This document shows positions 1 through 64,000 of a stretch of DNA of 64,000 nt, one piece after another. Positions within the stretch are counted from its first letter, which is position 1, and the number at the start of each line of letters is the position of its first letter. A program made the position numbers and the translations under genes. The stretch lies in NCBI RefSeq assembly GCF_035084215.1, contig NC_090370.1, positions 26,288,001 to 26,352,000 on the forward strand. Reading direction: 5' to 3'. The notes beneath the pieces were generated by a model. The model did not search any database. It was not told the DNA's origin and saw only the letters and a list, made by a program, of their open reading frames with translations. This DNA comes from Heptranchias perlo. Lineage: Eukaryota.

Positions 1-3000
1 CCCACACTCACATACAGTATCAGAGTCTGACAGATACAGAATGAATCCCACATTCATGCACAGTATCAGAGAATGACAGATACAGAATGAATCCCATCCA
101 AACATGGAGTATGAGAAACTGCATATGTGGAAATAATTCAACACCCACACACAGTACGAGAGAATGTATAAACAGAATGAATCCCACAGTCAAATAGAGT
201 ACCAGGGAGTGACAGATGCAGCATGAATCCCACACTCACACGCAGTACCAGAGACTGAGAGATACAAAGTGAATCTCATAGCCACCAACATTCGTGCAGG
301 CTGAGTTACAAATTACATACCAGAGCAAAAATCTCACAGTTGCTGATTGAAAGTTACCATCTCAATTCCATCAATGCAGGCTTCGTTACACATTCGGTAC
401 CAGTCCAAAAATCTCAGAGTCAGATTGAAAGATACATTATAATTTCCATTAGCGCAGACTGATCTGCATATTAGTTATATTGGTAAATACTCATGGAGTA
501 TTATACTGAAATAAACAGTCTCAATCCCATTGGTACAGACTGAGCTATACATTACATACTCACCCAAATACCTCATAAATGTTCAGACTGGAAGATACAA
601 CTTCAATTCTATTAGCTCACCCTCAGCTGTATATTACACACCAGACTGAAAATCCCATAAAATATTAGACTGAAAGATACAGAATCGATTCCAAGAGAGC
701 AGACTGAGCCACACATTATACAGCAGTCCAACAATCTCATACCGTATCAGACTCAAAGATACAAAATCAAATCCATTAACACAGACTGAGCTGTATGTTG
801 CTCACCAATCCAAAAATCTCATACAGTATCAGAATGAAAGATTCAGTATCACTTCCATTATTGAAGACTGAGCTGCACATCACATTCCAGTCCAAAAATC
901 TATTGCAGTATCAGACTGATAGATACAGTATCAATTCCTTTAGTGCAGGATAAGCTACATATCACATACCAGTCCAAACATCTCACACAGTGTCAGACTC
1001 AGATAGAGAATTAATCCAATTATTGCAGACTGAACGACACATTACAGACCAGTCCAGTCATTTCACTGTGAACATTTTGAAAGGTACATTATCGTTCACA
1101 ATAGAGTTCAGAGATTAAGATGTAATACGACTCCAAAACTCACACACATAGTTTGATTAAAGAAAATCGAAAAGTAATCCCTATTTACAAATTAAATACT
1201 CGAAAAAGAACAGTATATATTTTATAGTATTAAAGATACAGTTTCAAATAAGATACTGCAAACTGAAATGAGAATATGGAATGAATTCAGACTTGCATAT
1301 TGTCTCAGAGACTGAATTACAGCATGAATCCCACACTGAGATAAAGTAGCAGAGAATGGCAGACACAGAATGAATCCGACACTCACACACAGTATCTGAG
1401 ACTGACAGATACAGAATGAATCCATTGCTTATATATCGTACCTCTGAGACTGACAAATGCAGAATATACCCCATGCTCACAGTCAGTACCAGAGACTGAC
1501 AGATATGGAATGAATCCCACACTCACACACAGCACCAGAGACTGACAGATACAGAATGAATCCCACACTCACGCACAGTACCAGAGACTGACAGATACAG
1601 AATGAATCCCACACTCACACACAGTATCAGAGACTGACAGATACAGAATGAATCCAAAACTCACAAACAATATCAGAGACTGACAGATACTGAATGAATC
1701 CCACACTCACACACAGTATCAGAGACTGACAGATACAGAATGAATCCCACACTCACACACAGTAACAGAGACTGACAGACACAGAATGAATCCCACCCTC
1801 ACACACAGTATCAGAGACTGACAGATACAGAATGAATCCCATACTCACACACAGTATCAGAGACTGACAGATACAGATTGAATCCTACACTAACACACAG
1901 TATCAGAGACTGACAGATACAGAATGAATCCCACACTCACACACAGTATCAGAGACTGACAGACACAGAATGAATCCCACCCTCACACACACTATCAGAG
2001 ACTGACAGATACAGATTGAATCCTACACTCACATACAGTATCAGAGACTGACAGATACAGAATGAATCCCACTCTCACACACAGTACCAGAGACTGACAG
2101 ATACAGAATGAATACCACACTCACACAGAGTCTCAGAGACTGATAGATAGAGAATGAATCCCACACTCAAATACATTATCAGCGATTGACAGATACAGAA
2201 TTAATCCCACACTCACGCACAGTACCAGAGACTGACAGATACAGAATGAATCCCACACTCACGCACAGTACCAGGGACTGACAGATACAGAATGAATCCC
2301 ACACTCACACACAGTATCAGAGACTGACAGATACAGAATGAATCCCACTCTCACGCACAGTACCAGGGACTGACAGATACAGAATGAATCCCACACTCAC
2401 ACACAGTATCAGAGACTGACAGATACAGAATGAATCCCACACTCACACACAGTATCAGAGACTGACAGATACAGAATGAATCCCACACTCACATACAGTA
2501 CCAGGAACAGAATAAATCTCTCACTCACAAACAGTACCAGAGACTGAAAGATACAGAATGAATCTCACAGTCACATAACTTCAAACTGAGCTTCACATTC
2601 CATACCAGTCCCAAAAACTCATTGGGTCAGATTGAAAGATACAGTATCAATTCAATTGGTGCACCTGGCTACATATTCAATGTATTGGTAAATACTCGTG
2701 GTATGCTGAAATAAACAGTGTCAATACCATTGGTACAGACTGAGCTATATATTACACACGAGTCCAAACATCAAATAAATGATCAGACTGAAAGATATAC
2801 TCTAAATTCTAGTAGCACCGTCTGAGTTAAACATTATATAACAGTCCAACAATCTCATACAATATTGGACTGAAAGATAGATTGCCAATTCCATCAGTGC
2901 AGACTGAGCCACACATTACACAACAGTCCAAGAATCTCATTGGCCTATCAGACTCAAAGATACAATATCAATTCTATTAGCACAGAATGAATAATATGTT

Positions 3001-3608
3001 ACTCACCAGTCCAAAAATCTCATGCAGTCCATAATTTCAACGTGAACAGATTGAAAGGTACATTATCATTCACAATAGAGTTCAGAGATTAAATGTAATA
3101 CTACTCCAAAACTCACACACATTGTTTGATTAAAGAAAATCGAAAAGTGTATCCATATTAACAAATTAAATACTCGACAAAGAACTGTATATACTTTGAA
3201 GTTGTGAAGATATAGTTTCAAATACGATATTCTAAACTGAAATAAGAATCGAGAATGAATCTAGAATTGCACATTGTCTCAGAGACTGAATTACAGAATG
3301 AATCCCTCACTGAGATAAAGTAGCAGAGAATGGCAGATACAGAATGTATCCCCCACACACACAGACAGTACCAGAGACTGACAGACATAGAATTATGCCC
3401 ACACTCACATAAAGCACCAGAGACTGACAGATGCAGAACGAATCCATCACTTATATATAGTAGCTAAGACTGACAGATGCAGAATATACCCCATGCTCAC
3501 ACTCAGTCCCAGAGACTGACAGATACAGAAAGAATCCCAAACTCACGCACAGTACCAGAGACTGACAGATACACAATAAACCCCACTCTCACATCCAGTA
3601 CCAGAGAC
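1..3608. repeat. Satellite block: 46-bp unit (CCCACACTCACACACAGTATCAGAGACTGACAGATACAGAATGAAT) interleaved with a related 78-82-bp unit
   Basis: Near-perfect 46-bp period at ~1370-2570 (TCCC at 1561, 1607...); 78-82-bp units CCAGTCCAAAAATCTC...AGACTGAGCTACAC at ~300-1060 and ~2580-3030. Confidence 0.9.
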
Positions 3609-5399
3609 TGGCCTCTACTGGACGTAAGCGAGAACTGTAAAAGAGCGGAACAAATTCACATTATCTGTCGTGGTTGGAGAAGCAGGACAATGTGCAATGT
3701 GAGGAAAGTTTCTGTCTGTAACTTTTACTCTCGTATTTTTGCACTTTTTGATCCTGAAAAATGAAGACAATTTATTCATAATAACGTTTTTATTTCACTC
3801 ATTCAATAGTTGTGAATTTGCCACATTATATTTCACTGTACATTGCGCAGTATTTCTCTCTGATTTCTCAGGACACGGTTTACATTGTTCCTCTACCCCA
3901 TTTAGGCTCTTAATTTCCAAGCAGTATGTGGCCTCCTTATTCCCTCTTGCGAAATGCAGCACCGCAACCCTTTCGATATTGCAATTCAATGGCCAATTAC
4001 ACAGCCGTTCAGCAAGTTTATTTTGCCGCAGACTTCCTCTGTTTAACTATACCTCCTAAATCATTTACAAGAATTTAACACAGCATTACAACTAATGTTT
4101 TTTCCAACAAAATGTGCTTGCAGCTCGACTCCATTCCCAGTTTTTCTAAATCCCACTCGTGCAATATAATGTGAAGAATTAGTTTCTGTTCTGTCCCTCT
4201 CTCATCTGCAAACTTCACTGTCCCGGGGTTTGGGGACATCTACTGGCCGGAAGCAGAACTGCAACAGTTCGGAACAAATTGCTGAAACCGGACAATGTGC
4301 AGTGTGAGCGTGTTTGTGATTGGTGGCAGCTATTAAATCAGATTTTTTAAACCTGCCCATTAACCTTTAGTGTTTGTTATTGAACAGTAAACAGAGCCGG
4401 ATAGTGAGGATATGGGGAGTTATACAAAGAGCATCTATGGCAGACATCAGGTGAGAAGGTTGAAGGACACATTTTAAACAGCGTCTGTTTTGTTTCAGTT
4501 GAATGGTTCGTCCCAAGGGAGTGGGAAACAGAAATCTGATATGTTCAAAGGTCCCCGCCCCATCGGGTAGTCCCATTCATGGATCAGTGCAGGGGTTGGG
4601 TTGTGTCTGTATGTCACTAAATTGTTGTAAAACAGCCCAACACACCTGGTGTGCAGAAGCTGAGAGCTGCAGGACTGCAGTGGAGTCAGACACTGACACT
4701 GTTTGTATCACTGGTTTTCATTTGTGGTTATTACAATGATTATTAACAGAGAGATTCAATTGATCACTTTTGTATTTTCTACTTCACCTGTTCTTGAGTT
4801 ACAAGAGATACTTTTTCTTCCGACAGTCAAATCCTTGAAGGGCCCAGAATCAGTGTGATGTTTACTCCACCCGAGGCACAAGGAGCAGTCAGTGCAGCCA
4901 GCTCCTTCTCACACACAGTAAGTACATTATCACTCACAGAGCACAGAGACACAGACAGGTCATCAGTCCCACAGTCTCAGACAGCGGAAATAGTCAGTCC
5001 CACACTGACCCCAATCCAACAGTGAAACAGAGCAGGAGAGACAGACGTAATTTCCATTTCACAACGACTCAGTACCGCTGACCGGCAGATCAATAATTCC
5101 CAGTCCAAAATCACACCCAGTATCAGATTGAAAGGCACTGTGTCAATCTCACATTAGTTCAGCCTCAGCTACAAATTAAATACCAGATAGAACTGACACA
5201 TGGTACTGATTGATAGGTACAGAATGAATCACAACAGTGTACTCCAAGATTCAAATTAAATACCAGCCCACAACTCTCACACATTATGAGTTTAAAGATG
5301 CAATATTCATGCCACTATTGTGCACGGAGATACAAATTTGATACCAATTCAGATGTTACCCATATTTGACTCACAGAAATGTCCAAAAAACTCATAGTG

Positions 5400-6980
5400 T
5401 CAGAATGAAATGTAGAGTTTCAATTCCTTTACTGCAGACTGAGGTACACATTAGATACCAGTCCAAAAGTCTCATACAGTATAAAACTGAAAGACACAGT
5501 ATCAACCCCATTAGTGCAGACTGAGCAACACATCACATACCAGTCCAAAAATCTCAGTGTCAGGTTGAAAGATACAGTATCAATTCCATTAGTGCAGACT
5601 GAGCAACACATCACATACCAGTCCAAAAATCACAGTGCCAGATTGACAGATACAGTATCAATTCCATTAGTGCAGATTGAGCTACACATTATAGACCAGT
5701 CCAAAATTCGCATAAAGTATCGTACTGGAAGATACAGTATCAATCCCATTAGTGCAGACTGAGGTACACATTATTTACCTGTCCCAACATCACATTGTGT
5801 CAAACTAAAAGGCACAGTATCAATTCCTTCACTGCAGACAGAGGTTCACATGAGATACCTGTCCAAAAATCGGTTCCAGTATCATTCTGAAAGATATAGT
5901 ATCGATGTGATTAGTACAGACTGACCGATATGTTACATACCAGTATAGAAATCTCACACTGTATCAGACTGGAAGATACAGTATCAATCCCATTAGTGCA
6001 GACTGAGGTATACATTAGATACCAGTCCAAAAGTCACATTCAGTGACAAATAGAAAGATACAGAATCAATTCCATTAGTGTAGACTCAACTACACCTTAC
6101 AAACCAGTCTAAATATATTACACAGTATCAGACTGAAAGGTACAGTATGAATTCCATTAGTGCAGACTGAGCTACACATTATATATTGTCCAAAAATCTG
6201 ATACATTATCACACTGAAACATACAGTATGAATCCTATTAATGTAGACTAAGCTACACATTACAAACGAGTCCAAAAATATCTTAGTGTCTGACTGAAAG
6301 TTGGAATGTCAATTCCATTCGTACAGACTGAACCACACATTACACACCAGTCCAAAAATCTCAGACAGTGTCAGACTGAAAGAAAGAGTGTCAATTCCAT
6401 TCGCACAGACTGAGCTACACCTTACATACCAGTCCAAATATCTCATACCGTGTCAGACTGAAAGATACAATATCAATTCCATTAGTGCTGACTGAGCTAC
6501 ACCATAAATACCAGTCCAATAATTTCGCAGTAAAAGATTGAAGTGAAAATTATCTTCATAGAGATTAAGATATAATACGACAACAAAACTCACACACGTT
6601 GTTTGATTAAAACAAAATCCAAAATTTTATCCATATTTACAAATTAATGCTACACAAAAGATTTGCATACATTAGTGAATTAAAGATACAGTTTCAAGCA
6701 CCATACTGTAGCCTGAAATAAGAATACAGAACGAATCCAGACTTGCACTTTGCCCAGAGACTGAGTTACAGAATGGATCCCACACCGAGACAAAATACCA
6801 GAGACTGACAGATGCAGAATGAATCCCACACTCACACACATTCCCAGAGATTGACAGATACAGAATGAATCCCACACTCACAGACTGAACTGGAGACTGA
6901 CGGATACAGAATGAATATCACGCTCACACACAGTACCAGAAACTGACAGACAGAGAATTACTCTCACACTCACATACAAT
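5400..6980. repeat. 78-82-bp satellite followed by 46-bp units
   Basis: CCAGTCCAAAA recurs at 5458, 5540, 5618...; 46-bp units at ~6770-6980. Confidence 0.85.
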
Positions 6981-7362
6981 CTGACATCTACTGGCCATAA
7001 GTGAGAACTGTAACAGAGTGGAACAAATTCATATTATCTGTCTTTGTTACAGATTCAGGACAATGTGCAACGTGAGGAAATAGTTTCTCTCTGTAACTTC
7101 TACTCACGTATTTTTTCATGTTTTGTCAGTGAAAAATTAGGCAATTGATTCATAATAAAGTTTTTGTTTTGCTCATTCGAAAGTTGCCCCATTATATTTC
7201 ACTCTCCATTGCACAATATTTCTGTCTGATTTCTCAGGACACGATTTATATTAATTCAAATAAACCGAACTGAAACACAAATAAAAACTGAGCGCAAATC
7301 TGGAAGGTTCAACGGCGACCGTCAAAAGTGAAAGGGACAAAATACAGAAAAAATTAAAACCG

Positions 7363-7446
7363 AAAATGCTGGAAAGACTCAGCAGGTCCGGCAGCATCTG
7401 TGGAGAAGGGAAGCTCGGGTTAACGGTTCAGGACTATGACCCTTCA
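7363..7446 (-). mobile_element. Short Penelope-like terminal fragment (mirror copy at ~30830-30918)
   Basis: AAAATGCTGGAAAGACTCAGCAGGTCCGGCAGCATCTGTGGAGA... resembles a repeat end I recall from shark genomes; degenerate GAAGGGTC...CTGAA hammerhead-like remnant. Confidence 0.5.
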
Positions 7447-7739
7447 ATAGGTCAGAAAGGTTAATCCGACATAATTTAAATAAGGAACGGGAATTAGCAG
7501 AGGGAAAACCTTCCGAAAATCAATTAATTTCACTGAATTCAAGCAATTTTGTCCCGTATCCACCGTACAGATCAGGGCAAATAATAATACAAAGGAACAG
7601 AGTTAAATTTAACTTTATGGGGGAAATAAATGAATTTTAGAAGTATTTTTTATATAAATTAAACCCGTTTGTGTTTTGGAAACACTGTCCCTCTGAACAT
7701 CATCAAATTCGGTTCCAGTCTTGGTGTTTCTGAATTCAG

Positions 7740-7808
7740 CGTGCTGGGATTCAAACCTGTTGGAATTAACTGCTTGGAAGGCAGCTATACTCACCATTAT
7801 AGCGCTTT
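7740..7808 (-). pseudogene. Degenerate tRNA-Gly(TCC) remnant
   Basis: Reverse complement contains TGGTGAGTATAGCTGCCTTCCAAGCAGTT, matching the D and anticodon arms of Gly-TCC; acceptor stem and T arm broken. Confidence 0.7.
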
Positions 7809-7989
7809 ATTTCACTATGAGGGAGAAGTCGAGTGTTTCTGTTGAGTTTCGGACTGAATTGCACGCTTTGGGTTTCTGGCACTTTAATCATAGACAATAA
7901 ATAGTTCCCAAACATCAGCCCCTGAACAGACACAACAAGCTGGTGGAATTTCTCATTCATAGATATTAAATAAGAGGATGGCAAAAGCG

Positions 7990-8980
7990 AATAGGAAGAG
8001 GTTCGGAAGAAGTCACTAAAACAATTAGGGAAGCAAACAGGAACCAGGAAATCAAATTATCAAGGAATATAAAAAGAAATAGTAAATTATTCCACTGACA
8101 CAAAAATATCAAAAGGAAAATCAGAACATCTTGAGTGCCACCAAGTGATGCACAAGATAAACTCACTGGTAACGTCAGCGAAATGGCAGAAATGTTGAAT
8201 TGTTACTTTGCCTCAGTATTTACCCGGGAGATTAACAGGGTGAATGTATTGGAGGAAGAGGTCAATAAAGATATCAAGGTATTTATGTTCGAAAGTGTGG
8301 TTAAACTCCTGGTCCAGATAGATTGCATCTGTGCATATTAAATGAAGCAAGGGAAGAGATAGCAGAGGCACTGTTACATGCATCGGAAAAAATCTTCAAA
8401 AAAGGAATACTGCCAGAGGACTGGATGACAGCTAATGTGATTCTTATATTTCAAAACAGGATGTAGAACAATTCCAGGGAACATAAGACCAGTTAACTAA
8501 AGGTCGGTGGTAGGATTGATCATGGAATCCTTTACTCAATGAAGCAACAGAAAAACATACAGAAACCGAAAATACAACAAAGAATAGTCAGCACGGATTT
8601 CAGAAAAGGAAAGTTTAACAGTTTGGCCAAAGGTTTGACAGTTTAAATTACAGTTCAACACAACTTATCTGCTTGACAATTTTATTCCTCTGGAAATAAA
8701 CCTCTGTGTTTGCTTTTTATGGCCTTATCATCCTGAGTTGCTCTTTTTAATGATTTATCAATCTCTACCCCGAAATCCCTTTGCACTTCCACCCCATTTA
8801 TACTCTTATTTTCGGAGCAGTATGTGGCCTCCTTATTTCTCCTCGCAAAATGCACCACCTCACATTTTTTATATGGAAATTCAATGGCCATTTTGACCGC
8901 CTTTCAGCAAGCTTATTAAAGTCTTCTTGTATTTTGTTGCATTCTTCCTCAGTATAGGCTATAAACCCGAAATTAATTAA
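7990..8980. mobile_element. Old CR1 LINE ORF2 fragments (+ strand ~7990-8620, - strand ~8650-8980)
   Basis: Degenerate CR1 motifs: EMAEMLNCYFASVFT (+); KKCEVVHF and EEECNKIQEDFNKL (-). Confidence 0.8.
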
Positions 8981-9239
8981 AAGCATTTAATACAGCATTA
9001 CAACTAATGTTTTGTCGAACAAAATGTTCTCCATTCCCAGTTTTTCTAAATCCCACTCGTGCAATATAATGTGAAGAATTAGTTTCTGTTCTGTCCCTCT
9101 CTCATCTGCAAACTTCACTGTCCCGGGGTTTGGGGACATCTACTGGCCGGAAGCAGAACTGCAACAGATCGGAACAAATTGCTGAAACCGGACAATGTGC
9201 AGTGTGAGCGTGTTTGTGATTGGTGGCAGGTACTAAATC

Positions 9240-9375
9240 TGATTGGTTTCTTCAGATAGCCAATCAGAGAATGAAAATAAAAGATTACGTTGCATCACTC
9301 CCAATGACCCAATCACAATCATTACCTTCCCCCATCCTTCATTAGCATAGGGCTGTGGGACTGCCGATTTAATCC
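9240..9375 (+). promoter_or_regulatory. H2B promoter: CCAAT boxes, octamer-like H2B box ATTAGCAT (9341-9348), altered TATA (GATTTAA)
   Basis: CCAAT at ~9260, 9301, 9309; CCTTCATTAGCATAGG resembles the H2B box CCTTATTTGCATAAG. Confidence 0.65.
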
Positions 9376-9425
9376 GAGCTCGGAGCGGATTTGGGTCATT
9401 TCTGGGTCTGAAATTGAGTTTGAAA

Positions 9426-9800
9426 ATGCCTGAGGACAAGAAAGCAGCTCCCAAGAAGGGCGCCAAGAAAACCTTGAATAAAGCACCAGGCAAGGGCGGC
9501 AAGAAGCGGAGAAAGACGAGGAAGGAGAGTTACTCCATCTACATCTACAAAGTGATGAGGCAGGTTCACCCCGACACCGGCATCTCCTCCAAGGCCATGG
9601 GCATCATGAACTCCTTTGTGAACGACATTTTCGAGCGCATCGCGGGTGAGGCTTGCCGCCTGGCCCATTATAATAAACGCCACACCATCAGCTCCCGGGA
9701 GATCCAGACCGCCGTGCGCCTGCTGCTGCCCGGGGAACTGGCCAAGCACGCCGTGTCGGAAGGGACAAAGGCGGTGACCAAATACACCAGCTCCAAGTAA
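9426..9800 (+). CDS. H2B: Histone H2B (replication-dependent), 124 aa
   Basis: [15 protein letters not shown]...[26 protein letters not shown]...AVTKYTSSK; intronless; stem-loop downstream. Confidence 0.97.
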
Positions 9801-9836
9801 AACTCCACAATGAACTGAAAAAAAATTATACACACA

Positions 9837-9852
9837 GGCTCTTTTAAGAGCC
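9837..9852 (+). terminator. Histone 3' stem-loop (H2B)
   Basis: GGCTCTTTTAAGAGCC+ACCCA; downstream element is the variant GAAGACGCTG. Confidence 0.95.
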
Positions 9853-9944
9853 ACCCACAGTCTCTCTGAAGACGCTGTACCGACACCTCTGTATGGAATC
9901 ATTTTACTGTAAATAGTTTGATACTAACTTTCTCTCGAAAACGG

Positions 9945-10133
9945 CAATTGATACGAGCTCAAATGCTAAATTTAAATCTGAGATAGATAGTTAATTGGCA
10001 ACGAAAGGTATTAATGGATACGGGCCAAAGGCAGGTATCTGGAGTTAGATCACAGATCAGCCATGATCTTATCAAATGGCGGAGCAGGCACGAGGGGCTG
10101 AATGGCCGACTCCCTGTTCCTATGTTCTTGTGC
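9945..10133 (+). mobile_element. CR1 LINE 3' end
   Basis: GATCAGCCATGATCTTATCAAATGGCGGAGCAGGCACGAGGGGCTGAATGGCCGACTCC and TTCCTATG-type tail. Confidence 0.85.
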
Positions 10134-10772
10134 TTTTGAAATTTCTGTTGAAATCTGTAAGATTCTCTCAATCGCTGCCCGGTATAATCTGTGGATCGCT
10201 TTTTTATTTAATCCCAATAACCAAAAACGTGTCCCTGATCCTCTCATTCCCGCTAATATTCCGCCCCTTCCCCCGCATCTGCCCCGTCAGAGCCGTTTTA
10301 AGGCGGTGGATTACACTTCAGTCATTTCTTTCTCCTTTTCACCTTTGTTTGTTCATTATTCGGGAATATCACTTTCAGAACCGCAATCCTTTGTAAAGCA
10401 GCATTCCCGAAAGGCTGTTCACACCGAGTGCAGAACAGTCTAAAGACTCTGTCACTGTTCGACTTCTTACACCAGGAGTCGCGGCTCCGGTTTCGATCGC
10501 GCTGCAGCTCCTGTGAACAGGGATCAATCCACAATCTGTTGTTTGTTAATTTTACAAAGATTGAGCTGGAATCTGTCCCGTTACAAAATGGGGCTTTATT
10601 CCCGCCCGATTGAAAGCGAACGGTGAATGAAGCCGGATTTTAACCGGATTGGAAAAGATTTTGGAAGTTGTGACGGGAAATGTGGAGTAACAGAGTAAAA
10701 GGAGAGAGATTTTTAAATCTTTGTCTTTACGCGACATTATTTACTAAATCCGCTTCTTGTGTTGGAAATATA

Positions 10773-11400
<628 letters not shown>

Positions 11401-11430
11401 AGCGGCCAAGATTTAATCTGATAACCCAAA

Positions 11431-11471
11431 GGCTCTTTTCAGAGCCACCCACTGTATCTATGAAAGGGCTG
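11431..11471 (+). terminator. Histone stem-loop plus purine-rich HDE (H2A)
   Basis: GGCTCTTTTCAGAGCC (11431-11446) ACCCA ... GAAAGGGCTG. Confidence 0.95.
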
Positions 11472-11927
11472 ATTACTGTCTGAAGAGAGTCAGGTATTAA
11501 TTTAATAAGGACTTGATTCCGATTCGAGAACTAACAATAACTTGTTGATCACAAATGATCCAGATCGGTCTGTTGAAGTACTCGCTTCCGGACAGCAGAT
11601 GTCGCCAACCTCCAATAGATTGATATTTGCAGTTTGTGTGGTGAATGAGACAAAATATCAAAATTGCCATTAAACTGGGCAGGTGGGACACAGAAATACC
11701 AGGGACGTTTGATCATCGGCATCAAGAGGCATTCTGTTGTGTTCCACCCAATATTATTTACAGTCTCATCCTCCGACAACACTTGCTCGGTCTGTGTTAT
11801 TTTACCCAGATTTGTATAGCAGAAGCTGACTGATGTGTTGATTATTGTGTCAGCGATTACTGAATCAGTGAATGACATTTGTCTGTTATTGGATGTGAGC
11901 GAGGGAATTATTCTGTTCCTGTGTCAG

Positions 11928-12014
11928 TTACGACTTCTTGCCGCCGTTGGCTGGTGCTTTACTGAAGGTTTTTTTGGCGCCCTTCTTGGGAGCTGTTTTC
12001 TTGTCCTCAGGCAT
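11928..12014 (-). pseudogene. 3'-truncated H2B (27 codons of N-tail, then Ser-stop)
   Basis: Reverse strand reads [28 protein letters not shown]-stop; H2B 5' UTR and proximal promoter at 12015-12150. Confidence 0.9.
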
Positions 12015-12154
12015 TTTCAAACTCAATTTCAGACCCAGAAATGACACAAATCCGCTCCGAGCTCGGATTCAATCGGCAGCCGCACAGCCCTATGCTAATG
12101 AGGGATGGGTGAAGGCAATGATTGTGATTGGACGGATGAGAGTGATGCCACCTG

Positions 12155-13032
12155 ACATAGAAAATATGAGTAAGAGTCGGCCATTCCGCCCTTCGGGTCT
12201 GCTCCGCCATTCAAAATGATCATGGCTGATCGTCGAACTCAGTACCCTGTTCCCGCTTTTTCCCCATATAGAAACATAGGAACAGGAGCAGGCCATTCAG
12301 CCCCTCCTGCCTGCTCTGCCATTTGATAAGATCATGGCTGATCTGTGTTCTAACTCCATGTACTCGCCTTTGGCCCATATCCCTTAATACCTTTGGTTGC
12401 CAAAAAGCTATCCATCTCAGATTTAAATTTAGCAATTCAGCTAGTATCAATTGCCGTTTGCGGAAGAGAGTTCCAAACTTCTACCACCCTTTGTGTGGAG
12501 AAATGTTTTCTAATCTCGCTCCTGAAAGGTCTGGCTCTAATATCCCGTGATCCCTTCAGCAGTATGAAATATATCTATCTCATTCTTGAATACATCTAAT
12601 GACTTGGCCTCCACTGCCTTCTGTGGTAGAGAATTCCACAGGTTCACCACCCTCTGAGTGAAGAAATTTCTCCTCATCTCGGTTCCAAATTGCATACCCC
12701 GTATCCTGAGACTCTGACCACTGGTTCTGGACTCTGCAGCCATCGGGAACATCCTCCCTGCATTTAGTCTGTCTAGTCCTGTTAGAATTTTATATGTTTT
12801 GAAGAGATCACCTCTCATTCTTTTAACTCGAGTGAATACTGGCCGAGTCGACCCAATCTCTCCTCATACGTCAGTTCTGCCATCCCAGGAATCAGTCTGG
12901 TAAACCTTCGTTGCACTCCCTCCATGTCAAGGACATCCTTCCTCAGATAAGGAGACTAAAACTGCACACAATACTCCAGATGTGGTCTCACCAAGGCCTG
13001 TATAACAGCAGTAAGACATCCCTAAAGACATC
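12155..13032 (-). mobile_element. 5'-truncated CR1 LINE with a second CR1 3' end nested at ~12268-12540
   Basis: RGDLFKTYKILTGLDRL...FFTQRVVNLWNSLP; two 3' UTR/tails; outer element TTCCCCATA|TATCCC split by the inner one; interrupts the H2B promoter, which resumes at ~13045. Confidence 0.9.
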
Positions 13033-13333
13033 CCTGTTTCTTTCACTCTCTGATTGATTTCTTCAGCTATCCAATCAGATTTCGTACCTGCCACCAATCA
13101 CAAACACGCTCACACTGCACATTGTCCGGTTTCAGCAATTTGTTCCGAACTGTTGCAGTTCTGCTTCCGGCCAGTAGATGTCCCCAAACCCCGGGACAGT
13201 GAAGTTTGCAGATGAGAGAGGGACAGAACAGAAACTAATTCTTCACATTATATTGCACGAGTGGGATTTAGAAAAACTGGGAATGGAGACGAGCTGCAAG
13301 TACATTTTGTTAGACCAAACATTAGTTGTAATG

Positions 13334-13823
13334 ATGTGGAGATGCCGGTGATGGACTGGGGTTGACAATTGTAAACAATTTTACAACACCAAGTTATAGT
13401 CCAGCAATTTTATTTTAAATTCACAAGCTTTCGGAGGCTTCCTCCTTCCTCAGGTAAATGTTCAGGAGCTCCTTGAAGCCTACGCATTTATACATATAGA
13501 ACAATACATGGTGTTTACAGACTGCCCCTGCAACTGCCCGTTGCCAAGTCAATCACCGTGTTCAGACAGAGAGGTGTCACCTGCAGAACCCCCGAATACA
13601 CATTCAACAAAAAAACAAACAGGAAAAAAAAACAGAGAGAGGCAGAAACATCAGGAAGGCAGAGAAAGCCAGCAAATGACCCATTATATTAAAAACAGAT
13701 AACATTTGTTCGCTGGTGGGGTAACGTGTAGCGTGACATGAACCCAAGATCCCGGTTGAGGCCGTCCTCATGGGTGCGGAACTTGGCTATCAATTTCTGC
13801 TCGACGATTTTGCGTTGTCGTGT
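13334..13823 (-). mobile_element. Penelope-like element 3' fragment (GIY-YIG C-terminus plus terminal repeat) with 9-bp TSD
   Basis: Minus strand TRQRKIVEQKLIAKFRTHEDGLNRDLGF; GTTGTAATG at 13325-13333 and 13824-13832; empty site ATTAGTTGTAATGCTGTG at ~28782. Confidence 0.85.
13420..13458 (-). ncRNA. Minimal hammerhead ribozyme motif (Penelope-type)
   Basis: TTTAC-CTGAGGA-A-GGAGG aag CCTCC-GAAA-GCTT-GTGAA. Confidence 0.7.
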
Positions 13824-14299
13824 GTTGTAATGCTGTGTTACATTGTTATAATTGATTTAGGGGGTTATAGTCAATACTGAGGAAGACTGCAACAAAGTAA
13901 GTTTGCAGAACGGCCGTGTAAATGACCATTGAATTTCAATATAGAAAGGTGTGAGCTGGTGCATTTTGCCAGGGGAACAAGTTGGCCACATCCTGCTTGG
14001 AAAATTAGAGTCTAAACGGGGGAGAGGAGTAATGTAAATCGAGCTGAGAAATCAGAGAGAAATACTGCGCAATGTACAGTGAAATATAACGGGGAAAATT
14101 CACAACTATTGAATAAGTAAAACAAAACTTTATTATGAATAAATTGTCCTCATTTTTCACGATCAAAATGTGCAAAAATACGAGAGTAGAAGTTACAGAC
14201 AGAAACTTTCCTCACATTGCACATTGTCCTGATTCTGCAACCACGAGACAAAGTGAATTTGTTCCACTCTTTTACAGTTCTCGCTTACGTCCAGTAGAG

Positions 14300-17200
14300 G
14301 CCAGTCTCTGGTACTGAATATGAGAGTGGGGTTTATTCTGTATTTGTTGGTATCTGGTACTGTACATGAGTGTGGGATTTATTCTGTATCTGTCTGTCTC
14401 TTTTACTGTGTGTGAGTGTGGGGTTTGCTCTGTATCTGTCTGTCTCGGGTACTGTATGAGTGTGGGGTTTATTTTGTATTTGTCTGTCTCTGGTACTTTA
14501 CATGAGAGTGGGATTCATTCTGCATCTCTCAGTCTCTTGTACTGTGTGTGAGTGTGGGATTCATTCTGCGCCTGTCTGTCTATGGTACTGTGTGTGAGTG
14601 TGGGGTTTATTCTGTATCTGTCTGTCTCAGGTACTGTGTGTGATTGTGGGGTTTTATCTTTATCTCCTGTCACTTGTACTGTATATGAGTGTGGGATTTA
14701 ATCTGTATCTGACAGTCTCTGTTACTGTACATGAGTGAGGGGTTTATTCTGTATCTGTCAGTCTCTGGTACTGTCCGTGATTGTGGGATTCATTCTGTAT
14801 CTGTCAGTCTCGGGTACTCTATGCGAATGTGGGATTTATTCTGTATCTCCCTGTCTCTGGTACTGTGTGTGCATGTGGGATTCATTCTGTGCCTGTCAGT
14901 CTCTGGTACTGTACATGTTTGTGGGGTTTATTCTGTATCTTTCACTCTCTGGTACTGTAAGCCAGTGTGGGCTTTATTCTGAATCTGTCTGTCTCCGGTG
15001 CGATGTGCGAGTGTGGGGTTTATTCTGCATCTGTCAGTCTCTGATACTATATATGAGTGTGGGTTTTATTCTGTATCTGTCACTCTCTGATACTATATAT
15101 GAGTGTGGGACTAATTCTGTAACTGACATTCTCTGGTACTGTCTGTGAGTATGGGATTCATTCTGTATCTGTCATTCTCTGCTACTTTATCTCAGTGGGA
15201 TTCATTCTGCAATTCAGTCTCTGAGGCAATGTGCAAGTCTGGATTCACTCTGTATTCTGATTTCAGTTTATATTATTTTATTTGAAACTATATCTTTAAT
15301 ACTTTAAAGTACATGCTTTTTTGTCGAGTGTTTAATTTGTAAATATTGACACACTTATGGATTTTCTTTAATCAAACAATGTGTGTGAGTTTTGGAGTAG
15401 TGTTACATCTTAATCTCTGAACTCTATTGTGAATGACAATGTACCTTTCAATCTGTTCACGGTGAAATTATTGGACTGGTATATAATGTGTAACTCAGTC
15501 TATAATAATGGAATTAATTCTGTATCTCAGTCTGATACTGTATGAGATTTTTGGACTGGTGTGTAACATGTAGCTCAGTGCATGCTAATGGAATTGATGT
15601 TGTATCTTTGAGTCTGATACGGTATGAAATTGTTCGACTGCTATGTAACGTTTTGCTCAGTCTGCACTAATCGAATTCAAACATTATCTTTCAATATGAC
15701 ACTATAAGATTTTTGGACTGGCTTGTTATGTGTAACTCAGTCTGCAATAATGTGACTGAGATTCATTCTGTATCTGTCAACCTGTGGTACTGTGTGTGAG
15801 TGTGGGATTAATTCTAAAAACGTCAGTCCCTGGTACTGTATGCAAGTGAGATTCATTCTGTATCTGTCTGACTGTGGTACTTTGTGATTCATTCTGTTCC
15901 TGTCAGTCTCTGGCACTGTGTGTGAATTTGGGATTCATTCCATATCTGTCAGTCTCTGATGCTGTATGTGAGTGAGACATTCATTCCGTTTCCATCAATC
16001 TCTGATACTGTCTTTGCGTGATATAAATTCTGTATCTGCCAGTCTGTGCTACTGTCTGTGAGTGTGGGATTTGTTCGGTATCTATCAATCACTGGAACAT
16101 TGTGTGAGTGTGAGAATCATTCTATTTGTCAGTCTCTGGCACTGGATCTGAGTATGAGATTCATTCTTTATCTGTATCTAATTTGTATCTCAGTTTAGAA
16201 TATGGCGTTCAAAACTGTATCTTTCATACCTAAATGTATAAATAATTTTTCCCAGTATTTAAGTGGTAGATAATCATATACTTTAAAATGTGATGCTGTA
16301 GGTTATAATCAGAGAATGAGTGCACTTTTTGGGCTACTCTTAAATCTGCTTCGATGTGAACACAACTGTGATTTCGTGCATCTTCCAAACTGATATGGTG
16401 GCATTTTTGAACTTGTATATAATGTGTAGGTCAGTCTGCATGAATGGAATACTGTATATTTCAGTCTGAATCAGTATCAGATTTTTTTTGTAGTGGTTTA
16501 TAATATGTAGCTCAATCTGCACTAATGGAATTGATACTGTATCTTTCAATCTGACACTGAGATTTTTGGACTGGTACGTAATTTGTAACTCAGCCTGCAC
16601 GAATGTAGGTGACTGTGAGATTCACTTTGTATCTCTCACTCCGTGATACTGTTTAGGATTCATTCTGTGTCTGTCAGTTTCCAGTATTGCATGTGGGTGT
16701 TGAATTCATTTTAAATATGCAATTTCTCATACTGTATGTTTGTGTGGGATTGAATCAGTCATCTGGTACTCTATATGATTGAGAGATTAATTCTGTATCT
16801 GTAAGTCTCTGGTACTGTGTGTGAGTGTGGGTTTCCGTCTTTTTATACAGTCTCTAATATTGTGTGTGTGTGTGTGTGTTGAATTCATTATATATGTGCA
16901 GTTTCTCAAACTCCAAGTTTGCAATTCATTCTGTCTCTCTCAGTCTCTGGTACTGTGTGAGTGTGGGATCCATACTTTATCTGCGAGTATCTGGTACATT
17001 ATGAGAGTGTGGGACTCATTCTGTATCTGTCAATTCTGGTACCATATATGAGTGCGGGATTCATTCTGTGTCTGTCTATAATTATTCTCTCAGATTATAT
17101 TGTGGCATACAATACTGTAGCTTTAATATGTTTAAATAGTTTTTCTCATTATTTAATTGGTAAATATGGATTAACTTTAGGATTTGGTGCTGGACGTTTT

Positions 17201-17480
17201 TATTCAGATAATTTGTGTGCTTTTTGGACCACTATTAAATCTATATTTCTTTGTAATATTGTGAATGATAATATATACTTCAAACTGAAAGTGATTTTTG
17301 AATTGGTACATAATGTGCAGCTCAGTCTGTACTATTGTAATCGATACTGTGCCTTTCAATCTAATATTATATGAGATTGTTGGACTGGTATGTAATGTTT
17401 ATCTCAGTCTGCACTTATAGAATTGATACTGTATCTTTACATCTCATACAATGAGTGTATTATAAACTGGTTTCTAATTT
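14300..17480. repeat. 46-bp and 78-82-bp satellites, inverted relative to 1-3608
   Basis: GAGTGTGGGATTCATTCTGTATCTGTCAGTCTCTGGTACTG units; GATTTTTGGACTGG units. Confidence 0.85.
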
Positions 17481-18599
17481 GTTTCTCAGGTTACACTGTC
17501 ACAGCATTTCTCAATCTGATAATGTACATGAGTTTTGGACTTGCCTGCAGTTTGTTTCTCATGATACACTATTTGAATCGATACTGCATGTATTAAACTC
17601 ACATGTGAGAGTTCTGGGCTAGTATTCAATTGGAATCTCGAGGGACATCATTGGGGTTCATTCTGTACCTTTGAATCGGGTACCATGTGTGATTTCTATC
17701 TGGTATTTAATTCGGAGCTAATGTTGCCCTATTGTGACATTGAAACAGTGCCTTTCAATCTGAAAGTGTGATTTTGGACTGGGATTTTTGTATCTTCCTG
17801 TCAGCGGGACTGAGTTCGGGGGAAATGGAAACAGCGTCTGCCTCACCTGCTCTGTCTGACTGTTGGATTGAAAATGTGTCTCACGAACTTGGGATCAGTG
17901 TGGGAACTGATGACCTGTCTGTGTCTCTGTGAGTGATAATGTACCTACTGTTTGTGAGAAGGAGCTGGCCGCACTGTTCCTTCTGCCTCGGGTGGAGGAA
18001 ACATCACATTTATTCTGGGTCGTTCAAGGATTTGCCTGTAGAAAGAAAATTATATCTTGTTACTCAGGAACAGGTGAGGTCGAAAATACAAAAGTGATCA
18101 ATTTAATATCTCTGTTAATGATCATTTTGAATATCCACAAGTGAAAACCAGTGCTACAAAGAGTGTCAGTATCTAACTCCACTGCAGTACTGCAGCACTC
18201 AGCTTCTGTATACCAGGTGTGTTGGGCTGTTTCATAACAATTTAGTGACATCCAGAAAAAACCCAACCCCTGCACTGATCCATGAATGGGACTACCCGAT
18301 GGGGCAGGGACCTTTGTACAGGTCAGCTTTCTAATCCCCTCTCCCATGGGACAAACCGTTCAACCGAAACCAAACAGCCGCTGTTTAAATTGTGTCCTTC
18401 ACACTTCTCAACTGGTGCCTTCAATTGATGCTCTTTGTCTCACTCCCCACATCCTTACTGTCCGGCTCTGTTTCCACTGTTCACTGTCCAATAACAATAA
18501 ACAGAGTGAGACTGGAACGAAACCAGGAACAATTCACTACTGGTTTGGGGAGAGAAAGTAGCAATGATTTTAAATAGCAGGTTCGTCCTATTCTGTCTC

Positions 18600-19000
18600 C
18601 CTTCCCCTGGACACACCCTGTACACACACAGCCCGAGAATGACCTCTCCCTTCCCCCGCTCACTCCATGTTCCGGGACCAGTTCCTGATCCACTCCGCCT
18701 CTTACAAACAGCCCCCGGACTCCCCCTGACCTTCCCCCGGACTCAATGCCGATCTCTGAGCCCATCTGCGGACACGGTCCCGAAGCGATGAGCTGCTGTA
18801 ACGAGGCTGCTCTTTGCTCCCTTCCCCCGGGGGCCGTGATCTCTCCATTCCCGGCTGTTTTTAACCATCTTCTTCCGCTCACTGAGGGAATGGCGCCCAC
18901 AGGCCGAGCTGGGGGAGGGGAGCGCGCATGCGCTCTTCTGCTCACCAGCAAGCAGCGCTGGGGCCGGGGCTGAGTCACGCATGCGCAGATATCTGGTTTA
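18600..19000. promoter_or_regulatory. CpG-rich island with two NRF1-type GCGCATGCGC motifs and TGAGTCA
   Basis: GCGCATGCGC 18924-18933; TGAGTCACGCATGCGCA 18971-18987; duplicated at 33900-34320. Confidence 0.55.
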
Positions 19001-19729
19001 ATTCCCAATACAAAAATCGATGGAAACTTTCCCCAATTGGAATTTTTCAGAGTCTGAGCAAAGGAAGTGGGGGAAAGGTCAGAGGGAATGGGGTCCACAG
19101 GCAGTGCAGGAACAGGCACCAGAATGGGAAACAGATGGGATTCCACCGGTGCCGAACGCTGGAATCCAGACTGACTTTACAATCTCCAACTATTAAACGA
19201 GATGTTTCCATCCCTGCTGTTTCTCTCGGTATCTTTTGATGGTAAAGGTTCAATCAGAGATAACTTGGGCGGCTGTGGAATGAGCCAATGGGTTCTGTTC
19301 ATTCTTGGTTCCTCTACTGATAAAGTAACGCGTGAACCCGAAACTGGAGGGAGGATTTCTCAAACCAATCCTGGAGAAACATGGGAGGAAAGTGGGACTC
19401 GGTGTATTTGCTGGGTCTGTGCAGGATGAATATCTGACGGCCACAGTCCCAGTTTATTTCAATCGGAGTGAAACTCTCGGTCACTGAGAGTAATACTGAA
19501 CGGCCCTCTGCTGCAAGATTACAGAGGGTACAATATGCAAGAGAGGATTAAATGTGTGACACTGTCCCTGAGAGTGGGATTAATAACGTGCCTGTCTCTG
19601 GAATAAGATCAGTTCGAGATGAGACTGCATCTTCTGTCATTCAACCTTGGAATAGCAATTGGAATGGAGTGATTCCCTATTTGTTACTGGGTGAAAACCG
19701 TTCATTACAGCTCAGTTTCTCTGTCTCTC

Positions 19730-20065
19730 TTGTACTTTATATGGAGGTGCGATACTGTTATTGAGCATGATACAGACACACTGATGGGAAGTGTGAGACT
19801 GATACTGTGCCTGTCTGTATCTCTCTCTCTCTAGCGGTGTACATGAAGCTGCGATAATGTTTACTGAGCGTGAAACGGACACATTGATGGGATGTGTGAG
19901 ACTGATTCTGCGTCTGTCTGACTGTGTCTCTGTCTGTCCGTTTATCAGCCGGTCCGTCTCTCTCTCTCTCTCTCTTTAGTTCTGCACATCAATGCGGGAC
20001 ACTGTTACTGAGCGTAATGTAGACCCACTGATGGAATGTGAAAGACTGATTCTGTGTCTGTGTGC
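19730..20065. repeat. Three degenerate ~110-140-bp tandem units with CT microsatellite spacers
   Basis: GATACTGTTA(C/T)TGAGC...CACTGATGGGA..GTGAGACTGAT repeated three times; related copies at ~35085-35190. Confidence 0.6.
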
Positions 20066-20606
20066 TGTTGGTGAGACGATTACTCTCCCTTCTACTGTAT
20101 ATGAGCCGGTCTGACGGTGCATTTATCCGCCGAAAAGTAAAGGTGGCGAGAAACAGCCTGTAACAGTCTGACTCCGGACTGTCTGTGGGTGTTGAATTTA
20201 TTCAGTAACTCGCCGTCTCTGGGTGTTGAGAATGGGATGGATCGGACGCCAGTTACTATTGCCTGTCAGTCAGTTTAGCAGGAGAAGCAAACACAGAGAG
20301 ACTGGAGGAGCCCAGAGCGGATAATTTGAATTTTCAACTTAACCAAACATATTTCTGTGTGCGAACAATACAATAATGTAAAAGCAGATATGGATTATCA
20401 CAGCCAGAGCTGTGATTGGCTCCTGTCCCTGAATCTGGAGACCAGAGACTGTGAGGAGCGCCGGCCTCAGAGTGTTTAACAGTTACTGAGCTGGGAAACT
20501 ACAACCAACCCCCGAGAATCCGCAGCACAGGCCGAGCGGGGAGGAAAGCTTGTCCCGGGAATTGTCAATCTGGCGAACAGTTTGTCCTGTGAATGTACAG
20601 ATGTGA

Positions 20607-20810
20607 TGTGGAGATGCCGGTGATGGACTGGGGTTGACAATTATAAACAATTTTACAACACCAAGTTATAGTCCAGCAATTTTATTTTAAATTCACAAGC
20701 TTTCGGAGGCTACCTCCTTCCTCATCGTTCACCTGAGGAAGGAGGTAGCCTCCGAAAGCTTGTGAATTTAAAATAAAATTGCTGGACTATAACTTGGTGT
20801 TGTAAAATTG
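20607..20810. mobile_element. Penelope-like fold-back insertion with 13-bp TSD
   Basis: Perfect inverted arms 20647-20724 / 20734-20811; TGTACAGATGTGA on both sides. Confidence 0.85.
20728..20766 (+). ncRNA. Minimal hammerhead ribozyme motif
   Basis: TTCAC-CTGAGGA-A-GGAGG tag CCTCC-GAAA-GCTT-GTGAA (stem I TTCAC/GTGAA, palindromic AAGCTT stem III). Confidence 0.75.
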
Positions 20811-21232
20811 TGTACAGATGTGAACATTGTGTCAGAGAGAGTGTGTTCAATGGGCGGGCGGTTTAGATTAATGCCACTGTGTTTGTGTGGCCGGTCTCAT
20901 CGCCGGATGTCCGAGTCCCTTTTGAGTAAAATTTTAAAAAAATCCCTGTCAAAGCATCGCCTTCCTCCCCTGCCGAGACCCGAAGTGAAAATTAAAGGTA
21001 CGGTTTTAGTTCAATTCAAGATTTCAGCCGAAAAACAGAAATCATGTCAGCGATCGGGTGAGAGAGCGCGATCAGTGCAGCAATGAAACGGGTTTAAATC
21101 GAAACTGGTGCTTTTAATTCCGGTGAAAGTTTTTCGACAGCAAACATTCCGGTGTTGGAGATGGGAAGGGGCTAGTCTGGGACTCTGGAGTGCCCGATTA
21201 TAATTAGAATCGGGTAGTTTAAGAGGAGAGAG

Positions 21233-21305
21233 AAACACAGAGTGGCTGGAGGTGCCGAGAGCTGACAGCAGGGTGTCTCCGCCCCGTCCGCTCTGGGCCT
21301 TTAAG
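21233..21305 (+). promoter_or_regulatory. H1 promoter: H1/AC box AAACACA, GC box, TTTAA TATA-like
   Basis: AAACACA 21233-21239, CCGCCC ~21279, TTTAA ~21300. Confidence 0.65.
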
Positions 21306-21383
21306 TTGCTCTGTGCCGCCGCCTCTCGTTTCATTTCTGACCCAGCTCTGACTGTCAGAGAGATTTTCTTCAGAGTCCCGGAC

Positions 21384-22025
21384 ATGACAGATACTGCAGC
21401 CGCCGAAACCGCACCTCCCGCCGCCGCTCAAACCAATGCTCCGAAGAAGAAGAAGGCGGTTCACCGACCCAAGACAGACGGTCCCAAATTGGGCGAACAG
21501 ATCCTCAAGATTGTGGCGGATTGCAAGGATCGCAAGGGGTTTTCCCTGGCCGCGATAAAGAAGGTTCTGGCCACCAAAGGCCTGGATGTGGAGAAGCACC
21601 GGACCCAGATCAAATTAAGTATCAAGAGAAATGTGGAAAAAGGCTCCCTGGTGCAGATCAAGGGCACGGGCGCCTCGGGCTCCTTCAGAGTCGCTAAGAA
21701 GGAAGCCCAGGAAAAAGTGGGAAAGAAGGTGAAGAAACAAGGAACCAAGAAATCTCCCGGAAAGAAACCAGCGGCCAAGAAACCAGCGGCCAAGAAACCA
21801 GCGGCCAGGAAATTAACGGCCAAGAAACCAGCGGTCAAGAAAACAGCTGTCAAGAAAACAGCTGTCAAGAAATCGACCACAAAGAAGGCGGCGAAATCAC
21901 CAATTAAGAAGAAAGCGGCTGTGAAGAAGCCCAAGACCCCAAAGCCAGTGAAGGCGAAGGCGAAGAAGGTACAAAATCCGAGCGCCAAGCCCAAACCGAA
22001 GAAAGCAGCAGGCAAAAAGAAGTAA
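21384..22025 (+). CDS. H1: Linker histone H1, 213 aa
   Basis: MTDTAAAETAPPAA...winged-helix core DRKGFSLAAIKK...KGTGASGSFRV, Lys/Ala/Pro tail with SPKK-like and KKPAA repeats. Confidence 0.95.
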   Translation: MTDTAAAETAPPAAAQTNAPKKKKAVHRPKTDGPKLGEQILKIVADCKDRKGFSLAAIKKVLATKGLDVEKHRTQIKLSIKRNVEKGSLVQIKGTGASGSFRVAKKEAQEKVGKKVKKQGTKKSPGKKPAAKKPAAKKPAARKLTAKKPAVKKTAVKKTAVKKSTTKKAAKSPIKKKAAVKKPKTPKPVKAKAKKVQNPSAKPKPKKAAGKKK

Positions 22026-22061
22026 AAAATCAAGTGCAACTTGTGACCATCTGAACCCAAC

Positions 22062-22102
22062 GGCTCTTCTCAGAGCCACCCACGTCTCTCAGAAAAGAGC
22101 TG
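22062..22102 (+). terminator. Histone stem-loop plus HDE (H1)
   Basis: GGCTCTTCTCAGAGCC ACCCA ... AGAAAAGAGCTG. Confidence 0.95.
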
Positions 22103-22756
22103 ATCCCGGAATCAGATGATTCCTGTCCCGGGGCCGGGCTCAGATTTCAGATAGAAATCATTTACAATAAACCCAGGGTCCAGGTGACTCGCTGACATTC
22201 GCTCCCCCCGCCCCACTCCCACTGTCTGATATAAAATAAAGAGAATGGGATACCCGGGCCGGGCCTCACTGTAACTGGGGGCGTGTTCACCTCCAGTCCC
22301 AGTTCATTCTTTTTCTCACAGATTCATGGCCAGGGTCCGTGACAGGGGAAAACTGGCGGAGATCCGCCGCTATCACAATTCAAACCCCAACACATGAGAT
22401 TCTCCAAATCAGCTGGAATAATGTGTTTGTGAACTGCTGAATCCGTCTGGGAGGGAATGTGTGGGAGATAGAATCGGGTCTTGGACGGAAATGGAAGCAG
22501 GCGGGTTGACTAGTTACAGAAGGGACTGTATTTAGGCAGGAATATTACTGGCTGATAATTGTAACGGGGCTTATTTAAAAGCTCCGGGTTTCTGTAAATC
22601 CTTGAATATGAAGCCCGAGTCTGTAAGGGTTTGTGCGGAGCGCTGTGTTTCGGTTCTATTATCGATGAACGGTTTGAAATTGGCGGGTGGAGAAAGCTGG
22701 AGTTGGAGCTGGAAGATCAGAGACCGCTCTCCGCCCTGTCCATCACTCTGACTCTC

Positions 22757-22948
22757 TCCTCCCCTCTCTGTTTAATTTCTCACTCTGTCTCCGCCCCTCC
22801 CTGTTTAATCTCACTCTGTCTCCTCCCCTCCCTGTTTAATATCTCACTCTGTCTCCTCCCCTCCCTGTTTAATTTCTCACTCTGTCTCCTCCCCTCCCAC
22901 TTTCACTCTGTGCATGTTTCAGTCAGGTCGGGGCAGTCTGCATAAAAA
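22757..22948 (+). promoter_or_regulatory. H4 promoter: ~33-bp tandem pyrimidine-rich repeat, H4 subtype element TTCAGTCAGGTCG, CATAAAA
   Basis: CTCACTCTGTCTCCTCCCCTCCCTGTTTAAT x~4; element resembles H4 site II (TTCAATCTGGTCCG). Confidence 0.6.
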
Positions 22949-22984
22949 AGGGAACCAGCACGAGTTCGCTGTTCATTTCAGTGA

Positions 22985-23305
<321 letters not shown>

Positions 23306-23340
23306 ACGACTCGACCCTTTCCAACCAAACACAAAACAAA

Positions 23341-23381
23341 GGCTCTTCTAAGAGCCACCCACCGCCTCACAGAGAGAGCAG
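23341..23381 (+). terminator. Histone stem-loop plus HDE (H4)
   Basis: GGCTCTTCTAAGAGCC ACCCA ... AGAGAGAGCAG. Confidence 0.95.
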
Positions 23382-24057
23382 TGACCTGGGAAGGGGGAGT
23401 GGGACGATCTCGGGGTGGGGAAGTAGTTTCCGATATTCTATTAATATGGGGAGATTTCTCCAGCACTCGTAACAGGGAGATCAGAAAAACGGCCGGGGTT
23501 CTCGGCCATCCCGAGAGAAGGAGCGGAATTCCCGGTTTCACGGTATAAATGAACAGGCGGGGATGCAGAGTCTTTCCACAGACATTACATTCTTCACTCA
23601 GAGTAAAATCCCTCCTCACTCCCTCTCCCGCTGTGTTCTCTCTGCTCGGTGTTTATTTCTTGCCCTCATTCAAATATCAGTTCGATGTGAAGTTTCTGTT
23701 TGAGGAGCCGTTCACCGGGCCGGAACTGGCGGGATTTTTGAAATCGAAGCTGGACTTTGTCCCGCTTCCGACGGAAAGCAATGACCGGGACTTTATTCCC
23801 GCCCGTTTACAGACAGGTCAGAGAATGAACCGGAATGTGAAACAGCCTGAGATTTGTGCTGACGAGTAGGAAATAATGGAGATTATAAAGAGAGAGATTC
23901 TTAAATTGCTGGAGGGAAATGAGATTTTCTTCAAACTGTTATCTGATGCTCTGAAATTGGCGGGCTTTTTGAAATTGATGATTAATTTCAGCTCAGCCAA
24001 TTGGGGCTCAAGACCTCCCGCCGTTTCGTTCTGACTGTCAGACTTCGGTTCAAACCT

Positions 24058-24729
<672 letters not shown>

Positions 24730-24762
24730 ACCCGACACGCCTTCAGCACCAAGTGCAACAAA

Positions 24763-24803
24763 GGCTCTTTTCAGAGCCACCAAATCAGCAAAGGAAAGAG
24801 CTC
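24763..24803 (+). terminator. Histone stem-loop plus HDE (H3)
   Basis: GGCTCTTTTCAGAGCC ACCAA ... AAGGAAAGAGCT. Confidence 0.95.
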
Positions 24804-26051
24804 TGATCTCTGGGGTTGAAATCGCAGGGCCGTGCAGTTCACAGAAATTTGATGAAATGGGAAATGCATAAAGGGGAGGGAGCGGATGTCAGACGCAAGG
24901 CCTGACAATCTGTTGGCCCATCATAACAGCAGAGAGATGGGAACAGAGCCGATCTACGTTTTATGGCAGAAACAGCTGCTGTTCATTTTGGACGAAGATT
25001 CAGCACCAGAGAGGAGTGCCAATTCCAGACTGACCAACATGAGGAATTTGAAACGGAGACAGTTTCATTTTCACACACACGCAGGACTGGAGGGAGGTGA
25101 ATTCCACCAGACTGACTCTCATCACCACCAGTGCCTCATTCGGACAGAGAAAGTTCTGGCAAACAGCTGCAGAAAGTTCTGATTCCGACCCCACTCTTTC
25201 ACATGAGGTACATACACCCCCAGTGTCAAACTTACTGGGACATATGTACAGAGAGGGACTCGTGGAAAGCACGAGAGATACAAGTTCTCATTTCCAATGT
25301 CGTGTCAGCTTGGCTCGGTTGGAAACACTCGAATGTCGGAGTCAGGGGTTTCAAAGTTCAAGCCTCACTCCAACACTTTACTGGACATTTGAGTCCAGCA
25401 CTGAAGGACAGGTGCAATCGGACGGGACCTGAAACCCATGCTGGATGTAAGGAATCAGACTCGGATCATATAACGTTTCAGTCTATTCTCCCCTGCAGAT
25501 ATAGTGGCAGAGGCTGTTTCAATGCAACTCGAACCAATAGATCGAAAGGCAGTGTGTCTTGCTCTCTATCAGCGCTAGAATCAGAAGCAGTGTAAAACAT
25601 TCGTGTTACATTCACTAACACTCGTAACTGATACAGGGTCAGAATCAATCCCTCAATCACATCCAACAACACGGGCAAATTTAACTCACATTCTTGATTC
25701 AGCAATCGCTGACACAATATTCAACACATCAGTCAGCTTCTGTTGCACAAATCTGGGTAAAATAACACAGACCGAGCAAGTGTTGTCGGAGGATGAGACT
25801 GTAAATAATATTGTGTGGAACACAACAGAATGCCTCTTGATGCCGATGATCAAACGTCCCTGGTATTTCTGTATCCCACCCGCCCAGTTTAATGACAATT
25901 TTGATATTTTGTCTCATTCACCACACAAACTGCAAATATCAATCTATTGGAGGTTGGCGACATCTGCTGTCCGGAAGCGAGTACTTCAACAGACCGATCT
26001 GGATCATTTGTAATCAACAAGTTATTGTTAGTTCTCGAATCGGAATAATAA

Positions 26052-26563
26052 TTCATAGAGTTCATAGAGTTATACAGCACGGATACAGGCCCTTCGGCCC
26101 ATCGTGTCCGCGCCGGCCATCAGCCCTGTCTGCTCTAATCCCATATTCCAGCATTTGGTCCGTAGCCTTGTATGCTATGGCATTTCAAGTGCTCATCCAA
26201 ATGCTTCTTGAATGTTGTGAGGGTTCCTGCCTCCACAACCCTTTCAGGCAGTGAGTTCCAGACTCCAACCACCCTCTGGGTGAAAAAGTTCTTTCTCAAA
26301 TCCCCTCTAAACCTCCCGCCTTTTACCTTGAATCTATGTCCCCTTGTTATAGTACCCTCAACGAAGGGAAAAAGCTCCTTAGTATCCATCCTATCTGTGC
26401 CCCTCATAATTTTGTACACCTCAATCATGTCCCCCCTCAGCCTCCTCTGCTCCAAGGAAAACAAACATCGCTGAAGCGCTCCAGCCCTGGTAACATCCTG
26501 GTGAATCTCCTCTGCACCCTCTCCAAAGCGATCACATCCTTCCTGTAGTGTGGCGACCAGAAC
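26052..26563 (-). mobile_element. Young 5'-truncated CR1 LINE
   Basis: FSLEQRRLRGDMIEVYKIM...WNSLPERVVEA; (ACTCTATG)n tail; absent from the homologous site at ~11512. Confidence 0.92.
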
Positions 26564-26641
26564 TTATTAAATTGAGTCCTTATTAAATTGATTCCTGACT
26601 CTCTTCAGTCAGTAACAAGCCCTTTCAGAGATACAGTGGGT

Positions 26642-26657
26642 GGCTCTGAAAAGAGCC
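26642..26657 (-). terminator. Histone stem-loop (H2A, minus strand)
   Basis: Reverse complement GGCTCTTTTCAGAGCC; HDE GAAAGGGCTTG. Confidence 0.95.
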
Positions 26658-26687
26658 TTTGGGATATCAGATTAAATCTTGGCCGCT

Positions 26688-27152
<465 letters not shown>

Positions 27153-27930
27153 TCATCTGATTGGTTGTTCCTTATTACACCTCATTTGCCTATTTCATTA
27201 ACCAATCAGATAGCTGGAAATTCGAAGAGGGCGCGATTTACCGGCCTCAACGGTCAGACCAGGAATTTTATGAATTACAAAAAGCCCGCCAATTTCAGTG
27301 CAGTGAAGGATCGGATTTCGATCAATGTCGCCCTGAGCACAAGATTTTAAACCCGTTCTTTTTATCTTGTCTTATTCAGCGCTCCCCGTCACTAATCGCT
27401 CGCTCTGTTTTAAAATCTGCTTTAAATTATGGCTCATTCGACCATCGCTTTCAAACGCCACCGGACCGGACTAAAGCCCCATTCACAGCATTCCGTGAAA
27501 GGACACATTTGAATTTAGTGTTTAGAAAAGTGAAACGTTACAGATTGGTCCCTTCTCAGAGCCGGGAGTGCTTCTGTGAAAAGAGGGACCCGGACAGAGC
27601 TCTCATTCTGCCCCGATTCCGCTGTTACTACAAGGGGTGGGGTTACTGTTAATCTGGGGACTTTCACGTCAGTCCATAAATATTTCAGAAACTGCATTCA
27701 TAGAACGGAATTGCTGAGGGGGTCATAAAGGGGATGAGAGGCCAGAATAGTAATGCTTTAAGAACAAAACAAATAGGAAGGAGCGGATGATAAACTCGTG
27801 TTCATTTTTGGGGCCAGGGATTTGAACGGGGTCGTTCGAGTCACTTTTCGATTGGAATAATAATATTGCTGCAATAAAATGATCCTTAGTAATATATAGG
27901 AAATGCAGCTCTTTCAGAGAGGTTGTGGGT

Positions 27931-27946
27931 GGCTCTTAAAAGAGCC
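27931..27946 (-). terminator. Histone stem-loop (H2B, minus strand)
   Basis: Reverse complement GGCTCTTTTAAGAGCC; HDE GAAAGAGCTG. Confidence 0.95.
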
Positions 27947-27976
27947 GTTGTTTTTTTTTCACTTCATTGTGGAGTT

Positions 27977-28351
27977 TTACTTGGAGCTGGTGTATTTGGT
28001 CACCGCCTTTGTCCCTTCTGACACGGCGTGCTTGGCCAGTTCCCCAGGCAGCAGCAGGCGCACGGCGGTCTGGATCTCCCGGGAGCTGATAGTCGCCCGC
28101 TTGTTGTAATGGGCCAGGCGGGAAGCCTCACCTGCGATGCGCTCGAAAATATCGGTCACAAAGGAGTTCATGATGCTCATGGCCTTGGAGGAGATGCCGG
28201 TGTCGGGGTGAACCTGCTTCATCACTTTGTAGATGTAGATGGAGTAACTCTCTTTCCTCGACTTTCTCCGCTTCTTGCCGCCTTTGGCTGGTGCTTTACT
28301 CAAGGTTTTCTTGGCGCCCTTCTTGGGAGCTGCTTTCTTGTCCTCAGGCAT
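27977..28351 (-). CDS. H2B: Histone H2B, second copy, 124 aa
   Basis: [27 protein letters not shown]...AVTKYTSSK. Confidence 0.97.
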
Positions 28352-28809
28352 TTTCAAACTCAATTTCAGACCCAGAAATGACCCAAATCCGCTCCGAGCT
28401 CGGATTAAATAGGCAGCCCCACAGCCCTATGGTAATGAAGGATGGGGGAAGCTAATGATTGTGATTGGGTCATTGGGAGTGAGGTCATAATAATTATTAA
28501 CTGTAACTCTCTGATTGGTTTCTTCAAATATCCAATCAGATTTAATAACTGCCACCAATCACAAACACGCTCACACTGCACATTGTCCGGTTTCAGCAAT
28601 TTGTTCCGAACTGTTGCAGTTCTGCTTCCGGCCAGTAGATGTCCCCAAACCCCGGGACAGCGAAGTTTGCAGATGAGAGAGGGACAGAACAGAAACTAAT
28701 TCTTCACATTATATTGCACGAGTGGGATTTAGAAAAACTGGGAATGAAGACGAGCTGCAAGTACATTCTGTTGGACCAAACATTAGTTGTAATGCTGTGT
28801 TAAATTCTT

Positions 28810-29757
28810 GTAATTAATTTAGGGGATGCAGCCTACACTGAGGAAGAATGCGACAAAATACAAGAAGAATTAATAAGCTTGCCGAAAGGCGGTGTAAATG
28901 GCCATTGAATTTCCATATAGAAAGGTGTGAGGTGGTGCATTTTGCTTGGGGGAATAAGGAGGCCACATACTGCTTGGAAAATAAGAGTCTAAATGGGGTA
29001 AAAGAGCAAAGGGATTTCGGGGTACAGATTGACAAATCATTAAAAGTAGCAGCACAGGATGATAATGCCATAAAAAGCGAACAAAGCACTGGGGTTTATT
29101 TCTAGCGGAATAGAATTGAAAAGCAAATAAGTTATGTTGAACTGTAATTTAAACTGTCAAACCTTCTGTCAAACTGTTTTATTATATTTTCGGTTTCTGG
29201 ATGTTTTTCTGTTGCATCATTGAGTAAAAGATTCCATGATCAATCCAACCACCGACCTTTAGTTAACTGGTCTATAGTTCCCTGGACTTGTTTTATCACC
29301 TGATTTAAAATGTAAGAATCAGATTCGCTGTCATCCAGTCCTCTGGCACTATTCCTTTTTGTGATGATTTTTTCCTATATATGTAACAATGCCTCTGCTA
29401 TCTCTATCCTTGCTTCATTTAATATGCACAGATGCAATCTCTCTGGACCAGGAGTTGAACCATGCTTTCTAACTTAAATGCCTTGATATCTTTATTGACC
29501 TCTTCCTCTAACGTATTCACCCTGTTAATCTCCCGGGTAAATACTGAGACAAAGTAACAATTCAATATTTCTGCCATTTCGCTGACGTTATCTGTGAGTT
29601 TATCTCGTGCATCACTTTGTGGCACTCAAGATATTCTGATTTTCCTTTTGATATTTTTGTGTCAGTGGAATAATTTACTATTTCTTTTTATATTCCTTGA
29701 TAATTTGATTTCCTGGTTCCTGTTTGCTTCCCTAATTGTTTTGGTGACTTCTTCCGA
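28810..29757. mobile_element. Old CR1 fragments (mirror of 7990-8980)
   Basis: KWPLNFHIERCEVVHF (+), EMAEILNCYFVSVFT (-). Confidence 0.8.
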
Positions 29758-30276
29758 ACACTACAGGAAGGATGTGATCGCTTTGGAGAGGGTGCAGAGG
29801 AGATTCACCAGGATGTTACCAGGGCTGGAGCGCTTCAGCGATGAAGAGAGACTGGGAAGATTGGGTTTGTTTTCCTTGGAGCAGAGGAGGCTGAGGGGGG
29901 ACAAGATTGAGGTGTACAAAATTATGAGGGGCACAGATAGGATGGATACTAAGGAGCTTTTTCCCTTCGTTGAGGGTTCTATAACAAGGGGACATAGATT
30001 CAAGTTAAAAGGCGGGAGGTTTAGAGGGGATTTGAGAAAGAACTTTTTCACCCAGAGGGTGGTTGGAGTCTGGAACTCACTGCCTGAAAGGGTTGTGGAG
30101 GCAGGAACCCTCACAACATTCAAGAAGCATTTGGATGAGCACTTGAAATGCCATAGCATACAAGGCTATGGACCAAATGCTGGAATATGGGATTAGAGTA
30201 GACAGAGCTGATGGCCGGCGCGGACACGATGGGCCGAAGGGCCTCTATCCGTGCTGTATAACTCTATGACTATGAC
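29758..30276 (+). mobile_element. Young 5'-truncated CR1 LINE
   Basis: HYRKDVIALERVQRRFTRMLPGL...GYGPNAGIWD; tail CTCTATGACTATGA; empty site at ~7995-8005 (reverse complement CCGAAC|CTCTTCC). Confidence 0.92.
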
Positions 30277-30469
30277 TCTTCCTATTCGCTTTTGCCATCC
30301 TCTTATTTAATATCTATAAATGAGAAATTCCACCAGCTTGTTGTGTCTGTTCAGGGACTGATGTTTGGGAACTATTTATTGTCTATGATTAAAGTGCCAG
30401 AAACCCAAAGGGAGCAATTCAGTCCGAAACTCCACAGAAACACTCGACTTCTCCCTCCTGGTGAAATAA

Positions 30470-30537
30470 GGCGCTAGAATGGTGAGTATAGCTGCCTTCC
30501 AAGCAGTTAATTCCAACAGGTTTGAATCCCAGCATGC
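30470..30537 (+). pseudogene. Degenerate tRNA-Gly(TCC) remnant (mirror of 7740-7808)
   Basis: TGGTGAGTATAGCTGCCTTCCAAGCAGTT. Confidence 0.7.
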
Positions 30538-31294
30538 TGAATTCAGAAACACCAAGACTGGAACTGAATTTGATGATGTTCAGAGGGACAGTGTTTCCAA
30601 AACACAAACGGGTCTAATTCATGTAAAAATAATTCTAAAATTCATTTATTTCCCCCATATCGTTGAATTTAACTCTGTTCCTTTGTATTATTATTTGCCC
30701 TGATCTGAATGGTGGATACGAGACACAATTGCTCGGATTCAGTGAAATTCATTGATTTTCTGAAGGTTTTCCGTCTGCTGATTCCCGTTCCTTATTTAAA
30801 TTATATCGGATTAACCTTTCTGATCTCTGGAAGGGTCATAGCCCTGAACCTTCAACCCGAGCTTCCCTTCTCCACAGATGCTGCTGGACCTGCTGAGTCT
30901 TTCCAGCATTTTCGGTTTTAAGTTTTTCTATAATTTGTCCCTTTCACTTTTGACGGTCGCCGTTCAAACTTCCAGATTTGCGCTCGGTTTTTATTTGTGT
31001 TTCAGTTCGGTTTATTTGGATTGATATAAATCGTGTCCTGAGAAATCAGACAGAAATATTGCGCAATGTAGAGTAAAATATAATGGAGCAACTTTCGAAT
31101 GAGCAAAACAAAAACTTTATTATGAATCAATTGTCCAATTTTTCACTGACAAAATATGAAAAAATACGAGAGTAGAAGTTACAGAGAGAAACTATTTCCT
31201 CACATTGCACATTGTCCTGAATCTGTGACAACGACAGATGATGTGAATTTGTTCCACTCTGTTACAGTTCTCACTTATGGCCAGTAGATGTCAG

Positions 31295-32810
31295 ATTGTA
31301 TCAGAGTGCGAGATTAATTCTCTGTCTGTCAGTCTCTGATACTGTACGTGAGAGTGGGATTCATTCTGTTTCTGTCAATCTCTGGTACTGTGTGTGAGTG
31401 TGGGATTCATTTGGTATCTGTCAATCTCTGGGTGCTGTCTGTGAGTGTGGGATTCATTCGGTATCTCTCAATCTCTGGTATTTTATCTCAGTATGGGATT
31501 CATTCTGTAACTCAGTCTCTGGGAAAAGTGCAAGTCTGGATTTGTTCTGTATTCTTATTTCAGGTTACAGTATGGTGCTTGAAACTGTGTCTTTAATTCA
31601 CAAATGTATGCAAATCTTTTGTCCGGCATTAATGTGTAAATATGGATACGCTTTTGGATTTTGTTTTAATCAAACAACGTGTGTGAGTTTTGCTGTGTGA
31701 TTGTATCTTAATCTCTGTGAAGATAATGTTCACTTCAACCTTTTACTGTGGAATTATTGGACTGGTATTTATTGTGTAGCTCAGTCTGGGCTAGTGGAAT
31801 TGATATTGTATGTTTCAGTCTGACACTGAATGAGATTTTTGGATTGGTGTGTTCGGTGTCGCTCAGTCTGTACTAATGGAATTGATACTGTACGTTTCAG
31901 TCTGACACTGAATGAGATTTTTGGACTGGTGTGTGATGTGTGGTTCTCCCTGTACCAATGGAATTGACACTCGAACTTTCAGTCAGACACAGCGAGGGAT
32001 TTTTGGACTGCTTTGTTATGTGTAGCTTAGACTACACTAAAAGGATTCATACTGTATGTTTCAGTATGATAATGTATGAGATTTTTGGACGATATATAAT
32101 GTGCAGCTCAGTCTGCACTAATGGAATTCATACTGTACCTTTCAGTCAGATACTGTGTAATATATTTAGACTGGTTTGTAAGGTGTAGTTCAGTCTACAC
32201 TAATGGAGTTGATACTGTGTATTTCAATTTGACACTGAATGTGACTTTTGGACTGGTATCTAATGTATACCTCAGTCTGCACTAATGGGATTGATACTGT
32301 ATCTTCCAGTCGAATACTGTGTGAGATTTTTATACTGATATGCAACGTGTAGGTCATTCTGTATTAATCACATCGACACTATATATTTCACAATAATACT
32401 GTACCAGATTTTTGGACAGGTATCTGTTGTGAACCTCTGTCTGCAATAAAGGAATTGACACTGTGCCTTTCATTTGACACAATGTGATTTTTGGACAGGT
32501 AACTAATGTGTACCTCAGTCTGCACTAATGGGATTGATACTGTATCTTCCAGTACGATACATTATGCGAATTTTGGACTGGTATATAATGTGGAGGTCAA
32601 TCTGCACTTATGGAATTGATACTGTATCTTTCAACCTGACACTGAGATTTTTGGACTGGTATGTGATGTGTTGCTCAGTCTGCACTCATGGGTTTGATAC
32701 TCTCTCTTTCAGTCTTATACTGTATGAGAATTTTGGACTGGTATCTAATGTGTACCTCAGTCTGCAGTGAATGAATTGAAACTGTACATTTCATTCTGAC
32801 ACTATGAAGT
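31295..32810. repeat. 46-bp and 78-82-bp satellites (mirror of 5400-6980)
   Basis: GATTTTTGGACTGG...CTCAGTCTGCACTAATGG units. Confidence 0.85.
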
Positions 32811-33899
32811 TTTTGGACATATATGTGAGTCAAAAATGGGTAACATCTGAACTGGTATCTAATTTGTATCTCAGTGTACAATAGTGGCATGAATACTGCA
32901 TCTTTAAACTCATAATGTGTGTGAGTTGTGGGCTGGTATTTAATTTGAATCTTGGAGCACACTATTGTGATTCATTCTGTACCTATCAATCAGTGCCATG
33001 TGTCAGTTCTATCTGGTATTTAATTTGTAGCTAAGGCTGAACTAAAGAGAGATTGACACAGTGCCTTTCAATCTGATACTGGGTGTGATTTTGGACTGGG
33101 AATTATTTATCTGCTGGTCAGCAGTACTGAGTCGTTGTGAAATGGAAATTACGTCTGTCTCTCCTGCTCTGTTTGAGTGTTGGATTGGGGTCAGTGTGCG
33201 ACTGACTATTTCCACTGTGGGACTGATGACCTGTCTGTGTCTCTGTGCTCTGTGAGTGATAATGTACTTACTGTGTGTGAGAAGGAGCTGGCTGCACTGA
33301 CTGCTCCTTGTGGCTCGGGTGGAATAAACATCACACTGATTCTGGGTCCTTCAAGGATTTGACTGCAGGAAGAAAAAGTATCTCTTGTAACTCAAGAACA
33401 GGTGAAGTGGAAAATGCAAAAGTGATCAATTGAATCTCTCCGTTAATAATCATTGTAATATCCACAAATGAAAACCAGCGATACAAACAGTGTCAGTGTC
33501 TGACTCCACTGCAGTACTGCAGCTCTCAGCTTCTGCACACCAGGTGTGTTGGGCTGTTTGACAATAATTTGGTGACATCCAGACACAACACAACCCCTGC
33601 ACTGATCCATGAATGGCACTACCCGATGGGGCAGGGACCTTTGTGCAGGTCAGGTTTCTAATACCCTCTACCATGGAACTAACCGTTCAACCGAAACATA
33701 ACAGCCGCTATTTAAAATGTGTTCACACTTGTCACCTGGTGCCTGCAATAGATGCTCTTTGGAAAACTCCCGATATCCTGACTGTCCGGCTCTGTTTCCA
33801 CTGTTCACTGTCCAATCACAATAAACAGGGTGAGACTGGAACTAAACCAGGAACAATTCACCACTGGTTTTGGAGAGAAAGCAGCAATGATTTCAAACA

Positions 33900-34320
33900 A
33901 CCTGCTCTTCCCATTCTGTCTCCCTCACCCTGGACACACCCTGTGCACACACAGCCGGAGAATGCCCTCTCCCTTCCCCCGCTCATTCCATGTTCCGGGA
34001 CCAGTTCCTGATCCACTCCGCCTCTTACAAACAGCCCCCGGACTCAATGCCGATCTCTGAGCCCATCTGCGGACACGGTCCCGAAGCGATGAGCTGCTGT
34101 AACGAGGCTGCTCTTTGCTCCCTTCCCCCGGGGGCCGTGATCTCTCCATTCCCGGCTGATTTTAACCATCTTCTTCCGCTCACTGAGGAAATGGCGCCCA
34201 CAGGCCGAGCTGGGGGAGGGGAGCGCGCATGCGCTCTTCTGCTCACCAGCAAGCAGCGCTGGGGGCGGGGCTGAATCACGCATGCGCAGATATCTGGTGT
34301 AATTCGCAATACCAAAATCG
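33900..34320. promoter_or_regulatory. Second copy of the CpG/NRF1-motif island
   Basis: Near-identical to 18600-19000; GCGCATGCGC at 34225-34234. Confidence 0.55.
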
Positions 34321-36243
34321 GTGGAAACTTTCCCCAATTGGAATTTTTCAGAGTCTGAGCAAAGGAAGTGGGGGAAAGGTCAGAGGGAATGGGGTCCACA
34401 GGCAGTGCAGGAACAGGCAGCAGAATGGGAAACAGATGGGATTCCACCGGTGCCGATCGCTGGAATCCAGACTGACTTTACAATCTCTCACTATTCAACT
34501 GGATGTTTCCATCCCTGCTGTTTCTCTCGGTATCTTTTTATGGTAAAGGGGCAATCAGAGATAACGTGGACGGCTGTGAAATGAGCCAATGGGTTCTGTT
34601 TATTCTTGGTCCCTTTACTGATAAAGTAACGCGTGAACCCGAAACTAGAGGGAGGATTTCTCAAACCAATCCTGGAGGAACATGGGAGGAAAGCGGGAAT
34701 CGGTGTATTTGCTGGGACTGTGTAGGATTAATATCAGACAGCAACAGTCCCAGATTAATATAATCAGAGTGAAACTCTCGGCCACTGAGATTAATAACGA
34801 ACGGACCTGATCTGCAAAACCGAATATGGTACAACAGGCAAGAGAGGGTTACATTCGGCCCACATTGTTTTGTCACTCTCTGTACTGTCCCTGAGTGTGG
34901 GATTAATAGTGTGTCCGTCTCTGGTACATCAGTGAGAGATAAGAATGCATCTTCTGTCTCTCCAACGGGATTTTCTGGATAAAACGCAACTTTACAGGTC
35001 GGTCTGGAACTGATACTGTGGCACTGTGCTTCTCCGCTCGCTCTGTCACCGTATCTGTCTCCCTTTCTCTCTCACTCTCTGGTGCTGTATATGAAGGTTG
35101 GATACAGTTATTGAGGGTGATATGAACACACTGATAGGAAGTGTAAGACTGACAGTCTCTCTCTCAAGTGCTGGACATGAAGGTGGGATACTGTCTGATA
35201 TAAAACAGAGAGAATGGGGTGTCCGAGCCTCACTGTAACTGGGGATGTGTTCGGCTCCACTCCCAGTTCATGGTCATTTTCTTTTCACAGATTCAGGGCG
35301 AGAGTCTCTGTGAGACGGTAACACTGGCGGAGAAACTCCGCGTCATAACTCAAACCCCAACATATGAGATTCTCCAAATGAGCTAGAATAAGGTGTTTGT
35401 AAAACGCTGAACCCGTCTGGGAGGGGATATGTGGGGAGATAGAATCGGGTGTGGGACTGAAATGGAAGGAGACGGTTTGACTTGTTATCGAAGGGACTGT
35501 ATTTCGGCAGGAATATTACTGCCTGTTAATTGTAACGGGTCTTATTTAAAAGCTCCGGGTTCCTGGGAATCCTTGAACATGAAGCCCGAGTCTGTAAGGG
35601 TTTGTGCGGACCGCTGTGTTTCGGTTCTATTATCAATAAACGGTTTGAAATTGGCGGGTGGAGAAAGCTGGAGGTGGAGCTGGAAGATCAGAGGCCGCTC
35701 TCTGCTCTGTCCATCACTCTGACTCCTCCCCTCCCGCCCTCTCTATTTGATCCCCATATGCAAACAACGCGGGTAGGTGGACTCGAAACACGGTTTACTC
35801 GTCAAGAAGGCGAAAGGCGAATAATATTTCTGATCTCCTGGGCACCAGGCCGTTCACTGTTATTTGTTTCTGTACAGAGTTACATTTCAGTGATTCCCCA
35901 GTGATTTTGATGAGTTATTTGAATAATCCAACAAAATAGAACAGAAACGGAGCGAAGCGCTGAATCCCGCAGATAAAGAAAGATTTGTCGAGCAGTTCTG
36001 GTGATGCTTTACGAGCCCAGCATGGCAAGTAGTTTAAATAAATACAACAAATCTGGTGATGTGTGGACTGGGGTCCATAAGTTACCGTTTAAAGTATCGG
36101 AATGTGGTCGGTGCCCCGACTCCAGTCCCATTAATACCTCATCTCGTCCACAACGAGAAAAAAGCAGCTCAAAGCAACACTGGTAGCATGATATCAGCGT
36201 CTCCCTTCAGACAGTAACCAGCCCTTTCATAGATACAGTGGGT

Positions 36244-36638
<395 letters not shown>

Positions 36639-37236
36639 TTCCACAATCTCACAAACACTTTCACAAAGAATGAAGAAATCCTCCCCAACTCGCCCTTCTT
36701 ATACCTTCTGGAGGATTACAATGGGGCCACTTTTGATCAGTCTCTCTCGGAGTGTTTACATTGCCCCCTCACGCTCACTGATATTCTATCTTTCAACTGA
36801 TGTAATATTGTCCTTTAGCAATATTGCTACTCCTCCTCCTTTCCCTACTTCTCTGTCCTTTCTAACGATCTTATAGACTTGAATATTAAGCTGCCATTTG
36901 TGCCCAGTTGGTAGTCAGGTCACCAGAATGATTTAATGAAATTACTTAATATTAAACAATGGCTGATGTGAGTTGCGGCAAAGTGTATTTCCAGCTGGTC
37001 AAGTATTGCAGGGATCGACGATCTCTTCAGTCCGATATCAGGTGAAGAATTACTGGCTGTTGTGTAATTTCCATTGATTGAGGCTTGGCGTCATCTACTG
37101 GGCGGAAACGGGAACTGCAACAGAGCGAGAAAGGATCCGTCAGAAACCAGTGCAAATGAAGAAAAAAATGTAACAGCCTGCAGTGGATGTTCAGGATCTG
37201 ATGGTTGGGAACCATTTTATTGATAATTTTTTTTCG

Positions 37237-37307
37237 GCGATGGTGGTATAGTGGTGAGTACAGCTGCCTTCCAGCAGTTGATCCGGGTTCGATTCCCGGC
37301 CATCGCA
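37237..37307 (+). tRNA. tRNA-Gly(TCC)-like gene with a 1-nt anticodon-loop deletion (probable pseudogene)
   Basis: GCGATGGTGGTATAGTGGTGAGTACAGCTGCCTTCCA-GCAGTTGATCCGGGTTCGATTCCCGGCCATCGCA; A and B boxes intact; T6 at 37325-37330. Confidence 0.85.
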
Positions 37308-37481
37308 ATTCAACGTTCATCCGCTTTTTTCAGGAAACTCTAAGTTTGCAGTTCAGCTGGATTTTGTTCCCCAAACACAAACTGGTATAATTGGAGTGAA
37401 ATGTTTTCAACAATGATTTATTTTCCCAGCAGAAGGAATGGAGGAAAAACATAATAGAAATAGTGAGTTACCAAGGGTCCA

Positions 37482-38410
37482 ATGAGAGTGAGGAAGGCAA
37501 ATAAAATATTCGTCTTCATTGCAAGGGTGTTGGAATATAAGAGTAAGGAGGACTTGCTGCAGTTTTACTGTGAGGAGATAGTGTGTAAAATTGGCCTACA
37601 TTCGCTGGAGTTTAGAAGAAAGAGAGGTGATCACATTGCAATGTATACAATTCTTCGACGGCTTGACAGTGTAGATGCTGAGAGGCTGATTCCCCTGGCT
37701 GGAGAGTCAAGAACTAGAGGTCATAGTCTCAAGATAAGGACATGAGGAAAAAAATCTTCACTCAAAGGGTTGTGAATCTTCGGAATTCTCTCACCCACAG
37801 GACTTTGGACGCTCAGTCGTTGAGTATATTGAAGTCTGAGATCGATCGAGTTTTGGATTTTAGGGGAATCAAGGTATATGGTGATCGGGCGGGAAAGTGG
37901 AGTTGAGGTTGAAGATCAGCCATGGTCTGATTGAATGGCGGAACAGGCTCAAGGGGCCGTTGGGCCGACTCCTGCTCCTATTTGTTCTGTTCTTGTGCAG
38001 AGAACCTTATAACCCAGTGTGCTGACGAAACTAAATTTGGTGGCACAGTAAGCATTATAGATGGGAGCAGAAAGTTGCAAAGGGACATTGATAGTATAAG
38101 TGAGTGGGCAAGACAGTGGCAGATGGAGTTCAACGTGGCAAAGTGTGAGGTCATCCACTTTGAACCTTAAAAAGATAGATCAGAGTATTTTCTAAATGGC
38201 AAGAAGCAAGGAACTGTGGGGGAGGAGAGAGATTTAGGGGTCCAAGTACAGAATTCACTAAAAATATAAGGTAAAATGGAGATCAAATTTTGATCTTTAT
38301 CTCAAGGGAAATGGAATAAAAAGGAGTGGAAGTTATGTCACAGTTATACAGAGCTCTGGTTAGACCTCATTTCGAGAACTGTGTTCAGTTCTGGGCACCG
38401 CACTCTCCTT
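37482..38410 (+). mobile_element. Degenerate CR1 fragments (two pieces)
   Basis: VRKANKIFVFIARVLEYKS; ADETKFGG...WQMEFNVAKCEVIHF. Confidence 0.85.
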
Positions 38411-39289
38411 AATGGCTTGCACTGTGAAAGGGTTTTTCTCTTTGGGATTCTATGCAATGGGAGGGAATAGGAAAGGGTTTGGTCTGTTTGGATTTTTTTC
38501 CAGTGGCAGTGAATGAGAAGGGGTTTGGTCCATTGGGATTCCTTCTGCGTGCTCTTGCATTGATACGGAGACCTGCATGTTGCCAAATTGTTTTGTGTTT
38601 AACTTTGTGCCCCCTCGTTTGAACCCAAAAAAGAAAAGCATAAATGTAATGGAACATGGAAAGGAAATTCGTCAGACATCAGGTTATCAGCGGAGCTTAT
38701 AGGGCAGGTAACTGCTTGCCAGAGAATGCTGAGCCGGTTTGGCAAGATTAGCTCACTCCCATTAAATGGGTACGGTCACAAAACAAACCCAGGAAAATCA
38801 AATGAACCATAACTGGACATTAAGTAAGAAAAGGGCAAATATTTATTTCATAACGAGATGAAATGTCACGGGCAGTTTTGTGGTCAGAACTTGTGATTGC
38901 GTGACGTTGATTGGTTGAATGTTGGACTGAAGTTTACATTCACGTTTTTATTCGGTAATTTCCGTTGGGCAGATGACAGACAGTCATTTCATTCTGTGGA
39001 GCGATGACCTTGTTCCAGTGGAATAGTCATTCTGTTAGGTTTAGTGTTTCCGAGCATCAACCAGGACGCGCCCTTCCTCGCCGCCAAAGCCACGGTGAGT
39101 GGTGCTGGTCTGGGCCCAGTATCACGGGGAAAGGAGTCAGGGGCGGCTTAATTACCAAACCTTAATTCCGCAAAATTGATCATTTTATAACAAAACAAAG
39201 AAGTTCAAAAACACAGTTCTAAAACCCATCCACATCCGACAATAAAACCAACATGTGTGAGTACGTCGTCTGCAACAGGAAGTTCGAGA

Positions 39290-41418
<2,129 letters not shown>

Positions 41419-41429
41419 TTCTACATTGT

Positions 41430-41960
41430 ACGGTCAGTGTCTGTTCAGCAAACCGGCTCTGAACTCCTCAGTCTGCATTTCGAGAAACGGTTCTGTGCGC
41501 GACGCGGGCAATAAAACACTGAACGACGCCCGGCGACTAATGGCGGCCGCCGGCCCCACAATCCGCCGCGCCCCAGAAACCCCTCTATCTCTCCAAGGCG
41601 ATGCATTTCCGCTCAGACGGCGCAAGCTCCCCAGGCCCGCCCCGCGTTCTGGGAGCGCCTCTGCCCTGTCTCTTGTCTCGAGTCGGACTCGGTGGAAACG
41701 GGAGATGAAATCGGGAAGCGGCGGGTTGGACTTGTGAGGCGTTGGGTGATCGGTTTAATGGTGCCCGGCCCCCCCGGCACGCCCGTCCGCCGGGTCCCCC
41801 TGCTCTGATTCGGGGCCTGAGCCGCACTCGGTGTTGCGGAGACTCCGCTCAGTGTGAATGCAGGTTATTGTTGATCTGCCACCGTTGGCCTCAGCTTTGC
41901 CGGAGAGAATCAGCCAGAGACGGCGGCTGCCGATGGTCGAAATACCGGCAGTTCACTGCA
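41430..41960. promoter_or_regulatory. CpG-rich island with YY1-like AATGGCGG
   Basis: High CpG density; no associated gene visible. Confidence 0.4.
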
Positions 41961-42124
41961 TAGGCTCACAAGTGCAGAATTACCACTTGGCCTAATACTG
42001 GAGGGCAGACAGTGACTGGGGCCGAACCCCACCATCACGCTGCACCTTCAGGAGAGAAAGGCAGAAAATTAGAGCCTGCGATGAATCTGGATTTCAAACA
42101 GTGAGGACGTGTCAAGGAGGTAGA

Positions 42125-42420
42125 GTGTGTGTGGGGGATTTACAGCTTAATAGGAGCAAGGAGGGAGAGTGTGGGACGGGGGATTTACAGATTAATAGGA
42201 GCAAGGAGTGAGCGTGTGGGACGGGGGATTTACAGATTAATAGGAGCAAGGAGGGAGAGTGTGGGACGGGGGATTTACAGCTTAACAGGAGGAAGGAGGG
42301 AGAGTGTGTGGGACGGGGGATTTACAGCTTAATAGGTGCAAGGTGGGAGACTGTGGGACGGTGGATTTGCAGATTAATAGGAACAAAGAGGGAGAGTGTG
42401 GGACGGGGGATTTGCATCTT
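42125..42420. repeat. ~45-bp minisatellite
   Basis: GTGGGACGGGGGATTTACAG(A/C)TTAATAGGAGCAAGGAGGGAGAGT x~6. Confidence 0.85.
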
Positions 42421-42519
42421 CTTGGGACTATGGAGAAAATAATGTTCCACACAAACTGAAACTGTCTGTTCTGAATTTCGATCCTGCACTTACAGTGACC
42501 ACTTATGTAAATTATGAGA

Positions 42520-42950
42520 ATCGATGCATAGACTCGGCTTGTCTTCACTTGAATATACAAGATTAATGGGTGATCGAATTGTGGTGTTTCAGGTGATTAA
42601 AGGATTTGATAGGGTAGATACAGAGAAACTATTTTCTGTGTTGGGAGAGTCTGGAACAAGGGGGAATCACCTTAAAATTAGAGCTGGGCCGTTGAGGGGT
42701 GATGTCAGAAGGAATTCTTCACACAAAGGGTAGTGGAAATCTGGAACTCTCCTCACTCCAAAATGCTGTTAAGGCTGGGGGTCAATTAAAAATTTGAAAA
42801 TTGAGATTGATAGATTTTTGTTTGGCCAGGGTATTATGATTTATGATACCAAGCCAGGCAGATAGAGTTAAGATACAGATCAGCCATGGTCTAATTGAAT
42901 GACGGAACAGTCTCGTGGAGCGGTGTGGCCTGCTCCTATTCCTATGTTTC
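42520..42950 (+). mobile_element. CR1 3' fragment
   Basis: HRLGLSSLEYTRLMGD...; GATCAGCCATG 3' UTR. Confidence 0.8.
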
Positions 42951-43034
42951 CAGATGCAGCCACCCGCAATAAGGTTGTGGATGACAAGGGCCTTGTTCAC
43001 AAGTGAACGGACATCTGGAGGGAGATGCGGAGAG

Positions 43035-43665
43035 AGGAAGTAACTGGTTAGGGAGTGTCTGTAAATGAAGGAAATATGTTGGCGTGTCAGGTTGCGACTG
43101 CAAATGAAGGAGAAATGGTGACTGGTCAGACAGTGTCTTTAAATGAAGGAGAAATGGTGACTGGTCAGGGAGTGTCTTTAAATGAAGGAGAAATGGTGAC
43201 GGGTCAGGGAGAGTCCTTAAATGAAGGAGAAATGGTGACTGGTCAGGGAGAGTCCTTAAATGAAGGAGAAATGGTGACTGGTCAGGGAGAGTCCTTAAAT
43301 GAAGGAGAAATGGTGACTGGTCAGGGAGAGTCCTTAAATGAAGGAGAAATGGTGACGGGTCAGGGAGAGTCCTTAAATGAAGGAGAAATGGTGACTGGTC
43401 AGGGAGAGTCCTTAAATGAAGGAGAAATGGTGACGGGTCAGGTAATGTTTGTAACTGAATGAGAAATAGTGACTTATCAGGGAGTGTCTGTAAATGAAGG
43501 AGGTCAGGGTGAATCTTCAAATGAAGGATAAATAGTGACTGGTCAGGGAGTATCTGGAATTGAAGGAAAATGGTGACGGGTTTGGGAGAATCTGCAAATG
43601 AAGTAGAATAGTGACAGATTAGGGACCGTCTTTAAATGAACGAGAAAAGGTGACTGGTCAGAGAG
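43035..43665. repeat. 39-bp minisatellite
   Basis: AAATGAAGGAGAAATGGTGACTGGTCAGGGAGAGTCCTT, homogeneous core 43100-43440. Confidence 0.93.
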
Positions 43666-43759
43666 AGTCCGTCGCCAAAAGTGGGAGATACCACAGATGG
43701 ACAGCTTACCGGCAGCAATAGGGTGGGACGTAATGTCGAAATGAGGGGGAGAGCATATA

Positions 43760-44008
43760 TCCCCAGCCAGTCTCAGCATCTTCAGGAGAGGAGAGGGAGG
43801 GGAACCACTGAGTGTGGAACTGAACCCGGTCAGAGCCAGCACCTTCAGGGGAGGAGAGAGAGGGAGAGGGGAACCAGTGAGTGTCGAACTGAACCCAATC
43901 AGAGTAAGCACCTTCAGGGGAGGAGAGAGAGGGGAACCAGTAAGTGCAGAACTGAACCCAGCCAGAGTCAGCACCTTCAGGGGAGGAGAGAGAGAGAGAT
44001 GGGAACCT
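43760..44008. repeat. ~63-69-bp tandem repeat
   Basis: GAACTGAACCC..CAGAGTCAGCACCTTCAGGGGAGGAGAGAG x~4. Confidence 0.8.
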
Positions 44009-44011
44009 TCA

Positions 44012-44140
44012 CCGTGTCGAGCTTCTTGAATGTTGTTGGAGCTGCACTCATCCAGGCAAGTGGAGAGTATTCCATCACACTCCTGACTTGTGCCTTGTCG
44101 ATGGTGGAAAGGCTTTGGGGAGTCAGGAGGTGAGTCACCC
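44012..44140 (-). mobile_element. LINE RT C-terminal fragment (CR1/L2 group)
   Basis: LLTPQSLSTIDKAQVRSVMEYSPLAWMSAAPTTFKKLD. Confidence 0.7.
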
Positions 44141-44149
44141 GCGAATAAT

Positions 44150-45555
44150 GAATAAAATTAAAACTAAAGAAAAAGGCGTACGCTGAGTACATCGACAATA
44201 CCGGAGAGGATGAGAAAAGGGAACGTGAGAAGATTGGGAACAAAGTAAAAAAAACAATTCGGAAAGCAAAGAGGAACGACGAGGTTGAATTAAATTATCA
44301 AGCAGTATAAAAATAGTTAATGATTCGACAGACACATAAATAACAGAAGAAAAATCAGGATAGGGATAGGGCCACTGAGGGATACATAGGATAAACTCAC
44401 AGGTAATGACAGGGAAATGGCGGGAATATTCAATAATTACTTTGCCGCAGTATTTGTGAGGTTATCCACTTTGGTTGTAAATACAGAAAAGCAGATTATT
44501 ATCTGAATGGTGATGGATTGGGAAAAGGGGAGGTGCAACGTGATCTGGGTGTCCTTGTACACCAGTCGCTGAAAGCGAGCATTCAGGAGCAGCAAGCCGT
44601 TCGGAAGGCGAACGGTATGTTAGCCTTCATTGCAAGAGGATTTGAGTACAGGAGCAGGGATGTCTTACTGCAGTTGTACAGGGCCTTGGTGAGACCACAT
44701 CTGGAGTATTGTGTGCAGTTTTGGTCTCCTTATCTGAGGAAGGATGTCCTTGCCATGGAAGGAGTGCAACGAAGGTTTACCAGACTGATTCCTGGGATGG
44801 CAGCACTGACGTATGAGGAGAGATTGGGTCGAGTCGGCCTATATTCACTAAAGTTTAGAAGAATGAGAGGTGATCTCATCGAAACATATAAAATTCTATC
44901 AGGACCAGACAGACTGGATGCAGGGAGGATGTTCCCGATGGCTGGGGAGTCCAGAACCAGGGGTCACAGTCTCAGGATACGGGGTATGCCATTTAGAACC
45001 GAGACGAGGAGAAATTTCTTCACTCAGAGGGTGGTGAACCTGTGGATTTCTCTCGCACAGAAGGCAGTTAGGCCAAGCCATTAGATGTATTCAAGAAGGA
45101 GATAGATATATTTCTCAATGCTAAAGGGATCAAGGGATATGGGGAAAAAGCAGGAACAGGTTACTGAGTTAGACGATCAGCCATGATCATTTTGAATGGT
45201 GGAGCAGACCCGAAGGGCCGAATGGCCTACTATTGCTCCTATTTTCGATGTTTCTATTTACCACAGAGACCAGCAAGGTGGGCAGGACATTGGAAGGAGA
45301 GATCGAAGAAGATACAAAGACATTTAAGACAGGAAGGGAATTCAGGAGAAACTTCTTCACCCAGAGAGTAGTGAGAATGTGGAATTCACTCCCACAAGGA
45401 GTGGTTGGGGCGAACAGCAGATAAAGACATGAGGGAGAAAGGAATAGAAGAATAGGGTGAGATGAAGTTGGGAGGGAGGAGGCTCGTGTGGAGCTTAAAC
45501 ACCGGCATGGCCTTGATGGGCCGTCCCTGTTCTGTGCTCTCAAAGTGATTCAATG
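44150..45555 (+). mobile_element. CR1 LINE fragments (three pieces)
   Basis: QRDLGVLVHQSLK...[19 protein letters not shown]; 3' UTR and tail at ~45255; further 3' piece 45320-45550. Confidence 0.9.
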
Positions 45556-46094
45556 TAATTCACCTTCACTGCTCTCGGGGGAACAACCCCAGCTTCTTCA
45601 GTCTTTCCCCAGAACTGGAGTCCCTCATCCCTGGCACCATTCTAATCAATTTCCTCGTCACCCACTCCTCAGTTTGAAGTGCTGCCTGGCACACTCTCTT
45701 CCTCACATGTTGTCCCCACAAACCCCCAACCCCCAACCAAGCCCGAGGGCACTGAGCCCAAGTCCAGCCGAGGTCGAACCTCAGCTGCAGGCCCGAGCTC
45801 GAGCCTGGGACTTTTGTAATCTCTGGGGCTCAGCGCTGGACGGTGCATTCGCCCAGCCGTCTGAGGGAGCTGTCCCTGGCTCTCTGAGTGGGGACCCAGG
45901 GGAAAATATTGACGTCTTTTTTTTAACCTGTGATTGGTGTCTGACTCGTCTCACCCAAAGAGTCGGGGATATTGGCTTAACGCTATGATTCCGTCAGCAT
46001 GGCTATGTTCGGCTGTTATTTGACTAGTTTGTGGTACAACTCGGCCCAATTCTTTACACAAACCCCCAGATGTTATTGTGGAGAATTTTGTGAA

Positions 46095-46167
46095 ATGTAC
46101 TGCTGGTATTTGAACCCAAGATATTCGGTTTATAGAACAGGTGTTCGAACCACTGAGCCACGGCGCC
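46095..46167 (-). pseudogene. tRNA-Thr(AGT)-derived pseudogene
   Basis: Reverse complement GGCGCCGTGGCTCAGTGGTTCGAACACCTGTTCTATAAACCGAATATCTTGGGTTCAAATACCAGCAGTACAT aligns to vertebrate Thr-AGT with broken stems. Confidence 0.7.
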
Positions 46168-46642
46168 CACATGTTTTGAATTATTTCCTACCGTTATGGT
46201 ATTGATACATTTGCCAAGCCACTTTGTTGCGCCTTCTCCCTCAATACGTCTGCGCAATAACATCAATCTTTTGTTCATCAGTCTCTGCATGGGAAACCAT
46301 GGGTATCAGTCATGATCTTCTCTTCCTTATCCCATGTCAGTACATCTTATATCGAGCTCTATTCATCCTGTTGTATTTCCACACTCTCTCCAGACTATCT
46401 GGTCTTATCCAATTACATTTCTCATCGCTTCCCACAAAATGTTGGTGAGTAATGTCTGTGATACACCAGGCCCTGACCTCCTCCTGTGGGTGACCTCCTA
46501 CAAATATTGCACAATAGTCTAATGTGTGTGTGTTTTATATTCGGAAATGTGTATTAGCGCTAGTCTACCTGGTGTATATATTCTCACACAAACGGCAATA
46601 TAGCTGTAGAGCATTTAAATTTTAGAAAGTCTTAATTGATAA

Positions 46643-46783
46643 GACAAATATAAGGAATCTTACAACATCAGGTTATAGTCCAACAGTTTTATTTGAAAAT
46701 AAAACTGTTGGACTATAACCTGGTGTTGTAAGATTCCTTACATTTGTCCACCCCAGTCCATCACCGGCATCTCCACATCATGG
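46643..46783. mobile_element. Penelope-like fold-back insertion with 12-bp TSD
   Basis: Inverted arms 46643-46694 / 46697-46748; TTGATAAGACAA at 46636-46647 and 46784-46795. Confidence 0.8.
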
Positions 46784-46940
46784 TTGATAAGACAAGTTGT
46801 CCCTCTCCATTTCAACAAAATATAAACAATCCAGGGATACAGACTTCAAACACCGGTGTCGGATTGGTATTAATTGCTTTCAAGCCCATTTTGATTGCAC
46901 AAAACTTACGCAGGGCCGTAACAAAAGTTCAATACAATAA

Positions 46941-46986
46941 CGACACGGATGGGATTCGGACCCATACCGACAGAGCACAATGGATT
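46941..46986 (-). pseudogene. 3' half of a tRNA-Ser(GCT)-like gene
   Basis: Reverse complement AATCCATTGTGCTCTG..TGGGTCCGAATCCCATCCGTGTCG. Confidence 0.65.
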
Positions 46987-47196
46987 CGCCGACCATTTCT
47001 GAATCCAAACAGTAGAAATAAAGTCACTTTGACACTATGTCCTGCCCGTGCACCCAGATCGACAATATTGAAAATGTGGAGTCAATTTCTGAAAGCAAAG
47101 TAATTTAGGGATTTCTGTTCCATCCGACTGTTCGAAACGGTCGGGTGCAAAACAGTTCGGGCGCACGTCGGACAACTTTTCACCCAGCGAGTAAAA

Positions 47197-47286
47197 CGAC
47201 CGCGGCAGGACTCGAACCTGCAATCTTCTGATAACAACTCGAGTTAATACCGAAGTCAGACGCCTTATCCATTCGGCCACGCGGCC
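47197..47286 (-). tRNA. tRNA-Arg(TCG) with a 17-nt intron (47233-47249)
   Basis: GGCCGCGTGGCCGAATGGATAAGGCGTCTGACTTCGG[TATTAACTCGAGTTGTT]ATCAGAAGATTGCAGGTTCGAGTCCTGCCGCGGTCG then TTTT. Confidence 0.93.
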
Positions 47287-48269
47287 GATGACGAATTGTT
47301 TCACCAAATGATCCTAAACGCTGGGCAGGGCTGGTTAATCCTCTGCTTGTCTCTTTCTCTTCCTTTCGCTTTGTTGATGTTGTTCATTTATTGTTTTTTC
47401 TCTTGCAGCAAGTTGGCTCCACTGTTTCCGACTGATCCGGAAACTGACAACTGAACTCCCGCTGGGTCTCCGAGAAACCTACAATCAGAATAAACAATGT
47501 TCAAATCTTTGATCAAAATGTTTCGCCTCCAATGCGAATCGCTTTCACACTCAGTCTGCAAAATAGAGTGAGGGGAAATGAAACAAAAGACAAATCGGTA
47601 AATTAAAAATGTACACGGAGAACAACACCGAGCGGAGAATGTGAACAGAATTTACTATCCAAGCCCGACGGGCCGAGTGGCCTCATCCTGTCCTGTAAAA
47701 TACGAACAATCCCCAATTCTGCTGGGTGAGATTATTATTTTCTGATTTTTTTTTTCTAAATATAAACGCGGACGGGGTCCCGCACCACGGGGAAAAGCGC
47801 TCAGTGTTAATGTTAATATTGAGCACGGTATTCTATCCGTGTAATAATAAAATCGCCGATTTCTTGCTATATATTCGACACAGTCCCTTGCTGTGTGTTT
47901 AATCAGGGCAGGGAATATTTTGCTGGTTTCGTGATATTCATTTTTCTGGAAATTAGTGAACTCGTCTCGAAACATGAGTTTTCCAGTTTCTGTTTCGCTC
48001 AATGGAGTTGAGGTGCAGATCAGCGATGAGCTGCTGTGACTCCGCCGCGCCGGTTTAACCGGAATTAGACGTTTCAGTGAAGTGAACCGTCTCAATCCGG
48101 TTTATTTCTTTATTTCTAACATTGTTTATTTTGCGTGGTAGATTTATCGAAATTTCATTCAGAGTTCAGTTGTCAGTTTTCTGATCAGTTGGAATCTGAA
48201 GAAGATAAAAATAAGGAAATAAAAACATTACAAAGGTCCAAACTCGAACTGATACAATCACCTTGTCTT

Positions 48270-48515
48270 CACCTTGAAGAGTAATTCGTTCTCCCTGCTA
48301 CCCTGATCAATATTTATCCCTCCAGTAACATAACTAGCACACATTATCTGGTCATTGTCACATCGCTGTGTTTGGGATCTTGCTGTGTGCAAATTGGCTG
48401 CCTCGTTTCCTACATGTCAGCAGTGACTACACTCCAAAGAGTGGTTCGTTGTCTGTAAAGCGCTTTGGGACGTCCGAGGTGGTGAAGAGCGCAATCGAAA
48501 TGCAATCTTTCTTCC
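48270..48515 (+). mobile_element. DeuSINE-type SINE 3' part
   Basis: ATTATCTGGTCATT..CACAT..GGGATCTTGCTGTGTGCAAATTGGCTGCC..TTTCCTACA; tail TGTAAAGCGCTTTGGGACGTCC. Confidence 0.7.
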
Positions 48516-48839
48516 TGTGGCCCCATGTGCCAGGTACCATATCCGAATCCTGTCGACTGGCGCAAACAGGAAACGTTGGGGGAAAAATTGGATAAGGGCC
48601 GTTTTGGGCTTATGTCGCGTGATGCGCTGTTACTCCGCGCCCAGGTCGGTGAATGGCTGGCGAGTCTTCGGTTTTTTCCTCTGATTTGGGGAATTGGGTA
48701 AAATTGAATTAAAAGCTTGAAGTATCAAACTCCTGGAAGCTCATTAAAATTAAAGCTTAAACTACTTAACTAGAGTAAAATAAACAAAAATAACCGTAAT
48801 TTGTTTTTGCTTTGTTTAAGTTAATCGAATATATTAAGG

Positions 48840-49590
48840 CATGGCAGGGTAGCTCAAACCTGTCGAATGCACGACCTGTGCCATGTGGGAACTCCGGGAC
48901 TCATCCCGTGTCCTGGACAAGACTGTAGTGGGAGTTGTGCATGGGCCCCCTTGTCGAAGCTGTGAAGTTGCAGAATGTATAAATGCGGAGATGAGACAAG
49001 CATGCAGCAAAGGCAGAGTGGTTTTAATGGGGAATAGATTTCAACTTTCATATAGATTGGGATAAACAGACGAGCTCATGTCAGAAAGGTAATGAATTTT
49101 TTGCGTGTGTTCAGGAAAGCTTTCTGCAACAATGAGTCCGAGGGCGAACAAGGGGGCAGGCCATATTAGATTTAACAATGGGTAATGAGCCAGATTTAGT
49201 TCATATCCTAACGGTGTATGAACATTGATCTAAATTGGAAAATTGCACATGTCACTCCACTATTTAAGAAAGGTGACAGAAGGAAAATCGGGAATTATAG
49301 ACCAATTAGCCAAACATCTGGTTTCGAGAAATTACCAGAGTCTATAATTAAGGATAGTGACTGAACACCTTGAACATTTTCAGCTGATCAGGAAGAGCCA
49401 GCATGGATTTGTTTTGAGGAGGTGAATAAAATGGTGGAGCGGGGATTGTCTATGGGTGTTGTTTGTATGGACTTCCGAAAGGCATTCGATAAAGTCCCTC
49501 AGAAGAGGCTGTTAGCTAAAGTTGAAGCTCTTGGAACTAAGGGGTATTTATTGATCTGGTTTACAAGTTGCAGAGCGGCAGAAGACATTG
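48840..49590 (+). mobile_element. Degenerate CR1 fragments
   Basis: VCMDFRKAFDKVPQKRLL; endonuclease remnants. Confidence 0.75.
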
Positions 49591-50119
49591 GGCCAGAAAT
49601 CGCTGCGAGCGGCGAGGCAACGCTCACCACAGCTCCTGCGAATTAAATTCACAAAAATACTTACTGTCGGCTCTGTGGCGATGAATTGCTTGAATTTGAA
49701 CTTTACAAAAATTGGGCACAATCAACCCAGCCTCTGAGCAGCGTGATTTGCTGCGCAGCTGGAAAGCTGTGTGAGAAAAAGACACGACCACAAAATCGGT
49801 AAGGACGAGAGTCCCGCCCACAGAATCAGGCTGCATTGCTCAAACAAGCAAGCAGACTTCATTCCTTTAAAGTTCGCATTCTGTATGTCATTGCAAATAA
49901 AAACAATAATAATAAAAAGCCAAAGAAATCATTGAATTACATTAAAGAGACAGAAGGGAAAAGTTTTAAAAAATAATATTGTAATTTTAATTCTTTTTCA
50001 ACAACCAAAAACTAATATAATAAGGAATAATATGAGAGACCCCATTTTTAAAAGTTAATCTTTACTTGTATGGCAGTCATTAAAAAATACCGAGCTGTTA
50101 AAATTCAGTTTGGACCTTT

Positions 50120-50592
50120 TATTTAGTAGAATGATACCTGGACTTCAAGGGTTAAATTATGACGAGAGATTACACAAACTAGGGTTGTATTCTCTGGAAT
50201 TTAGAAGACGAAGGGGTGATTTCATCGAAGTTTTCAAAATATTAACGGGAACTGATAGGGGAGATGGAGAGAAACTATGTCCACTGGTTGGGGAATCTCG
50301 GACTCGGGGTCAGAGCCGAACAAATCGAGCCAGAAGTTTCAGGAGTGAAGTTAGGAAACACTTCCACACGCAAAAAGTGGTCGACGTTCGGAATTCACTT
50401 CCGCAAACAGCAGTTGATGCGAGATCAATTGTTAATTTTAAATCTGAGGTTGATATATTTTTGTTAACCCTGTGTTCAGGGATTATGGGATTAAGGTGGG
50501 TATGTGAAATTAGGTCAGAGATCCGCCATGATCCCATTGAATGGCGGAACAGGCTCGAGAGGCTGAATGGCCTCCTCCTGTTCCTGTGTTCC
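50120..50592 (+). mobile_element. CR1 3' fragment
   Basis: RMIPGLQGLNYDERLHKLGLYSLEFRR; tail TTCCTGTG. Confidence 0.85.
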
Positions 50593-50647
50593 TGGTCAAT
50601 GTCATCACCTACCACAACCACCAGCAGGGGCCGCTGCTGACCAGCAG

Positions 50648-51700
50648 TGACAGAGCAGAGAGACAGAGAAAGAGGCAAGAGAAAGAGACGCATCCAAAAG
50701 AAGAGTGAGAAATGGGCAGGGGGAGGGAGAGAGAAAAATAAAGACAGATTCATATAGTTGGGGAGAGAGAACGAGACAGACAGACAGGGGACAAAGAGAG
50801 AGACAAACAGAGAAGAGAGAGCAAGAGATAGAGATAAATAGGGGAGGCAGAAAGAGAGACAGAGAGAGAGGGGGATAGAGGCAGAGATAATTGAGGGAAT
50901 GAGAGAGAGAGACGGAGAGAGTTACGGAGAGGAGGACGGAGAGAGAGACGGAGATGGGGGGGGGAGAGAAAGAGATGGAGAGGGGGACAGAGAGACAGTG
51001 ATAGAGAGGCAGATAATCAGTAGGGAGAGAGAGACAGAGAGGTAGAGACACACAGATGGTAAGGGAGAAAGAATGAAAGACACAAACAGAGGGAGAAACA
51101 GACAGACAGACAGAGAGGGCGGTGGGAGGAAGCGAGAGAGAGAGAGAGAGACGGGGATCAGTCAGAGAAGGAGAGTGGAGACGGAGACTGAAGAAGGAGA
51201 GTATAGAAGGAGAGTGGAAAATGAGAGACAAATTAGAGGGAGTGAGACAGGGAGAGAGATACATAGAGAGGGAGAATGAGTACATGGAGAGCGACAGAGA
51301 GACAGACAGACTGTAAGCGTCAGAATAATTGAGAGAGAGAAAAAGTGGGCGTGAGGGAGAAAGAAAGAGACAGACAGAGGGAGAAACAGACTGATAAAGA
51401 GAGAGAAACAGGGGAGACAGAGCAACAAGGAAGATAGAGAGGGAGAGAGGGGAATGGATCTAAGAGTGTAGAGGGAAGGAGATAGAGAGACAGAGCGAGT
51501 AGAGACATGGAGAGAAGTGTAGAGGCAGAGAGACGGGGAAAGGAAGAGAGAGAGAAAGAGAGTAGAGGGTGAATGACCGGGAATGAAAGATAATCAGAGG
51601 ATGTCAATGGGAGAGGGTCAGAGGCAGACAAAGTGACAGATTTAGAGAGTATCGGGAGAGTCATAAGGGAATAAAGTTGAGATCAGCAAGAGAGGGGAAG
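50648..51700. repeat. GA-rich low-complexity tract (also 54820-55245)
   Basis: Degenerate (GA)n/(GACA)n. Confidence 0.9.
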
Positions 51701-51719
51701 ACCCAGGGGAAATCTACAA

Positions 51720-54700
51720 TACAAATAGTACAAACAGTTGTTCAAGAACAAATGAAAGAGAAAAGCGTAGAGCAGCGGAAAGAAAGTGTACTTTAGGCAC
51801 GACAGATAAAATAAAAACTAGAAGGCGTAAGGCGATTAACCCAGCATCAAAGCTGTGGCAGGGGGTTGGGAACCTGAGCATGGAGACAGAGGAAAGCGTG
51901 TCAGGAAGGGACAGAACGTATGGAGTAAAAGGTAAAGTGTTAAAAAAGGAAAAAGCAGGAACTAAGTGTCACAAAACATAATTGAAAGTTCTTTATCTGA
52001 ATGCACGTAGCATTCGTAACAAAATGGACGAGTTAACGGCATAAATTACTACGTATGGGTATGATCTTGTGGCCATTACAGAAACATGGCTGCAGGGTGA
52101 CAACGACTGGGAATTAAATATGCCAGGGTATTTAACAATCAGAAAGGACAGGCAGGAAGGAAGGGGAGGTGGGGTTGCTATTTTAGTAAAGGAAGGAATC
52201 ACTGTAATACAGAGAAATGATATTGGGACAAAGGATCAGGATAATGAAACAGTGTGGGTAGAGATAAAGAATAATAAGGAGAAAAAAGCACTAGTGGGCG
52301 GAGTATATATGCCTCCTAATAGTTGCAACTCTGCTGGAAGAAGTATTAATCAGGAAATAGTCGGGGCATGTATGAAGGGAACAGCAGTAATTATGGGGGA
52401 TTTTAACTATCATATTTACTGGACAAATCAAATTGGGCAGGGCAGCCTTGAGGAAGAGTTTATTGAGTGTATTAGGGATGGATTTCTTGAGCAGTCTGTA
52501 ACTGATCATACAAGGGGGCAAACAACTCATGTCCTAGTTAAGGATCCCCTTGGAATGAGTGACCATAACATGGTTACATTCCATAACCAATTAGAGGGTG
52601 AGAAGGTTGGTTCTCAAACAAGCGCACTGAGCTTGAATAAAGGAGATTATGATGGTATGAGAGCGGAATTGATTAACGTGGACTGGGAAAATTGGGTCAG
52701 ACGGTACATGAGCAGTGGTGTTCATTCAAGGAGTTATTTTACAACTTTCAAAAAATATATATTCCACTGAGGAAAAAAGGGTGTAAAAGAAATGACAGCC
52801 ATCCATGGCTAAGTAAAGAAATTAAGGATAGTATCCGACGAAAAACAAGGACATATAAGGTAGCCAAACTTAGTGGGAGGATAGAAGATTGGGAAGTCTT
52901 CAAAAGATAGCAAAAAGTAACGAAAGGATTGATTAAGAAAGGGAAGATAGATTATGAAAATAAATTCGCAAAAAATATAAAAACAGATAGCAAGAGTTTC
53001 TTTTGTTATATGAAAATAAAGGGTGACTAAGGCAAACTTAGTTCCCTTGGAGAATGAGACCGGGAAATTAATGGTGGGAAACATGGAGATGGCAAAAATG
53101 CTGAACAAATATTTTGTTTCAGTCTTTATGGTAGAGGACACTAAGAATATCGCAACACTGGACAAACAGGGGGCTCTGGGGGGGGGGGGGGGAGGAGCTA
53201 AACACGATTAAAATCACTAAGGAATAGGTACTCAGTAAATTAATGGGACTCGCGGCGGATAAATCACCTGGACCTGATGGCTTACATCCTCGTGTCTTGA
53301 GGGAAGTGGCAGTAGGGATTTTGGATGCTTTGGTAATAATTTTCCAAAATTCTCTGGACTCGGCAAAGGTCCCGGCAGATTGGAAAACTGTTAATGTAAC
53401 ACCCTTATTTAAAAAGGGTAGTAGGCAGAAGGCTGGAAATTATAGACCAGTTAGCCTAACATCTGTGGTGGGTAAAATTTTGGAGTCTATTATTAAGGAG
53501 ACAGTAGCGGAACATTTGGATAAACATAATTTAATAGGACAAAGTCAGCATGGCTTTATGAAGGGGAAGTCATGTCTCACAAATTTGCTTGAGTTCTTTG
53601 AGGATAGAACGTACAGGGTGGATAAAGGGGAACCAGTGGACGGAGTGTATTTCGACCTCCAGAAGGCATTCGACAAGGTACCACATAAAAGATTATTGCT
53701 CAAGATAAAGAATCACTGGATTGGGGGTAATATTCTGGCATGGGTGGAGGATTGGTTATCTGACAGGAAGCAGAGAGTTGGGATAAATGGTTCATTCTTG
53801 GACTGGTAACCAGTCGCCAGTGGTGTTCCTATATTAACGATTTGGAGGAGGGGACCGAGTGTAACATATCAAAGTTTGCAGATGATACAAAGATGGGAGG
53901 GAAAGTAGAGAGTGAGGAGGACATAAAAAACAACAAGCGGATATAGACAGGCTGGGTGAGTGGGCGGAGATTTGGCAGATGCAATACAATATTGGAAAAT
54001 GTGAGGTTATGCACTTTGGCAGGAAAAATCAGAGAGCAAGTTATTATTTTAATGGGGAGAAACTGGAAAGTACTGCAGTACAAAGGGATCTGGGGGTCCT
54101 CGTGCAAGAAAATCAAAAAATTAGTATGCAGGTGCAGCAGGTGATCAAGAAGGCCAACGGAATGTTTGCTTTTATTGCTAGGGGGATAGAATATAAGAAC
54201 AGGGAGGTATTGCTGCAGTTATATAAGGTATTGGTGAGACCGCACCTGGAATACTGCATACAGTTTTGGTGTCCATACTTGAGAAAAGACATACTTGCTC
54301 TCGAGGCAGTACAAAGAAGGTTCACTCGGTTAATCCCGGGGATGAGGGGGTGGACATATGAGGAGAGGTTGAGTAGATTGGGACTCTACTCATTGGAGTT
54401 CAGAAGAATGAGACGCAATCTTATTGAAATATATAAGATTTTGAAGGGGCTTGATCGGGTGGATGCGGTAAGGATGTTCCCAAGGATGAATGAGACTAGA
54501 ACGAGGGGGCATAATCTTAGAATAAGGGGCTGCTCTTTCAAAACTGAGATGAGGAGAAACTTCTTCTCTCAGAGGGTAGTAGGTCTGTGGAATTTGCTGC
54601 CCCAGGAAGCTGTGGAAGCTACATCATTAAATACATTTAAAACAGAAATGGACAGTTTCCTAAAAGTAACGGGAATTCGGGGTTACGGGGAGCGGGCAGG

Positions 54701-54820
54701 AAATTGGACATGAATTTAGATTTGAGGTTAGGATCAGATCAGCCATGATCTTATTGAATGGCGGAGCAGGCTCGAGGGGCCGATTGGCCTGCTCCTGCTC
54801 CTATTTCTTATGTTCTTATG
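51720..54820 (+). mobile_element. Long CR1 LINE: APE endonuclease plus RT, disrupted
   Basis: LYLNARSIRNK, AITETWL, MGDFN, SDHN, KSPGPDGLHP, NYRPVSLTS, QHGF, KFADDTK; stops, frameshifts and internal deletions; TTCTTATG tail. Confidence 0.95.
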
Positions 54821-55299
54821 AGAGAGTGAGACGGGGATGGGTCAGAGGGCGAGAGACAGAGACAGAGAAAGAGGGACAGAGAGATGGGGATGGGTCAGAG
54901 AATGTAATGGCAGATATTGTAGTGGCAGAGAGTGTAGTGGCACAGAGTGTAGTGGCAAGGGCCAAGAGAATGAGTAAAGGGGAAGAGTGAAAGTGAAGGT
55001 GAGATATAGAGAAAGGGAGAGAGTCAGTGAATGAGAGAGGTGGAGAGTAGAGGTGGAGGTGGGGAAAAATGGAGAATAAAGGGAGAGAGTAAGAGGGAGA
55101 GTGAAGAACGAAAGAGGGAGATACAGTGTCGAGGGAGAGAGACACGGAGAGGGTGAATGAGGAGGGGGAGGGTGACAGAGAGACAGACAGACAGACTGTG
55201 AGAGTCTGAATATTACAGACAGAGAAATAGTGGGTGTGAGAGAGAAAGAACGGATGCTCCAACCTGTTGGTAATTTCTGTAATTACCTTTTATATAATT

Positions 55300-56624
55300 A
55301 CAGAAATTTTATATAATTTGGAGAGGCAGGGACAGATTAGGAACAGTCAGCATGGTTTTGTGAGTGGAAAATCATGTCTCACGAATTTGATTGAGTTTTT
55401 TGAAGGGGTAACCAAGAAGATAGTTGAGGGCTGTGCAGTAGATGTGGTCGACATGGACTTCAGCAAAGCCTTTGACAAGGTACCGCATGGTAGGTTGTTA
55501 CATAAGGTTAAATCTCACGGGATCCAAGGTGAGGTAGCCAATTGGATTGACGACAGAAGACAGAGAGTGGTTGTAGAGGGTTGTTTTTCAAACTGGAGGC
55601 CTGTGACCAGCGGTGTGCCTCAGGGATCGGTGCTGTGTCCGCTGTTATTTGTTATTTATATTAATGATTTGGATGAGAATTTAGGAGGCATAGTTCGTAA
55701 GTTTGCAGATGACACCAAGATTGGTGGCATTGTGGACAGTGAAGAAGGTTATCTAGGATTGCAACGGCATCTTGATAAATTGGGTCAGTGGGCCGATGAA
55801 TGGCAGGTGGAGTTTCATCGATAAAAATGTGAGGTGATGCATTTTGGTGGATCGAATCGGGCCAGGACCTACTCCGTTAATGGTAGGGCGTTGGGGAGAT
55901 TTATAGAACAAAGAGATCGAGGAGTACAGGTTCACAGCTCCTTGAAAGTGGAGTCACAGGTGGATAGGGTGGTGAAGAAGGCATTCAGCATGCTTGGTTT
56001 CATTGGTCAGAACATTGAATACAGGAGTTGTGATGTCTTGTTGAAGTTGTACAAGACATTAGTAAGGCCACACTTGGAATACTGTGTACAGTTCTGGTCA
56101 ACCTATTATAGAAAGGATATTATTAAACTAGAAAGAGTGCAGAGAAGATTTACGAGGATGCTACCGGGACTTGATGGTTTGACTTCTAGGGAGAGGTTGG
56201 ATGGACTGAGACTTTTTTCCCTGGAGAGTAGGAGGTTTGGAGGTGATCTTACAGAAGTCTACAAAATAATGAGGGGCATAGATAAGGTAGATAGTCAAAA
56301 TCTTATCCCAAAGGTAGGGGAGCCTATAACGAGGGGGCATAGATTTAAGGTGAGAGGGGAGAGATACAAAAGGGTCCAGAGGGGCAATCTTTTCACTCAA
56401 TGGGTGGTGATTGCCTGGAACGAGCTGCCAGAGGCAGTAGTAGAGGCGGGTACAATTTTGTCTTTTAAAAAGCATTTGGACAGTTACATGGGTAAGATGG
56501 GTATAGAGGGATATGGGCCAAGTGCAGGCAATTGGGACGAGCTTAGTGGTATAAACTGGGCGACATGGACATGTTGGGCCGAAGGGCCTGCTTCCATGTT
56601 GTAAACTTCTATGATTCTTCTATG
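55300..56624 (+). mobile_element. 5'-truncated CR1 LINE inserted in the 57-bp satellite
   Basis: SQHGF...YINDLD...KFADDTK; one satellite unit at 55250-55297 precedes it. Confidence 0.93.
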
Positions 56625-57678
56625 ATTAGTGATGGACCCTCCTACCTCTTGGTAATTTCAGTGGTTACTTTTTATATAAAGATTAATGATGAATCCTCCT
56701 CGCTGTTTGCAATTCAGTAGTTACTTTTTATATAAAAATTATTGATGGACCCTCCAATCTGTTGGTAATTTGAATGGTTACTTTTTATATAAAGATTAGA
56801 GATGGACCCATTTGCCTATTTGTAATTTCAGTAGTTACTTTTCATACAAAGATTAGTGATGGAACTTCCTTCCTGTTGGTAATTTGTGTCGTTACTTTTT
56901 ATATGAAGATTAGTGTGGACTCTTCTACCGGTTCGAAATTTGTGTCGTGACTTTTTATATAAAGATTAGTGATGGACTCTCCTACCTGGTGGTAATTTGA
57001 GTTGTTACTTTTATATAAAGATTAGTGATGGACCCTCCTGCCTGTTGGTAATTTGAGTTGTTACTTTTATATAAAGATTAGTGATGGACTCTCCTACCTT
57101 TTTGAAGTCAGTAGTTACTTTTTACATAAATATTAGTGATTTGCCCTTTTACCTTTTGGTAATTTCAGTCATTACTTTTTCGATAAATATTAGTGATGGA
57201 CCGTCCTACTTGTTGGTAATTTCAGTCGCTGCTCTTTATATTAAGATTAGGGATGGATTCCACTACCTGTTGGTAATTTCAGTGGTTACTTTTTTATAAA
57301 AATTAGTGATGGACCCTCCTACCTGTTGGTAATTTCAGTATTAACTTTTTATATTAAAAACAGTAATAGACCCTCCTTGCTGTTTGTAATTCAGTCGTTA
57401 TTTTTTATTTAAATTTAGTGATGGGACCCTCCTACCTGTTCGTAATTCCGTATTTACTTTTTATTTCAAGTTTAGTGATGGACACTCCTCCCTGTTTGTA
57501 ATTTCAGTAGTCACTTTTTATATAAAGATTGTTGATGGACACTCCTCCCTGTTTGTAATTTCAGTAGTCACTTTTTATATAAAGATTGTTGATGGACACT
57601 CCTCCCTGTTTGTAATTTCAGTAGTCACTTTTTATATAAAGATTGTTGATGGACACTCCTCCCTGTTGGTAATTTCAA
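56625..57678. repeat. 57-bp AT-rich satellite
   Basis: GATTAGTGATGGACCCTCCTACCTGTTGGTAATTTCAGTAGTTACTTTTTATATAAA, ~18 units. Confidence 0.92.
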
Positions 57679-57679
57679 T

Positions 57680-57806
57680 ATGATGTGGAGATGCAGGTGA
57701 TGGACTGGGGTGGACAAATGTAAGGAGTCTTCCAACACCAGGATATAGTCCAACAGCTTTATTTGAAATCACAAGCTTTCGGAGGCTTCCTCCTTCGTCA
57801 GGTGAG
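57680..57806 (-). mobile_element. Penelope-like terminal fragment with hammerhead motif (57769-57805)
   Basis: TGATGTGGAGATGC.GGTGATGGACTGGGG end; minus strand TCAC-CTGACGA-A-GGAGG aag CCTCC-GAAA-GCTT-GTGA. Confidence 0.8.
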
Positions 57807-59146
57807 TTGTTGGCTGATTTGCCAGGTGCCCGGCGGAGAGCAATAATCGGCCATTGCGAATGTGTTAAGCCTTCACTGAGCTGAACTGTGTGTTCGATCA
57901 GTCTTTGATCAGTTCAATAAACGTGTACCGGGCACAAAACGGTTCAGTGAGTAAAAAGAGCCAGTATCAAAGTTATAAATAAATGCATATCCAGTGAGAA
58001 AGGCCAGTTTCCCACCCCTGTTTACTGAATATCAAATTCTAACATGGGGAGGAGGCACCGCTGGACTAAGATCGTGTAAATCTCTGGAGTTCGTGTGACT
58101 GCTTTCTGTCCCGGAACCGCTTTAAAATGTGTCTGTGGGAAGATTGGTGGGGTCTCTGAAGGGATAAGCCCTGAAATTCTCGGTGTAAAATAGCCGGCCT
58201 TCAGTCAGTGTCTGAGCGATAAATTAGTGAATTGTTCCATCCACGAGCAACAGAGAGCTCCCTACGCCGGGGAACATATCTGACCGCGGGAAATCGGCTT
58301 TACAAAAGAGGAAGAGGCAGAAAAAGTTAATTAAAAACAAATTGACACCACATTAACATTACATTGATCCCGCAACGATTGTCCGTCTCTCAATGCCCGT
58401 GTTGATTTTACACATTATATCCTTGTTATTTCATTACAGCCAATCGAGTAAAAGTTCCTTGCTTTATTTTAGCAGTTCATCACTTGGGAATTTGATCTGA
58501 TCCTTGTTATGTGAGATTGAGAGCTCCGCCTCCTGTGAAAGCTGCTGCCCGACATCAGGATGGATTTCAACGCAAACATTCCTCATTTGTTTCAGAACAG
58601 GGAGCGGCCTTTCTGGTGGAATCTAATCGAACCGGGTTGACAATTCGCTGCCACGAAAACTGTGAAAAAAGTCGGTTATAAATTTTACGTTTTCTCTTCT
58701 TGTTCCAGGGAAGTTCAGTAAAACAGATACTTGTTTAGAAATAAATTGTTACATTTGCATCAGGAACATTGTTTGCTAAAAGTCCCATCGATTTCCTCAT
58801 ATTTGCGCTTTCAACCCTGAGGCCAAGAGCCAGTGTTTCGTCAGTGAGCTGCAGAGAGGCTGTTTCTGTAAGTGAGGACATTAACCATTTAACCACCGAA
58901 TTAAACTATCGCTGAGCATCAATCACCTCAATCACTGGGGGAATGAGGACTGACTTTCCACAGTTACATTTATCATAATAAATATTCAGCAGATACACCA
59001 ATTACATTGTTAAATCCGGAAAGGACCATTTCTGTGCTGTGATCGGTATAAAGTTTGGATTTCCCTCATTTTGAGCGGGTTCATAGACTGCAATAAATAG
59101 CCCCTCCCCGGGATGGAAGTGTCCGATTAGAGGAAGTGTTTGATGG

Positions 59147-60568
59147 CAGATTGTGGTGATAATTCCGAGGGACGGATTGTTGTGATCAATCCCAGGGACA
59201 GATTGTGGTGATAATTCCGAGGGACGGATTGTTGTACAAAGCATTTGACAAGGTACCGCATGGTAGGTTGTTACATAAGGTTAAATCTCATGGGATCCAA
59301 GGTGAGGTAGCCAATTGGATACAAAATTGGCTTGACGACAGAAGACAGAGGGTGGTTGTCGAGGGTTGTTTTTCAAACTGGATGCCTGTGTCCAGCGGTG
59401 TGCCTCAGGGATCGGTGCTGGGTCCGCTGTTATTTGTTATTTATATTAATGATTTGGATGAGAATTTAGGAGGCATGGTTAGTAAGTTTGCAGATGACAC
59501 CAAGATTGGTGGCATTGTGGACAGTGAAGAAGGTTATCTAGGATTGCAACGGGATCTTGATAAATTGGGCCAGTGGGCCGATGAATGGCAGATGGAGTTT
59601 AATTTAGATAAATGTGAGGTAATGCATTTTGGTAGATCGAATCGGGCCAGGACCTACTCCGTTAATGGTAGGGCGTTGGGGAGAGTTATAGAACAAAGAG
59701 ATCTGGGAGTACAGATTCATAGCTCCTTGAAAGTGGAGTCACAGGTGGATAGGGTGGTGAAGAAGGCATTCAGCATGCTTGGTTTCATTGGTCAGAACAT
59801 TGAATGCAGGAGTTGGGATGTCTTGTTGAAGTTGTACAGGGCATTGGTGAGGCCACACTTGGAGTACTGTGTACAGTTCTGGTCACCCTATTATAGAAAG
59901 GATATTATTAAACTAGAAAGAGTGCAGAAAAGATTTACTAGGATGCTACCGGGACTTGATGGTTTGACTTACAGGGAGAGGTTAGACAGACTGGGACTTT
60001 ATTCCCTGGAGAGTAGGAGGTTAAGGGGTGATCTTATAGAAGTCTATAAAATAATGAGGGGCATAGATAAGGTCGATAGTCAAAATCTTTTCCCAAAGGT
60101 AGGGGAGTCTATAACGAGGGGGCACAGATTTAAGGTGAGAGGGGAGAGATACAAAAGGATCCAGAGGGGCAATTCTTTCACTCAAAGGGTGGTGAGTGTC
60201 TGGAACGAGCTGCCAGAGGCAGTAGTAGAGGCGGGTACAATTTTGTCTTTTAAAAAGCATTTGGACAGTTACATGGGGAAGATGGGTATCGAGGGATATG
60301 GGCCAAGTGCAGGCAATTGGGACTAGCTTAGTGGTATAAACTGGGCGACATGGACATGTTGGGCCGAAGGGCCTGTTTCCATGTTGTAACTTCTATGATT
60401 CTATGAATCCCAGGGACAGATTGTGGTGATAATTCCGAGGGACGGATTGTTGTGATCAATCCCAGGGACAGATTGCGGTGATAATTCCGAGGGACGGATT
60501 GCTGTGATCAATCCCAGGGACAGATTGTGGTGATAATTCCGAGGGACGGATTGTTGTGATCAATCCCG
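59147..60568. repeat. 52-bp minisatellite split by a CR1 insertion
   Basis: GATTGTGGTGATAATTCCGAGGGACGGATTGTTGTGATCAATCCCAGGGACA at 59147-59235 and 60406-60568. Confidence 0.9.
59236..60406 (+). mobile_element. Young 5'-truncated CR1 LINE with an uninterrupted ~360-aa RT C-terminal frame
   Basis: KAFDKVPH...GVPQGSVLGPLLF...SKFADDTK...GYGPSAGNWD; TTCTATGA tail; same subfamily as 55300-56624. Confidence 0.95.
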
Positions 60569-60599
60569 ACTAAAATATAATACCTCACACTCATTAGAT

Positions 60600-62620
60600 A
60601 CAGAGAAGGAATTTCCTGTCAAGGACGAGTCCAGAACAAGGGGCAAAATATTAAGATTGGCCTTCGGCCGTTCAGGAGTGAAATGTGGACGGACTTTGTT
60701 GCACAAAGTTTACTGTAAATGTGGAATTCCCTCCTCCAATAGGTTGTGAGTTCTGGTTCAACTGAAATTTTGAAGACTGATAGCTGCAGCATTTTTTACG
60801 TAAGCGTATCACGCGAAATGGATCAAGGGCAGGTAAATAGAATTCAGGTACAGAGCAGCAATGATCTAATTAAATGGGAGGACAGATTCGAGGGGCTTAA
60901 TGGCCTACTCCTGTTCCGATGTTCCTCTATTTAAACATGTGCTGGACTATGAATTCCGGAATTTGGTGAATGCGAAGGTTAACCAGAGTTTCTGTACAAT
61001 GACTTCAGCACTGGAGGGTTTGTACGTTCCCCTTAAATGGATGCATCGTAGTATCATAGTAGGTACAGCACAGGAGTCCATTCGGTCCATGATACCTGTG
61101 CTGGCTCTTTGAAAGAGCTATCAACTTAGTCCCTTTCCCGTGTTCTTTCCCCATATCCCTGTAAATCTTTCCTTCAAAATTTTAATCCAATTCCCCTTTG
61201 AAAGTTACTCTTGAATCTCTCTTTTTGCCCGTCTAATTCCCTCCTTTTTTAAAGATCTCCTCTGTTCTTTCTGTATTCAGCCTGGTTCTCTACGTTACAT
61301 TCGTCATAAGCCTCAATTTTCTGTTTCATTTTAATCTCTATCTCTTTACTCATCCAGGGAGCTCCAGCTTTGGGTGCCCTTCCTTTCCCCCTCGTCGGGA
61401 TGTGTCTACACTGTACTCGAACCAAGTGGGCTCTGACTGGCTGTTTTTATGTAAGGCTGAGCTCCATCGGTTCTGTACTTCGCAGAATTCCAGGGGAGCA
61501 AAGATCAGATAATCGGTGCAAGAGAATGTAGTTTAGTAAACACACCCATTGTTGCACCCTGTGTCCAGTCAGAATTAAACAGTGAAACCCTGAAACCAAC
61601 CTGCGATTTTATTTCGGGGACGGTTAAAAGTTCAGCACAAGAGATTCTGCATCTGCAGATTTTAAATACTAAGGTCCTGAAATTAATGCTTTTTGTATCT
61701 GCCGAGATGCTAACCTGATGTGTCCAGGATTCTGGATCGCAATTCACCCCCCAAACAAACCCACGCTATCATAAGAATCTTATTGTTCAGTCGATAACCA
61801 GTGACACAGGTCAGAACATCGCAATCTCTGGCGCCGTTTCGGAGTCTCCGCCTCTGCCGGGCGAGTCCCAGCAGTTCTCCCGCACCTACCTGGCAGGACA
61901 AGGCAACGCTTGAACAGAAGGTTGTTTTTTTAATCTGTGAGTTTGACAGTGCAGTCGTTCGAACTGTTCTGCTTGAACCGCAGCAATGCACAAACACAGC
62001 CTGCCGGCTCCGGGCATTTTATTGGTGATGTTTTAAGTACCCCTTGTTCCCTGCTCTTGATTGTGCCGAGATTGCCTGCATTAATCCGGTCCTAGGGGGG
62101 AATATTATGGCCTGGTTGTTCCTTCCTGGCATTACTTTCCTTTCATTCCTGGCGTCACTTGTTCAATGCATTATTTCCCAACAATATCAGGAAAGATTTA
62201 ACAGGCTGTGTCTCTTTTCTCTATTCAGTTGAAGACGGAGAGGTGAACTGATAGAGGTCTTTTAGATTCGGAAGGGGTTCCATAGGCTAGAACTGGAGAG
62301 GATATTTCCCCTTGAGAGCAGTCCAAAAATAAAGGCCATGAAGATAAGAAAGTTTCCAATGAAACCAAGATGGATTTCAGGGGAGACTTGTTGCTCAGAG
62401 AGTGACGAGAAAGTGCAATTCGCTACCACGTGGAATGGTTGAGGCGAAAAGTGCAGATGCATTTAAGGGGAAGGCAGAAAAATACATGAGGGGGCTAGAA
62501 ATAGAAAGATAAGTTAATAGGGTGCGATGAAATGGTGTGGGAGAACGCTCGTGTGGAGCACAAATCCAGGCAAAGACCTGTTGGGCCAAATGGGCTGTTC
62601 CTGAGCTGTAAAATTCCATG
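60600..62620. mobile_element. Scattered old CR1 3' fragments (~60600-60930 +, ~61040-61420 -, ~62190-62620 +)
   Basis: 3' UTR motifs GATCTAATTAAATGG..AATGGCCTACTCC; ERFNRLCLFS. Confidence 0.7.
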
Positions 62621-62659
62621 TCAGTCAATGAATATTTTGATTACACCAGCTCTTTCATC

Positions 62660-63352
62660 ATCACACAGTGTCAGAATTATCAGCACTATATTTAGCAGGG
62701 ATACTGTCAGTAATATCAGCCCTATATTGAGCAGGGATACTGTCAGAATTATCAGCCATATATTGAACAGGGATACAGTCAGTAAAGCAGAGCTCTATTG
62801 AGCACAGACACTGTCAGTAATATCAGCGCTATATTGAACCGAGATAAAGTCAGTAACAGCGCCATAATAGCACAGATACTGTCAGTAATATCAGCTCTAT
62901 AATCAACACAGACATTGTCATTTAACAACCCTATGAGCATCACAAATACTGTCACTATTAAGCTCGATAAAATCAGCACAGATACTTTCAGTAATATCAG
63001 CTCGACAATCAATAGAAGTACTGTCAGTAATATCAGTTCATTGATAAATACAGGTACGTTCAGTAATATCAGCTCGATAATAAATACAAATACTGTCAGT
63101 AATATCAGCTCTATAATCAGTACAGGTGCGTTCAGTAATATCACCTGTATGATCAGCAGAGATACTGTCAGTAATACCAGCTCTATAATCAGTGCAGATA
63201 CTGTTCATAATATCAGCTCTACAATTAATGCAGATACTCTCAGTAACATCAGCTCTTTGATCAAGACAGGTACTCTCAGAAGCATAAGCTCTATAATCAA
63301 AACTTATACTGTCAGAAGTATCAGCTCGACAATCAGTAAAGGTACTGTCAGT
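62660..63352. repeat. ~36-bp minisatellite
   Basis: TACTGTCAGTAATATCAGCTCTATAATCAGTACAGA, degenerate. Confidence 0.88.
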
Positions 63353-64000
63353 CCATTTAACAGTGTATTTAATGAGGTACAAACTCACAATTTACCCATA
63401 TTGTCCATTTAACAGTGGATTTAATGAGATATAAACGCGCCATTTACCCACAATGTCGATTTGATAGTGTATTTAATGATGTATCAACGGAACATTTCCA
63501 AACAATGTTCATTTAACAGTGTATTTAATGATATATAAACCACCATTTACGCACACTGTCCATTTAACAGTGGAATTAAAATTTATATAAACCCACCATT
63601 TACCCACACTGTCCATTAAACAGTGCATTTAATGATATATAAACCCACCATTTACCCACACTGTCCATTTAACAGTGTATTTAATGATATATAAACCCAC
63701 CATTTACTCACACTGTCCATTTAACAGTGTATTTAATGATATATAAACCACCATTTACCCACACTGTCCATTTAACAGTGGAATTAAAATTTATATCAAC
63801 CCACCATTTTGTCACACTGTCCATTTAACAGTGTATTTAATGATATATAAACCCACCATTGACCCACACTGTCCATTTAACAGTGTATTTAATGATATAT
63901 AAACCCACCATTTACCCACACTGTCCATTTAACAGTGTATTTAATGATATATAAACCCACCATTTACCCACACTGTCCATTTAACAGTTTATTTAATGAT
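63350..64000. repeat. 52-bp satellite running off the window
   Basis: GTCCATTTAACAGTGTATTTAATGATATATAAACCCACCATTTACCCACACT. Confidence 0.93.

Follow-up and report, generated by a model that had tools for sequence, protein, structure and literature searches.

The set of four intron-containing tRNA families documented in human and mouse is often taken as the rule for vertebrates. In human, introns are described only for Tyr-GUA, Ile-UAU, Arg-UCU, and Leu-CAA (PMC10275265), in keeping with the four spliced tRNAs counted in PMC12168002, and Arg-TCG was correctly placed outside this set in the original prediction that led to the present analysis. The splicing pathway, with the TSEN endonuclease and the RTCB ligase, is established in other systems (PMC10485636, PMC10275265), and human TSEN has been reported to require a pair between base 32 and intron base −3 for 3′ cleavage (10.1101/2020.08.03.234229). 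In human, tRNA-Arg-TCG-1-1 sits in the promoter of POLG (PMC5425787). Among other eukaryotes represented in GtRNAdb, introns at the same position are indicated for Arg-UCG and Pro isoacceptors by the axis order of a supplementary figure in which no vertebrate breakdown is visible (PMC12168002 SI Fig. S7). For sharks, abundant intron-containing tRNA loci are described in a preprint, whose available text names no isoacceptors; its Fig. 3A or supplements may already list them.

The window analyzed here is a 64,000-nucleotide stretch from the shark Heptranchias perlo (GCF_035084215.1, NC_090370.1, positions 26,288,001 to 26,352,000). On its minus strand, at 47286–47197, lies a tRNA gene made up of a 37-nt 5′ exon (positions 1–37; 47250–47286), a 17-nt insert between positions 37 and 38 (47233–47249), and a 36-nt 3′ exon (positions 38–73; 47197–47232). 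ARAGORN run with intron search identified it as tRNA-Arg(tcg) with a 17-nt intron, while the same program without intron search wrongly typed it as Tyr, and the Rfam tRNA model scored the gene at 58.4 bits (E 4.8e-10). Read in the sequence, the insert is unable to slide in either direction, so its placement at 37/38 is unique. The 5′ exon contains the A box (positions 8–19), C32 (47255), and the anticodon TCG (47253–47251); the 3′ exon has an intact B box and is identical to that of most other copies; and a Pol III terminator-like TTTT (47193–47196) lies immediately 3′ of position 73, the discriminator base. The A box, B box, and oligo-T run expected of a Pol III gene can be read in the sequence, with the T4 run being a short one. 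As judged by the Rfam score and the stems, the mature domain is intact, with every stem pairing except at 13–22, where a T13G change (47274) relative to nearly all other copies turns the pair into G.A. The exons had been described beforehand as those of an Arg-TCG gene with one D-arm change, with an insert exactly at 37/38 and a T4 terminator, and each of these readings proved accurate. Together, anticodon and body place the gene outside human families Tyr-GTA, Ile-TAT, Leu-CAA, and Arg-TCT. We consider it to be one copy of an amplified family of intron-containing tRNA-Arg(TCG) genes that is likely transcribed by Pol III and likely spliced by TSEN, a reading of the sequence to which we assign a probability of roughly 0.78. 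That the window copy itself yields a working tRNA is a more guarded proposition, which we hold to be somewhat probable.

The family was counted by searching the same genome with a junction-spanning pattern, the reversed pattern serving as a control. This gave 120 matches versus 0 for the control. An insert of 15–17 nt is present in 98 of the 100 matches listed, and the complete list for gaps of 0–4 nt (96 rows) holds only two TCG rows, which means that 118 of the 120 matches carry the insert, a copy count that may be inflated because unplaced contigs may duplicate haplotypes. A dead singleton, named beforehand as the outcome that would speak against the prediction, is therefore not what the genome contains: the insert recurs in those 118 matches, and their exons are conserved. 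Among the matches listed, the copies are found on contigs C49, C284, C402, C1286, C1313, and C1392, with a further copy on C21. The 5′ exon followed by A was matched 16 times, and only the gene at C37:9,707,738 among these lacks an intron. No second Arg-TCG body was found, all seven matches to a variant pattern being intron-bearing C49 copies. Of the two TCG rows without an insert, one, at C23:26,637,545 (L031), combines the body of an Arg-ACG gene with an anticodon switched to TCG and lies inside an Arg-ACG array on C23; the second is the C37 gene. One decayed variant of the intron-bearing family reads CCG (L063).

The C49 copies examined sit among histone genes, and the window is itself a histone cluster, with seven histone open reading frames and seven 3′ stem-loops. 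The replication-dependent genes H2B, H2A, H1, H4, H3, H2A, and H2B and their seven stem-loops lie at 9426–28351 and 36219–36264; the stem-loop at 36219 has no listed open reading frame of ≥95 amino acids beside it. Kilobase-scale blocks are common to the window and a neighboring unit. The upstream flank of the tRNA gene (47287–47560, minus strand) is likewise common to other cluster copies as part of the duplicated unit, and its last 40 nt are about twice as variable as the far flank. A further tRNA gene at 37237–37307 on the plus strand, which we take to be Gly-TCC-like, has an anticodon loop of 6 nt, one base short, and is repeated at L112:6615–6685; it is likely a duplicated pseudogene.

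In the window intron, G at −3 (47235) faces C32, and G at −6 (47238) faces C35. Counted by eye, G occupies −3 in 96 of the 98 introns among the matches listed; over the 36 stored intron types it is found in 35, as is G at −6. Since positions −1, +3, and +4 show no more variation than −3 does, shared ancestry may account for part of this conservation. Base −3 also tracks base 32 across families: C or T is matched with G in 64 of 65 Arg-TCG copies, T with A in 22 of 26 Pro copies, and G is found at −3 in all five Lys-TTT copies. Families with C at 32 (Arg-TCG, Lys-TTT, Arg-TCT, and Tyr) thus have G at −3, and Pro, with T at 32, has A. This cross-family match appears to be a stronger sign of constraint than the conservation of G(−3) inside Arg-TCG. 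Pairing probabilities were obtained by folding the precursor with the anticodon stem enforced and comparing the result with shuffled introns. The mean predicted probability of the C32:−3 pair is 0.27 over the 36 intron types versus 0.02 for shuffles; 13 of the 36 types exceed 0.3, and several subfamilies with a CGATG-bearing intron reach a predicted 0.5–0.6. For the window copy the value is 0.17 as compared with a shuffle mean of 0.02, a level that 11 of 300 shuffles attain, and the best predicted fold pairs C32 with G−6. The predicted anticodon-intron pair thus holds in that G(−3) can face C32, but it is not the dominant pairing predicted for this copy. Predicted values for seven Arg-TCT and Ile-TAT controls ranged from 0.00 to 0.96, and a low probability consequently neither proves nor excludes splicing. 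The unconstrained fold of the window precursor gave no cloverleaf (z −1.9) and was uninformative.

By the established pathways, transcription of the intron-bearing Arg-TCG genes by TFIIIC and Pol III would depend on the A and B boxes inside the gene and end at the T run. TSEN, measuring from the mature domain, would then use the C32:G−3 pair to cut the pre-tRNA, and RTCB would join the exons to give an ordinary CGA-reading tRNA. In its mature form this product would resemble that of the intronless gene linked to POLG (see below), differing by at most a few bases. The family is like human Tyr-GTA, Ile-TAT, Leu-CAA, and Arg-TCT in having a single short intron at 37/38, a pyrimidine-32:purine(−3) pair, and introns that vary within the family, and human Arg-TCT likewise mixes intron-bearing genes with one intronless gene (PMC10485636). 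It differs from the human families in anticodon and body and in copy number, with 118 copies here versus 5–13 there. The Arg-TCG introns are also not alignable to those of Arg-TCT or Ile-TAT in the same genome.

The insert contains a perfect 10-nt palindrome (47236–47245), as had been pointed out in the original prediction. Only 186 of 20,000 shuffles of the window intron (0.9%) produce a palindrome of this length, which might suggest a functional element such as a hairpin, a dimer, a protein site, or the footprint of a mobile insertion. That frequency is unremarkable among 36 variants, however, and the palindrome is confined to a subfamily: it is found in 10 of the 98 introns among the matches listed, in 11 of 71 stored copies, and in 2 of 36 types. 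A single substitution abolishes it in a sister variant, and the predicted fold of the window intron alone is 0.0 kcal/mol. A functional role is accordingly the least probable of all the readings considered here, and we judge the palindrome to be incidental.

Arg-TCG is not alone in this trait, since inserts at 37/38 were also found in the Pro and Lys-TTT genes of the cluster DNA sampled. A Pro pattern had 631 matches in the genome, 100 of which were listed in contig order (85 of these on C23); inserts of 17–19 nt are present in 91 of the 100 listed, across the AGG, CGG, and TGG isoacceptors. Scored by eye among the matches listed, 87 inserts have A at −3, while a single one has G there and 3 have T. 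Intron-bearing genes of all three Pro isoacceptors form an array on C23 (L194, L195, L231, and L262–L266) and also occur as dispersed copies. The nine intronless Pro genes among the matches listed are dispersed, and we rejected the idea that they are retrocopies because they are exon-perfect and eight of the nine have a T4 or longer run. Retrocopies of spliced Arg-TCG, which would be a sign of splicing, were looked for and none was found. For Lys-TTT, inserts of 12–13 nt at 37/38 with G(−3) are present in all five stored copies (L200:9686–9771, L235, L242, L248, and L223). Among the genes observed for Arg-ACG, Arg-CCG, Arg-CCT, Ile-AAT, Val, Gly, and Thr, none had an intron. Introns of different tRNA families cannot be aligned to one another. 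Eight intron-bearing isoacceptors were observed, which makes at least nine in the genome if Leu-CAA is assumed. Other tRNA genes are arrayed as well. Intronless Arg-CCG genes with an Arg-CCT-type body form an array at C11:5.6–8.1 Mb (L065–L083) adjoining CCT and Met genes, and only one Arg-CCG gene with another body was seen (L084). Seven strong tRNA-Sec copies form a tandem array at C43:12.02–12.03 Mb, with one more on C5, and these eight fit the shark genomes treated in section 6 of the Squalomix preprint.

Two Arg-TCG genes outside the clusters bear on the history of the family. The gene at C37:9,707,738 (L032), on the minus strand, is intact and intronless, has a T5 run, and is the only such gene found. 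The exonuclease domain of POLG (PF18136) begins at C37:9,713,675 on the plus strand, so that the tRNA gene lies head-to-head with POLG, about 6 kb upstream of the first exonuclease-domain exon. Its flanks are unrelated to those of the cluster copies, and this, along with the T5 terminator and the POLG neighbor, argues against a processed retrocopy. It is likely the orthologue of human tRNA-Arg-TCG-1-1, in which case the intron-bearing genes are paralogues. The exons of the window gene are one base off this intronless shark counterpart; the window gene differs from the human gene in its intron, its unrelated flanks, and its location in a histone cluster. Intron-bearing and intronless Arg-TCG genes thus coexist in the genome, and essentiality does not force splicing of the intron-bearing family. 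The second gene, at C21:56,838,583 (L033), is a lone intron-bearing copy flanked by two Ile-AAT genes. Its exons are 96% identical to those of the cluster copies and 99% identical to those of the C37 gene, but its diverged 15-nt intron is only 35% identical to the cluster introns. This intron retains bases complementary to the anticodon loop and shows a weak relationship to its cluster counterparts (5/200 shuffles), as does the near upstream flank (2/300). The C21 copy is a candidate for the oldest intron-bearing Arg-TCG copy. The 57 open reading frames examined for synteny around it gave retroelement domains, one C2H2 zinc-finger frame, and weak repeat matches, with no anchor for orthology.

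Because a perfect intronless Arg-TCG gene exists, it must be asked whether most copies with an intron are passengers, silent or never spliced, that were amplified with the histone units, the POLG-linked gene supplying all working Arg-UCG. Several features of the recent copies fit this idea. When 30 copies were chosen solely by their upstream flank, the exons (diversity 0.062 and 0.019) proved no less diverse than the flanks (0.044 and 0.035), and 7 of the 30 have both C32T and G37A along with additional changes, so the recent cluster copies include pseudogenes. These seven make up a degraded, amplified subclade (L154, L156–L159, L162, and L164). The recurrence of the Gly-TCC-like gene with its short loop in the Arg-TCG duplication unit, along with the kilobase-scale blocks shared with the neighbor, points the same way. 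Between subfamilies, however, exons are far more conserved than flanks. For ten representatives (45 pairs), identity is 0.95 in the exons, a value raised somewhat because the representatives were picked by an exact 22-nt exon pattern that fixes 22 exon bases, as compared with 0.70 in the intron, 0.81 in the upstream 150 nt, 0.73 in the upstream 40 nt, and 0.76 downstream. Variation is raised in the intron (pi 0.18) and in the last 40 nt of the 5′ flank (0.084) relative to the far flank (0.044), as has been described where tRNA loci are transcribed (PMC6130373), and this is, by analogy, an indirect sign that the family is transcribed. The exon-intact C21 copy, whose diverged intron retains its anticodon-pairing bases, and the joint change of bases 32 and −3 across families also argue against wholesale decay. 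A family of passengers is thus an unlikely account. Still less likely is an anticodon switch or the transfer of an intron out of another family that has one, such as Arg-TCT. Switches do occur in this genome, as in the Arg-ACG body reading TCG, and codon switching accounts for an odd tRNA intron in one yeast (PMC4090602, section 18), but the Arg-TCG body matches the intronless Arg-TCG gene (95–100%) and not Arg-TCT. Moreover, when the Arg-TCG introns are aligned to those of Arg-TCT (47/200), Pro (153/200), Lys (80/200), or Ile (196/200), the scores do not surpass those of shuffles; the single Tyr intron did better (5/200), with a low score and as one of nine comparisons.

For the functional family that we favor, the intron may have been retained or gained. 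We lean toward retention, in which the intron would be an old one that cartilaginous fishes preserved and the lineage to mammals lost, later multiplied by cluster duplication. A de novo gain in cartilaginous fishes, with Pro and Lys-TTT acquiring theirs independently, is compatible with function and is a less probable but serious competitor. An intronless gene next to POLG in both shark and human implies that the intronless form predates their split (PMC5425787), the near identity of the C21 and C37 exons favors a gain, yeasts provide documented cases of tRNA intron gain (PMC4090602, section 18), and Lys-UUU has a low position on a eukaryote intron-frequency axis (PMC12168002 SI Fig. S7). A gain would nevertheless need three separate events with unrelated intron sequences, one in each family, by a mechanism that is not established in eukaryotes (PMC4090602, section 18 part 1). 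When the 45 anticodons are read off the axis labels of intron frequency in eukaryotes, which we assume to be sorted by frequency, UCG, AGG, CGG, and UGG all fall within the first third, with UCG at 6th and 8th place on the axes (PMC12168002 SI Fig. S7). Another eukaryote also carries Arg-TCG introns at 37/38: a metagenome scan gave four matches, two of which are not tRNA and two of which (L180 and L181) are Arg-TCG genes with a different, non-shark body and introns of 21 and 23 nt unrelated to the shark ones. The high rank of UCG and this other eukaryote weigh toward retention.

Our results agree with the shark preprint in its many intron-containing tRNA loci, its tRNA genes among histone genes, and its shark-type tRNA-Sec number. 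Within the openly available literature, searched apart from GtRNAdb, we found no paper naming a vertebrate Arg-TCG intron. The paper supplements searched, other than file 9 of PMC11574265, held nothing on such introns in fish, and the same is true of the available portions of PMC8044555, PMC2888827, PMC4536317, PMC11574265, and PMC11408192.

Standard finders may mistype genes of this kind, as ARAGORN did with Tyr, and shark tRNA counts are affected as a result. A more speculative view, which we hold to be doubtful, is that the tRNA supply of sharks has two tiers. A small number of conserved single genes that lack introns (Arg-TCG by POLG and the nine exon-perfect Pro genes) would be joined by hundreds of amplified cluster genes (Arg-TCG, Pro, and Lys-TTT) with introns gained within vertebrates and their output gated by TSEN, perhaps in oocytes or embryos. 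If true, this would mean that tRNA introns arose de novo three times in a vertebrate lineage. Intron-bearing and intronless genes with the same mature tRNA provide a natural test of what a tRNA intron does, whether in modification, yield, or tissue control, and the same gene pairs bear on whether vertebrates lost or gained their tRNA introns.
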